Source: an uncultured Actinomycetes bacterium
Lineage (GTDB): Bacteria > Actinomycetota > Thermoleophilia > RBG-16-64-13
Assembly (NCBI GenBank): GCA_963706025.1
Contig: CAVPLM010000005.1
Location: 544,001 to 608,000 of the forward strand
Length of the DNA: 64,000 bases
Direction: 5' to 3'
Of the stretch, positions 1 to 64,000 are shown in pieces. The translations under genes were made by a program, and so were the position numbers. The notes under the pieces are model-generated. The model was not told the DNA's origin. It ran no database searches and saw only the letters and a list, made by a program, of their open reading frames with translations. The first letter of the stretch is position 1. The number at the start of each line of letters is the position of its first letter.

Positions 1-120
1 ATCCCGCCGGAGGAGTTGACCTCTGCCGAAGAGATCAGGCTGAAGCGGCTCTTCACGCTCGCAGAGAACCTGCGCAAGAAGATAAGCTACGACTTCCTTG
101 GGGGGATATCCGGCTTCTAA
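1..120 (+). CDS. 3' end of a gene entering from the left, possibly a DUF294/nucleotidyltransferase substrate-binding C-terminus
   Basis: Frame 1 reads IPPEELTSAEEIRLKRLFTLAENLRKKISYDFLGGISGF* and ends at TAA 118-120. Family assignment is weak. Confidence 0.5.
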   Translation: MPPEELTSAEEIRLKRLFTLAENLRKKISYDFLGGISGF

Positions 121-425
121 GAGCTCGTTTCAGAATGACGCTTTGCCGACAGGGTGCGATCGGCGCGAGTGAGGCGAGGACTAGAGGGAGCGCTCGTAGA
201 CACCTCGGATACCGGGTCTCCTGCAGCTGCGTTTCGCTGCGCGGCACGATTCTTCCGGAGACCCGGTATTCCTCCTCATATGGGGAGCCGCATTTGTCTC
301 CGGGAAACATCGTCGCAAAACGCAGTTGGACGGAGGCAAGGCGGCGACCGGGCGCGACTGAGGACGATGGATCGCTCCGCCCAGCGCGGAATGAGGCGGC
401 CAAGACTTCATTCTGAAACGAGTTC
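121..425. mobile_element. MITE copy 1 (IS5/IS1031-like ends) with a ~150-bp internal insert
   Basis: TIRs GAGCTCGTTTCAGAATGA / TCATTCTGAAACGAGTTC, flanked by TAA and TAG. Both arms are nearly identical to 40551-40716. Confidence 0.85.
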
Positions 426-1297
426 TAGGACCGCGGGCCTCGCCGGGCCGGCTGGGCGCTTCGGCGCCCCAGCCGCCAGGCGAGGCCCCGTCCAGGCGCG
501 AACAGGAACGCGAGCAGAAAAATGGCGGTCGCCACCAGAACGATCGCGCCCCCGGACGCTACATCGAGGTAGTAGCTCGCATAGAGGCCTCCCACGGCCG
601 ACAGGACCCCGATGAACGCCGAGACCACCATCATGACGGGCAATCTGCGCGTGAGCAGGTACGCGGCCGCGGGCGGAGTGACCAGCATGGCTGCTACCAA
701 CGCCACCCCGACCGTCTGAAGCGAGATCACGATGGTGACGGCCAACATCAAGAACAGGCCCGTCTGCAGCGCGTGCGTGCGCAACCCAAGCGTCTGCCCC
801 AAGATGGGGTCGAACGACACCACCAGGAGCCTTCGGTAGAGCAGGAGGATCGCCGCCAGGACCAGGAAAGCCAGGGCCCCGGTGATCCAAACATCGGTGG
901 CGGTCACCCCTAGGACGTTGCCGAAGAGCACGTGCGTTAGATCGAGGGCATAGGTTCGCACGGTGCTTATCAGCACCACCCCCAGAGCCAGAGCCGCCGC
1001 GAAGAATATCCCTATGGCAGTATCTTCCCTGATCGCGCCGCCGCGGGACACGTAACTGATGCCCACGGCGACGATCAGACCGGCAACAAGCGCCCCGGCG
1101 AGGAGATTCGCCCCCACCAGATATGCCACGGCCACTCCGGGCAGGATCGCGTGTGCCAACGCGTCCCCCAGGAAGGCCATCGAGCGCAGCACCACGTAGC
1201 AGCCCAAAACTGCGCACACCACCCCCACGATGACCGATGCCATCAACGCCTTCTGCATGAAGCCGAGAGCAAAGGGTTCCGTCAGCCAGGCGATCAC
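425..1297 (-). CDS. znuB: Zn/Mn ABC transporter permease (ZnuB/MntB family)
   Basis: GDALAHAILPG, EDTAIG and LFGNVL motifs, and multiple TM helices. Confidence 0.9.
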   Translation of the reverse strand: MIAWLTEPFALGFMQKALMASVIVGVVCAVLGCYVVLRSMAFLGDALAHAILPGVAVAYLVGANLLAGALVAGLIVAVGISYVSRGGAIREDTAIGIFFAAALALGVVLISTVRTYALDLTHVLFGNVLGVTATDVWITGALAFLVLAAILLLYRRLLVVSFDPILGQTLGLRTHALQTGLFLMLAVTIVISLQTVGVALVAAMLVTPPAAAYLLTRRLPVMMVVSAFIGVLSAVGGLYASYYLDVASGGAIVLVATAIFLLAFLFAPGRGLAWRLGRRSAQPARRGPRS

Positions 1298-2133
1298 CTT
1301 GGATCACCGCCTCCAGAGCTACCTTCGCGCTCATGAGCAGGACCGTGCCCGGCCGGATGGTCTTCCGGCCCATGGCCTCCGCAGCACTGATCGACGACGA
1401 TAGTCCTACCATTCAGGACGACCATCTGACCTCCAAAGGCCGCCTGCAGATGCTCCTGCGTGAACACCTCTTGGGGCCTGCCCATGCTGATAAGACGCGT
1501 GTTCAACAGCGCCACCTGGTCGAAACGTCCGGCCGCGAGATCAAGATCATGAGTCGAGACAAGCACCGTGACCGCACGGGCACGCAGCCCGGCCAGCAGC
1601 TCGAGAGTGGCCTCTCGCGTACCGATATCCACCCCGGTAAAGGGTTCATCGAGCAGAAGCACGTGCGGCTCCTGCGCCAGAGCGCGGGCGAGAAAGACCC
1701 GCTGCTGCTGCCCTCCTGAAAGCTCACCAATGGGCCGCTGGGCCAACTCGGTTATGGCCAACCGCTCCAGGCATCGCCCGACCATGTCTCGATCGCCGGA
1801 TGACAGGCGCCGCAACCAGCGTCCCCTGCCGTACCGCCCCATGGCGACGACATCGAACACCGTGACAGGAAAGCGCCAATCGACCTCTTCCCGCTGAGGC
1901 ACGTAGGCCACCGGATCCCGGTACTCGGCGAGGGGCCGGCCATGCATGAGCATCTCTCCAGTACGAAGAGGTAGCAGTCCCACCAGGGCTTTGAAGAGCG
2001 TGGATTTGCCGGCCCCATTAGGTCCCACCACCGCCACTTGGGCTCCGTGGGGAACGTCCAGAGAGACCGAATCCAGCGCCAAACGCCCGCCATAGAAGAC
2101 GCTGACGTCACGGAGTTCCAGGAGCTCGTTCAC
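1294..2133 (-). CDS. znuC: Zn/Mn ABC transporter ATPase (ZnuC family)
   Basis: Walker A GPNGAGKST, LSGGQQQR, LLLDEPF. Likely GTG start at 2133. His/Cys-rich C-terminal tail. Confidence 0.9.
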   Translation of the reverse strand: MNELLELRDVSVFYGGRLALDSVSLDVPHGAQVAVVGPNGAGKSTLFKALVGLLPLRTGEMLMHGRPLAEYRDPVAYVPQREEVDWRFPVTVFDVVAMGRYGRGRWLRRLSSGDRDMVGRCLERLAITELAQRPIGELSGGQQQRVFLARALAQEPHVLLLDEPFTGVDIGTREATLELLAGLRARAVTVLVSTHDLDLAAGRFDQVALLNTRLISMGRPQEVFTQEHLQAAFGGQMVVLNGRTIVVDQCCGGHGPEDHPAGHGPAHEREGSSGGGDPR

Positions 2134-2143
2134 CGGAGCGCGT

Positions 2144-2587
2144 CTACGCCGCTCTTTCGCCGTTCTGGGCGCATTCCCGACACAGTCCGAGCAGCTCCAA
2201 GTAATGATGGCTGATGACGAATCCCGTCTCCTCACCAGCTCCTTCGATCGTCTGCGCGAGATCGCAGGCGGAGAACTCGGCCACTCGGCCGCATCCGGTA
2301 CACAGCACATGGTGACCATGAAGGGCCGAGCAGAGAACGAGACCCTCCCCGCCGTCGGTCTGGTGGACCCGCCGCAGGCAGCCGCCGTCCTCCAATAGAT
2401 CGACGGTCCGATACACGGTGGCCAGACCGAGATCCGGACACTCGTGGTGGGCCTCGTCGAGAATGCCCTGCGGAGTCAGGGCCGCGGAGGCACGGCACAA
2501 CACCGAAAGAATGGCCATTCGCTGTCGGGTGATGCGCCACCCTCCATCGCGCAACCGGCCTGCGAGTTCCTGGGCCTCGATCAACAT
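2144..2587 (-). CDS. zur: Fur-family regulator, probably Zur
   Basis: RITRQR, LATVYRT, HGHHVLCTGCG and CxxC motifs. First gene of the metal ABC operon. Confidence 0.8.
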   Translation of the reverse strand: MLIEAQELAGRLRDGGWRITRQRMAILSVLCRASAALTPQGILDEAHHECPDLGLATVYRTVDLLEDGGCLRRVHQTDGGEGLVLCSALHGHHVLCTGCGRVAEFSACDLAQTIEGAGEETGFVISHHYLELLGLCRECAQNGERAA

Positions 2588-2597
2588 CGCTCCTTAC

Positions 2598-2614
2598 TTG
2601 AGAACAGTTCTCAA
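2598..2614. promoter_or_regulatory. Fur/Zur-type operator
   Basis: Perfect 8-1-8 palindrome TTGAGAAC-A-GTTCTCAA directly upstream of the Fur-family gene. Confidence 0.75.
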
Positions 2615-2659
2615 ATAGAACGATGTTAGCACGCCCGAGTCCGCCGCGATCCCCGAACG

Positions 2660-3391
2660 CTACTTGATCCTGCCTACTCGCTCGAGCAGAGCGCGGTCTT
2701 TGATATGCACTTTGCGGCCCCGGGTCTCCACCGCCCCGGTCCGAGCCAGTTGCTGAAAGGCGCGGGACAGGGTCTCCGGCACCGTCCCGACCGCCGCCGA
2801 CAGCTGCGTCCTGGAGAGCTCGAGTTCCACGACCTGTTCTTGCTCCCCCTCGGCGGCCAGCGACAGGAGATGGGCCGCGAGCCGCTCGGCCACTTCACGC
2901 AACGAGAGATCCTCGATAAGCGATGTGAACGAGCGAAGGCGCGCCGACAAAGCAGCCAGGAGGCGCAGGGCCACTTCCGGCTCGCGGCGTACCATGTCGA
3001 GAAACGCCTGCCGGGGGACGTAGAGCGCCTCGCTCGGCTCCAGGGTCTCGGCGTTGGCGGGATACGACTCCCCGGCAAGCACCGCCACTTCGCCGACCGG
3101 CTCGCCCGGTCCCATGATCATCAGGGTCTGCTCCCGGCCCTTTGGTGACATCTTGAACACCTTGACCCGACCGCTGACCACAACGTACATACCCTGAGCC
3201 CGGTCGCCTTCAAGGAACACGGTCTGTCTGCCGGCAAAGCGCCTCCGCCGGCTCCTGGATATGAGCTCCTGCAGATGTCCATCGTCCAGGCCTTCGAACA
3301 GACTCGCCCGCCTGAGGATCTCGGCGAGTCCCGGTTCTGCGCTCGTGCCTGTTCGCACAGTCGACCGATCTATCACAACGTCTCTTCTCAC
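2660..3391 (-). CDS. hcpR: Crp/Fnr-family regulator (HcpR-like)
   Basis: cNMP-binding domain plus HTH (GTVPETLSR). Divergent from hcp. Confidence 0.8.
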   Translation of the reverse strand: MRRDVVIDRSTVRTGTSAEPGLAEILRRASLFEGLDDGHLQELISRSRRRRFAGRQTVFLEGDRAQGMYVVVSGRVKVFKMSPKGREQTLMIMGPGEPVGEVAVLAGESYPANAETLEPSEALYVPRQAFLDMVRREPEVALRLLAALSARLRSFTSLIEDLSLREVAERLAAHLLSLAAEGEQEQVVELELSRTQLSAAVGTVPETLSRAFQQLARTGAVETRGRKVHIKDRALLERVGRIK

Positions 3392-3416
3392 CTTGACCCC
3401 TGGGGGTCGGACGCAC

Positions 3417-3430
3417 TTGACTTAGATCAA
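3417..3430. promoter_or_regulatory. Fnr/HcpR-type box upstream of hcp
   Basis: TTGAC-ttag-ATCAA matches TTGAT-N4-ATCAA. A possible -10 (TAGCTT) at 3453 fits class II activator spacing. Confidence 0.75.
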
Positions 3431-3537
3431 GGGCAAGGGCCGGCGACTATGTTAGCTTCTGAACGGGAAAACAAGAACACAGTGCTGACCATCCTGGGGA
3501 TGGGCAGACACGGACAGACTAACCGAGGAGGACACCG

Positions 3538-5169
3538 ATGTTTTGCTACCAATGCGAGCAGACCGCAAGGTCGACGGCATGCACCGTCAAGGGGGTATGC
3601 GGCAAAGTGGACGATGTGGCGGCCATCCAGGACGCCATGGTGCACGCGCTCAAAGGCCTGGCGATCGTGGCCGAGAAGGCTGCTCCAGAAGGCATCGCTC
3701 TCGGTGACACCTCCACTTTTTTGGCCGAGTCATTGTTCATGACCCTCACGAACGTGAACTTCGACCCCGAGCCCCTGGCGAGCCAAGTCCATGAGGCCGT
3801 CGAGAGACGCGACGCTCTCAGGGCTGCTCTCGCCAAGAAACAGCCGGCGGTCACCTTCGCCGAAGGACCGGCCTCGTTCGTGCCTGCCGACACGGTGGCC
3901 GGACTGGCGGACCAGGGTCGCGAGCACGATGTCAACACGGAGGCGTCGTCAGACCCCAACATCCGCTCACTGCAGCATACCGTGCTTTACGGCCTCAAGG
4001 GACTCGCAGCGTACGCGTTCCATGCCGCCGAGTTGGGTTACCGGGACGACGCCGTGGACGGCTACCTCGTCGAAGCCCTGGCGGATCTCGCCCGCCACGA
4101 CGAAGGCGACCTCAATGATTGGATCGGCAAAGCCCTCCGTTGCGGCGAGATCAACTACAAGACCATGGAGCTGCTCGACCGGGGCAATACTGAGACCTTT
4201 GGCACCCCCACACCGACGGAGGTGCCGCTGGGTGTCAAAGCCGGGAAAGCCATACTGGTCTCCGGCCACGACCTGCTCGATCTCGACGAGCTCCTCAAGC
4301 AGACCGAGGGCAAAGGGATCACCATCTACACGCATGGCGAGATGCTGCCGGCCCACGGTTATCCCAAGCTCAAGGCCTATCCGCAGCTGTACGGCAACTA
4401 CGGCACCGCTTGGCAGAACCAGAAGAAGGAGTTCGCCGAGTTCCCCGGGGCCATCTTGATGACCACCAACTGCATCCAGGAACCCCAGGCCTCCTACGTC
4501 GACAACATCTTCACCAGGGCGACCGTCGGATGGCCGGGTGCTAGACATATCGAGAACCGCGATTTCAGTGCGGTCGTCGAGCGGGCGCTGGCGCTGCCCG
4601 GGTTCCCCGAGGATGCGCCCGGTAAGACGGTCCACGTGGGCTTCATGCGGAACGCGGTGCTCGATCACGCTGAGAAGATTATCGAGTTGGTCAAGGCCGG
4701 CAAGATCCGCCACTTCTTCCTGGTCGGTGGATGTGACGGGGCCAAACCGGGCCGCGACTACTACACTAGATTCGTCGAGGAAGCCCCCGCCGATACAGTG
4801 ATCCTCACTCTTGCCTGCGGCAAGTACCGCTTCTACGACAAGGATCTGGGATCGATCGACGGCATCCCCCGCCTGCTCGACATGGGACAATGCAACGACG
4901 CCTATTCCGCCATCCAGGTGGCCCTCGGCCTGGCCGATGCATTCGAGGTCGGGGTCAACGATCTGCCCCTTACCCTCATACTCTCGTGGTACGAGCAGAA
5001 GGCCGCGGCCATACTTCTCACGCTGCTGTACCTTGGTCTCAAGGACATGCGGCTCGGCCCCACTATGCCGGCTTTCTTGACCCCGGACGTGGCCAAGTTC
5101 ATCGTCGACACCTACAACCTGCACCCAATAACCACTCCAGAAGAAGACCTGCAGACCATCCTGGCCTGA
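3538..5169 (+). CDS. hcp: Hybrid cluster protein (hydroxylamine/NO reductase)
   Basis: MFCYQCEQ...C...GVCGK, THGEMLPAH, GGCDG, GQCND and LSWYEQKA motifs. GGAGG RBS. Confidence 0.97.
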   Translation: MFCYQCEQTARSTACTVKGVCGKVDDVAAIQDAMVHALKGLAIVAEKAAPEGIALGDTSTFLAESLFMTLTNVNFDPEPLASQVHEAVERRDALRAALAKKQPAVTFAEGPASFVPADTVAGLADQGREHDVNTEASSDPNIRSLQHTVLYGLKGLAAYAFHAAELGYRDDAVDGYLVEALADLARHDEGDLNDWIGKALRCGEINYKTMELLDRGNTETFGTPTPTEVPLGVKAGKAILVSGHDLLDLDELLKQTEGKGITIYTHGEMLPAHGYPKLKAYPQLYGNYGTAWQNQKKEFAEFPGAILMTTNCIQEPQASYVDNIFTRATVGWPGARHIENRDFSAVVERALALPGFPEDAPGKTVHVGFMRNAVLDHAEKIIELVKAGKIRHFFLVGGCDGAKPGRDYYTRFVEEAPADTVILTLACGKYRFYDKDLGSIDGIPRLLDMGQCNDAYSAIQVALGLADAFEVGVNDLPLTLILSWYEQKAAAILLTLLYLGLKDMRLGPTMPAFLTPDVAKFIVDTYNLHPITTPEEDLQTILA

Positions 5170-5196
5170 TTCTGGCCTGCTGCACGGACCCGGTGC

Positions 5197-5233
5197 GCGA
5201 GAAGGCCCGCCTGAATCAGGCGGGCCTTCTCGC
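5197..5233. terminator. Hairpin between convergent hcp and hisG
   Basis: GCGAGAAGGCCCGCCTG-aat-CAGGCGGGCCTTCTCGC, a 17-bp perfect stem. Confidence 0.75.
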
Positions 5234-5277
5234 TACCTTCTGAGATGGGTCCGAGCGCTGCCCCGACCGCCCCAGGG

Positions 5278-6147
5278 TCACATGACGATCTTGTTGAGCG
5301 GGTACTCCACTATGCCCTGGGCACCGGCTTCCTTGAGACGGGGGATGATGGTACGCACCGTAGATTCGTCGATGATGGTGTTCACTGCCAGCCATTCCTC
5401 GTCGCTGAGCGCGGAGATCGTCGGCTTGAGGAGAGCGGGCAAGGTCTCGAGCACCGTCGGAAGATCGCGCCGACGCACGTTGAGCATGAGGCCCACCTTG
5501 CCTAACGCAGCCATGGCTCCCTCCAGGAGCATGGCCAGGTCTTCCAGCTTGCGACGCTTTTCAGGGTCTTCCCAGGAATCAAGGTTGGCGATGAGTTGGG
5601 TGTTCGACTCCAGGACCGTCTCGATGATCCGCAGCTTGTTGGCCCTGAGAGAGCTGCCCGTCTCGGTCACCTCCACGATGGCGTCGGCCAACTCCGGCGG
5701 TTTGACCTCCGTGGCTCCCCAGCTGAACTCCACCTTGGCCTTCACTCCCTTTTCGGCCAGATAGCGCTTGGTGGTGGCGACCAACTCGGTGGCTATGATC
5801 TTTCCTTCCAGGTCGTGGACGCTGTGGAACGGCGACGCCTCGGGAGCGGCCAGGACCCAGCGTACCTTCCCAAAACTCTGTTTGGCGTAGACCAGATCGC
5901 ACACCGGATGTACTACCGCCTCGTTCTCCTGAACCCAATCCAACCCGGTGATGCCCGCATCCAGGAGGCCGTTTGCCACGTAGCGCGCCATCTCTTGAGC
6001 CCGGATCAGCACGCACTCGATCTCGGGGTCGTCGATCACGGGGAAGTAAGAGCGGCTGCTGGTGCTTACGTTGAAGCCCGCCCGGCGCAACAGCTCGACG
6101 GTGGCGTTCTCCAGGCTGCCCTTCGGGATTCCCATCTTCAGGATCAT
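5278..6147 (-). CDS. hisG: ATP phosphoribosyltransferase, long form
   Basis: [23 protein letters not shown] and ETGSSLRAN motifs, plus the C-terminal regulatory domain. Start adjusted to ATG 6147. Confidence 0.95.
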
Positions 6148-6303
6148 ATGGTTCTCTCCGCCACTCGAGAATTGAACGCGGCTCTTTTGCCACCAACCGG
6201 GCCGGCGATGCACCGGAGGGAGCGCCAGCGAATTATAACGCGGCGATACACTCCCGGGATCCGAGCGCCGTTCGGTTCGGGATGCCGGGCGGTCTTCCGA
6301 GCC

Positions 6304-7479
6304 TCACTCAAGACCCTCCTCGGCGTGCTTGGCGGCTATGGCGGCCGCCAGCTCGTCGACGCGAGAAAGGTCTTCCGCGCGGGGAGAGCCCCTGACCAAG
6401 AGGGGCTCCATCATCTCCGCCTTGAGTCCAGCGGTGAGCGAGATGACCACGTCCACCACGTTGCTCGCCCATCCGTAGGATGCCAGAACCGCGAGGTGCC
6501 GCACCGGGGGCCGCAGGGCACCAATGAGGTAAAGAGCGGACATCATCGCCGGATGGGGGTTGGTGAGAACGGTGGGAGTAGCGACCACGAGCGTGGCAGC
6601 GTCGACCAGGGCAGCGGCGAGCCGCCCGAGATCCACGGTCGACAGGTCAAAGCGCTCGACCCTCACTCCTCGAACGGCCAGTGCTCCCGTCAGATGCTCC
6701 ACCAGAGCCAAGGTGCTGCCGTGCATGGTCACGTAAGGGATCACCACCAGGTTGCGTGCAGGTCCGTCCACCCAGTCACGATAGGCATTCATGATCACCG
6801 ACGGGTGCCCGTGGATCGGTCCGTGGCTGGGAGCGATCGCGTCGAGATCCAGCGTCCCCAACTTCTCGAGGTTCTTTCTGACCGCGGGCCGGAGCGGCAT
6901 CATGATCTCGGCGAAATAGCGCTTGGCCGCAGGAAGGACCTCCTCGTCCCGTCCGAACAGGTCACTGGTGGCCAAGTGCGATCCGAACAGGTCGCAACTC
7001 AGAAGCATCCGGTCTTCGACGAGATAAGTGGACATAGTCTCCGGCCAGTGCACCCAGGGAGTGTGAAGGAATCGAAGCGTCTTGTCTCCGAGCGAAAGCT
7101 CCTCGCCGTCCGCCACAGCCGTCAGCGCCTCGGCTGGGACATGGAGGTGAGTTGCCAGCAGGTCGATCGCCTTCGGGCTGCAGAGGACCCGAGCCTTGGG
7201 ATAGCGGGACATGACCACGGGCAGCGAGCCCGAATGATCCTGCTCCGCGTGTTGAATCACGATGTAATCGAGGCTTTCGACTCCCTCCAAGTACTCCAGG
7301 AGTACCTCTGTCTTGGACGGGTCCACCGTATCGAAGAGGACCGTCTTCTCGCTTCCCTGTACCAGGTAGGCGTTGTAGCTGGTACCTTCGGGCAGCGGGA
7401 TCAGGGCGTCGAACAGCCGCCTGTCCCAGTCGACGGCCCCCACGTAGTAGACACCCGGCACTATTTCACGCGGTCTCAT
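6304..7479 (-). CDS. fprA: Flavodiiron protein (FprA/type A flavoprotein)
   Basis: GTSYNAYL, HAEQDHSG, HWPE, SCDLFG and PSHG motifs, followed by a flavodoxin domain. Confidence 0.93.
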   Translation of the reverse strand: MRPREIVPGVYYVGAVDWDRRLFDALIPLPEGTSYNAYLVQGSEKTVLFDTVDPSKTEVLLEYLEGVESLDYIVIQHAEQDHSGSLPVVMSRYPKARVLCSPKAIDLLATHLHVPAEALTAVADGEELSLGDKTLRFLHTPWVHWPETMSTYLVEDRMLLSCDLFGSHLATSDLFGRDEEVLPAAKRYFAEIMMPLRPAVRKNLEKLGTLDLDAIAPSHGPIHGHPSVIMNAYRDWVDGPARNLVVIPYVTMHGSTLALVEHLTGALAVRGVRVERFDLSTVDLGRLAAALVDAATLVVATPTVLTNPHPAMMSALYLIGALRPPVRHLAVLASYGWASNVVDVVISLTAGLKAEMMEPLLVRGSPRAEDLSRVDELAAAIAAKHAEEGLE

Positions 7480-7522
7480 ATCTCCCAGCCTCCGGGACGG
7501 CGCAGCCGATCCTCATCGGCCG

Positions 7523-7584
7523 GTCACTCGCCCCTGTCGTGCCGATCGCACCCTGTCGGCAAAGCGTCATTCTGAAACGAGCTC
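7523..7584 (-). mobile_element. Truncated MITE copy (one end only)
   Basis: 7541-7584 is the exact reverse complement of the first 44 nt of copy 1. No second TIR is seen. Confidence 0.8.
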
Positions 7585-7702
7585 ATAGGGGAATCTTCCC
7601 GCGCCGCGTCTCAACGCAAACCCTCTGCCTCCGACCGGACGCGCTCTCTGACGGCTCCCGACATTGATGTCGCCGCGTCCTTAGGCCAATATTGCACGCT
7701 GT

Positions 7703-9103
7703 ATGACAACACCCAATGTAGCTCGACCCGCCGCCGACCCCGAGTCGCAGCCTCCGCTCGGTGCCCGTCGCATCCTGAAGACATGGTGGCCGCTCGCCGC
7801 CAGCTGGATACTTATGGGCTTGGAGGGCCCGGTTATCAGTGCGGTCGTATCGCGCTTGGCCGAGCCCAAGACCAACCTGGCCGCATTTGGAGGTCTGCTC
7901 TTCCCCCTGGCGCTGATTATCGAGGCTCCGATCATCATGATGCTGGCCGCTTCCACGGCCCTCTGCCGTGACTGGACCTCGTACTTGAAACTTCGGCGCT
8001 TCATGAATGGTCTTGGCGCCACTCTCACTGCCCTTCACATCATCATGGTCGCTACACCCGTGTACTACCTGCTGGCGCGCGATGTCATCCACGCGCCGGA
8101 AGAGATCATCGAGCCGGCCCGTGTAGGCCTGTTCATCATGATCCCCTGGACCTGGTCCATCGCATATCGTCGCTTTCATCAGGGAGTGCTTATCCGATTC
8201 GGGCACTCACTGAAGGTGGGGCTGGGTACAGCGGTGCGACTCGCCGCAGACGTTACGGTGCTGGCCGTCTGCTACTTCGTGGGCGGCGTTCCCGGTATCG
8301 CTGTTGCGGCCGGCGCTCTCGTGGCGGGGGTATTGACCGAAGCCCTCTACGTTCATCTCGTCGTGCAGAAAACCCTGAGAGACGAATTGAAGCCCGCTCC
8401 CAGGTTGGGGAGACCGCTCTCCACCAAAGCAATGCTCGACTTCTACATCCCGCTCTCCCTGACCCAGCTACTCGTCATCGTCGCCAGTCCGATCGGTAGC
8501 GCAGCCATGAGCCGCATGCCGCTCGCGCTCGAGTCACTCGCGGCTTGGCCGGTGGTGAGTGGGGTCAATTTCATATTCCGCGGCTTCGGCGGCGCTTACA
8601 ACGAGGTCGTCGTGGCCCTCATCGAGGAGAAGCGAGCCATGCGGGCGATGCGTCGCGTCGCCCTCGGCCTGGGGGTGGCGGCCACCGCCGCCCTCATGAT
8701 CCTGATGGTCCCCCCGATCGCGGAAGCCATCTTCGAGGATCTCCTCCACCTGGCCGAGCCTCTGCCGTCGATGGTGTGGCAGAGCCTCTTCATCCTCCTG
8801 CCCATGCCGGCCATAGCCGTGGCGGAGAGCTATTTCCAAGGCGCGATACTCTACAGCAGGCGTACCCGCAGCATCACGGAATCGGTCGGCATGTTCCTGG
8901 GGCTCGCCACCCTCATACTGCTCGGCGGGGTACTCTGGGGCGCAGTGACCGGGCTGTATGTCGCACTGTTCGCTTTCCTGGCGGGCGAACTGCTCCGCAC
9001 CTTGTGGCTCTGGATCCGCAGCCGGGCAGTGCGCCGCGACCTCAACGCCGCCATGACTCCTCCCGCGCGATATCCCTCGCCCGGCATCGCCGATCGGCTC
9101 TAG
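7703..9103 (+). CDS. MATE/MOP-superfamily membrane transporter
   Basis: About 12 hydrophobic segments in two repeated halves (WPLAASW.../YIPLSLT...). Confidence 0.7.
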   Translation: MTTPNVARPAADPESQPPLGARRILKTWWPLAASWILMGLEGPVISAVVSRLAEPKTNLAAFGGLLFPLALIIEAPIIMMLAASTALCRDWTSYLKLRRFMNGLGATLTALHIIMVATPVYYLLARDVIHAPEEIIEPARVGLFIMIPWTWSIAYRRFHQGVLIRFGHSLKVGLGTAVRLAADVTVLAVCYFVGGVPGIAVAAGALVAGVLTEALYVHLVVQKTLRDELKPAPRLGRPLSTKAMLDFYIPLSLTQLLVIVASPIGSAAMSRMPLALESLAAWPVVSGVNFIFRGFGGAYNEVVVALIEEKRAMRAMRRVALGLGVAATAALMILMVPPIAEAIFEDLLHLAEPLPSMVWQSLFILLPMPAIAVAESYFQGAILYSRRTRSITESVGMFLGLATLILLGGVLWGAVTGLYVALFAFLAGELLRTLWLWIRSRAVRRDLNAAMTPPARYPSPGIADRL

Positions 9104-9129
9104 CTTTGGCGCTCGCGGGGCCAGAGGTC

Positions 9130-9651
9130 CTAGCAGATGCTCCCTGGGTCTTCCAGGGCGCGTTTCCAACGTTCGATGTGACCGTACTCATCGGCCTGGT
9201 CCTTCTCGACGAACACCCTGGTCTCGTCATCCCACTCGACACCGGCGAGCAGCTCGGTGTAGTGGTGCACGGCCTTGGTCTCTACCCATATGCCGGTCTT
9301 CAGGATGCGACGCGTGCCGAGTAGCCGTGAACCCAGCCCGAACACGTATCCGACCATCCAGTACATCCAGCGCATCTTGCTGGGCTTGAAACCGTACTCG
9401 TAGAGCTTGGTCTGGAAATCCTGCGCGTGGGTCATCTCATTGCACATAGCGGCGGTGAGTTGCGTGTTGAGTGCGCAGTCCTTCGAGGTGATCTGGCACT
9501 TGTAGATATTGGTGGCCATGATCTCCAAGGTGTGCAGTGCGCGCAGCCCCTTCTTGAGACCAGCCTTCCGACCGGGACTGAAGCCTTGCCCTCGGGACTT
9601 CACCTGCTCGGCCCGCATCTCAGGCCGGATGACGGAGATATCGTAGGCCAT
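9130..9651 (-). CDS. Ferritin-like di-iron protein (Coq7/demethoxyubiquinone hydroxylase family)
   Basis: E...ExxH (NEMTH) and E...DExxH (DEYGH) di-iron motifs. Confidence 0.7.
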   Translation of the reverse strand: MAYDISVIRPEMRAEQVKSRGQGFSPGRKAGLKKGLRALHTLEIMATNIYKCQITSKDCALNTQLTAAMCNEMTHAQDFQTKLYEYGFKPSKMRWMYWMVGYVFGLGSRLLGTRRILKTGIWVETKAVHHYTELLAGVEWDDETRVFVEKDQADEYGHIERWKRALEDPGSIC

Positions 9652-9789
9652 CGGTTCGTCCTCCATTCCGCGTAGTACTCTGCCGGCCGCCGTGCGGAGA
9701 CCTACTCGCTGCTTACCCGGCAGGGACAAGTTCTATGCGCCCGACGTACCCAAGGGTAAACCTTGCGCGAGCGGCACGTAGGGCTGCGT

Positions 9790-9963
9790 TCAGCCGTTCG
9801 TCTTGAGTGGAGGTGACTTCTTGTCAAGAAGGGCGCGTCTTCGGGCCTGTTCCTCCTCGAGACGCTCAGCCTGCTCTTCGAGCTCGTCCAGTTCCTTCTG
9901 GAGGATCTGTTCCTCTCTGATGTCCTCCTGGATCGCGCTTCGGTCCTCTTCGATCTCCTGCAT
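9790..9963 (-). CDS. Small acidic coiled-coil hypothetical protein
   Basis: MQEIEEDR... preceded by an AGGAG RBS. Heptad-like E/Q/L-rich sequence. Confidence 0.45.
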   Translation of the reverse strand: MQEIEEDRSAIQEDIREEQILQKELDELEEQAERLEEEQARRRALLDKKSPPLKTNG

Positions 9964-10172
9964 GGCGACTGCACTCCTTGCGCGTGAGTGTTTCACGCCC
10001 CATCTTCCCAAAAGAGGGCTCCCCGACACCATCCTGTGCTGGGGAAATCGCGGCAGGCGCCCGGGGGTGGTCTCGTCGGTTGAAGTGCAGTTGCGGCAAC
10101 GCCCGGTCCGGGAGTATTCTCTCTAAGCTCTCTGGAATTCGCCAGCCGACCCTCAAGGAGGATCCCGAAGGC

Positions 10173-10883
10173 ATGGAATGCCCACACTGCCGGGCGGAGT
10201 TGAACGCGAAGACCCACGTTTTTGCCCTGGGAGAGGATCCAGACGGCTCGTGGCAGGTCTCAAACACCCGGTGTCCCACCTGTGATCGACTCGTAGTCAG
10301 CTTATGCACGAAAGACGGATGCACTTACCCAATCCGGCCGTTGTCCTCGACGAGGGCGCGACTGAGTGATGACGTGCCGGCCGAGTACGCGGATGACTAT
10401 CATTCCGCCTCTCAGATCATCTTCTACAGTCCCGAAGCCTCAGCTGCCATCAGCCGGCGCTCGCTGCACCGCTTCCTGGCCGCCAAGGTGCACGCCGGAC
10501 ACGGTGGGCTGGCCGACCAGATCCGCCAGGCTGGTCTTGCTCCCGACCTGCCGGCCTACTTGAAGCAGGCCCTCCAAATGGTGGCCACTGTGGCCAAGCT
10601 GGAGCCGGATTCCGTCAAGAGCCTGCGGCCCGAGGCGCTCGCGCCGGTGGAGCCTGGAGAGGCCGATTGGCTGCTGGACGTCCTGGAACCGCTTTTCGAT
10701 CTCTACTTCGTGCAGCCGGCCCTTATGCAGCGCAAACAGGACTCTATGGAGGAGAAGACCGCTCCGCCTGCGCCGCCTGCGCCCTCCTCTGAGACCGTTC
10801 CCGCAGCCCCAGCTGCTGGAGACCAGGCGGCGACCCTGGAAACCGATGCCGAAACTCGGCCTGCCCTCGGCACGGCCACGTAG
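10173..10883 (+). CDS. Zn-ribbon plus DUF4145/HEPN-like protein
   Basis: AGGAGG RBS, CPHC...CPTC, then VPAEYADDY..AS..SPEASAAISRR, typical of DUF4145 proteins. Confidence 0.65.
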   Translation: MECPHCRAELNAKTHVFALGEDPDGSWQVSNTRCPTCDRLVVSLCTKDGCTYPIRPLSSTRARLSDDVPAEYADDYHSASQIIFYSPEASAAISRRSLHRFLAAKVHAGHGGLADQIRQAGLAPDLPAYLKQALQMVATVAKLEPDSVKSLRPEALAPVEPGEADWLLDVLEPLFDLYFVQPALMQRKQDSMEEKTAPPAPPAPSSETVPAAPAAGDQAATLETDAETRPALGTAT

Positions 10884-10934
10884 GACACATCCGAGGACCA
10901 AACCGACCCATAAACGGGATCCAAGGAGTTAGAC

Positions 10935-12236
10935 ATGGAGACTGAGATCAACGAACTGAGAGCCCAGGCCTTGCCGCATGGGGTCGCGAGCGCCACGACG
11001 TCGATCATAGCAAGCGCCAACAACGCCACCATCATCGACACGGAGGGCCGGGAGTACATCGACTTCGCCGCCGGCATTGGGACCATGAACGTGGGCCATT
11101 CCCACCCCCGGGTCCTGGCCGCGGCCCATGCGCAGCTGGACCGTTTCGCCCACACCTGCGTCCACATTTTCGGCTATGAGGCTTACATCAGGCTGGCGGC
11201 CAAGATGAACGAGAAGGCCCCCGGTACCTCGCCCAAACGGAGCTACTTCGTCAACTCCGGCGCCGAAGCGGTGGAGAACGCAGTCAAGATCGCCCGTTGC
11301 GCAACGGGACGCCCGGGGATCGTGGCTTTCGACAACGCCTTCCACGGACGCACCAACCTCACCATGGGCCTTACTTCCAAGATCGCCCCCTACAAGAAGA
11401 ATTTCGGCCCCTACACCCCCGAGATCCACCGGATCCCCTATGCCTACTGCTACCGCTGCCCCCTGAACCTCACCTACCCCGCCTGCGGGGTGGAGTGCGC
11501 GGAGTTGCTGCGGCGAGGGTTCGACAACTACTTTCAGGCCGATAAGATCGCCTGCGTGATCGCCGAACCGGTGCAGGGCGAAGGCGGTTTCATAGTGCCA
11601 CCGCCTGAGTATCACAGCAGGCTCAAGGCCATCTGCGAGGAGCAGGGCATCCTTTTCATCGCCGACGAGATCCAGACCGGGTTCGGCCGCACCGGCAGGC
11701 TTTTCGCCATGGAGCACTACGGCGTCGAAGCGGACATCATGACCACCGCCAAGTCGCTGGGGGCCGGGTATCCCATCGCCGGGATCACCGGCAAGGCCGA
11801 AGTCATGGACGCTCCTCATCCAGGGGGCATCGGCGGCACCTTCGGGGGCAACCCGCTGGGCTGTGAGGTCGCCCTCGAGGTGATCGCCATCATGGAAGAG
11901 GAGCGCCTGCCCGAGCGGGCGAACGAGATCGGTCGCCGGGTGAGAGAACGCTTCATCGCCATGCAGCAGCGGTTCCCCGTGATCGGCGACGTACGCGGGT
12001 TGGGGGCCATGATGGCCATGGAACTCGTCGAGGATCGCGACACCAAGAAGCCTGCGACGGACCTGACGAAGGCCTACCGGGCCAAGCTGTTCGAGAACGG
12101 CCTTGCCAACCTCCAGGCGGGGACCTACGACAACGTGATCCGCACCCTCATGCCCCTCACCATCGAGTGGGAGACGCTGCAGCGCGGTCTCGACATCATG
12201 GAGGAGACCCTCGCCCAGGTGACGGCAGCTTCGTGA
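10935..12236 (+). CDS. gabT: 4-aminobutyrate aminotransferase (class III PLP enzyme)
   Basis: DFAAGIG, NSGAEAVENAVK, FHGRT, EPVQGEGG, DEIQTGFGRTG, AKSL and GGTFGGNP motifs. Confidence 0.88.
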   Translation: METEINELRAQALPHGVASATTSIIASANNATIIDTEGREYIDFAAGIGTMNVGHSHPRVLAAAHAQLDRFAHTCVHIFGYEAYIRLAAKMNEKAPGTSPKRSYFVNSGAEAVENAVKIARCATGRPGIVAFDNAFHGRTNLTMGLTSKIAPYKKNFGPYTPEIHRIPYAYCYRCPLNLTYPACGVECAELLRRGFDNYFQADKIACVIAEPVQGEGGFIVPPPEYHSRLKAICEEQGILFIADEIQTGFGRTGRLFAMEHYGVEADIMTTAKSLGAGYPIAGITGKAEVMDAPHPGGIGGTFGGNPLGCEVALEVIAIMEEERLPERANEIGRRVRERFIAMQQRFPVIGDVRGLGAMMAMELVEDRDTKKPATDLTKAYRAKLFENGLANLQAGTYDNVIRTLMPLTIEWETLQRGLDIMEETLAQVTAAS

Positions 12237-14065
12237 CCGACACGACCAGGACGAGCGCTCCGGCCGCCAACGCGGGCGCGGGCGCCAACTCGGCCGTCGG
12301 CTCCAGCGCCGGCCGTTCAAGCGCGCGCGACCTCGAACGTAAGTCCTCGGCGGTGACACTCTCCGACATGGAGGTGTTCATCTTCCCTGAGCTGATGTAC
12401 AGCCTCGTGCTGGCCAACATCATGTCTCCCCGCATCTGGGCCTGGCGCGACGATCCTTGGTTCGCCGGCATCGAGAAGCTGACCCCCTACCGGCGTGTCA
12501 CACGGATCAAGCAGTACATCATGGACCACTACGCCTTCAACCTCGACCTCGACACCTGGGGACTCACGGACAAGCAGCGTGAGATCGACCGGTTCAAGGA
12601 CTGCGTGGATCCCGAGGCACTGGCCCAATCCAACGCCTTGTTCGGTTACGAAGGCGACAAGTACTACTTCGACATCGACATCCGCACGCACTTCGGCCTG
12701 GACAAGTACGGGGGCGACGTGATCCCCTACTGGAAGACCGAGACGGTCGAGGCCATGGACGCCTTCCGTCACAAGCCCACGTACTCCTCTGGGGCTGGAG
12801 AATGCGTCTCTTTGGCTACGCTCTATGCGGCCGCCCTGTTCATAGTCGCGCGCATCCCCCTGAGCGACATCTTCCTCATGGCCACGCCACTTCACTCCCA
12901 GAACTTCATCGACACCGGCCAGGGCGTTCTCACCAACAATCGCCGCCTTGTGACCAAGAACATGTGGTTCAACGGCACCGCGCTCTCCGCCCAGGCCCGC
13001 CGCGCCCTGGAGAACGAGCGGGTGACGCTCGTCGCCCACGAGACCGGATACGTACACATACTGTTCCCCGAGGCCACCATCGACCCTGAGGCGTACAAGC
13101 GGTTCGTCGGTAAGCTGCGCCGCTTCCTCCAAACGGCGCTCACCCCGGAGATCCTCGGCAACTTCGTGCGTCACAGCGCCGAGCTCCAGAAGTGCTTCCA
13201 GGTCCGTTGGCGGAACTTCGGCGTCGACCACTACATCGCCATGGAGAGGCTGCTCGCTTACGAGTACGACTGCCCGTTCCGCTTCAACGACGACACTCGC
13301 GAGCGCCTCATGATGGAGGTCGCCGGTGAGGACTTCGAAGCGCAGCCCCTCCCCGACCGCATCGTGCTGGACGACCTGGAAGAACTGGTGCGGCAGAAGC
13401 GGGTTGACATCCGCACCGTCGAGGGCTTCGCTCTTCTGGTCGACCAAGTTGCCGGTTCCTGCTTGAAGGCGCAGGACGCCATCGAGCGATTGCGCGACTT
13501 CTGCTGGACGGAACCGCGGCTCCCAGACGCAACGACCAGGACCTTCGCACGGGACCAGCCCCCACTGGACATCGATCTCGGCATGGAGCGTGCCGAGATC
13601 GTGGCACGGCTCGAATCACTGCGCGAGGCCAACGAACTGGCGGACCTGGCCTTCTATGCCTACCGCGACCTCAACCGCACCGAGGCGGAGCCCTTCCTCA
13701 AGGCGGCCCTCGAACGCTGTCCGGTCTCGATCGCGGCCTGCGCCGGCTTGGACGACGCCGCCGTGGTAGTGGCCGTCGAAGCGCTGGTGGACGAGTCGAT
13801 CTACGACGAGCCCGGACGGCTGGCGCAGCCGGACGAGGTGTGGAACTACGGCCGCGGCGATGGAGCAGAAAAAGCGCTGCTTCTGGCGAACCTATTGCGG
13901 GCCCGACACCCCGAGGCGAAGCTGGCCATCGAGGTCACGCCCGAGTCGGCCACGCTTCGCGCGGCCGCTTTGGACGCCGCGGACGCTCCCACCGCCGGCC
14001 TCCGGACCTACCGTTTCAGCAGCCGCAAACTGCTGCGGGCGCAGACCTGGGACTGCAGCGCATAG
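12233..14065 (+). CDS. Hypothetical protein with transglutaminase-like motifs
   Basis: GTG start overlaps the gabT stop (GTGA). GECVSLATLY...PLHSQNFID and a second, degenerate GDGAEKALLLA motif. Confidence 0.7.
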   Translation: MTDTTRTSAPAANAGAGANSAVGSSAGRSSARDLERKSSAVTLSDMEVFIFPELMYSLVLANIMSPRIWAWRDDPWFAGIEKLTPYRRVTRIKQYIMDHYAFNLDLDTWGLTDKQREIDRFKDCVDPEALAQSNALFGYEGDKYYFDIDIRTHFGLDKYGGDVIPYWKTETVEAMDAFRHKPTYSSGAGECVSLATLYAAALFIVARIPLSDIFLMATPLHSQNFIDTGQGVLTNNRRLVTKNMWFNGTALSAQARRALENERVTLVAHETGYVHILFPEATIDPEAYKRFVGKLRRFLQTALTPEILGNFVRHSAELQKCFQVRWRNFGVDHYIAMERLLAYEYDCPFRFNDDTRERLMMEVAGEDFEAQPLPDRIVLDDLEELVRQKRVDIRTVEGFALLVDQVAGSCLKAQDAIERLRDFCWTEPRLPDATTRTFARDQPPLDIDLGMERAEIVARLESLREANELADLAFYAYRDLNRTEAEPFLKAALERCPVSIAACAGLDDAAVVVAVEALVDESIYDEPGRLAQPDEVWNYGRGDGAEKALLLANLLRARHPEAKLAIEVTPESATLRAAALDAADAPTAGLRTYRFSSRKLLRAQTWDCSA

Positions 14066-14107
14066 CGCCCGGACGACGGCCCCTGGCTCGCACGATCTCC
14101 CCGACAC

Positions 14108-14136
14108 GACGAGAGGGCCCCTGAGGCCCTCTCGTC
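14108..14136. terminator. Hairpin after the gabT operon
   Basis: GACGAGAGGGCC-cctga-GGCCCTCTCGTC, a 12-bp stem. Confidence 0.6.
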
Positions 14137-14205
14137 TCCTCGCAGCCTCCCGGCCGGCCGCTGCGGGGCGAAGCCCGGCGGAAGGCCGGCTGCTTCGGCC
14201 GGGTG

Positions 14206-14439
14206 CTACCGGTAGTCCTCCCCGCTGACCATACCCGTGATGGCGTAGACCCCCTCGACCGGCGGCGGGGGCACCACCTTGGCGGCTTCGGCCATGGCGC
14301 CGCGAATCGCGTCGGCATCCTTGGCGTCCCATTCACAATAGAGCCTGCCCTCCTCGGGCACGTACCAACTCCGGACCCAATAGGCGTCGGTGGTGGAATT
14401 CGCCTTCACGGCCCGGGCCAGGGGCGCAGCCGCCTCCAT
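14206..14439 (-). CDS. DUF4242/nickel-binding-like small protein, possibly lacking its N-terminus
   Basis: WVRSWY..EGRLYCEWDAKDADAI pattern. Confidence 0.55.
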   Translation of the reverse strand: MEAAAPLARAVKANSTTDAYWVRSWYVPEEGRLYCEWDAKDADAIRGAMAEAAKVVPPPPVEGVYAITGMVSGEDYR

Positions 14440-14591
14440 TCTCCGCGGTAGCGGGCGGCCGTCAAGTAGATTGTTCCAGCCCTAGGTTTGACCGCTTCGA
14501 GTTCATGGAACCATAGCCGAGGGATCGCCGCGCCGCGCGCCAGGCGATCGTTCCGGTAGTGCTCACGAGATGCTCCTAGGAGGTTCTTGGT

Positions 14592-15134
14592 ATGAAGTAC
14601 AGGTGTAGTGTGTGTGGCTACGTTCACGAAGGTGATTCACCCCCGGACAGCTGCCCACAATGCAGGGCGCCCGGTTCGGCCTGCGTCTTGATGACCGAAG
14701 TCGACATGACCTGGGCGGCCGAACACGTGATCGGTATCGCCAAGGACGTCGATGCCCGTGTCATCGAGGGTCTGAAGAACAACTTCAACGGTGAGTGCAC
14801 CGAAGTGGGCATGTATCTGGCTATGTCCCGAGCCGCCGACCGCCAGGGCTACCCTGAAGTGGCCGAAGCCTACAAGCGTATCGCCTACGAGGAGGCGGAC
14901 CACGCCTCCCGGTTCGCGGAGCTTCTGGGTGAAGTGGTCTCTGCCGAGAGCAAGACGAATCTGGAGATGCGGGTCGAGGCTGAATACGGCGCGACCGCGG
15001 GCAAGGTGGAGCTGGCCAAGCTGGCCAAGGAGTTGGGCTACGACGCCATCCACGACACCGTGCACGAGATGGCCAGAGACGAGGCCCGCCACGGCAAGGC
15101 CTTCAAAGGCCTGCTGGAGCGGTACTTCGCCTGA
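14592..15134 (+). CDS. rbr: Reverse rubrerythrin (NADH peroxidase)
   Basis: N-terminal rubredoxin CSVC...CPQC, then ferritin-like [14 protein letters not shown] and DEARH motifs. Confidence 0.93.
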
Positions 15135-15173
15135 TCCCCCACCCGTCGTCTCGGGTGCGGATAGAGACCTGTG

Positions 15174-15217
15174 ACAGACGGCCCCGGCGGGCGAATCCTC
15201 CCGCCGGGGCCGTCTGT
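15174..15217. terminator. Bidirectional hairpin
   Basis: 18-bp stem ACAGACGGCCCCGGCGGG/CCCGCCGGGGCCGTCTGT between convergent genes. Confidence 0.7.
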
Positions 15218-15223
15218 ACGGGC

Positions 15224-16150
15224 TCAATCGAACTCGTCGGATTCCTCGGCCGAGTAAAACAGGTACAGATCGTCCCCCTTGAGGTTCCCCTCGTCCCTGC
15301 TCAGCAGGTGCTTCTCGGCTTGCTCCCGTGCTTGGATGGCCGCTTGTTCCATGACCGCCAGCTTCTCCGGGATCCCGCGTTCGGCGAGAACCGCCTTCGC
15401 GGCGCGGAACAGAGTCCGGCTGCCGTATAGCCAGACTGCCTCATCAAGGATCTTGCAGGGCACCATGTTCTTGAACGTATCGAACTCGGCCTGCTCTTTC
15501 AGACGCTCGAGCGGCTTGATGACGTAGTCGATCTCCTCCCTGATGGAAGGGTTGATCAGGTGCCGGTACTTCTGCTCGTAGATGGCGTCGTCTATTTGCT
15601 GCGCCAACTCGTCCGGCGCCTGGTCATCCATGATGACGACCAGATCGAGATCGGAGCCCCTGACCATCCTACCGGTGCTGCGCTCCGGCCGGGGCGCGTC
15701 ATGACCCATCTCGTAGACGATGTCGCCCGCGAGAAGGACGCAGAAGCGCCCCTCCTCCGAACGCTCGTCTTCGAGAAGACGGCTACCGATGTCGCCGATC
15801 ACCCTCTGGGCCAGCTTCAACTTGGCTGCGCTGATATCCCTTGCGTGGGCGGCAAGCTCTTCGGTCCGCAGGTCCAGCGCGGCGGTGTCACCCGCTAACC
15901 CCACCACTGAGTAGGTGAGGAACTCGCGCAGGATCGACGGTGAGAGTCGGGCGTAGCCTTCGACCTTGTGGTCGAGCCTGAGATATCGCCTGCCCACGCG
16001 TCTGACCACAAGCCGGGTCGACCGCATGCAGGTCTTCCACTGACCGAAACCGTCCTCACCGAGAGCTTCGCGCAATTCGGCCCCGGTCTGGGGACCGCGG
16101 TCCTCCAGCAGCCGGACGATCTTCTCTTCCACCGACTTAGCCTGCGGCAC
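15224..16150 (-). CDS. wHTH plus Pol-beta-type nucleotidyltransferase-like hypothetical protein
   Basis: N-terminal GPQTGAELREAL helix motif. LLAGD...GSDLDLVVI...EIDY acidic motif. Confidence 0.65.
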   Translation of the reverse strand: MPQAKSVEEKIVRLLEDRGPQTGAELREALGEDGFGQWKTCMRSTRLVVRRVGRRYLRLDHKVEGYARLSPSILREFLTYSVVGLAGDTAALDLRTEELAAHARDISAAKLKLAQRVIGDIGSRLLEDERSEEGRFCVLLAGDIVYEMGHDAPRPERSTGRMVRGSDLDLVVIMDDQAPDELAQQIDDAIYEQKYRHLINPSIREEIDYVIKPLERLKEQAEFDTFKNMVPCKILDEAVWLYGSRTLFRAAKAVLAERGIPEKLAVMEQAAIQAREQAEKHLLSRDEGNLKGDDLYLFYSAEESDEFD

Positions 16151-17116
16151 CTACGGGCTGTCGCGCAGGTCGACGATCTCGCAACCCTTGGACTCGGCCT
16201 CCGCGCGGCGCGCAAGCACTTCCGCCGCGGCGGCCTCGTCGAGGACGTAGACCAGATTACCGCCCGCGGCGGCGTACTTCTGCCCGTAGCTGATGGGCAC
16301 GTCGCAGGTCACTTCTCCCAGGACGGACTCCGCGACCGGGCCGGTCTTCCTGCTGCCGTTCGCCAAGAGGACGATGGTGGGCGCCTCGTAGACCAGCTCG
16401 GCGCCCATGGATATCGCGTACCGCGGGCTCTCCTCGATCGAGGGGAAGTGGCCGTCGCGAACGGCGTTGCCCACGGTGCTGTCGTCCAGCTTCACCAGCA
16501 ACACCCGATTGCCCGCAAACGGTATGCCGCTCTCGTGGAAGGCCACGTGCCCCCGGCCTCCGACCCCGACGATGTGGAGATCGATACCGCCGACGGACTT
16601 GATCTTCCGTTCGTATGCATCAAGCACGCTTTCTTTGATCGAGCCCAGGACGCCGCCGGCGCCGTCCTTGATGACGATGGCTTTGCCCTGATCGACCCCC
16701 TGCATCTCATAATCGTCCTGGTACTTGTCGAGAGCCGCGATCAGCTCGTCCTGCTCGACAAGCGTTCCCCAGGGAACATTGGTCTCGGCGAACTTCCGTT
16801 CCAATAGTCCGAACAGTTCCTGCACCATGAAGTAGCTGTAAGACTCGCAGTGAAGGCAGCGTTGCTGGGCGTTCTCCCCTGGGAGACCCACGTACTCGTC
16901 CAGGTTGAAGGTACGGACCCGGCCGGCGTCTATGCCGCCCTGGTTGAACGCTTCGGCCAGGTGTTTGTACAGGCCGGTGGGTGAGTTGCCGGTGGCAAGC
17001 CCGAGAACGTACTCGTCTTTGACCGCCTGCTTCTCCTTGATATCGGCCCCGACGATGTCGGCGGCGACCCGGCTCATCTGGTCGTAATCCCGGGTCACGA
17101 AGATCCTGAAGGCCAT
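16151..17116 (-). CDS. nagB: Glucosamine-6-phosphate deaminase-like protein
   Basis: LGLATGNSP, TFNLDEYVGL, GGIDL..GVG.RGHVAFHE and AISMG motifs. Confidence 0.85.
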   Translation of the reverse strand: MAFRIFVTRDYDQMSRVAADIVGADIKEKQAVKDEYVLGLATGNSPTGLYKHLAEAFNQGGIDAGRVRTFNLDEYVGLPGENAQQRCLHCESYSYFMVQELFGLLERKFAETNVPWGTLVEQDELIAALDKYQDDYEMQGVDQGKAIVIKDGAGGVLGSIKESVLDAYERKIKSVGGIDLHIVGVGGRGHVAFHESGIPFAGNRVLLVKLDDSTVGNAVRDGHFPSIEESPRYAISMGAELVYEAPTIVLLANGSRKTGPVAESVLGEVTCDVPISYGQKYAAAGGNLVYVLDEAAAAEVLARRAEAESKGCEIVDLRDSP

Positions 17117-17125
17117 GTCTCTCTC

Positions 17126-18475
17126 CTATCCGATCGCGGCTTTCACCACATCGGCCAACTGCGAGGCGTATTTCTCCGTGATCTCCTCAGTGGGTCCCTC
17201 GACCATGACCCGGCACATGTTCTGGGTGCCCGAGTACCGCACGAACACCCGCCCTTCGTCCTTGAGCTCGGCCTCCACCTGCTTGATCGCCTCGACGATC
17301 TGGGGCACCGTCTGGATATCCGGCTTGCTCTTCACATCCACGTTGATGAGCTTCTGCGGGAAGACATCCATCAACTTGGCCATCTCCGAAAGGGGTTTGC
17401 CCGCCTTGAGCATGGCGGCCAGCAGCTGCATGGCCGTGAGGATCCCGTCACCGGTGGTGTGGTGGTCGAGGAAGATCAGATGCCCGGATTCCTCGCCGCC
17501 CAACACCCCACCCAGCCGCTGCATGTCTTCCAGCACGTAGCGATCGCCCACCTTCGCCGCATGGTTCTTGAAGCCGTACTTCTTGCAGGCCACGCTCAAG
17601 CCCATGTTGCTCATGATGGTGGAAACGAGAAGATCGTTCTTGAGCCGGCCTTCTTCCTTCAGCATGCAGGCGCAGATGATCATGATCTGGTCGCCGGTGA
17701 TCTCGCTGCCCTTCTCGTCCACGGCGATAAGACGGTCGCCGTCGCCGTCGAAGGCCAGACCGATGGCCGCTCCGTTCTCCACGACCGCTTTCCTCAGGTC
17801 CTCGGTATGCTGCGACCCGCAGTTCTCGTTGATGTTGAGGCCATTAGGGGTGTTGTGGATCACCGTGACCTCGGCGCCCAGTTCGGTGAAAGCCGCCGGG
17901 GCTACACGATACGTCGCACCGTTGGCCGTATCCAGGACGATCTTCAGGCCTTCCATGGAGAGCGTGCGAGGAAATGTGTTCTTGAGGAACACGATGTATC
18001 GGCCGGGAGCGTCGTCCAACCGATAGGCACGGCCCATGCCGTGCGGCGGAGGCACCATCTCGGGGAGCTTCCCGCCCAGTATGAGCTCCTCGATGGCTTC
18101 TTCCTGCTCGTCGGAGAGCTTGAAGCCGGCGCCTGAGAAGATCTTTATGCCGTTGTCCTGATAGGGGTTATGGGAGGCGGAGATGACCGCGCCGGCATCA
18201 GCCCGCATGCTCTCGGTGATGAACGCGATCCCCGGAGTGGGCAGGACCCCCACCAGGTAGGGCACACCTCCCATGGACGTGACGCCGGACTCGAGGGCGC
18301 TCTCCAACATGTAGCCGGAGAGACGGGTGTCTTTCCCGATGATCACCCGAGTGGTGTGATGCGACTTCTTGAGCACTCGAGTCACGGCCTGGCCCACGGC
18401 AAAGGCCGTGTTCGCATCCATCGGATAACGGTTGGCCTCGCCTCTTATGCCATCGGTCCCGAACAACTTGCCCAT
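17126..18475 (-). CDS. glmM: Phosphoglucosamine mutase
   Basis: FGTDGIRG, ISASHNP, DGDGDR, GGEESGH and RYSGT motifs. Confidence 0.96.
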   Translation of the reverse strand: MGKLFGTDGIRGEANRYPMDANTAFAVGQAVTRVLKKSHHTTRVIIGKDTRLSGYMLESALESGVTSMGGVPYLVGVLPTPGIAFITESMRADAGAVISASHNPYQDNGIKIFSGAGFKLSDEQEEAIEELILGGKLPEMVPPPHGMGRAYRLDDAPGRYIVFLKNTFPRTLSMEGLKIVLDTANGATYRVAPAAFTELGAEVTVIHNTPNGLNINENCGSQHTEDLRKAVVENGAAIGLAFDGDGDRLIAVDEKGSEITGDQIMIICACMLKEEGRLKNDLLVSTIMSNMGLSVACKKYGFKNHAAKVGDRYVLEDMQRLGGVLGGEESGHLIFLDHHTTGDGILTAMQLLAAMLKAGKPLSEMAKLMDVFPQKLINVDVKSKPDIQTVPQIVEAIKQVEAELKDEGRVFVRYSGTQNMCRVMVEGPTEEITEKYASQLADVVKAAIG

Positions 18476-18499
18476 GTGTTGCTCCTCCCCACAAAAGAT

Positions 18500-19723
18500 C
18501 TAGCGTTTATACTCGTCCTCGAACAGGTCCATCGACCTCAGAAGCGCGTCTGCCTCCCCACAGAGCGCGTCGACGATCTGCTGCAACCACTGCACCCCTA
18601 GGGCGCGTAATTCCGGCGTGAAGCCCTGGATCGTTTCAATGTAGCCGGCGGCGGCAGCCGCGGCGCCCGGCTGGAACGCATCGAGGAACTCCGGTCGGCC
18701 CGGCGTCCCCGGGTACTCACCGAACACGGCGCAGACCTCGCCGACCCGCTCCCTGAACTCCGGCCCCGCAGCACTGGAGTCCGGCACCTTCCCCGCCATG
18801 GCGGTCAGGCGCTTCGTGCGCTCTTCTTTTGCCAGCGACAGCATCTCCAGGGCCCCTTCGTAGACGAGGATCCCCATCTCTTGCTTGGCGAAGAAGGGCT
18901 CCCGGACCTTTCTGTACCATTCCTCGAGCGCTACCAGATTGGCGAGATAGATGACGTTGTTGCGGACCAAGCGGGCCAGATTCTTGTAGGTGCGCGGATG
19001 GTGGTCCCGCTCGAAGCCGGGAGGCGGCACGGCAGCCACGAGCTTTCCGTCCTCGAGGATGTCGTGGAGCAGGACCGAACCTGCGGCCACCACGGTGCCA
19101 TACCCGACTCGAACGGGGCCTACAGCGCCCCCTTGACCACCCAGGAAGATCGGTGGCTGGTCCAGCATCACCCCACGCGGTACGTCCCCAAAAAGGGAGG
19201 CCGTGGTCTTGTCGCCGTCAGGGGTGAAGTTGAAGTGGATGTAGGAACTCCCCACCTCGCTGTGGTCTTTGCGACTGGTGCCGCCGGCCATCAGGCAATC
19301 GCAGAAGTTGATGAGGCTCCCCAGGGTGACGAACGGCAGCAGGATGGTCTGTTTGAGCCCGACACAGTGGGCACCGCCCGCTTCCTCCTCGAGCAGACAG
19401 CCCTCGCGGACCTGGGCTCCCAGCCCCATGTTGGCTTTCTCGAGAAAGACGGCCTGCTTGAAGTAACCCCCTTTGAGCTCAACCTTGGGGCCCAACCTGC
19501 AGCCGTCGAGAGTCACCGGACCCTCGGCGCCCAACCTGCAGCCTGCCGAAATGACCGTCTTCGCACCGGAGAGCCGGCACCCGGGATAGAGGGTCACCCC
19601 ATCTCCGGAGATGAGGTTCACGTCGACATCGTCGCCGACGTCAAGGCTGAGGGGATTGGGTGCGACTACCCCCTTGTCGATCAGTTGAACGACTTTGTCG
19701 TAACCCCTGGGTAGTAGATCCAT
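18500..19723 (-). CDS. GlmU-like left-handed beta-helix acetyltransferase lacking the uridyltransferase domain
   Basis: Hexapeptide-like region, VGLKQ, NFTPDGDK and PVRVGYGTVVAAGSV align with the GlmU C-terminal half. No GxGxRM N-terminal motif. Confidence 0.7.
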   Translation of the reverse strand: MDLLPRGYDKVVQLIDKGVVAPNPLSLDVGDDVDVNLISGDGVTLYPGCRLSGAKTVISAGCRLGAEGPVTLDGCRLGPKVELKGGYFKQAVFLEKANMGLGAQVREGCLLEEEAGGAHCVGLKQTILLPFVTLGSLINFCDCLMAGGTSRKDHSEVGSSYIHFNFTPDGDKTTASLFGDVPRGVMLDQPPIFLGGQGGAVGPVRVGYGTVVAAGSVLLHDILEDGKLVAAVPPPGFERDHHPRTYKNLARLVRNNVIYLANLVALEEWYRKVREPFFAKQEMGILVYEGALEMLSLAKEERTKRLTAMAGKVPDSSAAGPEFRERVGEVCAVFGEYPGTPGRPEFLDAFQPGAAAAAAGYIETIQGFTPELRALGVQWLQQIVDALCGEADALLRSMDLFEDEYKR

Positions 19724-19942
19724 CAAGAGCTCCTCAGCAGCCGGACCCTTCGGTGAGGCCCGTATCGTCATCGCGGCAAAGCGTCAAAAACTCGCGCAAG
19801 AGTCGCGCAGCGAGGGCTCGTTGTCAAGCGGCGTCGGAGTTGCGAGGCGGGCATCGAGACATGTGACCTTTCCCTAAGTGATGCAGACCGTTGTGCCGTG
19901 CCCTGCTTCCCCGGGGCCGCCAGGCCGTGTAGAGTGGATTCC

Positions 19943-20857
19943 ATGGCCGCAGAGTCGAAGAAAGCCGTTATCGCCGCGATCATCGGCAACGCGGCCATCG
20001 CAGCGATCAAGTTCATGGCCGCTGCCCTTACCGGCAGCTCCGCCATGATCTCCGAAGGCATCCACTCCCTGGTCGACACCGGGAACGGGGTCCTCCTCTT
20101 CCACGGTCTCCGCCGCGGGGCCCGGCCGGCCGACATCAACCATCCGTTCGGCCATGGCATGGAAGTCTATTTCTGGAGCCTGATCGTGGCGGTGAGCATC
20201 TTCGGCATCGGCGGCGGCATGTCGATCTACGAAGGCATCGTGCACATCCGCGACCCTTCCCCACTTGAAAACCCAACCATCAACTACGTCGTGCTCGGTC
20301 TCGCGATGGTCTTCGAACTGCTCTCGTTCAGCGTGGCCTGGAGGGTGTTCGGCAAAGCCAGGGGGTCGCGCCGGGTTCTGACGGCGATCCACCACGGCAA
20401 GGATCCCAGCCTGTTCACGGTACTCTTCGAAGACACGGCGGCGCTTCTGGGGCTGGTGGTCGCCTTCTTCGGTGTCTTCCTCAGCCATCAGTTCGAGGAG
20501 CCGGTCATCGACGGCGTGGCTTCGGTGGCGATCGGCGTGATCTTGGTCTGCACAGCGAGTTGGCTTGCTTACGAGAGCAGGAGCCTGATGGTCGGCGAGG
20601 CGGCCGATCCAGCTCTGGTGGCCGCCATCCGTGAGATCGCGCTTGCAGACCCGGCGGTCGTCGGTCTCGGCGCCGTTCTGACGCTGCACCTGGGACCGGA
20701 GAATGTGCTTCTGAACATCGAGGTGCGTTTCGCCCCTGGCATAACAGTCGAGGAGATACAGGCCGCTGTCCATCGCATCGAGGAACACATCACCGGGCCC
20801 TTCCCCGAGGTGGATCGCATCTTCATCGAGGTGGAGGGCCCTTCCCATCCGGCCTAA
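19943..20857 (+). CDS. Cation diffusion facilitator transporter
   Basis: SEGIHSLVD, HPFGHG.E and FEDTAA motifs, plus the C-terminal dimerisation domain. Confidence 0.92.
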   Translation: MAAESKKAVIAAIIGNAAIAAIKFMAAALTGSSAMISEGIHSLVDTGNGVLLFHGLRRGARPADINHPFGHGMEVYFWSLIVAVSIFGIGGGMSIYEGIVHIRDPSPLENPTINYVVLGLAMVFELLSFSVAWRVFGKARGSRRVLTAIHHGKDPSLFTVLFEDTAALLGLVVAFFGVFLSHQFEEPVIDGVASVAIGVILVCTASWLAYESRSLMVGEAADPALVAAIREIALADPAVVGLGAVLTLHLGPENVLLNIEVRFAPGITVEEIQAAVHRIEEHITGPFPEVDRIFIEVEGPSHPA

Positions 20858-21020
20858 GAACTCGTTTCAGAATGAAGCTCCGCCGTCAGGGACGCCCTGG
20901 GCGAGCGCGAGAGAAGAACGCAGGGAGCGTGAATAGCAGCGCTATTTGCGCGACCGAGGACGTACGGTCGTGCCGTCCAGGGTGCACTAGGCGGCCGCGG
21001 CTTCATAGTGAAACGAGTTG
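20858..21020. mobile_element. MITE, diverged copy (163 bp)
   Basis: GAACTCGTTTCAGAATGAAGC / GCTTCATAGTGAAACGAGTTG with TAA on both flanks. The left TAA is the CDF stop codon. Confidence 0.85.
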
Positions 21021-21086
21021 TAAACGGGCGGCCCATCTGGTGCCGGCCGAGCACCTCGACTATCCCTTTCCCCCCGTCCGGCGCCG

Positions 21087-21476
21087 TCAGGAAAGGTATC
21101 GCTGTCCGGTCTCCGCGGAGAGCCCCAACGAGTGGCGAAGAGCCTCGTCAACCTGGTCCATCAGCCATGAGGGACATTCGCCCAACGCCTGGGGATCGAT
21201 TCGCCTAAGGCTGACGGTCCAGATCTGCTCGCACATGATGATCCCGGGCTTACCCAGGATCTCCGGCGGAAGCTCCACGTGAAACGGATACGATCTCGAA
21301 GGCAGGCCTGAGCTGAGAGGCACGACGATGGTGGTATCTGCGTAGGCGTTCCCCCAGTCGTTCTGTACGACGAGGACCGGTCGCTTCTTGCTCCGACCAG
21401 CATGCCGGGGATCATTGCCGGTCCCGAAGTCGACAACGTAGATCGATCCTCGCCGTATCTCGCCCTCGCCTGTCAT
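21087..21476 (-). CDS. mazF: PemK/MazF-family toxin
   Basis: RRGSIYVVDF, KKRPVLVVQND and CEQIWTVS motifs. Confidence 0.9.
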   Translation of the reverse strand: MTGEGEIRRGSIYVVDFGTGNDPRHAGRSKKRPVLVVQNDWGNAYADTTIVVPLSSGLPSRSYPFHVELPPEILGKPGIIMCEQIWTVSLRRIDPQALGECPSWLMDQVDEALRHSLGLSAETGQRYLS

Positions 21477-21721
21477 CGCTCCAGGCCGCTCCCGGAAACG
21501 GCGATCACCTCCTCCGCCAACCGCCTATCGGTCTCCCGCATCTCTTCATACCCGACGCGCATGAGCCGGCGAACGTCGTCCGTCCTTAACCGCCACAGCG
21601 CCTCGACCACCACATCGGTCTTGGTGACACCCCGCTCCTTCGAGCGAAGGTCAATGTATTCGATCGCCCACGCCGGCATCCTGATGTTGAAAGGCTTCGT
21701 TCCTCTAGGCTCCTCATCCAT
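21473..21721 (-). CDS. RHH antitoxin
   Basis: FNIRMP...GVTKTDVV RHH pattern and GYEEM. 4-bp overlap with the toxin gene. Confidence 0.75.
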   Translation of the reverse strand: MDEEPRGTKPFNIRMPAWAIEYIDLRSKERGVTKTDVVVEALWRLRTDDVRRLMRVGYEEMRETDRRLAEEVIAVSGSGLER

Positions 21722-21811
21722 CGATTTCCCTCTTCTTTCCCCGATCCCCTTGTACGTGGGAAAGACCGGCCCTTCGGAGCCGCTTCCTTCCCTGAGTCTA
21801 GTTTCGCCAAC

Positions 21812-21834
21812 CGTAAAGCAATACCTGCTTTACG
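21812..21834. promoter_or_regulatory. Candidate TA operator
   Basis: Perfect inverted repeat CGTAAAGCA-atacc-TGCTTTACG upstream of the antitoxin. Confidence 0.5.
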
Positions 21835-21858
21835 TACTGTGATAGGCATTGGAGAGAG

Positions 21859-21907
21859 GGAGAGGACAGGGGGCGGCGGCCCTCGGCCGCCGCCCCCTGT
21901 CCTCTCC
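21859..21907. terminator. 23-bp perfect hairpin downstream of the GYD gene
   Basis: GGAGAGGACAGGGGGCGGCGGCC-ctc-GGCCGCCGCCCCCTGTCCTCTCC. Confidence 0.65.
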
Positions 21908-21945
21908 ATTGTCGCTCCGGGCTGTGCTCGCCCCGAAAACGGTCT

Positions 21946-22233
21946 TTACTTCTCGAGGCCCGCGATGAACTCGTCGGTAGGGATAGCCGGGAGTGTGAGA
22001 GTCGACACCGTCCCCCGAGACCCTAGCTGAACGGCCATGCGAGTGATGGCCTCATTGCTGTCGGCTTCGAGGATGTTCAGGAAGTCGAACTGGCCGAGAA
22101 GGGCGTACTGGGCTTTGAGAGCGATCCCCTGCGCCTCGATCTCCTTGTTGACCTCCCTGATCCTTCCCGGATTGTGGAGGAGGGTCTTCCTGCCCTCGTC
22201 CGTGAGGGTGGTGAGCACCACGTAGGTGGGCAT
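21946..22233 (-). CDS. GYD domain protein
   Basis: MPTYVVL..LTDEG, LGQFDF and TLTLPA motifs. AAGGAG RBS. Confidence 0.85.
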   Translation of the reverse strand: MPTYVVLTTLTDEGRKTLLHNPGRIREVNKEIEAQGIALKAQYALLGQFDFLNILEADSNEAITRMAVQLGSRGTVSTLTLPAIPTDEFIAGLEK

Positions 22234-22334
22234 CTTCGTTCTCCTTTCGCCAAGCGCAGTTCGGTCCGCTCGCCTTACGGCTCACTCGTGGTTATTCCTG
22301 CGGACGCCTTGAACCAAACGAGTTCGACGTAGGA

Positions 22335-22952
22335 TCAGCCGCTGCGACCCCCACTCGCCCTACCCAGCAGGGTGATGACCCGGTACGACAAGCCGGCGAG
22401 AACCACGGCTGCGTAGATCGCGAACCAGCTCTTCAGAAAGACCTCGTTCCTCAAGTCATATCCGAGCACCAGTCCGTGGACCATGACTGCTGCGAAGATC
22501 AGATAGTTGAGGCGGTGGATCCACCGCCAGGAGCGCCGGAGCCGCCTTCGGGTCGAAGCTGTGGCGATGACGGCCACCAACACGACCAAGACGGCAGGAC
22601 CCACCCAGACGGCAGCGGTCGCATAGCCTGAGATTCCAAAGACGAAGGCCATGAGACCATGCGCGAGACCGGCCGCGAACCCGATCGATGCGATGACGAC
22701 GTGAGCGCGCTGAACCGTCCGGCCCTTGAACGTCCGCACGAAGAAAGGTCGAAACGAACCGGTCACGATGTCGATGAATACCAAGGTGAACGCTTCGAGA
22801 GCGGCGAGCCGCAAAGCGTTCCACAAGACGTCAGAAGAACCTCCACCCGAAAGGGCGAGCACAACCGGAGGAACCGCCAACAATCCCAACCCAACAGCGA
22901 CCAGCAACACCTGCAGCATTGATCGAGTAGCGCCTGCGAACGGCTTCTTCAT
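22335..22952 (-). CDS. Ferric reductase-like transmembrane protein (MsrQ-like)
   Basis: Heme-ligand His pairs (AH...AH; WRWIHRLNY...VH) in TM helices. Confidence 0.75.
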   Translation of the reverse strand: MKKPFAGATRSMLQVLLVAVGLGLLAVPPVVLALSGGGSSDVLWNALRLAALEAFTLVFIDIVTGSFRPFFVRTFKGRTVQRAHVVIASIGFAAGLAHGLMAFVFGISGYATAAVWVGPAVLVVLVAVIATASTRRRLRRSWRWIHRLNYLIFAAVMVHGLVLGYDLRNEVFLKSWFAIYAAVVLAGLSYRVITLLGRASGGRSG

Positions 22953-22997
22953 CGTTTTCAGCCCCTGACCATGCGAGGCGGTCAGAACGCGAAGCTG

Positions 22998-23399
22998 CTA
23001 CTGCTCCAGCTTTCCAACCACCCGCATCTTCTCCAGAAGCGCCCTCATGCTCGCGGGGGCCTGCTCGATCTCCTCCGATAGGTCCTTCCCCGCCATAGCG
23101 CCGAGGTTGCACGAAGAGTGCTGGCCTTCGGGCCACCTCACGCTGCCGGACACGTCGTAGACCACCCCGTCCACCGCGACATAGGCCGCTCCGCCGTCCT
23201 TGCCGTCGAACTCAGCCAACTCGGTCAGGCTGAAGATCTTCTCTCCCGTGCCGAGCGCGGTGGTCACGGTACTCCCACCGGCGGTCGTGTCCGTGCTTGA
23301 ATCCCCCAGGCCCGATCCGTCTCCGCCACAAGCCGCGAGCCCGAGGGCGACCACGACCAGGAACAGGACCAGTACGCATGCCGCCGCCGACCTCTTCAT
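22998..23399 (-). CDS. Cytochrome b5-like heme/steroid-binding lipoprotein
   Basis: Lipobox LAAC, then FSLTELAEFDGKDG..AYVAVDGVVYDVS..W..GQH..AGKDLS. Confidence 0.85.
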   Translation of the reverse strand: MKRSAAACVLVLFLVVVALGLAACGGDGSGLGDSSTDTTAGGSTVTTALGTGEKIFSLTELAEFDGKDGGAAYVAVDGVVYDVSGSVRWPEGQHSSCNLGAMAGKDLSEEIEQAPASMRALLEKMRVVGKLEQ

Positions 23400-23669
23400 T
23401 CTCGCCCTCCCCATGCGCCGGCGAGACCCGGACTCACTCAGGGTCCCACCCTTTTCTTGCCTGCGCTCATTGTTCCCTACGCTGCTCCTGGAAGTCAAAC
23501 ACCGCTCACCGGGACGCCCCACTCCACCGGCTCTTTCGCGGCGCGGGCGTGAGACCGCCGGTTCCGGCCAAGTCCCACGAGTTGACGGCCCGTGAGCCAC
23601 ACTATACAGTTCCCTCTTACACACGAGGCACTCGGCCGTCACAACTCTCTAACGGGACGTAGGGGAAAA

Positions 23670-25316
23670 GTGGACAGACCTGCGCGCAGCATCGAATGGA
23701 GAAGTCTCAGGAGTGAAATTTCGGCACGGTACGAGCAGGGGGATCTCGACGGAGCCATCGAGGTGGCCCAGAAGGCGCTAGAACTGGCGGAGCAGGGCTC
23801 GGGGCCCGATAGCCTTGAGGTGGCCTCAAGCTCTGCCGATCTTGGTTTGCTTCTTGCGGCCAAGGGCGACTACCCGGGAGCGCAGGCGAATCAAGAACGG
23901 GCCCTCTCCATCCGCGAGAAGGCCCTGGACCCGGACCACCCGGACGTGGCCCAAACTCTGGAGAACCTCGCAGACTCACACCGCTCTCAAGACGACGACG
24001 AGACCGCCGAGGCGCTCTACGAGCGCGCGCTGGCCATTTGGGAGAAGGCCCTGGGTCCGGATCATCTGGACCTGGCCCTCATCATGGAGAACCTGGCCGG
24101 CGTGTACCAGAGCCGGAGCCGGTATGCAGAGGCTGAGGCCCTTCACAAGCGTGCCCTGGCCATCCGGGAGAAAGCCCTTGGTCCGGACCACCCCCGCGTG
24201 GCCATCATTCTGACCAACCTTGCCGAGCTGTATGACATCCAAGGGAGGCCCATAGAGGCCGAACCGCTGTACCAGCGCGCTCTTGCCGTCCTGCAGGCCG
24301 GCGTGGGGCCGGATAGCGCCGATACCCTACCCGCGCTGGAAGGTCTCGCCGAACTCTACAGGGTTCAGGGCCGCTATTCCGAAGCTGAGCCGCTGTACGA
24401 GCGTGCGGTTTCCATTCGCGAGAGAGGGCTTGGTCCCGACCATCCCGATGTAGCGAAGAGCCTCAACAATCTGGCGAGCTTGTATTTTGCGCAGGGACTG
24501 TACGCGAAGGCCGAGCCGCTGTACAGACGTTCCCTCGCTATCGCCGACAAAGCCCTGGATCCGGAGCATCCCGATCTCGCTTTGAGCCTCAACGGCCTTG
24601 CCGTGCTGTACAGCGTCCAGGGGCGGTACGCGCAGGCTGAACCGCTGCACGAGCGTGCCCTCGCGATATGGGAGAAGGCCCTCGGACCTGACCACCCTGA
24701 TGTTGCCACCAGCTTGGGTAATCTGGCGGTGCTATATGACGCCCAGGGTCGCTACGCAGAGGCCGAACCCCTCCATACGCGCGCCCTCGAGATACGGGAG
24801 AAAGCGCTTGGACCCAATCATCCCCACGTGGCCACGAGTCTGGACAATCTCGCCGAACTGTACCGGGGTCAGGGCCGCTACGACGAGGCCGAGCCCCTCT
24901 ACAAACGAGCCCTCGTGATTGGGGAAAAGGTCCTCGGGCCGGAGCATCCGGATGTGGCCCTCAGCCTGGACAATCTCGCGGAGCTCTATCGGGCCCAGGG
25001 GCGCTACGAGGAAGCTCGGCCGCTGTACGAGCGCGCCCTCGCCATCGCCGAGAAGACATTGGGGGCCGGTCATCCGGACGTGGCGCTGAGTCTGAACGGC
25101 CTCGCGGAGGTACACAGGGCCCGCGGCGAGTATGCCGAAGCCGAGGATCTCCACACGCGCTCTCTGGCCATTCGGGAGGCGGCCCTCGGTCCCGATCACC
25201 CCGATGTGGCGACCAGCCTTGAGAATCTGGCTGCGCTCTACGCGGAAACGGACCGCGCCGAGGAGGCCGCCGCCCTGCAAGAGAGAGCGGCGGAGATTCG
25301 CAAGATCACGCACTGA
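23670..25316 (+). CDS. Kinesin-light-chain-type TPR protein (about 12 repeats of 42 aa)
   Basis: Repeats of LGPDHPDVAxSLNNLAxLYxxQGRYxEAEPLYxRALxIxEK. Start uncertain (GTG 23670 or 23592). Confidence 0.9.
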   Translation: MDRPARSIEWRSLRSEISARYEQGDLDGAIEVAQKALELAEQGSGPDSLEVASSSADLGLLLAAKGDYPGAQANQERALSIREKALDPDHPDVAQTLENLADSHRSQDDDETAEALYERALAIWEKALGPDHLDLALIMENLAGVYQSRSRYAEAEALHKRALAIREKALGPDHPRVAIILTNLAELYDIQGRPIEAEPLYQRALAVLQAGVGPDSADTLPALEGLAELYRVQGRYSEAEPLYERAVSIRERGLGPDHPDVAKSLNNLASLYFAQGLYAKAEPLYRRSLAIADKALDPEHPDLALSLNGLAVLYSVQGRYAQAEPLHERALAIWEKALGPDHPDVATSLGNLAVLYDAQGRYAEAEPLHTRALEIREKALGPNHPHVATSLDNLAELYRGQGRYDEAEPLYKRALVIGEKVLGPEHPDVALSLDNLAELYRAQGRYEEARPLYERALAIAEKTLGAGHPDVALSLNGLAEVHRARGEYAEAEDLHTRSLAIREAALGPDHPDVATSLENLAALYAETDRAEEAAALQERAAEIRKITH

Positions 25317-25353
25317 GTCCAACGCGACCCACTGCGTCCCGCTCGCGGCCCTC

Positions 25354-25938
25354 TCAGTCGATGGCCACGAGAAGTTGACCGCTGTCGACCGAGTCACCCT
25401 TCTGGACGGCCACCGACTTCACCGTGCCCTTCGTGGGAGCACAGAGCTCGTTCTCCATCTTCATGGCCTCCAGCGTGACGACCGGGTCGCCTGCTTCCAC
25501 CTTGTCCCCAGCTTTGACGAGGATCTTCACTATCTTGCCCGGCATGGGCGCGCGCACGCCCGTGCCCGTATCTTCGACCACCTTGGCGGTCTCCGCCGGT
25601 TTGGCCGCGCCCGCCCCGACCGGGGCGGGCGCGGCGGTCACCCGTCCCCCGATGACCGACATGGCGGTACCTCGTGCCGGGGTCATGCCTCCCATGGAGA
25701 TGTCCATCACGGAGATAGGGATCCGTTCGCCGGCGAGTTCCAGCACATGTGTACCCGCTTCCCCGTCCGACTCAGCGATGCGGACCTCGTAGCTCTTCTC
25801 CCCCACCTGGACCACACGTCGGTCGCCCGAGGGTCTGCTCAGCTTCACATCGAACCGGTGAGCATCGACGGCCAGCGTACCGTCGGGGCTAGAGACGATC
25901 TGGTGATCCACGCCGTCGATCTTGACCCGGAACTTCAC
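25354..25938 (-). CDS. Biotin carboxyl carrier protein (1.3S-like)
   Basis: APMPG and the EAMKM biotinylation motif. Confidence 0.92.
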   Translation of the reverse strand: MKFRVKIDGVDHQIVSSPDGTLAVDAHRFDVKLSRPSGDRRVVQVGEKSYEVRIAESDGEAGTHVLELAGERIPISVMDISMGGMTPARGTAMSVIGGRVTAAPAPVGAGAAKPAETAKVVEDTGTGVRAPMPGKIVKILVKAGDKVEAGDPVVTLEAMKMENELCAPTKGTVKSVAVQKGDSVDSGQLLVAID

Positions 25939-25939
25939 T

Positions 25940-27472
25940 CTAGTACCCCCATGCTCCGCCCCGGGTATTCACGTGTTCCCGGCGCGCGGCCAGCGTCCAG
26001 GCCGACGCCGTCGCACTCGGAGGGCAGGCCGCCGCGCGGTCCTGAACCTCTCTCTCCTCTCTCGCACCCAGGAGTTCCGCTATCACCGCCGCCAGGGAGG
26101 CGACCTCTGGGAGGGGGCGCTCCTTGCGATCGCGGCGTTCGAAGAATTCCAGAGCCACCTGGGGGAACAAGGCATAGGACACGACGTCTTCCTCGCTGAA
26201 CCTGATGCCCTTCTGAGCGAGCTCGTCCCTCCGCAGGGGAAGCTCGGGTTCAAGGGAGTCCGCAGGCCGGGTCGTGATGGGGGTCTCGTCTCCTATGCAC
26301 AGTTTCTGGATCTCTGGGTCTATCGGGCCGGGTGGCCTTCCGTAGAGCCCCTGCACATAGGCCTTGGTCTCCTTGGTGATCATCTTGTAGCGGCCCATGA
26401 GCACGTTCAAGGTGGCCTGCGTGCCCACGATCTGAGAGGTCGGCGTCACCAAAGGCGGGTAGCCGAGTTCCTGGCGTACCCGCGGGACCTCGGCCATTAC
26501 CTCGTCCATGCGGTCCAGAGCTCCCTGTTCTTTCAGCTGGGAGCTAAGATTGGAGATCATGCCGCCCGGGATCTGCCAGAGCAGCACGGCCGGATCGACG
26601 GCGGTGAACGCGCTCTCATAGGGCGCGTACTTCTTGCGCACGTCGCGGAAATAATCCGAGATCTCCTTGAGCAGCCCGATGTCCATGACGGTCTCGCGTT
26701 CGGAACCCGCGAAAGCAGCGACCATAGCCTCCGTCGGAGGATGGGACGTCCCCATGGACATGGAGGAGATAGCGCAATCGAGGATGTCAGCGCCGGCCTC
26801 CACGGCCTTTAGATAGGACATGGATGCCATCCCCGAGGTGTAGTGACAGTGCATGTGCACGAGGATATTCGGATACTCGGATTTGAGCGCGCTCACCAGC
26901 TCATAGGCGTCCCCGGGGTCCAATAGGCCGGCCATGTCCTTGATACAGATGCTCTGTGCGCCCATCTCCGCCACCTCGCCGGCGAAGCGGAGGAACGAGG
27001 ATACGTCGTGCACCGGGCTCTTGGTGTAGCTGATGGTGGCTTCGACCCACTTCCCGTTCTCCCTGACAGCCTCCATAGCTACCTGCATGTTGCGGGCGTC
27101 GTTGAGGGCGTCGAATATGCGGAATACATCGATGCCGGCTCGTGCAGCCAGGCGGACGAACTCACGCACCACATCGTCGGCGTAGTTGCGGTAGCCGACC
27201 ACGTTCTGGCCGCGCAGGAGCATCTGCAGCCTGGTATCGGGCATGGCCGCCTTGAGCGCCCTTACCCGTTCCCAGGGATCCTCGTGCAGGAAGCGCATCA
27301 TGGCATCGAACGTAGCCCCGCCCCACATCTCTAGCGACCAGTACCCCGCTCGGTTGAGCTTGTCGGCGATGGGTAGCATGTCCTCGACGCGCATACGGGT
27401 GGCAAGCAGAGACTGGTGCGCGTCGCGCAACACGAGGTCGGTGATCTGGACGGGGTTCCTGGAACTGGGCAT
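25940..27472 (-). CDS. Pyruvate/oxaloacetate carboxyltransferase (PycB/OadA/transcarboxylase 5S type)
   Basis: RDAHQSLLATR, WGGATFD, IKDMAG, HCH, PGGM and PPLVTPTSQ motifs. Confidence 0.92.
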   Translation of the reverse strand: MPSSRNPVQITDLVLRDAHQSLLATRMRVEDMLPIADKLNRAGYWSLEMWGGATFDAMMRFLHEDPWERVRALKAAMPDTRLQMLLRGQNVVGYRNYADDVVREFVRLAARAGIDVFRIFDALNDARNMQVAMEAVRENGKWVEATISYTKSPVHDVSSFLRFAGEVAEMGAQSICIKDMAGLLDPGDAYELVSALKSEYPNILVHMHCHYTSGMASMSYLKAVEAGADILDCAISSMSMGTSHPPTEAMVAAFAGSERETVMDIGLLKEISDYFRDVRKKYAPYESAFTAVDPAVLLWQIPGGMISNLSSQLKEQGALDRMDEVMAEVPRVRQELGYPPLVTPTSQIVGTQATLNVLMGRYKMITKETKAYVQGLYGRPPGPIDPEIQKLCIGDETPITTRPADSLEPELPLRRDELAQKGIRFSEEDVVSYALFPQVALEFFERRDRKERPLPEVASLAAVIAELLGAREEREVQDRAAACPPSATASAWTLAARREHVNTRGGAWGY

Positions 27473-27490
27473 GTCGTCGATCCTCCCGGA

Positions 27491-28954
27491 TCAGAGGGGG
27501 ATGTTGCCGTGCTTCTTGGGCGGCCGGCCCTCTCGTTTGGACGCGCAGGCCTCGAGAGCCGAGATGAGCCGTGGACGCGTGTCCCGCGGCTCGATGATGT
27601 CGTCGATATGACCGCGCTCAGCCGCTGAATACGGGGAGGCCAGTGCGTCTGCGGGACCGACGACCGCGAACTCCGCCGAAGGCCAAGCAAAGCTGAGATC
27701 AGCCCGGGCGTGTTTGGAGCACATGACGTCGTAGGCATCGGCGGACGCCTTGCGGGTGATCAGCGTGATCTTGGGCACGGTCGCCTCGCAGAAGGCGTAG
27801 AGGAGCTTCGCCCCGTGGCGGATGATACCGCCGTATTCCTGAGCAGTCCCGGGCACGAAGCCGGGCACGTCCTCCAAGACGATCAAGGGGACGTTGAAGG
27901 CGTCGCAGAAGCGCACGAACCTGGCGCCCTTGATGGACGCGTCGTTGTCGAGCGCACCTCCGGCGCAGGCCGGCTCGTTGGCCACGACCCCGACCGAGCG
28001 CCCGCCCAGCCGGGCGAACCCGACGACGAGGTTCTGCGCCCAGTAGGGCATGATCTCGAAGAATTGGCCTTGGTCGACGACCCGGAAGATGACCTCGTGC
28101 ATGCTGTACGACCCGCCGGGATCACTCGGCACGATGCCGTCGAGTCCTTCGTCCTGACGGTCCACCGGGTCATCGGACTCCATTCGCGGTGTCTCGTCCA
28201 GGTTGTTCTGCGGCAGATAGGAGAGCAGCGCCCGGATCATCTCGAGGCAGTGCTCTTCGTCGTCGGCGGCCAGATGCGCGACCCCGGTCCGAGCGCTGTG
28301 CGTAATGGCCCCTCCCAGCTCCTCGCCGGTGACCGTCTCGCCGGTCGCGGTCTTGATGACTGCGGGGCTATTGACGAACATGTGGCTCGTGCCCTTGACC
28401 ATGATGATGAAGTCGGTCAGTGCAGGAGCGTAGACGGGTTCGCCCGTACAGGGACCCATGACTGCCGATATCTGGGGCACGACCCCGGAGGCCATGACGT
28501 TGCGGAAGAATACCTCGGCGTAGCCGCCCAGAGAGGTCGCGCCTTCTTGGACGTGGGCAGCCCCCGCGTCGTGGATCCCCACTATCGGGGCGCCGTTCTT
28601 CATGGCCAGGTCCATCACCTTCACGATCCTCCTGGCGCCTGTTTCGGCCGGCGGACCGTCGAGAAGAATGGAGTCCTGGGAGAAGACATACACGTCCCGT
28701 CCGGCGATCTTGCCATATCCGGTGATGACCCCGCCCCCCAGGACCCGCTCGTGGTCCGTGCCCGACTCGTGGGCTGGGGAGGTCATGAACATGTCGAGCT
28801 CGACGAAGGTGCCCTGGTCGAGCAGTTCTACCACCCGCTCGCGCGCCGCCTTCCTCCCCTTCTTGTGCCGGGCCTCAACACGTTCCAGCCCGCCGCTGTG
28901 AAGAGCCTCCGTCTTGAGTGTGCGCAGCCGCCCCGTTACCTTGTCATCGTTCAT
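27491..28954 (-). CDS. Acyl-CoA carboxyltransferase beta/12S-like subunit with degenerate motifs
   Basis: ARER, SGVVPQIS, DVPGF and KKHGNIPL are present, but the GG motifs are altered. Confidence 0.85.
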   Translation of the reverse strand: MNDDKVTGRLRTLKTEALHSGGLERVEARHKKGRKAARERVVELLDQGTFVELDMFMTSPAHESGTDHERVLGGGVITGYGKIAGRDVYVFSQDSILLDGPPAETGARRIVKVMDLAMKNGAPIVGIHDAGAAHVQEGATSLGGYAEVFFRNVMASGVVPQISAVMGPCTGEPVYAPALTDFIIMVKGTSHMFVNSPAVIKTATGETVTGEELGGAITHSARTGVAHLAADDEEHCLEMIRALLSYLPQNNLDETPRMESDDPVDRQDEGLDGIVPSDPGGSYSMHEVIFRVVDQGQFFEIMPYWAQNLVVGFARLGGRSVGVVANEPACAGGALDNDASIKGARFVRFCDAFNVPLIVLEDVPGFVPGTAQEYGGIIRHGAKLLYAFCEATVPKITLITRKASADAYDVMCSKHARADLSFAWPSAEFAVVGPADALASPYSAAERGHIDDIIEPRDTRPRLISALEACASKREGRPPKKHGNIPL

Positions 28955-29073
28955 GTGTATGACACCCTGTCCGCTAGACCGCCGTTTCTCGCCGATGCGC
29001 CGCAGCGGTGCATCACCTCGTGATCCTGGCCGGGATGATACCAGCCCGAGCGTCGTCTTCGCTCCCTCTTCGG

Positions 29074-29565
29074 TCAGCCTACCTGACCACCCATCGAGAA
29101 GAAGCGCCCTCGGTGCCAGAGCAAAGGACTTCGCTCGGTGTCCACCACATATGCCAATACTTCGGCCGTATAGACCCGGTACGTGGCGGCCGGATGGGAT
29201 CCCACCACCTTGCATTCCAGGCTGGCATAGCTTCCGGCGATGCGGGGGGCGCCCACCCTCTCGCTCAACTCGGCGGCGACGCCGAACTCCTCGAACTTGT
29301 CCAAGTCGCGACCATGAGTGGAGCCCAACTGTCGGACCATCTCGAACTGCTCCGGCGTGGCCAGATTGACCACGAACTCACCGGACTCGTCGATCAACTC
29401 GTTCGTCAGATGGTGGCCGGCCACGCTCACGCTGAGTAGAGGCGGAACCTCTGATACGAAGAACGCTGTCGCCGTCATGGCGTCGCGTCTCTCCCCAGCC
29501 GCAGCAGTCAGGATGACTGCCGGACACGGAAGCAAGGCGGCGACAGCTGCTTGCTGCTTGGTCAT
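29074..29565 (-). CDS. Flavin reductase-like protein
   Basis: AMTAT..VSEVPP, SGEFVVN and LECKV motifs. Confidence 0.85.
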   Translation of the reverse strand: MTKQQAAVAALLPCPAVILTAAAGERRDAMTATAFFVSEVPPLLSVSVAGHHLTNELIDESGEFVVNLATPEQFEMVRQLGSTHGRDLDKFEEFGVAAELSERVGAPRIAGSYASLECKVVGSHPAATYRVYTAEVLAYVVDTERSPLLWHRGRFFSMGGQVG

Positions 29566-29647
29566 GATGGCCCTCCATGGAGTGCTGTGATTGACCATGG
29601 TCATACCCACCACGCGACGAACCTAGTCTGACGGTTCTTGAAGCTTC

Positions 29648-30460
29648 TCAGACCGCCATTTCCCGGTAGATCCGCTCCACTATTTCGGTGCCGTATTTCT
29701 TTTCGAGGCGTAGGATCGCGAAATGACCCCGGGCCATCTCCTGGAAATGATCCATGAACAAATAGTTGATCCCGGCGCCCGATACAGCCCCCAGGACAGG
29801 TACGGCTTTCGCAGCCACTTCCTCGGTGACGACCACGCTGAAGCGCGAACCGATGGCCGAGATGAGCCTGATCAGAGCGGGTGCTCCTTCGTGGACGGCC
29901 CCTTGCCGGGTCAGATGACTCACCGCTTCCGGTACCAGTTTCGCCAGCGCGGCTCGAGTCGTCCAGTATCCGGTCTCCGAGGAATCATCCAAGGGGCTCT
30001 TACCCCCCAGGGCAAAGACTCCCAAGCACCCCAACTGCACTTCCAGCTGAGAGACGTCGTGCCCCTCGCTTCGCGCGATATCGGCGATCGAGCGGAGCAT
30101 GACGCACGTCGAGAACGGCAATTCGACAATAAGAAAGTAGATGCCGGCCGCACCTGCCGCCGCCCCCGAGCCGACCACGACCACCTTGTGCAGCCAGTCG
30201 CGGGAGGGTCTCGGCTCGGCCTCCCCCATCGTGCGGATCGCATACTCGAGGCCCTTGAAAAGCGCCGCCTCGGTAGCCTCTCCCACTCTGTGGTTCCATC
30301 CCCTGGGCAGACGCTTGAGGCCCGCTTCGATCGGGCTCCCAAGTGTGGCGGCAACCCTGGCGGCGAGGCTCGGATGCTCCAGTCTGCGCTTCGCCTCGCG
30401 GAGATCGTTCAGGTCGCACTCGCTGAATTCCAGCTCGCCTACAAAGCTCACGTCACCCAC
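29648..30460 (-). CDS. EcsC family protein
   Basis: ELPFSTCVMLRSIADIARSEG and AVPVLGAVSGAGIN motifs. Confidence 0.8.
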   Translation of the reverse strand: MGDVSFVGELEFSECDLNDLREAKRRLEHPSLAARVAATLGSPIEAGLKRLPRGWNHRVGEATEAALFKGLEYAIRTMGEAEPRPSRDWLHKVVVVGSGAAAGAAGIYFLIVELPFSTCVMLRSIADIARSEGHDVSQLEVQLGCLGVFALGGKSPLDDSSETGYWTTRAALAKLVPEAVSHLTRQGAVHEGAPALIRLISAIGSRFSVVVTEEVAAKAVPVLGAVSGAGINYLFMDHFQEMARGHFAILRLEKKYGTEIVERIYREMAV

Positions 30461-30462
30461 CT

Positions 30463-31809
30463 CTATTCGTCCTCAGAGTAGTCGTCGGCGGCTTCAACCT
30501 CGAAGGCGCCCAGCGCGAGAAGGTCATCCGCGCTTTCGGCCGGGATCTCCTGAACAGTCCTCAACTTGCGCTCGATGGTCCGACTCTTCCTCGCGGCGTC
30601 CTCGATGGTAGTCGACGCCTGATCGAGCTTCTTGTGCACCCTTTCCAGCAGCCCGCCGAATTGCCCGAACTGGGTCTTCACCGCCCCCAGGAGCTGCCAG
30701 ACCTCGCTTGAGCGCTGCTCGACAGCCAGAGTGCGGAAGCCCATCTGCAGGCTGTTCAGGAGGGCAGCCAGGGTCGTAGGACCGGCGACCACCACCCGGC
30801 AGTCGTTCTGAAGAGATTCCGCCAGACCCGGACGGCGAAGGACCTCCGCGTAAAGGCCCTCGGTGGGCAGGAACATGATCCCAAAATCCGTGGTCCGCGG
30901 GGGATCCAGATACTTGGCCTGGATGTCTTTCGCCGAGTTCTTCACGCGCGCCTCGAGCCCCTTCAGTGCCACCTCCATTCCCGCGGAATCGCCTATCTCC
31001 TGGGCATCGAGCATGCGTTGATAGTCCTCGAGGGGGAACTTGGCGTCGATGGGAAGCCAGACCGCCTGATCCTTTCCGTCGTCTTGGCCGGGAAGCCTTA
31101 TGGCGTACTCGACGCGTTCCGCGCATCCCATCTTGCAGGCCACGTTCGCCTGGAATTGATCGGGGGTCAAGATCTGCTCTAGCAGCATCCCCAGCTGGAC
31201 TTCCCCCCAGGTACCGCGGGTCTTCACGTTGGTGAGCACCTGCTTGAGGTCGCCCACACCGGCGGCAAGGGACTGCATCTCCCCGAGCCCCTTGTGCACC
31301 GCCTCCAGTCGCTCGCTCACCTGCTTGAAAGACTCGCCCAAGCGCTGCTCCAGGGTGGCCGTCAGCCGTTCGTCCACGGTCTGACGCATCTGTTCGAGCT
31401 TGGTGGCATTCTCGTCCTGTATCTGCTTGAGGCGGCCATCCACCGTCAAACGGAGCTCGTTCATGCGCTTTTCGTTCGATTCGGTGAGCGAGACGAGCTG
31501 AGTGGCGAAGGTATCGAATTGGTTCTTCTGCTGCTGGCCGAGTTGGCCGATGCTGTTCACGGTCGAATCGCCCCAGCCTTTCACCACGGCGGTGACCTCT
31601 TCGCGCACCTGCTGTGCGCTCCTGGCCGATTCCTCACGGCTCCGGGCCATCTCTTCGCGGAGCAGGCGCTCCCCCCGTTCCTGGGCCTGCCCCAACCGCT
31701 CCACCTCGACGCCCATCTTGTCCCGCCGAGAGCGCAGAACAAGCATCAGAAGCAGCCCCACGGCGACGACCAAGAGAACGACGGAGACGACGGCCAGCGC
31801 TTCGGACAT
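30463..31809 (-). CDS. rmuC: DNA recombination protein RmuC
   Basis: N-terminal TM and coiled coil, then KTRGTWGE, PIDAKFP, MFLPTEGLY and GPTTL. Confidence 0.93.
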   Translation of the reverse strand: MSEALAVVSVVLLVVAVGLLLMLVLRSRRDKMGVEVERLGQAQERGERLLREEMARSREESARSAQQVREEVTAVVKGWGDSTVNSIGQLGQQQKNQFDTFATQLVSLTESNEKRMNELRLTVDGRLKQIQDENATKLEQMRQTVDERLTATLEQRLGESFKQVSERLEAVHKGLGEMQSLAAGVGDLKQVLTNVKTRGTWGEVQLGMLLEQILTPDQFQANVACKMGCAERVEYAIRLPGQDDGKDQAVWLPIDAKFPLEDYQRMLDAQEIGDSAGMEVALKGLEARVKNSAKDIQAKYLDPPRTTDFGIMFLPTEGLYAEVLRRPGLAESLQNDCRVVVAGPTTLAALLNSLQMGFRTLAVEQRSSEVWQLLGAVKTQFGQFGGLLERVHKKLDQASTTIEDAARKSRTIERKLRTVQEIPAESADDLLALGAFEVEAADDYSEDE

Positions 31810-31926
31810 ATCAGACCTCCTTGAGGCGTGCGGAGGAGCGTGATCGGATTCGCCCTACTAACTTAGCACGCGGGCCGGACGGGTTGGCCCGGGTCGGAGC
31901 TCCTTGACGGCGGCGAGGACGGCGAG

Positions 31927-31966
31927 GGCGACCGACCGCGCCAACGTCAACGCGCGATCGGTCGCC
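31927..31966. terminator. Hairpin downstream of the thioester-protein gene
   Basis: GGCGACCGACCGCGC / GCGCGATCGGTCGCC. Confidence 0.5.
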
Positions 31967-31985
31967 GGCACTCCCACGAGGCGCG

Positions 31986-34900
31986 CTACTGCACGTTCAA
32001 GGCCTGGCTGACGGTCTCCCCTCGCCATTCCGGCGTGTAGTAGGAGTAAGCCGCCGAGGCCGCGCCCTTCCCCCGGACCGGGTAGAGGGCGCGGGCCTGG
32101 AAGGAGAAGCTGACCTTGTCGCCGGGGCTCATGTCTTCGATATACACGATCACCTTCCGGCCGGCCACGTCGTAGCGCTTGATCTTCGGGTTCTCCATAA
32201 GACGAGCGAGAGATTCGTCCACCGCGGCAAACCCGGTGGGCACCGATACGTCAAGCACGGTCATGCCCGCTTTGATGGGCTCGGGGGGATCGAAGGTCAG
32301 CGTCACGTTCACGTCCACCAGATCGTTGACCGCCACCTGATCGGTATTGTAGTCGACGTCGATGTCGAACACGCTCGCAGCCTTCTCCGCCGCCGGCAGG
32401 TTGTAGCGAAGCACTCCCTGGATCACGGCCTCGCCTTTGCCCACGGCAGTCAACTTCACCGGCATCCCGGCCGGGATCTCCACCACTTGGGTGACGTCGT
32501 AGTTCTCAGGCGTGATCTGAATTTCTTCGTTCACGTCGCCGGCGTTGAGGGTGACAGTCAGGTCGGTGTCGGTGGCACCGATCGTCGCGTACTCAGTGAG
32601 AGCCTGAAGCGCCACCACCGTGTCCTGGGTAGTGCCGAAACCTCCCTGGCTGTTTCGTTGCCCAACGAGCCACTTGGCCGCTTGGGCTGCGTTCACCCGG
32701 TCGTCACTCTCGATCAGGGCAAGAGTGGCATAACCGGTCGCTTCTACATCGAGACTGGGCATTATGTCGAAGGGTGGCATCAGGTCGCCTTCAGGCACCG
32801 GGAGCTTGTCCACCCGCTGGGACCCGCCGCCAGCCGCTGCGCCGCTGCTCCAGTGAAGCCCGTTCTCGTCCTCGATGGCCAAGGCCATGAGCTTCTGCTG
32901 CGCGGCCGCCGCCCGGTCGCTCCCGCCAAGCTCGAGCGCATAAGTGGTCAGAGCCAGTCCGTAGGGATCATCGATGGCGTCCAGCCGCCCCTCGAGGTAG
33001 GCCACGGCTTTGTCCGCGGCGGCGGTCTGACCGGCCTCCAGAAGGGCGATCGCCACATAGGCTGTGAGAGCGTCCTTGCCTTGCACACCCCCCACCATCT
33101 CTTGGTGATGCACGAAGCCGACGGCCTCGAAGGAACCGTCCTTCTGCTGGTGGTCGGTTATCCACCCGGCCGCGTCGGAGAGCACGGCCTCGTCGATGAA
33201 GGTCAGATCCTTGGCTTGAGCAAACGTCTTGAGCACGAAGGCGGTGAGCCAGAGGCTGCCCGTTTCATCCTGGTCGCCGAAAGCGGAGAAGCTCCCGTCC
33301 GAGCGACGATAGGTGAGTTCCCGCTGATAGCCGGTGACCAGGAGCATCTCGGCTTTGGCCTGTATTTCCGGCTTGAGTTGGCGTGTCCCTTCCAGGTACT
33401 TGAGTATGAAGGCGTCCGGCGCGAACAGGATCATGTTCTGTTCCCCACACCCAAAGGGCATTTGGAGCAACTGGTCGAGACCCTCGATGGTCTGCGCCAG
33501 GAGACTGCCGGTGACGGCCACATAGGCCCGGTCCGAGTCGGGGACGATCTTGAGCAGGTCCGGCAGGACCAGGCCCAAAGTCCGCGACTGACCGGCGGGA
33601 AGGACGACGTTCTCCACCGTCTCCCGACCCACGCCTTCCGGCTCCACGATCATGCTCTTGATCACCGCGTCCGCGGCTTCGGAGCTGCGGGCCGTTATCT
33701 TGACCAGCTGCGTCCCGATCGTCGTCGGCCGGATCCTGAACTCGGCGCTGCCGATGTCGCCGCCCGCTATGGTCACAGTGGTCTTCGTGCCGTCCAGAAG
33801 CTCGAACCAGGAGGCAGGCTCGATCTCCACCTGGATCTCTTGAGGCGTGTCCAGGTAGTTGTACAGAGCGATCTTGACCGGGAACTCCTCCCCGCGGATA
33901 GCGGAATACGGCAGGTCGGCCTGCAGGAAGAACGGCTGGAACACACGTAGCGAAGCCTCGGCGATACCCAGGCCATTCGCGGGCGAGAGCGCCACAGCTC
34001 TAAGGTCCCAGGTGGTGATGGAGTCGGGCGCTTCAAAAGAGAGAGAAGCGATGCCCGCATCGTCGGTGATGGTCTCTTCCCAGATCCAGGTCTCGGGGAA
34101 GTACTGTCTCACGCGCTCCACCTCGGCCAGCTGGCCGGAACCGGTCGGCGTGGTCTCACCGGCCATCGAGGTCGTCGTCGCGGCCGCTGCGGTCGTCATA
34201 GTCTCTCCCGGCGCCGCTTGACCGGCCTTGACCGCCTCCGCGCCGTCGAACATCATCTGCGGCGACTCGATCTCTTTGCCTTCGGGCACGTCCTTGTTCG
34301 AGAGCACGATCAGACCCGCATCGTCGAAGGTCTCCTCGGCTCCCGGGATGACCAGAGGCCCACCCATCCACTCACCCTCGTGCAGTTCGGCTTGAGGCTG
34401 CATGTAGAGGCGCTCCAACTCGGCGAACACTTGCTCGAGATTGAGACGGTTCTCGGCCAAGATGAACACCGAGCGATCGACCGCCACTAGGCCCACTTTG
34501 GCCGGACCCTCGGTCTGCACCTGCACCTCCACCGCATCTCCAGGCTTGGCTTCGTCGGTATTGAAGGCGGCGCTCACCTGTTGCGGGTATTCACCCGCGA
34601 CTTCGAAGGGAAGGGAATCCGCGGCCACTTCGCTGCTCGGCAGGATCTGGTAGACGAGCAGGCGCGCCGAAGGCGCCATGGCCGGCGTCACTTTGAAGGA
34701 GATGTCTCCTGGGGTGCTGCTGGTGAAGACCACCCGTCCCCGTGAGACCACCTCGTAGTAGAAGGTGCCGGCTTCAGCAGTGGAAGCGACTTGGAAACTC
34801 GCCGTGTCCCCCACGTCCAGAGCCAGTTCCCCCTGCTGCTGCACGTGGACGAAGTTGCCGGAGGGAGAGTACGACGCCGTCACTTCCTTGTAGGCATACG

Positions 34901-36163
34901 CATCGCCCGAGGCGGCCTGGAACGTGGCGCGTACTGCGTCCTCCGGGGGATCGAACTGCACCAGAGCTGTTCCCCGGCTGGTCTCTACCCGCTGGAGCTC
35001 GTGCCCCACTTCGCTGTAGTCCTCGTCCATGTAGTAGACGTCCACGTTGACGCTCGCTTCGACCGGCTCGCCCCCCGGGGTCTCGGTAACCACCAGCACG
35101 CTGAAGGGCAGCGTGGGCTTGAAGGCCGAGCTCTCGGGGATGAGCTGGATGTTCACCGGAGACTGCGCGACCGTGATCAGCTCGGTGGTCGTCTGCTCGT
35201 ACCCGGTCGATTCCTCGACCACCGTGATGTCGAGCCTGACGTTCCCCAGCCCTCCGGCCTCAGGTACGCCGGCCACGTAGCCGGCCGGCCGGATGGTGAA
35301 ATCGCCCTCGCCGTCGATATCGGCAGTATAGGTGGCGTACTCTTCCCACTCACCCACGTAGCGAGAGGCGGTCACCTTGAGCTCGCCCTCGACCGCCCGG
35401 CCAAAACTGTACTGAGCCGCTACATGACCGGCGATGGTCTCGTCCACCAGGAACCAGCCCTTCGCAAGCTCGGCCTTGACTTCGTATTTGGGAAGGACGT
35501 ATTCCTCCACCCGCACGTCCAGTTCGGTCGAGGTGTCGCCTGCGTAGGCGGTGAGCTTCCACACCCCCAGGTTCGGCTCGGTCGACAGTGGCAACTCCGT
35601 GGTGACAGTGCCGAACTCGTCGGTGGTTACCATCTGCTTGAAGATCTTGATGCCCTTGGCGTCCTGGACCTCGATCGTGGCCCCGGTCCGCACCGGCTTC
35701 AGCTCTGAATCGAGCGCCACCAGCCGCACGAGGATGGTCTGTCCCGGCTTGTAGATGGGCTTGTCGGTCTCGAGGAAGAGAAGTGTTCCGGCCTGGACCT
35801 GGACAGAGGCACGTTCGGAGAAGCCCACACCGGTGACCAGTATTTCGTACTCGCCTGCCGTCACCTGGGGAACATCGAAAGTCACGGTGCCCTTGCCGTC
35901 GATGTCGGCAGTACCCGAGGTCAGCAGCTTCTTGTTCTGATCGAAAAGCGACACACTGACCTGGCTCTTGACCAGGTCTTTCCCGTTGAAGAGAGACATG
36001 GAGAAGGAGGCGGTCTCGCCCGACCTGAGCACCTTGGGGACCAAGGCTACGTACCCGTCGACCCTCTCGCCCCCGCGGGCGGAGGAGGCGAGGTGCACCC
36101 CAGGATCACCGCTCCAAGAAGCCCCGCGAGTATGAGCGGGACAAGCATCCTCAAACGACTCAT
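31986..36163 (-). CDS. Alpha-2-macroglobulin/CD109-like thioester lipoprotein, frameshifted near the N-terminus
   Basis: ETDKPIYKPGQ, FPETWIW, PDSITTW, GCGEQNM and GGFGTTQDT motifs. A lipoprotein signal from ATG 36163 lies in another frame and would join at the C5 run 36070-36074. Confidence 0.9.
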
Positions 36164-36322
36164 GGCGCACCCCCCTGGTCTCGGATACCTGCTGAGACGG
36201 AGGGGGGCTTCCTTGAGTTTCCGAAGACGGGGCTGCCCGCGAGTGCGGGCCGCGGCACAAGGGTGGCGACCAAGCGTGGCGTAGGCTGGTGAAAGCCTCA
36301 GCCGAGCTGCGAACCACCCCGC

Positions 36323-36514
36323 CTAGGCGAGCGGCCAGAACACCTCGGTGACGTGCTTACTGAGGTCCGGCTCCGCCGGGCCGGTGAGGTAGCGCTCCCA
36401 CATCGTGTCCGCCAGAGTCAGATCGTTCGCTTTCGCGTACTTGTCCGCGCGGACCCAGGGGTTCTCGATCGGATTGATGTCGACCGCCAGACCGTAGGCA
36501 TGCATGCTCCACAC
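36323..36514 (-). pseudogene. Chimeric remnant: M15 peptidase fragment fused to a GyrI-like C-terminus
   Basis: WSMHAYGLAVDINPIENPWV is joined directly to ...WERYLTGPAEPDLSKHVTEVFWPL. Confidence 0.6.
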
Positions 36515-36784
36515 GCTGGCGTAGTAGCCCTCGACCCAGGTCGAACTGGGAAGCGTGTCGCGGCCAGAGAATACCTTGTCCCCGGCTTGACTTTCCGAGA
36601 CACCGAGCTGATTCCGCTCCGTGATCGAGATCCGAATGCAAGAGTCGCATCTGTTGGCTGCTGTGCCTCGATTGGTATGATGGACTCCTGTACTGCTCGT
36701 CTATCGATCGGGCCTGATGAGGGGCTGGTCGTGGCATCGCGGGTGACAACGGCACTTTGAGCGAGGGGAGAGTCGGGAGAGACG

Positions 36785-38380
36785 ATGAAGGTCCTGGTGA
36801 AGGAGAAGATCGCGCAGGCGGGGGTCGACATCCTCAAAGAGCACTTCGACGTCGAGGTTCGCACCGATATGACCGACGAGGAGCTCACGCAGAAGATCAA
36901 CGACTACGACGCGATCATTGTGCGCTCGGCCAGCAAGATAACGGCGGATGTCCTCGAGAATGCGAAACGGGTCAAGATGATCGGCCGGGCCGGTGTCGGG
37001 GTGGACAATATCGACGTCAAGGCCGCCACCCAGAAGGGCATCGTGGTGGCGAACGCCCCCGGATCGAACAGCCTCTCGGTGGCCGAGCACGCTCTCGGAC
37101 TGCTCCTGGCTCAGGTTCGGCAGATCCCGAACGCCAACGCTTCGATGCATGCCGGCAAATGGGAGAAGTCCAAGTTCAAGGGTGTAGAGATCACCGATAA
37201 GGTCCTGGGCATCATGGGTCTGGGCAAGATCGGGGTGCTGGTGGCCCAGCGGGCACAGGGGCTACGCATGAACGTCATCGCGTACGACCCCTATGTCTCC
37301 GCCGACCGCTTCCGCGAGCTGGGGATAGGGCGGGCAGAGACCCCCGACGATCTCTACGCTTCTTCCGACTTCATCAGCGTTCATCTTCCCAAGACCCCTG
37401 AGACCATGGGTCTGATCGGTGACGCGGCCTTCGACAAGATGAAGAACGGGGTGCGCATCATCAACAGTGCCCGGGGAGGCATTGTCGACGAGGCTGCGCT
37501 GGCACGCGCACTCGAAGCGGGCAAGGTGGCCTCGGCCGGTCTGGACGTCTTCTCGGCAGAACCTGTCCCCGAGGATTTCCCTCTGGCGAAGTTCGACAAC
37601 GTGATCATGACCCCGCACCTCGGCGCCTCCACCACTGAGGGACAGGACCGCGCCGGCGTCATCGCGGCCGAGCAGATCGTGGCCGGGCTCACGGGCGGCG
37701 TGGTGACGTACGCCGTGAACATCCCCTCCGTCTCCAAGGAAGCCATGGAAGCTATCGGACCGTTTCTTCCCCTCGCCGAGACCTTGGGCCAGCTGATATC
37801 CGCCGTCGCCGAGGGTCCGCTCTCCAAGGTCACCGTCCATTACGAGGGTGAGCTGGCCGACCACGATACCCGGCTTCTGACCCTTGCCGCCACCAAGGGT
37901 CTGGTGGAAAGCGGCGCGGACGAGGCGGTCAACTTCGTGAACGCACCTTCCGTCGCGGCCGAGCGAGGCCTGCAGGTCTCCGAGGCGAAGGATCGCCGGT
38001 CGCCTGACTACACCAACCTCATCACCCTCAAGAGCACCGACAAGCAGGGCGAGTTGACAGCTGCCGGCACCGTCTTCGGCCCGAAGAACCGGCCCCGGTT
38101 GGTCAAGATCTATAGGCACGCCATCGACATCGAGCCCTCGGCGCACATGGTCTTCCTGCGTTATGAGGACGTGCCCGGCATGATCGGCAAGATCGGGACC
38201 ACAATCGGTGGCCACGGCATCAACATCGCCTTCATGAACGTCGGCCGAAAGAAGGTGGTAGGCAAAGCGGTGATGGGCCTCGCCTTGGACGACCCGTTGC
38301 CCGCAGCGGTGCTCGATGAGATCCGAGCCGTCCCCGGCGTCGACGGCGTTCGCGCGGTCGAGCTCTCGCTGGCTTCCTAG
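36785..38380 (+). CDS. serA: D-3-phosphoglycerate dehydrogenase
   Basis: [23 protein letters not shown] and TPHLGAST motifs, plus a C-terminal ACT domain. Confidence 0.96.
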
Positions 38381-38493
38381 CCAGGAATGCCGGTACTATC
38401 GCCGGTGGTCGTCGCGACCCAGCAAAGACAAGACACTACGGCCTTTCGTGCGGCGCGAAGCCCGACCGATCGGCTGAAAGGAGGATCACATCC

Positions 38494-39642
38494 ATGAAAC
38501 CAGCCGCCAGACCGCGGAACCCCTGCTTCTCCTCGGGCCCATGCGCGAAGCGCCCGGGTTGGGCCGTGTCGGCTCTGGAGGGCGCCTTGGTGGGGCGCTC
38601 CCACCGGTCGAAAGAAGGCCGGGCGCGGATCAAGGAGGTGTCGGATAGATCGAGGAAGCTTCTCGGAGTGCCCGATGAATACCGGATCGGGCTGGTGCCG
38701 GCGTCCGACACCGGGGCGGTCGAGATGAGCCTCTGGTCGTTGCTCGGCCCCCGGGGCGTCGATGTGCTCGCCTGGGAGAGCTTCGGGCAAGGCTGGGTCA
38801 CCGACATCTCCAAACAGCTCAAGCTGCCGGACGTACGGGTCCTTGCCGCGGACTATGGGCAGATCCCCGACCTCGCCCAGGTCGACTTCAGCCGTGACGT
38901 GGTCTTCACATGGAACGGCACCACCTCCGGAGTGAGGGTGCCGGACGCGGCCTGGATCCCGGAGACGCGTGAGGGCCTGGCGATCTGCGACGCCACCTCC
39001 GCCGTCTTCGCGATGGACGTCCCCATCGGCGCGATGGACGTCGTCACCTATTCCTGGCAGAAGGTCCTCGGCGGAGAGGGCCAGCACGGCATGCTGATCC
39101 TCAGCCCCCGCGCGGTCGAGCGCCTCGAAAGCTACGCTCCCCCCTGGCCCCTTCCGAAGATCTTTCGCATGACCAAGGGCGGCAAACTGAGTGACGGCAT
39201 CTTTCAAGCCGACACCATCAACACGCCCTCGATGCTCTGCGTGGAGGACGCCCTGGACGGCCTCCGGTGGGCGGAAGAGATCGGCGGATTGCCGGAATTG
39301 GTGCTCCGCAGCAAAGCCAATCTGGCCGCGGTGGCCGACTGGGTCGCGCGTACTCCCTGGGTCGAGTTCCTCGCCGAAGACCCTGCGATCCGATCGAGCA
39401 CGTCTATCTGCCTGAAGATCGTCGATCCCTGGTTCACAGAGCTTCCGGCCGAGGAGCAGGCGCCGATACCCAAGAAGATGGCCTCACTTCTCGAGAAAGA
39501 GGGCGCGGCGTACGACGTCGCCTCGTACCGGGATGCACCTCCAGGCCTACGCCTCTGGGGCGGTGCCACCGTCCTCAAGGCGGATCTGGAGGCACTCTTC
39601 CCCTGGCTCGACTGGGCCTACGAAGAGGTCAAGAAGGGGTAA
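38494..39642 (+). CDS. serC: Phosphoserine aminotransferase (Methanosarcina/alphaproteobacterial type)
   Basis: [29 protein letters not shown] and TINTPS motifs. Confidence 0.93.
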
Positions 39643-39668
39643 GGGCAGGAGTAGGGGCAGGGCAGGGA

Positions 39669-39691
39669 TTCGAGTCCGCCGCGGCTCATCA
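39669..39691 (+). other. tRNA 3'-end-like fragment (att-site candidate, tRNA-Lys-like)
   Basis: TTCGAGT-CCGCC-GCGGCTC-A-TCA parses as T-loop, T-stem, acceptor strand, discriminator and a near-CCA end. No 5' half of a tRNA upstream. Confidence 0.5.
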
Positions 39692-39721
39692 GAAAGACCC
39701 GCCGTGACTATCAGGGGATAT

Positions 39722-40276
39722 CTATTCCTCTTCGGGCGGGGAAACCTCCACCTCCGAAGCAGGTAACGGGGAAGGCGGCGGGGGATCGGCCGGTATGGGA
39801 GCCTCGTCCCCAGGTTTCTCGTGTGTGCCGGCGGCTCGCAGCAGCGCTTCGGCCTCCACTCCGTCATCAGGGCATGACGCGGTGCCGAAGCTCACCTTCA
39901 GGGTGACGCCGTCTCGGCCAAGCTTGAACGTTGTCTTTTCGGCCGAGGCGGCGATACGCCTGCCCACCGTCTGGACGGCCTCCTTGTCGGCCTCCTCCAT
40001 GATGACGATGAATTCATCCTTGGCACACCGGCAGGAAATGTCCACATCGCGTAGATTCACCTTGATGAGCGTAGCCAAATACTCGAGGGCGGACTCCCCG
40101 GCCGCACGTCCAAACGTGTCGTTGAACCAGTCCAGATTGTCAAAGTCGACCGTGAGCAGAGAAAACGGGCGTCGGTACCGTCTGTAGAGGTCGACATGGC
40201 GTTCAAGCTCATGCAGCACGTAACGGCGGTCTTGAAGACCGGTAAGCGGGTCCCATCCGGGACTTTCTTCCGTCAT
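39722..40276 (-). CDS. Stand-alone degenerate GGDEF protein
   Basis: DPLTGL, D.DN..WFNDTFG and VSFG are present. The active site reads AKDEF, and an RDVD I-site is retained. Confidence 0.8.
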   Translation of the reverse strand: MTEESPGWDPLTGLQDRRYVLHELERHVDLYRRYRRPFSLLTVDFDNLDWFNDTFGRAAGESALEYLATLIKVNLRDVDISCRCAKDEFIVIMEEADKEAVQTVGRRIAASAEKTTFKLGRDGVTLKVSFGTASCPDDGVEAEALLRAAGTHEKPGDEAPIPADPPPPSPLPASEVEVSPPEEE

Positions 40277-40550
40277 GTCGCGCCTCCCCTGGTCGTCTTC
40301 GAAACCCGCATTCGAAAGGTCACAGCCCGTAAATCTATCAGGTTCCGATGACGCTTGACTCGCGTTTCTACCATCCATCTCCTATATCGGCCTCCAGAGC
40401 CGAGAACAGAAGAAGCGCGCTTTCAGTGTCCTAGAAAGCCAGCAGGGAACCCGCTCCGTCAAGCAGGAGAATGTTGCGTTCTTTGCGTCCAACTAATAAG
40501 CTGAGAAAAAGGCGGTACCCTATACCCTGAGTGCCTCCCGTTCTTCCTTA

Positions 40551-40716
40551 GAGCTCGTTTCAGAATGACGCTCTGCCGACAGGGTGCGATCGGCGGGAGT
40601 GAGGCGAGGACTAGAGGGAGCGCTCGTAGCAGCGCCACGAGCGCGACTGAAGGACAGATGGATCGCTCCGCCCAGCGCGGAATGAGTCGGCCAAGACTTC
40701 ATTCTGAAACGAGTCT
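40551..40716. mobile_element. MITE, 166-bp intact copy
   Basis: 18-bp imperfect TIRs with TTA on both flanks (40548-50 and 40717-19). Confidence 0.88.
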
Positions 40717-40725
40717 TTAGTCAGT

Positions 40726-41985
40726 GTGGCTATGAAAGCATCCACCGATCGCATCGTGTGCCGGGAGTGCCGGGGACAGAACGACCCGGCCGCCCGTTTC
40801 TGCTGGTACTGCGGGGCTTCGCTCCACAGCCGAGGTTACTACGCCAGCGGTTCCCGCAAGGCTGCGCGGGTCACGAGGGACGTGTTCAAGTGGCTGATCC
40901 CCGTGGTCGTGGTGCTGGCCCTCGCCGTCGGTGTTTTCTATGTGGTGGACGCCTACCTGCTGTCGCCTCTGCGGAGTAGCCCTGCCCGAGTTGAGACCCA
41001 GCCCAGTACCACAGTGAAGGTGATCTCCACCACCACTACCACCACGATCGCGCCCCGTACCGACCGCGTCGTGGCCGGGAGCGATCGGTACGGCACGGCC
41101 ATAGCCATCTCCAAGCTCGGCCATCCCCAGGGTGCTCCCGCTCTGGTGCTTGCGACCGGCGACGATTACACAGAAGCGGTCTGCGCAGCTCCTCTGGCGG
41201 CGGCGTACAAGGCGCCCATACTGCTCGTGCCCCCGGAAGGTATCAGAGCCGACCTCAGCACCGAGATAGAGCGGCTCAATCCTTCGCGGATATTCCTGGT
41301 AGGGGTCTCGGGATCCTCCAAGGTAAAGAGACAACTTCGCGATCTCTTGGGGGATCCCGGCATAGCCAGCCTGACCGGCGACGATCGGTACGAGACGGCG
41401 GCTCTCGTCGCCCAGCAGGTCAAGGCCAAGCTGGGGACGGTTTCGAAGGTGGTCGTAGCTCCCTCGGACAGCTTCGCGGAGGCGATCGCGGTGGCTCCGC
41501 TGGCGGCGGCCAAGGGTTGGCCTATCCTCTTCGGCCCCCTTGAGGGCAAGATTCCCGCTGCTACCACCGACGCCATAGGAGAGCTGGGGGTGGCTTCGGC
41601 GCTGGTGGTCGGTACCAAGTCAGAACTGAGCCTTACCGACGTGGAGCGCCAGGTGGGAGCGGACAGCTATGCGACCGCCGCCCTTATCGCGCGGTACGCC
41701 CTCACCCAGGGCTTGAGCTTCGCCCACACGGCTATCGTCACCGGGGAAAACTTCCCGGACGGTCTGCCCGCGGGACCCTACTTAGCTCTCGACAACGGTA
41801 TCCTCCTGCTGGCCAAAGAAGGACGGCTCCCCCCGGCTATCCTGGCAGTGTTCAACGCCAACCAGTCGGCCATCCGCACTCTGGACTTCATCGCCTTGCC
41901 GGATCTAGCTGAAGCCATGGCACGCCCCCGCACCGCGACCACAGTAACCTCCGGCACTACGGAGACCACCGAGACAACCCCGTAG
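40726..41985 (+). CDS. Zn-ribbon, TM and cell-wall-binding repeat 2 (CWB2) protein
   Basis: CREC..CWYCG, one TM, then three G.DRY.TA-type repeats with PILL-like motifs. Confidence 0.85.
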   Translation: MAMKASTDRIVCRECRGQNDPAARFCWYCGASLHSRGYYASGSRKAARVTRDVFKWLIPVVVVLALAVGVFYVVDAYLLSPLRSSPARVETQPSTTVKVISTTTTTTIAPRTDRVVAGSDRYGTAIAISKLGHPQGAPALVLATGDDYTEAVCAAPLAAAYKAPILLVPPEGIRADLSTEIERLNPSRIFLVGVSGSSKVKRQLRDLLGDPGIASLTGDDRYETAALVAQQVKAKLGTVSKVVVAPSDSFAEAIAVAPLAAAKGWPILFGPLEGKIPAATTDAIGELGVASALVVGTKSELSLTDVERQVGADSYATAALIARYALTQGLSFAHTAIVTGENFPDGLPAGPYLALDNGILLLAKEGRLPPAILAVFNANQSAIRTLDFIALPDLAEAMARPRTATTVTSGTTETTETTP

Positions 41986-42108
41986 GCCGCGGCGCGTGGC
42001 GAGGGGCACCGTCCGATACGCCGACTGAGGTCTGGTCGCAAGCCACGTAGCGGGTGACGCATGGTTCGTTGCCAAACCGTTGCCAAGAAAGACCCCGACT
42101 CTGCCGTC

Positions 42109-42354
42109 TCACAGCCCACCGGGATTCGACGGGTACTTTGGGCCGTTCCCTTTCGACTTGTCTCCCTCCCAGCGGCGGGTGACTTCGGTGCCCCAATCAA
42201 GGAGTGCCCATCCCCCGACGAATAGCGCAGCGGCGATGGCGAGGGTGATGTATTTGGACGTGAAGCTGCTCTCAATAACGTAGTGCGCGATGGCGACGCC
42301 CGCGCCGACGAGTAGGAGGACTGCCCCAACTATGGTTGCGACGACCTTCCGCAT
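42109..42354 (-). CDS. Small two-TM membrane protein
   Basis: GAAGGAG RBS and two hydrophobic segments. Confidence 0.5.
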   Translation of the reverse strand: MRKVVATIVGAVLLLVGAGVAIAHYVIESSFTSKYITLAIAAALFVGGWALLDWGTEVTRRWEGDKSKGNGPKYPSNPGGL

Positions 42355-42473
42355 CCCTTCTCCTTCATCCCCCTCGATGACGATGGTATCGGCGCTGGTC
42401 CTAGAGACGGAATCCAAGCCACCCGCGCACCTGCAACTTCTCCACTATAGGACATGTGGCGAGAACAAAGCAG

Positions 42474-42541
42474 AAGCCCCCGCCGGCCGAGCTTGGGCAG
42501 TAATACAGAAGCTCCGATCTTCCGATATCAGGGGTAGGAAG
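42474..42541 (+). repeat. Hairpin-family left block with sigma28-like promoter (copy A)
   Basis: About 70 bp similar to 45024-45090. Contains TAAT-N16-TCCGATAT. Confidence 0.75.
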
Positions 42542-42553
42542 AAGGAGGACATC

Positions 42554-42760
42554 ATGCGAGGCTGTCACGACTGCAAGTATGGCCCACTCCGCCTTGACAA
42601 AGAGTTTCAGTGCGACAGAGAGAGATTGACGCTTCCAGACCCATCCGAATGGTGTTCGATGGATCCTAGTTGTATGAACTGGCAACCCATGTCGGTAGAT
42701 GACCCCAGGCGGGTCAAGTCGTACCAGGAAGTCCTCTGCGGCACAAAGATGTCGCCCTGA
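42554..42760 (+). CDS. Small Cys-rich hypothetical protein (68 aa)
   Basis: AGGAGG RBS. CHDC...C...C..C pattern. Confidence 0.6.
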   Translation: MRGCHDCKYGPLRLDKEFQCDRERLTLPDPSEWCSMDPSCMNWQPMSVDDPRRVKSYQEVLCGTKMSP

Positions 42761-42787
42761 CGTCAGCTCGCAGAGCCTGAAAGGAGA

Positions 42788-42828
42788 AAGCGCCCGCGCC
42801 GGCCAAGCGTTGACGCTACCGATCGGGC
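42788..42828 (+). repeat. Hairpin-family copy B
   Basis: GCCGGCCAAGCGTTGACGCTACCGATCGGG, similar to 44841 and 45404. Confidence 0.7.
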
Positions 42829-42932
42829 AGAACCACATAAATGAACGGAGGCCCCGAAGAACCTCCGCTTCTAGCGTCCACGTCTATCACGTCAGGTCAT
42901 GGGCCATCTTCGCTGCGGAAAGACGGTACCCT

Positions 42933-44666
42933 CTAGTCCTGCAAGACGCGGGTGGGTATGTGACGGTCGGTGGTGGTGCCGTCCCCGAGCTGGCCGGAAC
43001 TGTTCCATCCCCAGGCCCACCAGGAGCCGTTCTCCCTCAGGCCGAGGGAGTGACGCCAACCGCCGGCAGCAACCGCCTTCCAGTCGGTGCCCGTGCCGAT
43101 ACGGGTGGGCTTGTGACGGTCGGTGGTGCTGCCGTCTCCGAGCTGGCCGTAGTAGTTCCAACCCCAGGTCCACAGGGAGCCATTCTCTTTCAGAGCGAGG
43201 GATTGGTGCTCGCCGCTCCCAACGGCCTTCCAGTCGGTGTCCGTGCCGATGCGGGCGGGAAGGTGGCGTTCGGTGGTGCTGCCGTCGCCCACTTGCCCTT
43301 CGCTATTCCGTCCCCAAGCCCACAGGGAGCCGTCGGTCTTCAGAGCGAGGCAGTGGAAATTGGCAACAAAGGCCTTCCAGTCGGTGTCCGTGCCGATGCG
43401 GGTGGGAAGGTGGCGGTCGGTGGTGCTGCCGTCACCCAGTTGGCCCTCACGATTGTCTCCCCAGGCCCACAGGGAGCCGTCGGTCTTCAGGGCTACGCAG
43501 TGCCATACACCGGCGGAAACGGCCTTCCAGTCGGTGTCGGTGCCGATGCGGGTGGGAAGGTGGCGGTCGGTGGTGCTGCCGTCACCGAGTTGGCCGAGGT
43601 GGTTCCGACCCCAGGCCCACAGGGAGCCGTCCTCTTTCAGAGCGACAGAGTGCCACTCTCCGGCAGCAACGGCCTTCCAGTCGGTGTCAGTGCCCGATGC
43701 GGGTAGGAAGGCGGAGGTCGGTGGTGCGTGCCGTCACCCAGTTGGCCGTAGCGGTTATCTCCCCAAGCCCACAGGGAGCCGTCACTCTTGATGGCCAGAG
43801 AGTGGTACCAACCGGCGGCAACGCCCCTCCAGTCGGTGTCCGTCCCGATGCGGGTGGCAAGGTGGCGGTCGGTGGTGCTGCCGTCTCCGACTTGGCCGTC
43901 ACGATTGTCTCCCCAGGCCCACAAGGAGCCATCGGTCTGGAGAGCCAGGGAGTGGGACCCGGCAGTGGCGAGGAGGTTTGTGGGGTCCGTGGGCGGAGGG
44001 CCTTCCAGAGCTTTCAACAGGTTCCAGAGCATCTGGGCGCATTCGCCCCGGGTGGCAGACTGGAGTCCGTCCCATGAGGGAGAGAGACCCTCCAGACCCT
44101 CCAGCAGGCTGTTGAATTCCGCCTTGCGAATATTGGCGCCGTGGGTGGCATCAGAATACGTAAAGGACACCCGCCCAGGCGTCGGTGGGATTCTCCAGCT
44201 TTGATCCACCGGCTCTCACAACCATGGTTATGACCTGTTGCCGGGTGATCTGGTTGTAGGGCCGGAAGGTGTTGTCCAGATAGCCCGTGGTGAGACCGGT
44301 TCGTGCGGCGACGGCGATGTAGTGGTCGGGGTAGAGCGGATCGACGGAATCGACGGGTAGGACATCGTTGAAGGGGCAGATGTCGTCTTCCGTGGTCTGG
44401 AAGCCCATGGTCAGAACGATCATCTTGGCAAACTGCTGACGCTTGACCAGATCCTCCGGTCCGAAGTTGCCGTTGGTGTATCCGCCGATGACGCCCTGCG
44501 TGGCCATGCCCTCGATGGCTTCGTAGTACGGGTGGGAAGCAGGGACATCGGGGAAGGAAGCCTTAGCAGCAGTGGGCAGGGCAAGAATGAAGCCTACACC
44601 GAGCAAGAGCACGATTAGGGCTGTTCGCAGTCTGAGCGGCGACACGTGGCTTGGCGTGGCTCTCAT
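42933..44666 (-). CDS. Secreted SLH plus RCC1/BLIP-II beta-propeller protein, with two frameshifts
   Basis: Signal peptide and SLH (FPDV..HPY..AI, GNFGP..RQQFAKM), then about seven 50-aa GSLWAWG.N..GQLGDG repeats. Frame breaks near 44163 and 43695-43730. Confidence 0.85.
42940..43960. repeat. Tandem ~150-bp coding repeats (RCC1 blades)
   Basis: GGCCTTCCAGTCGGTGTC recurs at 43224, 43371, 43521 and 43671, with variants on either side. Confidence 0.9.
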
Positions 44667-44840
44667 GGAACACGCACCTCCTCCTCGGGCAGGATCGATG
44701 CCCGCACGGGGCGATGACCGAGTGTCAGCTCTTGCGAAGCCCCGTCTCCAAGGTTTCCCCGAGCTATGAATGGGGGAAGTTCCTCGCTCCCCGTACAGGT
44801 TCAGTATAGGCCGGTTCTACTCTGGGTCAATACGAGGAGA

Positions 44841-44885
44841 CAAGCCCCCGCCGGCCAAGGCTAAACGCTACCGATCGGGGGCTTG
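44841..44885 (+). repeat. Hairpin-family copy C
   Basis: CAAGCCCCCG-CCGGCCAAGGCTAAACGCTACCGAT-CGGGGGCTTG. Confidence 0.75.
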
Positions 44886-45023
44886 CCTTAATGGTAGGCG
44901 CGGCGATACGACGGGGCTATGGGACTCTGGCTGCAAAACAAGAAAGGCCCCGGGGACGCCGTCCAGCCAGAGCCTTCTGCTCACACAATCGGCAGCCACG
45001 AGTCAGTTCATTAGCAAATAGGA

Positions 45024-45090
45024 AAGCCCCCGCCGACCGAGCTTGGCGGGTAACACAGAAGGTTTGATCTTCCGATACTGAAGGTAGAAG
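45024..45090 (+). repeat. Hairpin-family left block with sigma28-like promoter (copy D)
   Basis: AAGCCCCCGCCGACCGAGCTTGG...TAAC-N16-TCCGATAC...GGTAGAAG. Confidence 0.75.
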
Positions 45091-45141
45091 GATCGAACGG
45101 GGCATGCGTGCCGATACAAGCACAACGGCAAAGGGCCTGAG

Positions 45142-45402
45142 ATGGACACTTCCGAGAAGGTGCGCGAAAACAGAGCGCGACGTACGGCCGCCCTGCAGGG
45201 CCTCGCCCTACGCAAGTCACGCCGACGCGATTCCCATGCCCTCGACTACGGGGGCTACTGGTTGATCGAAGGGGAGGCCAATGCTGTGGTCGTTGGGGAC
45301 CTTTGGGGCATGAGCCTCGATGACGTGGAAGGCTGGCTCAAGCGCGATAGACAGCAGGTTCCGATCGTCCGCTTCATACCGTCTACGTGCTCGCTCCGCT
45401 GA
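45142..45402 (+). CDS. Small hypothetical protein, possibly phage-like
   Basis: ENRARR.A..QGL.LRKSRRRD..ALDYGGYWLI...SLDDVEGWL. Resemblance to phage small proteins is recalled, not searched. Confidence 0.55.
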   Translation: MDTSEKVRENRARRTAALQGLALRKSRRRDSHALDYGGYWLIEGEANAVVVGDLWGMSLDDVEGWLKRDRQQVPIVRFIPSTCSLR

Positions 45403-45403
45403 G

Positions 45404-45441
45404 AGCCCCCAGCGGCCGAGCGTGAACGCTACCATAGGGGC
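45404..45441 (+). repeat. Hairpin-family copy H
   Basis: AGCCCCCAGCGGCCGAGCGTGAACGCTACCATAGGGGC, immediately after the ORF stop. Confidence 0.7.
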
Positions 45442-45736
45442 GTGTCCTCACGGTAGTCGCGATCGTGCGTGGTAGCGTGCTGACTTGTGTGCAGAAGCTC
45501 TTCGAGGAAGGACTGAAGAAGAGGTCATTGTATGCACGTGATGCCAAGTCACCCCTACGAGAGGGAGCACACCATTACCCAGAGGAAGTCTAGAGCGTTC
45601 GCTCCCCCTCGACTGCCGTCCGGTCGCGGCACGAAGCCCGAAGGGGTCTCTTGGGAGCTGACAAGACTCGCCGCAGGGGCTCTACGCCGACTACAATTCA
45701 AATGAGGAGGATCTCCGAGAATAGGGAGGGAGAGCA

Positions 45737-46189
45737 GTGGCAGAGAAGAGGATAACCAAGGAAGACGAACTGAGGAAGGTACCTCTATTCAGCAAGTTAA
45801 GTAAGAAGAACCTGGCGGAGATCGCCCGAATAGCGGATGTGCTTGAACGGCCGGCAGGCGAGGTCTTGGTCAACGAAGATGCGCTGAGCTTCGAATTCGT
45901 GATGATCCTGGAAGGTCAGGCGAAGGCTGAGCAATGCGGGAAACTGCTCGGCCGACTCTCCCAGAACGATTTCTTCGGGGAAGTAGGTCTTATCGCGCAC
46001 AGGCCGAGCCCAGCAACCGTTACGGCCGAAACCACCGTGAGGCTCCTGGTGGTAGAGCCGAGGTATTTCTATGATCTGCTTGAACAGGCGCCTGATCTAT
46101 GGAAAGAAATAGCGATCGCTCTGTGCGATTACATTCCCAGCACATGTGATTTCCCATTGGAGATGGAGACGGCACGCGTCACACGGTGA
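45737..46189 (+). CDS. Stand-alone cyclic-nucleotide-binding domain protein
   Basis: LRKVPLFSKL, FFGEVGLI and ATVTA motifs. GGAGG RBS. Confidence 0.85.
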   Translation: MAEKRITKEDELRKVPLFSKLSKKNLAEIARIADVLERPAGEVLVNEDALSFEFVMILEGQAKAEQCGKLLGRLSQNDFFGEVGLIAHRPSPATVTAETTVRLLVVEPRYFYDLLEQAPDLWKEIAIALCDYIPSTCDFPLEMETARVTR

Positions 46190-46446
46190 GTGGGGCAAGA
46201 GCTCGTTGCCGTGGCGCCTTGGGGTGTAGCCAAAGAAACCCTCGCTATCGACCCCTGCCTGCCCGCACCCTCAATCCCCCGCCCAAAGACTCTCGGGAAG
46301 TTCACCGGGCCGGGGGCCAGTCGGTAACGATCACCATGACCAAGTAGCGTGCTTCAGGGCCCTGAGATTCAGCCCGCGCCCCGACACCCAGGGTCTTCAA
46401 TCGGGAGCAGTATCTGCCCTTGCTGCCGGCGGTAGCTTTGGCAGCC

Positions 46447-48324
46447 TCATTCGCCGCTCGTCGTCGGCATGAGGACCCCGCCTTTAGCGAGGAAGTTCCA
46501 GAGGGCTTGAGCCGCCTCTGCTCTTGTCGCCGGTCGCCAGGGATCCCACCCCCTCCCGTAGCCGATCAGCCCGTCGACCAATCCGTTCAGCTCCGCCCGA
46601 AGCATGTAGGGGCCGTGAATCGGATCGAAGGGTCCAAGTGCGCCCTGGTAGTTGGGCGGCCAGTTGGTGGTGGGGTGACTGCCGAGCACACCCGGCTTCA
46701 TAGTGTCGAGACCGCGCACAAGGAGGGTCATAAGCTGCGCCCGTGTGAGCGTCGCGTAGGGGGAGAATGTCGTGGGACTGGTTCCCTTGGCAATACCCCG
46801 GCCGGCAAGGGCAGCCACATAGGCGCCGGGGTACAAGCCCGGCTCCATGTCCTCGAACGGAGCCACAGCGTCCGGGTCCACCGGTATGTCCAGGGCGAGG
46901 GCGAGCATTTTGGCGAACTGCCCGCGGGTGAGGGTGGCATCGGGGCGGTACTCACACCCGGCAGCGGAAGGGTAACCGCCGACTACCTCCCGCTCCTTGA
47001 GGCCTTGAATGGCGGTGCGATAGGGATGGGTCCCGGGAACGTCGAGAAACGCCTCAACCGGCGAAGCCACAGGAGAGGCGAGGAGAAGCTCGAGAGGTTT
47101 GCTCGCAGGGGAAGGCCACCAGCCACTGCCGCTGGCAAAGACCACATGCTCCCCGTCGGCGTCGTAGTCGTTGTTTTGGCCAAAAAGGGTGGCAAGCCGG
47201 GTGGTCGTCTGGCGGGAGCGGTCGTAGACGCAGAGGTAGTTCATGGCGGTACCCACCCAGCGCCCGGTGAACTGTGCGTGCCAGATGAGGAGATCGCCGC
47301 GCAGAACGAGGCCTCCCACGCTGTAGCCCGGGCTTGGGATCCGGGTAAGGGCACCGGTAGGCACGTGGTAGAGCGCTGCATAGGGGGAGCCATCCGCGTA
47401 GCCTGCCCAAGCGATGAGATCTCCATCGCCCTGGACGGATTCGAGTTTGGTTGACTCCTTATCGAGAGGCCGTAGCTCACCAGAAATCAGGTCGTAGGTG
47501 AAGAACTGCTCGACCCCCCCATAGATGCTCCAGGTACGGAAGACCACGAGCGTGTTCCCGGCCAGCGCCAGAACCTGATAGCCGGCAAGCGGCACGAGTT
47601 CACCCATCTCGCCCGTACTCATGGAATAGACCCACACCTGGTCAGGTCGTTCCGCAGAGAAGGGGTCATAGTAGTCCCACGCGACCCAGTCCGAGCTCGC
47701 AACATGAAGGCCCGGGGCGCCGCCGCCCGGCTCTCCGGAGGCCAGGGTGACCGTCTCGTTTCTGGAGAGATCGTGCATAAGGAGCCCCGTGTCCCCGGCC
47801 TCTGGTCCCTCGATGCCAACCTGGGCGGCAGATACCCAGAGCACCTTGTCGCCGTGAATGCTTAGGTAGTACTTGGTATTTGTCTGGGCATCGGCCGTGA
47901 GTTGCCGGTTCTCGCCAGTAGAGATGGTGTGGACAAAGACATCTCCTCCAGGTAGACCGGCTGAGCCGGCCGGAGCCACTCCCAGGTAGGCAACGTGGTC
48001 GCCCTCGATCTCCGGCTCGATGCCGTCTGTCGCGATGGTCTGCCGATCGCCGGTGGCGATGTCGTAGAGGACGACCCTGGTCCCCACCGCGGTATTCCCT
48101 TCTACCCAGACGACCCAGCCGTCGCCCAGGCGGGCATGAGAGCGGCTACCAGATGCCTGGTCAGAAAGAGACGTGAACTGCCAGCCATCGACCGAGGGGG
48201 CAGCGAGCACCGGCGAGGCAAAGAGAAGAAAGAGAAGAAAGAGAAGGATTGGGCCAAGGAGCAACAGGGTGAGTAGTCCAGGACGGTTCACGCTTCGTTC
48301 CTGCTTCTTGCAGAGCAGTTTCAT
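46447..48324 (-). CDS. Secreted beta-propeller plus C-terminal SLH protein
   Basis: Signal peptide, GD.V.W repeats, then FLDV..HPY..AI, TRGQFAKM and TRAEAA. Confidence 0.8.
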   Translation of the reverse strand: MKLLCKKQERSVNRPGLLTLLLLGPILLFLLFLLFASPVLAAPSVDGWQFTSLSDQASGSRSHARLGDGWVVWVEGNTAVGTRVVLYDIATGDRQTIATDGIEPEIEGDHVAYLGVAPAGSAGLPGGDVFVHTISTGENRQLTADAQTNTKYYLSIHGDKVLWVSAAQVGIEGPEAGDTGLLMHDLSRNETVTLASGEPGGGAPGLHVASSDWVAWDYYDPFSAERPDQVWVYSMSTGEMGELVPLAGYQVLALAGNTLVVFRTWSIYGGVEQFFTYDLISGELRPLDKESTKLESVQGDGDLIAWAGYADGSPYAALYHVPTGALTRIPSPGYSVGGLVLRGDLLIWHAQFTGRWVGTAMNYLCVYDRSRQTTTRLATLFGQNNDYDADGEHVVFASGSGWWPSPASKPLELLLASPVASPVEAFLDVPGTHPYRTAIQGLKEREVVGGYPSAAGCEYRPDATLTRGQFAKMLALALDIPVDPDAVAPFEDMEPGLYPGAYVAALAGRGIAKGTSPTTFSPYATLTRAQLMTLLVRGLDTMKPGVLGSHPTTNWPPNYQGALGPFDPIHGPYMLRAELNGLVDGLIGYGRGWDPWRPATRAEAAQALWNFLAKGGVLMPTTSGE

Positions 48325-48566
48325 TGGCAGCCCCCTCACACTTCAGCCGAAGGGCCCGGACCCTGACTCCAGAATAGGTTATCACCTCGTCCTCACGCTA
48401 CCCCTGTCGGGCACGGTTGCTCTGTGCCCCCCCCAGACAAGCGGACACTATGAGCACATGGTGGGGCCCCCCAGGCCCTAACAATGCGGATAGCTAGCCT
48501 CTGTCCGGCTGGGCCCGGCCTGTGATGCGGTGAGTCGTCCGCTTCGCCATAGAAACCGTGACGTAC

Positions 48567-50609
48567 CTACCAGACCGCCTCCAGCCACTCGGCAAGCTGT
48601 TGGGGTGCGCCGTCTGCCATCCAGTCCGTCGCGGTGTGTCCGGTGCCGTAGTTCACTACCGTCCACTCGGCCCCGACTCTCTGGAGAAGAAGTTCCAGGC
48701 GGTCCGAGTCATTCAGATGGTTGATGATCAGGGCACCCGCCCATGAGCCGACTACCTTGAGCTGAGCAAGGCTGAACTCATTGGGGTAGAGGTCAAGTTC
48801 AAGCCCTATCGCCTGGCTGATGGCCTCCTCCTCTTCGCCCGGGGTCGGTCGGTTGAGAAGGTTGTACAACAAGGCGGCTACCTCGCCCCGCGTGGCGGGG
48901 GAGAAGAAGTCAAAGTCCGCTCCTATCCCTTCTATCTTGTTCAGTAGTCCGACCCAAGCCGCCCTGCGCGCATTCAGGTAATGCTCGCTCGGATAGAACT
49001 GCCCAGCGTTGAAGGGCGGCGCATAATAGGGAGGTATGTCGGGGAGGTTGGCCGCTCGGACGACCATGGTGATGAGTTGCTGTCGAGTTATGTAGTCGTA
49101 GGGAGCAAAGGTGGTGGCGGTCTTGCCCTCAGTGATGCCATGGACGGCACAGACAGCCACGTAGTGGTCGGGGTAGTTCAGATCGAGAGGGTCGACACTG
49201 CTCCCGGGTAGGCTCTTTTGCACGTCGGTGAAGAGGCAGATGTCGGCGTCCGAGACAGGGTAACCCAGAGCGCGGACGATCATCTTGGCGAACTGCTGGC
49301 GAAGAACCGGGCTATCGGGGCGGAAGGTGCCGTCTGGATAGCCGGAGAGGATTCCGCGCGCGTAAAGGTCTTCGATGGCGTCCTTGTAGTGGGTGTCCGG
49401 GCCCACATCGGTGAAAGCCCCTACAGGGCCGGCAACGGCGGTGAAGATCTCGTCGTCCGTTCCGTCGTTCCCTGTCCACACGATCCGGTCGCCGGAGACC
49501 TGCGGTTCCCTCTCCTCGCGGCTGTTCGAGGTGATCTTGACCGTGCCGCCCGCGGGGGTCCAGGCGAAGACCTCGTAGTCGGTGCCGTCTTCGCCGATCC
49601 ACACCACTCGGTCGCCGGAAACCCGCTGGTGGTCTTCTTGATAGCTGTTGGCGGTGAGCTGAGTGATGCCGTCGGCCGGGGTCCAGGTGAAGATGTCGCG
49701 ATCGGCTCCGTCGTAGCCATACCAGACCACCCGGTCGCCGGAGACCTCCGGGTACCCGTCCGAGTAGCCGTTCGATGTGATCTGTACGGTCCCTTCCGTC
49801 GGCGTCCAGGTGAAGATCTCCCAGGGACCGCCGGTGCTGAACCATACGACCCGGTCACCGGATACCGCCAGCTCCTCGTTGGCATGGCCGTCTGACGTGA
49901 GCTGAACGGTTGCACTTCCCGGGGTCCAGGTGAGGACATCCGAATAGATGCCGCGCGTGCATATCCAGGCGATACGATCACCCGACAGCTCGGGCCAAGC
50001 ACCGCTGTAGCCGTTCAAGGGGATCTCGACGGTTCCGCCAGCGGGGGTCCAGGTGAAGATCTTCTCGCCCGTGCCGTCGAAGCGGTACCATGCCACCCGA
50101 TCGCCGGAGACCCGCGGGATGACCTCCCGATACGCGTTCGTGGTCAACCGCACCGTCCCCCCAGCGGGCGTCCAGGTGAAGATCTCGCCGCCCGTGCCGA
50201 CATCGCCGCACCACACCACCCGATCGCCGGAGACCTGCGGGCCATAGTCCTCGACCCCGTTCGAGGTCAACTGCACGATTCCGCCCGCTGGGGTCCAGGT
50301 GAAGATCTCGCCGTCCGTGCCATCGTTGCCGGACCACACAACCCGATCGCCGGAGACCTGCGGCTGGCTATCGTACCTGCTGTTCGAAGTCAGTTGGGTA
50401 GTGAAGTACGCCTCGGAGGCCGCCCCCGCACCGGTCGACAAGGTCAGCGCCAGCAGCGTTGACAGTGCTGCCGCTAGAACGAGCCCTCTTGCGGCACGTC
50501 GGCGGTGTCGCACAGATGGAGCGCCCAGTGCCGCTCTGCCAGACTTCTCCGCCGGCGTGGGCCGAGGAGCGGTCCTCGGCCGTCCTGTGACGTACCCAGC
50601 AGTCGCCAA
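48567..50609 (-). CDS. Secreted TolB-like beta-propeller plus SLH protein
   Basis: About eight 40-aa PQVSGDRVVW...EIFTWTP repeats, SLH repeats, and a C-terminal module shared with the 58597 gene. Confidence 0.85.
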   Translation of the reverse strand: MATAGYVTGRPRTAPRPTPAEKSGRAALGAPSVRHRRRAARGLVLAAALSTLLALTLSTGAGAASEAYFTTQLTSNSRYDSQPQVSGDRVVWSGNDGTDGEIFTWTPAGGIVQLTSNGVEDYGPQVSGDRVVWCGDVGTGGEIFTWTPAGGTVRLTTNAYREVIPRVSGDRVAWYRFDGTGEKIFTWTPAGGTVEIPLNGYSGAWPELSGDRIAWICTRGIYSDVLTWTPGSATVQLTSDGHANEELAVSGDRVVWFSTGGPWEIFTWTPTEGTVQITSNGYSDGYPEVSGDRVVWYGYDGADRDIFTWTPADGITQLTANSYQEDHQRVSGDRVVWIGEDGTDYEVFAWTPAGGTVKITSNSREEREPQVSGDRIVWTGNDGTDDEIFTAVAGPVGAFTDVGPDTHYKDAIEDLYARGILSGYPDGTFRPDSPVLRQQFAKMIVRALGYPVSDADICLFTDVQKSLPGSSVDPLDLNYPDHYVAVCAVHGITEGKTATTFAPYDYITRQQLITMVVRAANLPDIPPYYAPPFNAGQFYPSEHYLNARRAAWVGLLNKIEGIGADFDFFSPATRGEVAALLYNLLNRPTPGEEEEAISQAIGLELDLYPNEFSLAQLKVVGSWAGALIINHLNDSDRLELLLQRVGAEWTVVNYGTGHTATDWMADGAPQQLAEWLEAVW

Positions 50610-50754
50610 GAGTCCATCTCCCGACCTCCAGACCTCTACGTTGGACGCAGCATAGCTGCACTCACATTACGATTAGGCGCAGGCGACCACAGTGCCCGGG
50701 CGAAGAAACGAATACTATGGCCCATAGACACCCACCCTTCAACGCGGGAGCTAC

Positions 50755-52692
50755 CTATTCCCTCCCCTCCTGTTCGAGCAGCGAAAGAGCGTTCCAGATC
50801 ATCTGGGCGGCCTCTCCCCGAGTGCATGAGTCATAGGCATCCCACCGCTGCAGCCAATCGATCAGACTGGATAGCAGGTCGTTGGCATAGGCCCGTCTCA
50901 GGTTGGTTCGATGAGGCGGGTCCCAGAAGTAAGCACCGGGAGCTTCGGCCTGGGCCACGGTGACGAGGCCCGGATAGATCGTATCCAGCGCCCGCACCAG
51001 CATGGAGACAGCTTGGCCGCGGGTTAGGGGACCGTAGGGATCAAAGCGGTCCGGAGTCTTCCCCTGTACGATGCCACGAGCGGCAAGTGCCGCCACGTAC
51101 TCGTGCGGGTAGAGGTTTTCCTCGTCGTCAGCTCCCAGGTCGCCGAAGGGAGCGACAAGCTCTTCGGTGACGGGCAGGTCAAACGCCTCGCAGATCATCT
51201 TGGCGAACTGCGCCCGCAGGAGCGGCTCGTCCGGCCGGAACACCGTCCCTCTCCGGCCGGGCTCCGGTAGGGGTAGCCGGTGGCGATCCCCAGCTCGTCC
51301 ATGCCCAGGATGGCCGTGCGGAAGCGATGCTGGCCCGGTACGTCGGCGAAGGGATCGACGAAGGACGAGGGCGCCGTCGCAACCATGAACCTGTCAGGGG
51401 GCTCGGGCACCCCGGTCTCCATGGAGAACCAGTGCTTCCACCAGACGACGGTGCGGTCGTTCACCAACGCAAGCTGGTCCATCGACGTCCGGTTGGACGA
51501 GAGCTGTGTGATCTGCCCGGTCAGGAGATCGTAGGCCATGATCTCCGACTCGAGTTCACCACCCCGCTCCCAGGCCACGATGCCGTCCGCGATCTCCGGG
51601 GTGAAGTTCAGGAACTGGTTCTCACTCACGTCGATGATCTGGCCGGTCTGGCTATCGTAGGCTTTGATCTTCCTCAGGGTGGTTTCGTAGGCGGGCCCGC
51701 CCTCGTAGGTATCCCAGACCACGAAGCGCCCGTCGGTCTTGGGGAAGGCTTCCGGCGCTTCCCTGGCCGCGATCTTCTCGGTCTTTCCAGTCGAAATCCG
51801 GTGCAGGAAGATGTCCAGGGATTGCGTAGGGGCTCATGTGTGGAGAGGAAGAAGCGGGCGAAGAGACCCAGGTGACCAGATCACCCTCGAGACTTACGTG
51901 AAGAGACTCGGCCGGAGTGGAGCCGAGCTTGGTCTTGGCTCCTGTCTGGATATCGTAGAGCCACACCTCGCCGTCTTCCTGCGGAGAGGGGGTGGTGATG
52001 AAGGCCAGGTGGGAAGCGTCCAGGTCGATGGAGGTATTGCCGCTCGAGCTGGCCCCGCCTACATAAACGCGGTCGGCCACCTGCACGGTGGCATTAGCAC
52101 TGATGGTGTAGAGGTAGAGCGCCGGTCGGCCGAAGGTCTGTCCGTCGGCGGGATCGATCTGGACCCAGGCTATGTGGTCGCCCACGATCCAGGGCCCGGT
52201 GCCCATCCCCAGGTAGAAGCGAGCATGAGCGACGAGCCGCCTCTCCTTGGTGGCAAGATCGTAGAGCCAAAGGTCCCCGGGATCACGATAGTCGGAGGTG
52301 GCCTCGTGGCTCACGAAGACCACCCGGTCTCCATCCAAGGCTACCGAGGTCTCAATCTCGGGGGTGTTGGTCAGCTGGGTGCTCGCGCCGGCTGCTAGGT
52401 CGACTACGTAGATATCCGCCTGCTCAGCCGAGGATGCGCTCCAGGCTATGGTGTCTTGATCGAAGGCCAGATCGAAGGTGATGGGGATCTCCAAGTCCCC
52501 CAGGTCTCTGAAATGCCAGCCGGCCACGTCCAGTGAAGCGGAGGCCGGGCTGGGAACGAGCAGCAAGGCCGCCCCCGTGAGGAGGAGGAAAAGGACGAAA
52601 GATACCGCGGTGCGGGCGCGGTTCACCATGCACTCCCTTGGCAATAGCCGAGGTACCTCGGGACGCCGCTCCGGGCCGCTAAGCTGGAACAT
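50755..52692 (-). CDS. Secreted beta-propeller plus SLH protein, split by two frameshifts
   Basis: Three consecutive frames (51652-52692, 51195-51722, 50755-51243) join into one paralog of the 46447 gene. Breaks near 51820 and 51250-51275. Confidence 0.75.
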
Positions 52693-52807
52693 GGACTCCA
52701 CCTCTTTCATGTCCAGACAGGGGATAAACATGCCATAGGAAGGGTGATCGACAGGCTCGTCCGGTTTCCTCTGTCCTGCATCGAGTTGTAACCCTACACC
52801 CAAGCAC

Positions 52808-53551
52808 CTAGAGGGTCGGGATGAGGAAGTAGGTGAGGTCGCCCTCCGCCGCCAAAGAGGCCATGCCGCTCGGACGCTTGTGGAACAGGGCAAACTGAAG
52901 GGCAACATCTGTTGGACCAAATTCGCGGCGCGGATCATCCGGATCCAGCCGCACAAACGAATCCTCCTCCAGGTAGAAAGCCCGCTCCATCGGCAGGACG
53001 GCTCCGTGGCCTTCGTACTCGCGCATGTCGATGGAGAGCTGGTAGCCGCTCAGGTCTTTCGCCGCCGCTATTTCCGGCTGCAGCTCGTTCTCGAAAGCGC
53101 GAAGTCCCAGGCGATCGAGCACCCGAAAGGTATTGTCTAGAGACGTAGCCCAGGAGCTCTGGGGGAGCGGCGTCTCCTCCCAACGGCCGCCATACACCTG
53201 CATGGTTGACGAACCGGAGAAGAAGTCTAGCTCAAGCAGGTAGTGATCCGCGGTCAGTACCTGCACCTGCAACGAGCTGATACTGCCAGAGGGAGCGTAG
53301 AGCAGTCTAAACTGCTGGAGCTGCGCCCTTTCAGACTGCACCCCGGCTTTGCCCGCGACGAGCCCCCACAAGCGATTGAAGCTCAGTGAATAGGCGTCCG
53401 TAGGCGCATCGACCGAGACGCTGATCCGATCGGCCGCTCCCGCGTGACTTCTCGCCGAAAGGACCGGGATGACAGCCGCGGCGATGACTAGCACAAAAAC
53501 GGTGATAAGTAGTTTGGGAGATCGCCATCGATTGGAGGTTACGCCGCCCAT
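52808..53551 (-). CDS. Secreted or membrane-anchored hypothetical protein
   Basis: GGAGG RBS and an N-terminal hydrophobic helix. Confidence 0.65.
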   Translation of the reverse strand: MGGVTSNRWRSPKLLITVFVLVIAAAVIPVLSARSHAGAADRISVSVDAPTDAYSLSFNRLWGLVAGKAGVQSERAQLQQFRLLYAPSGSISSLQVQVLTADHYLLELDFFSGSSTMQVYGGRWEETPLPQSSWATSLDNTFRVLDRLGLRAFENELQPEIAAAKDLSGYQLSIDMREYEGHGAVLPMERAFYLEEDSFVRLDPDDPRREFGPTDVALQFALFHKRPSGMASLAAEGDLTYFLIPTL

Positions 53552-54400
53552 GCCCTACCTCCGACTTCCTTCCAGTAAGCCGCGCCTGATGTCAGGTCAA
53601 GCCGAAACCCGCCGTCAGCTCGCCAAGGTCCCAGCTACCAGCCTACATCGAGAGCGCCGCTTGTGCCAGCGAGGACTTAGCGAGTCTCGCTAACTTGCAT
53701 GGTGATAGTGCTTGTGTCAAGACGGAACGGGAATCGCCGGCGAGGACGCCGGGACCACCCAGACGAAGGACCGCGACAAGGACGGCATCAAAACATGATC
53801 AAGATAGCTTCTTCTGATGATATTAACGGATACTGATCCTGTTCCGCGACGGTCCGCCGTCGCCAACTATCCGACCTGACGCGTTCATTATCGCGATCTC
53901 TGCTGCCGACTCCGACCCCGAGTCCATCACAGCAGTTAGGCGGCCTCCACCCCCACGCCGCTGCGTACAGCCCCGACCCGCTGATACATCATCAGGCTAG
54001 GAACCCGAAGGTGCGAACTGCACCGCCGACGACAGGAACCCAGGAAGATCAAAACTGAGACGACTCCCGATCTACGCAATCCGGGCTTCCACGAGTCGCA
54101 AGCACCAATTGGGGAGAAGAAGCGAGCCCCAAGAGACCCGACCTCGAAGGCCCGCGTGTTCGTGGCTGTGGGGAGGTCGCTAGTGGATCTGAATGTAGCT
54201 CCCGTGAGTCCTTCACTAAGTCGGTGCGGGCTTACCTGCCGAATAGCCCCGGCGAAACTCCGGCTGGGCGAACTTCGCCCCCGGCCGGGGCGTTTCTCCC
54301 ACGTTGAGAAGGAGCTTGGGTACCTTATCGAGAGGGCTTCATGTGCCGATAACAAAGTAGATGGTCCTCCAGCGGAAGACCCGACTGATCTGACCTGCAA

Positions 54401-55192
54401 GTGGTGGGGCGACAGTTGAAGGGAAAGTTCACGCCAGCATCTCGGCGCAAGCGGGAAGTCAACCGCGAGGTTTTGCACCTGACCCTCCGTATTCTGGCCC
54501 GAGAGGCCGTGGCCAGCATGTTCACGACCATGGCTCTCACAGACAACCGCACCGCCCGCCGTTCGGCGGCGGCCGCCCAGTGGGCCACCAACATCGCCGA
54601 GGCTCTCAACCTGAGCGAGCACGAGGTGAACGTCACGTATCTAGCCACCCTCCTGCACGATGTAGGGATGATGGCGGTTCCCGACGAGGTGCTTGATTCC
54701 CCAGGGGAGTTGGATCCCTCCGCTTGGGCCCTGATAAAGACCCATTGCCAGAACGGGGAGAACATCCTCAGCACCATCGATCAGTTCGACGAACTGGCCA
54801 AAGCGGTGCTCTCTCACCACGAACGCTACGATGGCACGGGATATGCGTTGGGGCTCGTCGGCGAGGAGATCCCGCTCATCAGCCGGATTATTTGCGTGGC
54901 CGACAGCTACTCGGCCATGATGAGCGACCTGCCGTATCGACCCAAGCTTTCCCTCGAGACGGCCCAGGCGGAGTTGGCGACCAACAAGGTCACACAGTTC
55001 GACCCTGTGGTGGTCGACACCTTCCTTCGCGTGCTAGAGCAGCATGACGATGACTATCAGCGCGGCGAACAGCCAGACTTCAGTGTGGAGTTCCAGAAGG
55101 TCAAGCTCTTGCGCGAGCTCGACGCAGAATGCTCTTGCCACCTGGAACAACGCGGCTACGCTGCCCGCGTCAGGCCGAGTTCCTCGTGGTAG
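54401..55192 (+). CDS. HD-GYP domain protein, partly degenerate
   Basis: LLHDVG, HHERYDGTGYA, IPLISRII and QFDP motifs. The first metal-binding His region reads TARRS. Start uncertain. Confidence 0.8.
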   Translation: MVGRQLKGKFTPASRRKREVNREVLHLTLRILAREAVASMFTTMALTDNRTARRSAAAAQWATNIAEALNLSEHEVNVTYLATLLHDVGMMAVPDEVLDSPGELDPSAWALIKTHCQNGENILSTIDQFDELAKAVLSHHERYDGTGYALGLVGEEIPLISRIICVADSYSAMMSDLPYRPKLSLETAQAELATNKVTQFDPVVVDTFLRVLEQHDDDYQRGEQPDFSVEFQKVKLLRELDAECSCHLEQRGYAARVRPSSSW

Positions 55193-55296
55193 TCGTTGGG
55201 GCTGATGGTCCGCTCCGTTCTGCTCGGCCTGCGGTCGAGCGATGGTCTAGTCTGTGGGCCGCTGACGTTCCCCGTAGAACCTCGAAAGGAGATGTC

Positions 55297-56868
55297 ATGA
55301 GCAAACGATCCATCGCCGTAGCTCCGCTACTTGTCGCGCTAGTCCTGGGTACGATGCTCCTGGGCGCGATGGTCCTGGGAGTGGCGCCATTCATCGGCAC
55401 CGGAACGGCCGTCGCCGCCCCTCAGCAACCGGCCGAATCGGTGCTCGCATATATATCCGCCAACTGGGTTATGGAATACGACGCGGTCGCCGACACCTCG
55501 ACGGCTCTCGACTACATCGAGGAGGGAAGGCCCGTGATGCCTTCGCGGGCCCTGAGCGGCACGGCGGTCTCCTGGTCGGTCTTTTCCGAGTCGGGCCCTG
55601 TCCAGACCTATGTGAGCGAGACTTTCACCCACCCCGGGCAGGAGACCGTACATACCCTGACCACCGATCTGTTGTACAGCTTCCCCCGGCTCTCTCCCGA
55701 CGGCACAAGGCTCCTGTACGTCGTTGAAGAACCCGACCCTGATGGAGGCCTCACCAGCAATCTGTACGTCCGGCGGGTCGCCGATGGAGCGGAGCTCTTC
55801 TCCATAGCCAACGTCGACGCCGCGGATTGGTCGCCGGACGGCACTAAGATCGTGTTCTCGAGTTATGGTCGAGCCCGCTTCGATCCCGATATGGTGATGC
55901 TGTACGCATACGACGTCGCCACCACTCAGGAGACCAAGGTACCGTCTGGTCACCTTACCGTGATGGGTTACGTGAACACCTACTCGCCCCGCTGGTCCCC
56001 GAGCGGTGACTGGATCGCCTTCCAGCGTCACGGCGAGGACGCCATCGATATCGTGCTCACGGATCCGACGGGCTCCACCGAACAGGTGCTGATGACGCTA
56101 CCGCCGGATCAGAGCGGCCTGGGGATGGAATGGGTGCGGATGCCTGATGGTACCGAGCGTCTGTTCGTAGAATCCGTGGAAGCGGGGGGAGCGCCCTTCG
56201 TGATCATGGAAGTGCCCGGGCTGCACTCCGGCGCCTCCGATGGGCGGATCCTGCACGGCGCGTTGTCCGGACAGCCTCTGCCGGAACTGAGCGACGTCTC
56301 GGCCCAGCATCCCTTCTACCGTCAGATCCGCGATCTGGCCGCGCTCCAGATCGCCGGGGGGTTCGACGACGGGTCGTTCCGTCCCGCGGCGCTGGTGAAG
56401 CGGGCGCAGTACGCCAAGATGATCAGCATCGCTCTGGGTGTGCACGACAGCGAGTGGACGAACTGGAATGCGCCCAGCTTTCCTGACGTCCCCCGGCCCG
56501 CCGCTCAGGACGACGCGTTTCGGTACCCCTTCGACTACGTAGAGGAGGCGGCCGCGGCCGGCTTGGTGAAAGGCACTACGACCGGGCGGTTCAACCCGTG
56601 GGCCGAGATCAGCCGGGTGCAACTCGCCCTGATGATCGCCCGCGCCGGCGTGGGTAGGTTGGAGCCGGCCACAGCGGCGGACTACTCAGTCTTCACCGAC
56701 CTCGCCGGGCTATCTCAAGAGGCACGGGATGCGATCGCCGTCGTCTATCACAATGGGATCATCACCGGCAAGACGGCCACCACCTTCGCTCCGTACGCCC
56801 CGGCCACCCGAGGACATGCCGTGACTATGACCTGGCGGCTCATGGAGAAGCTGGGCCTCATAGGCTGA
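55297..56868 (+). CDS. Secreted TolB/PD40 plus SLH protein
   Basis: AAGGAG RBS, signal peptide, SPDG/WSPDG/WSPSG repeats and C-terminal SLH motifs. Confidence 0.85.
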   Translation: MSKRSIAVAPLLVALVLGTMLLGAMVLGVAPFIGTGTAVAAPQQPAESVLAYISANWVMEYDAVADTSTALDYIEEGRPVMPSRALSGTAVSWSVFSESGPVQTYVSETFTHPGQETVHTLTTDLLYSFPRLSPDGTRLLYVVEEPDPDGGLTSNLYVRRVADGAELFSIANVDAADWSPDGTKIVFSSYGRARFDPDMVMLYAYDVATTQETKVPSGHLTVMGYVNTYSPRWSPSGDWIAFQRHGEDAIDIVLTDPTGSTEQVLMTLPPDQSGLGMEWVRMPDGTERLFVESVEAGGAPFVIMEVPGLHSGASDGRILHGALSGQPLPELSDVSAQHPFYRQIRDLAALQIAGGFDDGSFRPAALVKRAQYAKMISIALGVHDSEWTNWNAPSFPDVPRPAAQDDAFRYPFDYVEEAAAAGLVKGTTTGRFNPWAEISRVQLALMIARAGVGRLEPATAADYSVFTDLAGLSQEARDAIAVVYHNGIITGKTATTFAPYAPATRGHAVTMTWRLMEKLGLIG

Positions 56869-57083
56869 CGCCCAGAGAGGTTCTGCCCCGCGCACCGGGC
56901 GCCTCGAACGGCCGGTCCGCTATTGCCCGAGTTCGCAGTGTGGAACGAGTGTCAAGACCCCGAATTCCCCTGGAACGCCGGGGTCCGCGCCTTGTCAACG
57001 CTTGTTGTGCAATCCTCCACGCTGACGCTAGCATCCGCGACCTGGCGTCACACCAGTCGGACGGCAACTGGAGCAAGGACCGG

Positions 57084-57124
57084 AAGCCCCCGTCGGCCGA
57101 GCTTGGTAGCTACCGGCGGGGGCT
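57084..57124 (+). repeat. Hairpin-family copy E (complete form)
   Basis: AAGCCCCCGTCGG-CCGAGCTTGGTAGCTA-CCGGCGGGGGCT. Confidence 0.75.
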
Positions 57125-57181
57125 CTAACGCCGCCCAATGTCACGGAAGTCCGGGATGTCAACCCCGCGGTCCTTGCAAGA

Positions 57182-57628
57182 CTAGACCTCAGTCAACTGC
57201 TTGAGGTTCTCCAGAGTATGACGCGCCGCACGCTCCTGATTGCGCTCGATAAAGAGTCGGTCGGCGACCTTGCCCAGCACGCTGCCCGGCACGGCGTACT
57301 CAATCTCAAACGTCACCGTGGTTCCGTCGTCCTTGGGCTCGTAATCCCAGCTAATCCAGCCGGCAAGGGAGCCTTCATTCTCGCCCTTCCAATGGAAGGA
57401 TCCGTCGGCTTCGGAGCGGTTCTCAATGACCTTGGTGGTGAGGGGGATATGCACGCCCGCCATCAGATAGCTGTGGCTAATGACGGTGCCGGGCGATGTG
57501 TCGCCCTCCAGGCTTTTCACCTCACCCAACCCTACGAACCAGCTAGACCACTTGTACGGGTCGGCCGCGAAAGCGTGTACTTCTTTAGGCGGAGCCTGGA
57601 TGAAGATGCTGTCCTTGATACGGGCCAT
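57182..57628 (-). CDS. SRPBCC/polyketide cyclase family protein
   Basis: SIFIQAPP.EV....D...W, GTTVT and LENLK motifs. GAGG RBS. Confidence 0.85.
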   Translation of the reverse strand: MARIKDSIFIQAPPKEVHAFAADPYKWSSWFVGLGEVKSLEGDTSPGTVISHSYLMAGVHIPLTTKVIENRSEADGSFHWKGENEGSLAGWISWDYEPKDDGTTVTFEIEYAVPGSVLGKVADRLFIERNQERAARHTLENLKQLTEV

Positions 57629-57764
57629 CTAAGCCTCCTCGTCATGAAGACATGGATTGGGGATCGTCTTTCCGACGAAACCCCCTACACTACATTCTCC
57701 GCAAGACAATGCGCCTGTCAAGAAGTCCGACCCGGTCGAGACAGGATGTGGCCGGACCGCGAAG

Positions 57765-57965
57765 AACCCGCCCACGGCCGAGCTCGGTAGGTACCGAAGG
57801 ACGCTTGGGACCAGGTTACTGTCGAGGTGCTGATTCATCATGGGTTCCCGTTCGGGAATGAACACTATGACCAAATGGAGCGCAGGCCTTTGAGCGAACT
57901 GGCGCCGCCGGACCTGGCCGAGCCAAACGTCAGATCGATCGAGCCTGGTAGCTGCCGGCGGGCTC
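57765..57965 (+). repeat. Two degenerate hairpin-family copies (F and G)
   Basis: CGGCCGAGCTCGGTAGGTACCG at ~57775 and CGAGCCTGGTAGCTGCCGGCGGGCTC at ~57940. Confidence 0.55.
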
Positions 57966-58009
57966 CCGCCGGAAGGAGAAATCCGGGCTGAAGATGAATA
58001 ACTAACTAC

Positions 58010-58600
58010 GTGTTCTTGCTGGAGGTCGAGCTCATCAAGAAGATTCTTCTGCTTCCGCCTGTTCTTGCCGCCGTGCTGCTTGTCTTGGGCTGCGCGACGC
58101 CAGCCACCACCACAACCACCTCCACAATCAGCCCTGCCACTACCGCTGCTCCCACCACGACCACAGCAAGCGCCACCTCGACAACGGAGCATGCCGTCTC
58201 GGCCACGACTTTCACAGCAGAGCTTTCAGGCGCCGAGGTCGTTCCCGCGGTCGACACACTTGCGACAGGCACAGCCACCTTCACCATCGATGCCACCGGC
58301 ACTCGGGGCTCCTTCAAGCTCACGGTGCGCAACCTAACCGGTGTGATCGCATCCCGCGTCCACGAGGGCACGCCGGGCATCAACGGGCAAGGTCTGCTCA
58401 TTCTCTATCCCGGGCCGACGCTAAACGATACCCTCACTGGAGTGCTCGCCCAGGGCAACTTCAACGCCTCGGTCCTCATCGGATCGCTCACGGGCAGGTC
58501 CCTCGCCGAGTTCGCAGTCCTACTTCAGGGCGGCCTGGCCTACGTCAACGTGGGCACGGTCAACAATCCCCAAGGGGAGATCCGGGGTCAGATTCACTAA
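58010..58600 (+). CDS. CHRD-domain lipoprotein
   Basis: Lipobox VLGC, Thr-rich linker, LSGAEVVP and AYVNV.T..NP.GEIRGQI. Confidence 0.85.
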   Translation: MFLLEVELIKKILLLPPVLAAVLLVLGCATPATTTTTSTISPATTAAPTTTTASATSTTEHAVSATTFTAELSGAEVVPAVDTLATGTATFTIDATGTRGSFKLTVRNLTGVIASRVHEGTPGINGQGLLILYPGPTLNDTLTGVLAQGNFNASVLIGSLTGRSLAEFAVLLQGGLAYVNVGTVNNPQGEIRGQIH

Positions 58601-60441
58601 ACCGGGCCGTCTCTCTGGGCAAGTTCCGCAGGTGCGCCGTCTGCCATCCATTCAGCGGCGGTATACCCAGTGCCATAGTCCACCACGGTCCACTCGCCCT
58701 CGACTTCGTGGAGAAGAAGTTCAAGACGGTCCAAATCCAATAGATGAGGGATGATCAGGGCACCCGCCCACGAGTCGACGATCCTGAGTAGCGATAAGCT
58801 GAACTCGGACGGATAAAGGGAAAGGTCACGGCCGATCGCTTGGCTGATGGCGGCTTCTTCTTCACCCGGGGCCGGCCGGTTGAGCAGGTTGTAGAGCATA
58901 CCGGCGACCTCCCCTCGGGTGGCGGGAGAAAAGAAGTCGAACGCCGGTCCTACTCCCTCTATCTTGTTCAGTAGCCCAACATAGGCGGCCCTCCGCGCGT
59001 TCTGGTAATGCTCCTCGGGATAGAACTGCCCGGGGCCGAAAGGTGGCACATAGTAAGGAGGTGCGTCGGGGAGGTTGGCCGCGCGGACGATCATAGTAAT
59101 GAGCTGCTGCCGGGTCATGTTGTCGTAGGGCGCAAACGTGTCTGCGGTCCTGCCTTGAGTGATCCCATTCGCGGCGCATACCGCCACATAGTGGTCAGGG
59201 TACAGCGGGTCTGTAGAACCCATGTCGGTCATGACGTCCGTGAAGGGGGAGACGTCGTTCTCGCTCACGGGGAGATTGAGGGTCTTCACGATCATCTTGG
59301 CGAACTGCTGGCGGATCACAGGGTTCAGCGGCCGGAAAGCGCCGTCGGGATAGCCACCGACGATGCCAGCCTGGGCGAGACTCTCAATGGCCTGTTGGTA
59401 GGGCGACGAGTCAATATCCGTGAACGTGTGTCGCTGCAGCGGCTTGATCCAGCCAATCACACCATCTTGATCGACCCAGACCTTGCCGGAGTTCCTCGTG
59501 AGAGCCAGGGTCCTCGTGCCTTCCGGGTTCGCGCCGTTCTGTTCATAGATACGGAGACGATCTCCCTCGACCGCTCCCACCACCGCGACGTGGCCATATG
59601 TTCCAGTGCCCCACACGAGCAGGTCCCCGACGTCGGGTGGCGACGTTGCGGTGCGGTCGTTGGAGACCGTCGGCAGTCCATAGGTCACCTGGGCAATCGT
59701 CAACATGTCTTTCGCATACGACCCCGCCCAGTGGGCCGGGAGCGCGTTCCCGTTCTTGTCCTGCCAGTGTTGTGTCTGAGTAGTCCAGCGTTGCGCGAGT
59801 TCCACGCACTGGTAGCGGAACCCAGCGCCGCTATCCCCGAATACGGGAATGCTACTAACGCCAGGCGCGATCCAGTTCGGGCGGGGGAAGTTGCTGTACA
59901 CCTGGAGTCCGTTCCACTCCTGTACGACGGTGCCCCAGGGAATGAGTGCGAACGTGGGCGAGGTGCCTTCCACCGCGGGGTCCAGGAGGGAAGCAACAGT
60001 GGCATGGCAGTTCGCATAGTGGCTATACGTCTGCCCATACGCGACCGCGGGCTGCCACAGGTACGAGCCGGCCGAGGCGGCCACGGTCCCACTGTGTATG
60101 GTCTCACCGTCCATGATGACCTTGACGGTCACGTCACCGGCGACGCCGATAGCTTGCCACCTCACCGTCACCAGGTCGGCGGTCTCCTCGAACAACGCAG
60201 GCGCGAATGTTCCAGACCGGTCCGGGAAACTGTAGCTTCCTGTGGGGTACGCCGCGTACGAAGTACCGCTCGCGGGAGATGTGACAGTGATCTCGGCGCT
60301 TGACTCCGCGGTGGAGAAGGCGTGATCCGACTGCTCGTGTAGCCCGTACGGATAGCTCGCCTGAGCGAAGGCAGGGGCAGCAATGGCAAAGACCGCCACC
60401 AGTCCGATCAGTACCCCGATGATGACGCGGCTAGCTGCCAT
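58597..60441 (-). CDS. Secreted CHAP amidase/peptidase plus SLH protein
   Basis: YQCVELAQR...YGHVAVV...EQN catalytic motifs and SLH repeats. Confidence 0.85.
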   Translation of the reverse strand: MAASRVIIGVLIGLVAVFAIAAPAFAQASYPYGLHEQSDHAFSTAESSAEITVTSPASGTSYAAYPTGSYSFPDRSGTFAPALFEETADLVTVRWQAIGVAGDVTVKVIMDGETIHSGTVAASAGSYLWQPAVAYGQTYSHYANCHATVASLLDPAVEGTSPTFALIPWGTVVQEWNGLQVYSNFPRPNWIAPGVSSIPVFGDSGAGFRYQCVELAQRWTTQTQHWQDKNGNALPAHWAGSYAKDMLTIAQVTYGLPTVSNDRTATSPPDVGDLLVWGTGTYGHVAVVGAVEGDRLRIYEQNGANPEGTRTLALTRNSGKVWVDQDGVIGWIKPLQRHTFTDIDSSPYQQAIESLAQAGIVGGYPDGAFRPLNPVIRQQFAKMIVKTLNLPVSENDVSPFTDVMTDMGSTDPLYPDHYVAVCAANGITQGRTADTFAPYDNMTRQQLITMIVRAANLPDAPPYYVPPFGPGQFYPEEHYQNARRAAYVGLLNKIEGVGPAFDFFSPATRGEVAGMLYNLLNRPAPGEEEAAISQAIGRDLSLYPSEFSLSLLRIVDSWAGALIIPHLLDLDRLELLLHEVEGEWTVVDYGTGYTAAEWMADGAPAELAQRDGPV

Positions 60442-60937
60442 ATCTGCGCCTATACTAGAGTCTGGCACCTGTGATTACGAGCACCGGGAGTCGGCGGGCA
60501 GAGCAAGGAGCCGCTTGACCCCCGTGAAACCGGCTGTGCCGCATAGACCTATACCTGCGGACGCCGCCACCAGCTGACCCGAAACGGCGAGCCTGTTTCT
60601 TCACTTCCAGAAACGAACACTATCGCTGACTAGTGTTCCTTAATAATCGATTATCCGTCGTTGCGCGTCAAACTCACTGATTGACCATCAGTCGGGGGCT
60701 CGGACGTGCAGGGGGTGGGATTGATGGGACATAGGATCGTGTTGGCTAAACACGCTCTTCGCCGAGAGGAACTCCCGGCGGCCAAGCGGCCACGAACCAC
60801 CGCGAACCAGGTAGACAACTTGAGGCGCCCTGCTGATCAAGACGAGGCCACCGCTAGATAACTCATCAGTGCCGGGCACTCCGAGCCGAAGCTCTTGGCC
60901 ACAGACTCGCCCCCTCCGTTCGAGCCTACGCCCCCGC

Positions 60938-62089
60938 CTATCCGCCTTCGTTGAGGATCTGCAAGTACCCGTCGTAGGCGAACACGCGCCCGCGGCGGCG
61001 CCCGGTTAGCTCATGCAGCACCCCGAGCCCGATCAGAGCCTCGACAGCCCGCGCAGCGGTGGGGTAGGCGATTCCGGTCTGCCGGGCCAGATAGTCGATG
61101 TGGCCCAGGGGACGATGCCGCAGGGCTTCAAAGACACGCAGCGTGTTGGCAGCAGCGCGACCGAGGCCCTGAATCCGTTCTTGGTCTTCCTGGAACATGG
61201 CCAGCAATCGGTGGGCGGTGTCGACCGCACCTGTCGCGGTTTCCCGTACTCCCTCGAGAAAGAAGTCTAGCCAGGCCTCCCAGTCGCCGGTATCACGCAT
61301 GGAGTTCAGCAGCCGGTAGTACTCGGCCCGGTTCTGCTTGAAATACAGGCTCAGGTAGAGAAGTGGCTGCCGCAGCACCCCGTCATGATGCAGAAGAAGG
61401 GCAATCAGCAGTCTGCCCACCCGGCCGTTGCCATCGAGAAAGGGGTGAATGGATTCGAACTGCACGTGGGTAAGAGCCGCCTTGGTAAGGACTCCCGGCG
61501 CGGCAGGGTCATGGATGAACCGTTCGAGCGACACCATACACGGCTCCACCTCCTGCGGGGGCGGAGGAACAAACTGAGCATTGCCGGGACGAGTGCCACC
61601 GATCCAGTTCTGGCTGGTACGGAACTCGCCCGGCTGCTTGCCTGCGCCCCGCCCGCGGGAAAGGAGCCGCGCGTGAATCTCGCGGATCAGCCGATTGGAC
61701 AGTGGAAAACCTTCGGCCAGGCGAGTAAGCCCATGCTCTAGGGCCGCTGCGTAGTTGGAGACCTCTACCACGTCGTCGAAGGGCACGCCCGGTGCCTCCT
61801 CAAGTTCGAAGAGCAGTAGGTCGGAGAGCGAGGACTGAGTTCCCTCGATCTGGCTGGATAGCACTGCCTCCCTGCGCACATAGGCGTACAGGAACAAATC
61901 GGGATCTGGCAGCAGAGCCGTGATGGCATCGAGTCGGCCGCAAGCCAGCAGGGCGTTTTCTAACAGGCGCTGGCGCCCATGATCCATCTCGATGGGCGGC
62001 CGCGGCGGCAAGGCTGCGGGCACGAAGGCCTGGACTCGCTCACCCGCCACCGCGGTGACCTCCAATCGCCCGGTCATTCCACGCTGCAT
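60938..62089 (-). CDS. Fic family protein (class II, with C-terminal wHTH)
   Basis: HPFLDGNGRVGR catalytic motif and N-terminal SSQIEG inhibitory motif. Confidence 0.93.
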   Translation of the reverse strand: MQRGMTGRLEVTAVAGERVQAFVPAALPPRPPIEMDHGRQRLLENALLACGRLDAITALLPDPDLFLYAYVRREAVLSSQIEGTQSSLSDLLLFELEEAPGVPFDDVVEVSNYAAALEHGLTRLAEGFPLSNRLIREIHARLLSRGRGAGKQPGEFRTSQNWIGGTRPGNAQFVPPPPQEVEPCMVSLERFIHDPAAPGVLTKAALTHVQFESIHPFLDGNGRVGRLLIALLLHHDGVLRQPLLYLSLYFKQNRAEYYRLLNSMRDTGDWEAWLDFFLEGVRETATGAVDTAHRLLAMFQEDQERIQGLGRAAANTLRVFEALRHRPLGHIDYLARQTGIAYPTAARAVEALIGLGVLHELTGRRRGRVFAYDGYLQILNEGG

Positions 62090-62131
62090 CTGAAGCTCCC
62101 TTGTTCTCACAAGCGTAAATAGCCGTGAACA

Positions 62132-62163
62132 TTATTAACACATCATGGCATAAGTGTTAATAA
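62132..62163. promoter_or_regulatory. AT-rich inverted repeat upstream of the Fic gene
   Basis: TTATTAACAC-N12-GTGTTAATAA. Confidence 0.55.
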
Positions 62164-62330
62164 CGCGGACGCTGTACCCGCCATATTCAAGGTTACGGAC
62201 GACACGGCCGATTGGCCAGACGCCTGGTCGGCCCGCTGATAAGTCAGCAGCCGCTGCGGTGTTTCGCCCTCAGCCCATCCCCACTCGCCCCAGAGGGCAA
62301 AAAAGGTCATGCCGCTCCCCCGCGCCTGGG

Positions 62331-62882
62331 TTACGACGCCTTACGGGCCGCCACCCGGAGCTCGCGCAGTAGCTCTGCGAATCTCGTGGGCGTGTAGTGC
62401 GCATTGAGACCGCTGGTGTTGGGCAGCACCCAGATACGCGAACCTCCGATTCTCTCCTCCTGAAGTCCCAGCAACACCTTCCGCCGGCCGAACGCCGTGG
62501 CGTAGGCGCCGATTCCCACAAAGGCCGTCCAGGCAGGAGAGTAGCGGGCCACCTTGTCTTCGAGGGTGACCTTCCCGCCGCGCAACTCCTCAGCCGAGAG
62601 CTCAGATGCCGCGGCGGTCGCCCGGGACACGAGATTGGTGATGCCCAGACCCCAGATCGGCAGCTCTCCGTCCTCGTCGGGGCGCAGCAAGCGGGGGGTG
62701 AAGCCGGCCTCGTGCAAGGCTGGCCAGAAGCGGTTACCCGGTCGGGCGAAGTGATGACCCACGGCGGCCGAGTAGAGCCCCGGATTGATGCCGACAAAGA
62801 GCACAACCAATCCGGGAGCGATGACGTCGGGAACGGTGTTCCCGACTGCAGCCTGCAGCTCAGCCTGTGTGGGTCTTCGCAC
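62331..62882 (-). CDS. mug: G/U mismatch-specific DNA glycosylase
   Basis: GINPG, HHFARPGNRFW, GITN and LPNTSGLN motifs. Confidence 0.93.
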   Translation of the reverse strand: MRRPTQAELQAAVGNTVPDVIAPGLVVLFVGINPGLYSAAVGHHFARPGNRFWPALHEAGFTPRLLRPDEDGELPIWGLGITNLVSRATAAASELSAEELRGGKVTLEDKVARYSPAWTAFVGIGAYATAFGRRKVLLGLQEERIGGSRIWVLPNTSGLNAHYTPTRFAELLRELRVAARKAS

Positions 62883-63134
62883 CGTCTGATGTCAACCTTC
62901 CACGGCCTCTTTCGCTCTCTTTCAACTCACACCCTCGAAGCACAGCATACCGGAACCGTCCCGACCCCCTCCCCCTCCTTGCTGCCCCGATTCACTGAGG
63001 AAGCGTCAGTTGCCCAACTCACTGACAGATAGTGCGAAGGTCACCCTGAAATGTGGCCCCGTCATAAGGAAATCCCCGAGGTCTGCCAACGCAGCGCCAA
63101 CGCGGGGAACTGTTGACGACCCGCTGACTAGGCA

Positions 63135-63398
63135 TCAGTCGTAGTGCGTCCACATCCTCAGCACCTTGACGATCTGTTCGTCCTCCAGCACCTGGTAGAC
63201 CAGTCGGTGCTGGATGTTGATGCGTCGGGAGTAAGCGCCACTCAGGTCTCCAACCACCTTCTCGTAAGGTGGCGGCGACTGGAATGGGTCCTCTTCCAGC
63301 ACGCGAAGCAGCCCTTGAGTCTTCTCTTTGAGCCCGGCAGAGGCGAGGCGCTTGGCGTCCTTTTGGGCCTGCTTCGTGTAGAGGAGCCGCCAGCTCAC
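63135..63398 (-). CDS. yoeB: Txe/YoeB-family toxin
   Basis: YSRRINIQHRLVY...MWTHY. Confidence 0.92.
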   Translation of the reverse strand: MSWRLLYTKQAQKDAKRLASAGLKEKTQGLLRVLEEDPFQSPPPYEKVVGDLSGAYSRRINIQHRLVYQVLEDEQIVKVLRMWTHYD

Positions 63399-63637
63399 CA
63401 GTCCAACTTGTCATGAAGTTCACCCACTGGTGTAGCCATGCCCTCGAGAATGGACTCCCGCATACCGGGGATCGAGACCAGGTGCAGTGTCTCCTGGACG
63501 GCACGCCAGTCGCCTTCCGAAACCAATACGGCGCTGCTACGCGGGCCCGTGATCTCGATAGGATCGTGGGAGTCGGATACCTCATCAAGAAGCTTGTAGA
63601 GTCGCTTGCGAGCTTCGGTCGCGCTGATGGTTGTCAC
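63395..63637 (-). CDS. yefM: Phd/YefM-family antitoxin
   Basis: ATEARKRLY.LLDEV, AVLVS..DW...QETL. 4-bp overlap with the toxin gene. Confidence 0.92.
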   Translation of the reverse strand: MTTISATEARKRLYKLLDEVSDSHDPIEITGPRSSAVLVSEGDWRAVQETLHLVSIPGMRESILEGMATPVGELHDKLDW

Positions 63638-63655
63638 AACGACTACCTCCTCATA

Positions 63656-63673
63656 CGTACGGTAAAGCGTACG
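63656..63673. promoter_or_regulatory. YefM-YoeB-type operator
   Basis: Two CGTACG palindromes 12 bp apart, just upstream of the antitoxin RBS. Confidence 0.65.
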
Positions 63674-63705
63674 CTAAGAGGCCACCGTAGTCAAGGCCCT
63701 CATCC

Positions 63706-63999
63706 CTATGTTTCACTTTGTTTGCGGCACCCGCTAGACTTCACCCAGCCGGGTTCTCGCCCATCGGAATGCACGTGCCGCTTGTAGGCATCGTCGCCGG
63801 GATGCCCGCCGAGATGCTGCTTCACCCACACGAGCTTGTCTGACCAGGCCGACACATTCTCCCAAGGCGCGGTGGACAAGATGTACGTGTCGAACAGTTG
63901 CGACAGCTCTCGGTAGGCCTCGAGCGCGCCCGGCATCGGATCCATGAGCGCGAAGATACCGGGAACGTCGTCAAGCCTGCCCTCGTACTCGCGCTGCTC
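63706..63999 (-). pseudogene. 5'(3')-deoxyribonucleotidase (NT5C)-like gene, running off the window and C-terminally truncated
   Basis: PGIF..MDPMPGALEA, YILSTAPWEN and AWSDKL.WV motifs. Homology stops after AYKR, and the LIDD motif is absent. Confidence 0.65.
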
Positions 64000-64000
64000 T

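Follow-up and report, generated by a model that had tools for sequence, protein, structure and literature searches.

Comparison of related loci suggests that gene units in the analysed window, a 64-kb stretch of DNA whose gene content is chromosomal, have really been shuffled at copies of a short hairpin repeat. We propose, at a probability of about 0.55, that these hairpins are terminator or insulator elements acting as recombination linkers, in analogy to the promoter and stem-loop (PeSL) motifs that, according to two reports, mediate modular shuffling via homologous recombination in T4-type phages (PMC2839356, PMC4122927). The original prediction had envisaged that small genes are captured or exchanged between hairpin copies, together with a portable promoter, by an integron-like or REP-like cassette system. 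Exchange at hairpins finds support in the unit boundaries between related loci, whereas a dedicated cassette system of either kind does not.

The positions given earlier for the left blocks, for both right hairpins and for the full copy at 57084 were all confirmed, and the motifs occur at frequencies well above chance. The left motif occurs in the window at 42476, 45026 and 57086 (3 matches vs 0.02 expected; 0 of 100 shuffles reach 3), and the right motif at 42801 and 45414 and, with three mismatches, also at 44853 and 57095 (4 matches vs 0.08 expected; 0 of 100 shuffles reach 4). The two left blocks (42474-42527 and 45024-45077) share 85% identity over 54 nt. In addition, a full hairpin between both units, at 44843-44885, represents a fifth copy that had escaped the earlier list. 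The features of the window are as follows, with the evidence for each in brackets.

42109..42417, minus strand: small membrane-protein gene, 102 aa, left neighbour of unit 1 (ORF listing)
42474..42496, plus strand: hairpin 5' half with which left block 1 begins (profile match, model positions 2-25 only)
42497..42553, plus strand: left-block core 1, putative promoter and ribosome-binding site (conserved in 4 copies, 3 species)
42554..42760, plus strand: 68-aa Cys-rich ORF, cargo 1 (ORF listing, homologues)
42790..42828, plus strand: decayed hairpin copy that closes unit 1 on the right (motif and profile match)
42844..42869, minus strand: another hairpin, unrelated to the repeat, T-rich in its tail and terminator-like, 3' of the SLH-RCC1 gene on the same strand (terminator scan)
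42933..44666, minus strand: SLH and RCC1-repeat surface-protein gene, broken, in at least 3 frames (ORF pieces, Pfam SLH and RCC1)
44667..44831, minus strand: predicted promoter TTGACC-16-TATACT and long 5' leader (promoter scan)
44843..44885, plus strand: full hairpin copy, separated by ~12 nt from the -35 element of that promoter (motif and profile match)
45024..45046, plus strand: hairpin 5' half, start of left block 2 (motif and profile match)
45047..45090, plus strand: left-block core copy 2, most similar to the Cys-gene leader as found in G003 (sequence comparison)
45142..45402, plus strand: 86-aa ORF, cargo 2 (ORF listing)
45404..45441, plus strand: decayed hairpin copy, starting 1 nt past the stop codon of the 86-aa ORF
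57084..57126, plus strand: best-preserved hairpin, 53 nt past the stop codon of a gene on the minus strand

The repeat family, its folding, the positions of its copies and the block boundaries are direct observations. The hairpin is a ~45-nt GC-rich imperfect palindrome, intergenic and dispersed over at least seven contigs of the genome that carries the window (G000), where the copies are clustered in a few variable islands and not evenly spread. A search with nhmmer gave 28 matches in G000 at E ≤ 10, among them 15 clear full copies, two weak or short ones and seven of the 5' half only. The 5'-half pattern matched 21 times in G000, 16 in G001, 8 in G003 and 6 in G002 (reversed-pattern controls 0, 1, 1 and 1, respectively), and 0-7 times in the other 57 genomes (controls 0-5). 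From these counts it appears to be a low-copy repeat family largely confined to the genus of G000, with few copies in related genera. No Rfam family was found in the window at gathering thresholds or in 42400-45500 at E ≤ 1, and the region around 57084 gave only three chance-level matches (E 0.09-0.86). A phage origin was considered and rejected, the scanned viral contigs having yielded eight single 5'-half pattern matches and zero full hairpins.

All aligned copies (n=24) start with GCCCCC and end with GGGGGC, and the sequence of the loop and internal loop is conserved at ~24 sites in four species. The folding energies of intact copies range from -25 to -32 kcal/mol (z -2.6 to -5.2), with -31.7 kcal/mol (z -4.1) for hairpin 57084 and -25.3 kcal/mol (z -3.1) for hairpin 44843. 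The right-end hairpins are decayed copies, folding at -17.4 kcal/mol (z -1.3) in unit 1 and -16.5 kcal/mol (z -0.35) in unit 2. An ungapped alignment analysed by RNAalifold showed compensatory changes in two of seven pairs, only seven being recovered because the 3' arms are out of register. The left blocks had been read as the 5' half of the full hairpin cut after CTTGG; they are indeed 5' halves, but the cut is only approximate, and their likeness to full hairpins continues for ~8 bases past CTTGG (GGCAG-TA), as read from the alignments. A number of independent copies break off near the apex of the loop, with the half-copy breakpoints spread over ~12 nt and not fixed at one base. A search with the 3' half only is powerless in this GC-rich genome (361 matches), so the excess of 5' halves may partly be a detection effect.

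A repeat of this kind might itself be mobile, spreading between genes as a small REP- or MITE-like element, with the genes in between as mere bystanders. Its GC-rich palindromic form, its intergenic spread within one genus and a few related genera, and a purine-rich 5' flank, which by a reading of the alignment covaries in several copies with the 3' one, would suit such an origin. REP repeats, however, reach high copy numbers, with hundreds per genome, compared to only ~24 hairpin copies here. A search for the Y1 transposase (PF01797) gave no match in G000, which is 92% complete, whereas 6 of 14 control genomes were positive, and the expectation of a REP-like system finds no support in this result. 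Moreover, neighbouring hairpins are co-oriented and form no inverted pairs, no terminal inverted repeats or target duplications were noted, no orthologous intergenic region was found with and without a lone hairpin, hairpin 57084 travels with an adjacent gene block, and the copies keep to their few islands. Mobility of the repeat itself is thus quite unlikely, and membership in the REP/RAYT class fails. The hairpins have in common with REP/BIME elements (cf. PMC3184786) that they are GC-rich imperfect palindromes between genes, a type of sequence that can serve as terminator or stabiliser and also as a hot spot of recombination.

When related loci and species are compared, the edges of their homologous blocks repeatedly fall within a hairpin. 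Unit 1 recurs in four contexts as a discrete 350-bp module, conserved from the 5' half to where its hairpin ends; its left flanks are unrelated in all four copies, and on the right side three copies share ~25 nt past the hairpin before they diverge. In the window, the upstream region of the 102-aa membrane-protein gene, whose Pfam matches are weak and all below cut-off, abuts the hairpin 5' half at 42474. Homologues of this gene with a hairpin after them are found at C11:105945-106255 and in G001 and G003. On contig C11, a full hairpin and a CHRD-like gene separate the small membrane gene from the left block. Both are absent from the window, with the junction at a shared 21 nt, and the CHRD-like homologue of the window lies 15 kb away, behind a decayed hairpin. 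Hairpins 42790 and 44843 of the window enclose a 2-kb SLH-RCC1 unit that is missing between the corresponding hairpins on C11. In G002, the orthologous flank upstream of unit 2 matches to 45046, with a full hairpin at the site orthologous to 45024..45046, and then runs on into unrelated sequence. Positions 57085-57734 match G003:C2 at 96%, and the gene upstream maps to G003:C1; synteny with G003 breaks exactly at the first base of hairpin 57084 (57085). In addition, one and the same combination of hairpin and HTH gene follows an 86-aa gene in G001 but a secreted-protein promoter in G000.

At the two borders of the 3.7-kb variable stretch (41996 and 45664) no hairpin was found. A flank-pairing test that used a loose regular expression gave no signal (31 vs 34 expected) and was discarded, its 58 matches being mostly false positives. 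Some metagenome contigs (X1, X3) run from the small membrane gene through left block 1 to the Cys-rich ORF, and others (X1, X2, X3) from left block 2 into the 86-aa ORF. A joint from 42767 to 44878 (X1) has the C11-like arrangement and could be a paralog; another runs from 41996 to 45664 (X4), and one X4 contig departs from the window left of 42470. These contigs (likeness 90) possibly derive from paralogs or relatives, the best one perhaps from the source sample itself, and are taken as hints only.

A mosaic might equally be expected if the hairpin were a terminator that had been passed on together with duplicated gene families, or had come with co-binned contigs of a sister strain, the differences between loci reflecting ordinary divergence and rearrangement in which the hairpin has no causal part. 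Many copies adjoin few gene families, namely the SLH proteins, the 86-aa family and the small membrane protein, and BLAST blocks necessarily stop at the last conserved element. The G000 bin has a contamination of 7.3% and visibly redundant contigs, C1 duplicating part of C8, and some of its apparent paralogs may be contigs of a co-binned strain. However, one hairpin type borders unrelated genes (Cys-rich, 86-aa, CHRD-like, HTH, SRPBCC-like, SLH and lipoprotein), the breakpoints fall at hairpins in comparisons with three other species, and units retain their hairpins while their neighbours change. We therefore regard plain inheritance as unlikely.

The left-block core has five matches in four genomes, four of them before the Cys-rich gene and one before the 86-aa gene, and is plausibly the promoter and ribosome-binding site of the Cys-rich gene. 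Its -10-like element reads GATATC in unit 1 and GATACT in unit 2, and a sigma-70 promoter scan of the window did not call the core of unit 1. Treated as RNA structures, the left blocks gave no significant fold (z +1.3 and -1.1). As to the portable promoter that had been proposed, this putative promoter would have moved onto another gene once. The description of a common frame around unrelated cargo comes down to that one event.

The two cargo ORFs both exist and have no detectable similarity to each other, and neither matches a Pfam or PHROG family. The Cys positions of the 68-aa protein are conserved across eight sequences, with four database homologues, and by this conservation the ORF is a real conserved small protein. 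The 86-aa ORF, with 87 homologues, none of which has a Pfam family, and 11 invariant columns, belongs by sequence to a widespread family of ~70-90 aa proteins; its predicted model (pLDDT 82) gave no fold match in the PDB at E ≤ 0.001. Upstream of the six remaining copies of the 86-aa gene lie a full hairpin and a region unlike that in unit 2. In five of these six no hairpin adjoins the stop codon, whereas the copy on G001:C8 has one ~80 nt beyond it. The right junction of left block 2 does not fall at a hairpin. This junction, the surroundings of the other 86-aa copies and the tie of the left-block core to the Cys-rich gene in four of five cases speak against a dedicated integron-like or REP-like system.

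In the proposed mechanism, whose terminator activity, promoter activity and recombination steps we infer from sequence, the hairpins would sit between gene units as transcription terminators or insulators, placed either directly 3' of a stop codon or a few bases before the -35 element of the promoter that follows. As the sole sequence common to otherwise unrelated neighbours, they would provide short homology for ordinary recombination. Broken hairpins could also be repaired by end joining, which should be available since G000 has a Ku gene. By either route, whole units of promoter, gene and hairpin might be inserted, deleted or re-ordered. The two “micro-cassettes” would accordingly be two promoter-gene-hairpin units. 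The left block, with a hairpin remnant at its head, would originally belong to the Cys-rich gene as its promoter and leader, and would have been copied once before the 86-aa gene through one crossover in the hairpin 5' half and, at the other end, a non-homologous junction near 45090-45120. Against this mechanism, homologous exchange between full hairpins alone cannot make half copies.

By a reading of positions, a stop codon that the hairpin could serve is no more than ~220 nt away in 13 of the 24 G000 copies, and the other 11 adjoin none. At least five copies have their 5' side 5-15 nt from a predicted minus-strand promoter of the form TTGACN-16/17-TATACT. Read on the minus strand, the window hairpins present a strong stem-loop followed by a T-rich stretch, although the tail is only partial. 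A generic terminator scan of the window flagged only partial stems of two hairpin copies and found four terminator-like sites, vs 3.1 in shuffles. In high-GC Gram-positive bacteria, the U-tracts of intrinsic terminators are often weak or absent. The hairpins resemble such terminators in that a strong GC-rich stem-loop closely follows stop codons and one of the strands carries a partial T-tract, but differ in their conserved loop and internal loop, and in that many copies are not located 3' of a gene. A plain terminator needs no conserved loop or internal-loop sequence.

Within 11 of 12 local clusters the hairpins have a uniform orientation, and the twelfth contains one weak opposite match (E 0.49). 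All five copies are co-oriented in each of the arrays in the window, on C11, at 678-690 kb of C5 and on G001:C8. Moreover, wherever the local GC skew is clear, the hairpin orientation follows its sign (20 of 20 copies, which come from only four independent regions). A passive linker does not obviously predict this co-orientation or the orientation flip with the replication arm, and here something new is most likely to be found. If the hairpins were directional terminators for leading-strand transcription, both features would be accounted for.

The same features have also been considered as traces of a dedicated recombination system that acts on folded single-stranded hairpins, with attC-like insertion and excision of cassettes by an enzyme other than the integrase. 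The arrays of up to five co-oriented hairpins enclose short units, their link to GC skew recalls the strand-selective folding of attC sites, and the truncations near the loop apex and the 350-bp module of unit 1 in four contexts would agree with it. However, the scatter of the half-copy breakpoints, the small number of independent regions behind the skew pattern and the missing Y1 transposase do not. In addition, the gene units between hairpins lie in both orientations and have promoter-like sequences of their own, and no recombinase was found in or beside the arrays examined, save an integrase fragment 330 nt from C5:678192. Such a system is very improbable. We likewise consider it quite improbable that the hairpins are sites of an undescribed cassette system of uncultured actinomycetes that works without an integron integrase, directional on the replication-exposed strand, with cleavage near the apex and promoter-bearing cassettes.

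The ends of attC sites are formed by the inverse core RYYYAAC and the core GTTRRRY. Set against this general consensus, the 24 aligned hairpin copies have no GTT/AAC cores. The sole match above the TIGR02249 cut-off in G000 (C3:452293-452937) is a truncated integron integrase (IntI) that covers model positions 101-315 only, with its N-terminus replaced, and nhmmer found no hairpin copy on contig C3. IntI was detected in 4 of 25 genomes (G000, G005, G006 and G008) and in none of the three other genomes of the same genus, all of which bear hairpins. The hairpin pattern, enriched in the genomes of the genus, has only 0-1 matches in the IntI-bearing G005, G006 and G008. The hairpin arrays are alike to integron attC arrays, attC clusters without an integrase included, in that co-oriented imperfect palindromes separate short ORFs, mostly of unknown function, and in the tie of orientation to the replication strand. 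They differ in lacking the attC core consensus, attI and Pc, and in the two orientations and own putative promoters of their units; in addition, the only IntI is the truncated one on contig C3. Membership in the integrons fails, and the integron-like system originally suggested is not supported.

Returning to the linker reading, the closest parallel is found in the PeSL motifs, as described by Arbiol et al. 2010 (PMC2839356) and Comeau et al. 2014 (PMC4122927). Both combine a stem-loop with a promoter, the terminator and promoter roles being putative in our case, and both border on small genes in plastic regions whose function is mostly obscure. In both, the motif is where insertions, deletions and replacements between relatives come to an end, and exchange is ascribed to homologous recombination, as a proposal for the hairpins. 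By contrast, the hairpin resides in the chromosome of an actinomycete metagenome-assembled genome rather than in a hyperplastic region of a T4-type phage, the promoter is no fixed part of the repeat, and the arrays are co-oriented along the replication arm. If the linker reading is true, composite terminator and promoter boundary motifs would not be peculiar to T4-type phages, and would also shape variable islands of cell-surface and small genes in a bacterial chromosome. They would offer a simple, enzyme-free route for swapping small genes of unknown function between loci and species, own expression signals included, while the co-orientation of the arrays and their flip with the replication arm would still need explaining.

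Further sequences accompany the hairpins at several loci. The promoter and leader module at 44667..44831 has at least nine related copies in the genome, with 75-83% identity, and recurs upstream of other secreted-protein genes, adjoining hairpins at some of these places. Similarly, the motif of the second hairpin (42844..42869) also adjoins hairpins on C11 and in G002 and G003.

Two small gene units in the window each comprise a left block, a short ORF and a hairpin, which is a ~45-nt GC-rich imperfect palindrome; the left block joins the 5′ half of the hairpin to a left-block core.

Hairpin-associated features in the window
42474, left block of unit 1, preceding the 68-aa Cys-rich ORF
42790-42828, hairpin ending unit 1
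44843-44885, additional full hairpin between units 1 and 2, overlooked in the original prediction
45024, left block of unit 2, preceding the 86-aa ORF
45404-45441, hairpin ending unit 2
57084, best-preserved hairpin copy

Within the window, the left motif is present at 42476, 45026 and 57086 (three matches against 0.02 expected; three or more in 0 of 100 shuffles), and the right motif at 42801 and 45414 and, with 3 mismatches, at 44853 and 57095 (four matches against 0.08 expected). The two left blocks share 85% identity across 54 nt, and the 68-aa and 86-aa ORFs are both real in ORF calls, with no similarity found between them. The motif positions and similar left blocks originally described were thus confirmed far beyond expectation, and the claim of unrelated cargo is borne out.

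A hairpin profile built from 12 copies gave 28 matches in the source genome (G000; 3.66 Mb, 30 contigs, 64% G+C) at E ≤ 10, consisting of 15 clear full copies, 2 weak or short copies, 7 copies of the 5′ half only, and the rest doubtful. The window occupies C5:544001-608000 of this genome. The 5′-half pattern was further counted in 61 genomes, with the reversed pattern as the control.

Counts of the hairpin 5′-half pattern and the reversed control (G001, G002 and G003 are same-genus genomes)
G000: 5′-half pattern 21; reversed control 0
G001: 5′-half pattern 16; reversed control 1
G003: 5′-half pattern 8; reversed control 1
G002: 5′-half pattern 6; reversed control 1
Other 57 genomes: 5′-half pattern 0-7 each; reversed control 0-5 each

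The hairpins form a low-copy repeat family with its centre in the genus of G000. No matching family was found in Rfam, and a search of viral contigs with the 5′-half pattern returned eight single matches and no full hairpins. BLAST revealed that contig C1 repeats part of C8; the paired contigs C1/C8, as well as C9, C12/C13 and C29, give identical BLAST and motif matches, and the bin therefore holds redundant segments. Together with the estimated contamination of 7.3% (completeness 92%), this redundancy suggests strain heterogeneity or co-binned relatives, so that some apparent paralogs may come from a co-binned strain, which would alter the copy counting and leave the boundary pattern as it is.

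The hairpin folds in three tiers. The outer stem, GCCCCC/GGGGGC, often reaches into the flanks; the middle stem has 3 bp, and the inner one has 4 bp and carries a tetraloop. RNAalifold analysis of 24 copies from five genomes found compensatory changes in two of seven pairs, a result that understates the structure because the ungapped alignment leaves many 3′ arms out of register. Intact hairpins fold at −25 to −32 kcal/mol (z −2.6 to −5.2); the copy ending unit 1 gives −17.4 kcal/mol (z −1.3) and the copy ending unit 2 gives −16.5 kcal/mol (z −0.35), both being decayed, and folding of the left blocks gave no significant structure. Half copies that keep the 5′ half and have lost the 3′ arm occur in G000 (at least seven) as well as in G001 and G003 (several). 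Their break points are scattered from the loop apex to ~12 nt past it, which argues against base-precise cleavage, and the Ku gene of G000 makes end joining available for generating them. The 3′-half motif, with 361 matches in G000, is too common to tell whether 3′-only halves exist. Another conserved hairpin (ACGGAGGCCCCGAAG..CCTCCGT), which has a T-rich tail and often lies a few bases past the main one, is located at 42844-42869 in the window, at C11:107330 and C5:684889, and in G002 and G003.

Comparison of the gene units across the genus shows that they are shuffled at hairpins. The whole of unit 1, from hairpin half to hairpin end, is conserved on contig C11 (90%), in G001 (92%) and in G003 (84%) relative to the window; the left flanks of all four copies are unrelated, and the right flanks of three share ~25 nt past the hairpin before diverging. 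On C11, a full hairpin comes after the small membrane gene, and a CHRD-like lipoprotein gene and then the left block follow, whereas the window lacks the lipoprotein unit, with the junction inside 21 nt common to both hairpin halves; the homologue of the lipoprotein gene in the window lies behind a decayed hairpin at a distance of 15 kb. Conversely, the window possesses, relative to C11, an additional 2-kb unit between the hairpins at 42790 and 44843, composed of a second terminator hairpin and a frameshifted SLH-RCC1 gene with its promoter and leader. At 57084, the 96% homology with G003:C2 sets in precisely at the hairpin's first base, and the gene to its left maps to G003:C1 and G001:C6, in both of which the hairpin after the gene is absent. 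In addition, a hairpin together with an excisionase-like helix-turn-helix gene sits behind an 86-aa gene in G001 and behind a secreted-protein promoter in G000. Metagenome contigs confirm the window junctions, and one departs from the window left of 42470; as these contigs were matched at 90% likeness, they give only hints of population variants. In metagenome run X4, one contig (depth 8.4) links 41996 with 45664; the whole cluster of small membrane gene, unit 1, SLH gene and unit 2 would be missing or replaced in some population. Neither border carries a hairpin.

The SLH plus RCC1-repeat gene (42933-44666, minus strand) is split over at least three frames, with single-base insertions in a ~150-nt repeat near 43690-43730, and is either a pseudogene or a tandem-repeat assembly error. 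Its promoter and long 5′ leader (~175 nt, 44657-44831, minus strand) recur at 75-83% identity in at least nine other places in G000, where the copies precede differing secreted or surface-protein genes, and thus constitute an expression module that is itself portable.

The left-block core (TAAYACAGAAG...GATCTTCCGATA), past the hairpin half, was sought in the source genome and related MAGs as originally proposed. Five copies were found in the four genus genomes, four of which precede the Cys-rich gene (window, C11:106970, G001:C8 and G003:C2), the fifth being unit 2. The Cys-rich protein has only four database homologues and retains its cysteines across eight sequences. Owing to a strong ribosome-binding site at its end and a −10-like GATATC or GATACT within, the core is predicted to be the promoter and leader of the Cys-rich gene; a sigma-70 promoter scan of the window left it uncalled.

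Unit 2 is the exception rather than a second case of a rule. The 86-aa protein belongs to a widespread small-protein family with 11 invariant columns, KSRRRD among them; none of its 87 homologues has a Pfam family, and its confident AlphaFold model (pLDDT 82) has no match among solved folds at E ≤ 0.001. Each of the six other copies of the gene, including three in G000 (C11, C14 and C25) and two in G001, has a full hairpin ~95-140 nt upstream and then its own promoter-like region; in five of them the downstream sequence differs and the hairpin at the stop is absent. In the window copy, the left block, which is similar to the Cys-gene leader as found in G003, replaces all sequence upstream of ~45100-45120. 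Its left junction lies within the hairpin 5′ half, and its right junction at no hairpin. In G002, the ortholog of the upstream flank agrees up to 45046; past this point it has a full hairpin, then a second, terminator hairpin, and then DNA of unrelated sequence. Both blocks and ORFs are real, but the shared frame around unrelated cargo amounts to a single promoter-region transfer, since the core otherwise accompanies the Cys-rich gene and the other 86-aa copies are framed differently. The proposed exchange of small genes between hairpin copies is partly supported: unit boundaries shift at hairpins on C11 and in G003 and G001, and the right junction of this left block lies elsewhere. An intergenic segment 3′ of unit 2 (45471-45588) is 77-91% conserved at three places, two of them in G001 and the third in G003, apart from the orthologs of the flanking genes.

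Read on the minus strand, intact hairpins present a strong stem-loop followed by a partly T-rich tail. By our reading of positions, 13 of the 24 G000 hairpins have a stop codon that they could serve within ~220 nt, and at least five have the −35 of a minus-strand TTGACN-16/17-TATACT promoter 5-15 nt away. From these features we infer that the hairpins are terminators or insulators between units; a generic terminator scan flagged partial stems only. Hairpin direction is uniform in 11 of 12 local clusters of G000, G001 and G003, regardless of the orientation of the enclosed genes, and the twelfth has one weak opposite match (E 0.49). On C5, whose cumulative GC skew reaches its maximum near 340 kb, two hairpins at 92-94 kb are inverted relative to 11 copies at 586-690 kb. 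The top strand is the strand with negative local skew for 23 of the 24 G000 hairpins; at |skew| > 0.005, all 20 of 20 fit, yet they represent only four independent regions. This rule would follow from directional terminators that serve leading-strand transcription, or else from a strand-selective recombination mechanism; the co-oriented arrays may, with low probability, reflect a dedicated mechanism.

The predicted integron-like or REP-like cassette system fails on tested defining features of both integrons and REP/RAYT systems. The search for a co-occurring tyrosine or HUH recombinase found no Y1/RAYT transposase in G000, on which REP/RAYT membership was rejected, and eight tyrosine-recombinase matches. 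One gene is above the integron-integrase cut-off (319.6 against 265 bits; model positions 101-315 only):

L049:16264-16941 = G000:C3:452263-452940, truncated integron-integrase gene, profile match (L049, an extracted locus)

In place of its N-terminus, the gene has a 37-nt segment that duplicates a sequence 4 kb upstream, and the adjacent ORFs are presumably DarT-like, HEPN-like and MazF/PemK-like. IntI is present in 4 of 25 genomes searched. Integron membership was rejected because IntI is truncated, lies on C3, a contig that yielded no hairpin copy, and was found in none of the three hairpin-bearing sister genomes. The closest analogue is the PeSL of T4-type phages; according to PMC2839356 and PMC4122927, PeSLs are promoter/stem-loop motifs that flank small ORFs and mediate their modular shuffling via homologous recombination. 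The hairpins differ from PeSLs in residing in a bacterial chromosome, in having no promoter as a fixed part of the repeat, and in forming co-oriented arrays.

One of the eight tyrosine-recombinase matches is a C-terminal fragment (C5:677452-677865), 330 nt from the hairpin at C5:678192. Excisionase-like helix-turn-helix genes lie between hairpins at G000:C7:4335-4898 and C5:679332-679607, one being a tandem duplicate, and the C5 stretch with such genes and the recombinase fragment may be a decayed integrated element. At locus L019 (G002:C116), ~90 nt past a hairpin and after a terminator, the sequence resembles a reverse-complemented tRNA T-arm and acceptor end, and may represent a putative tRNA gene or attachment-site remnant.
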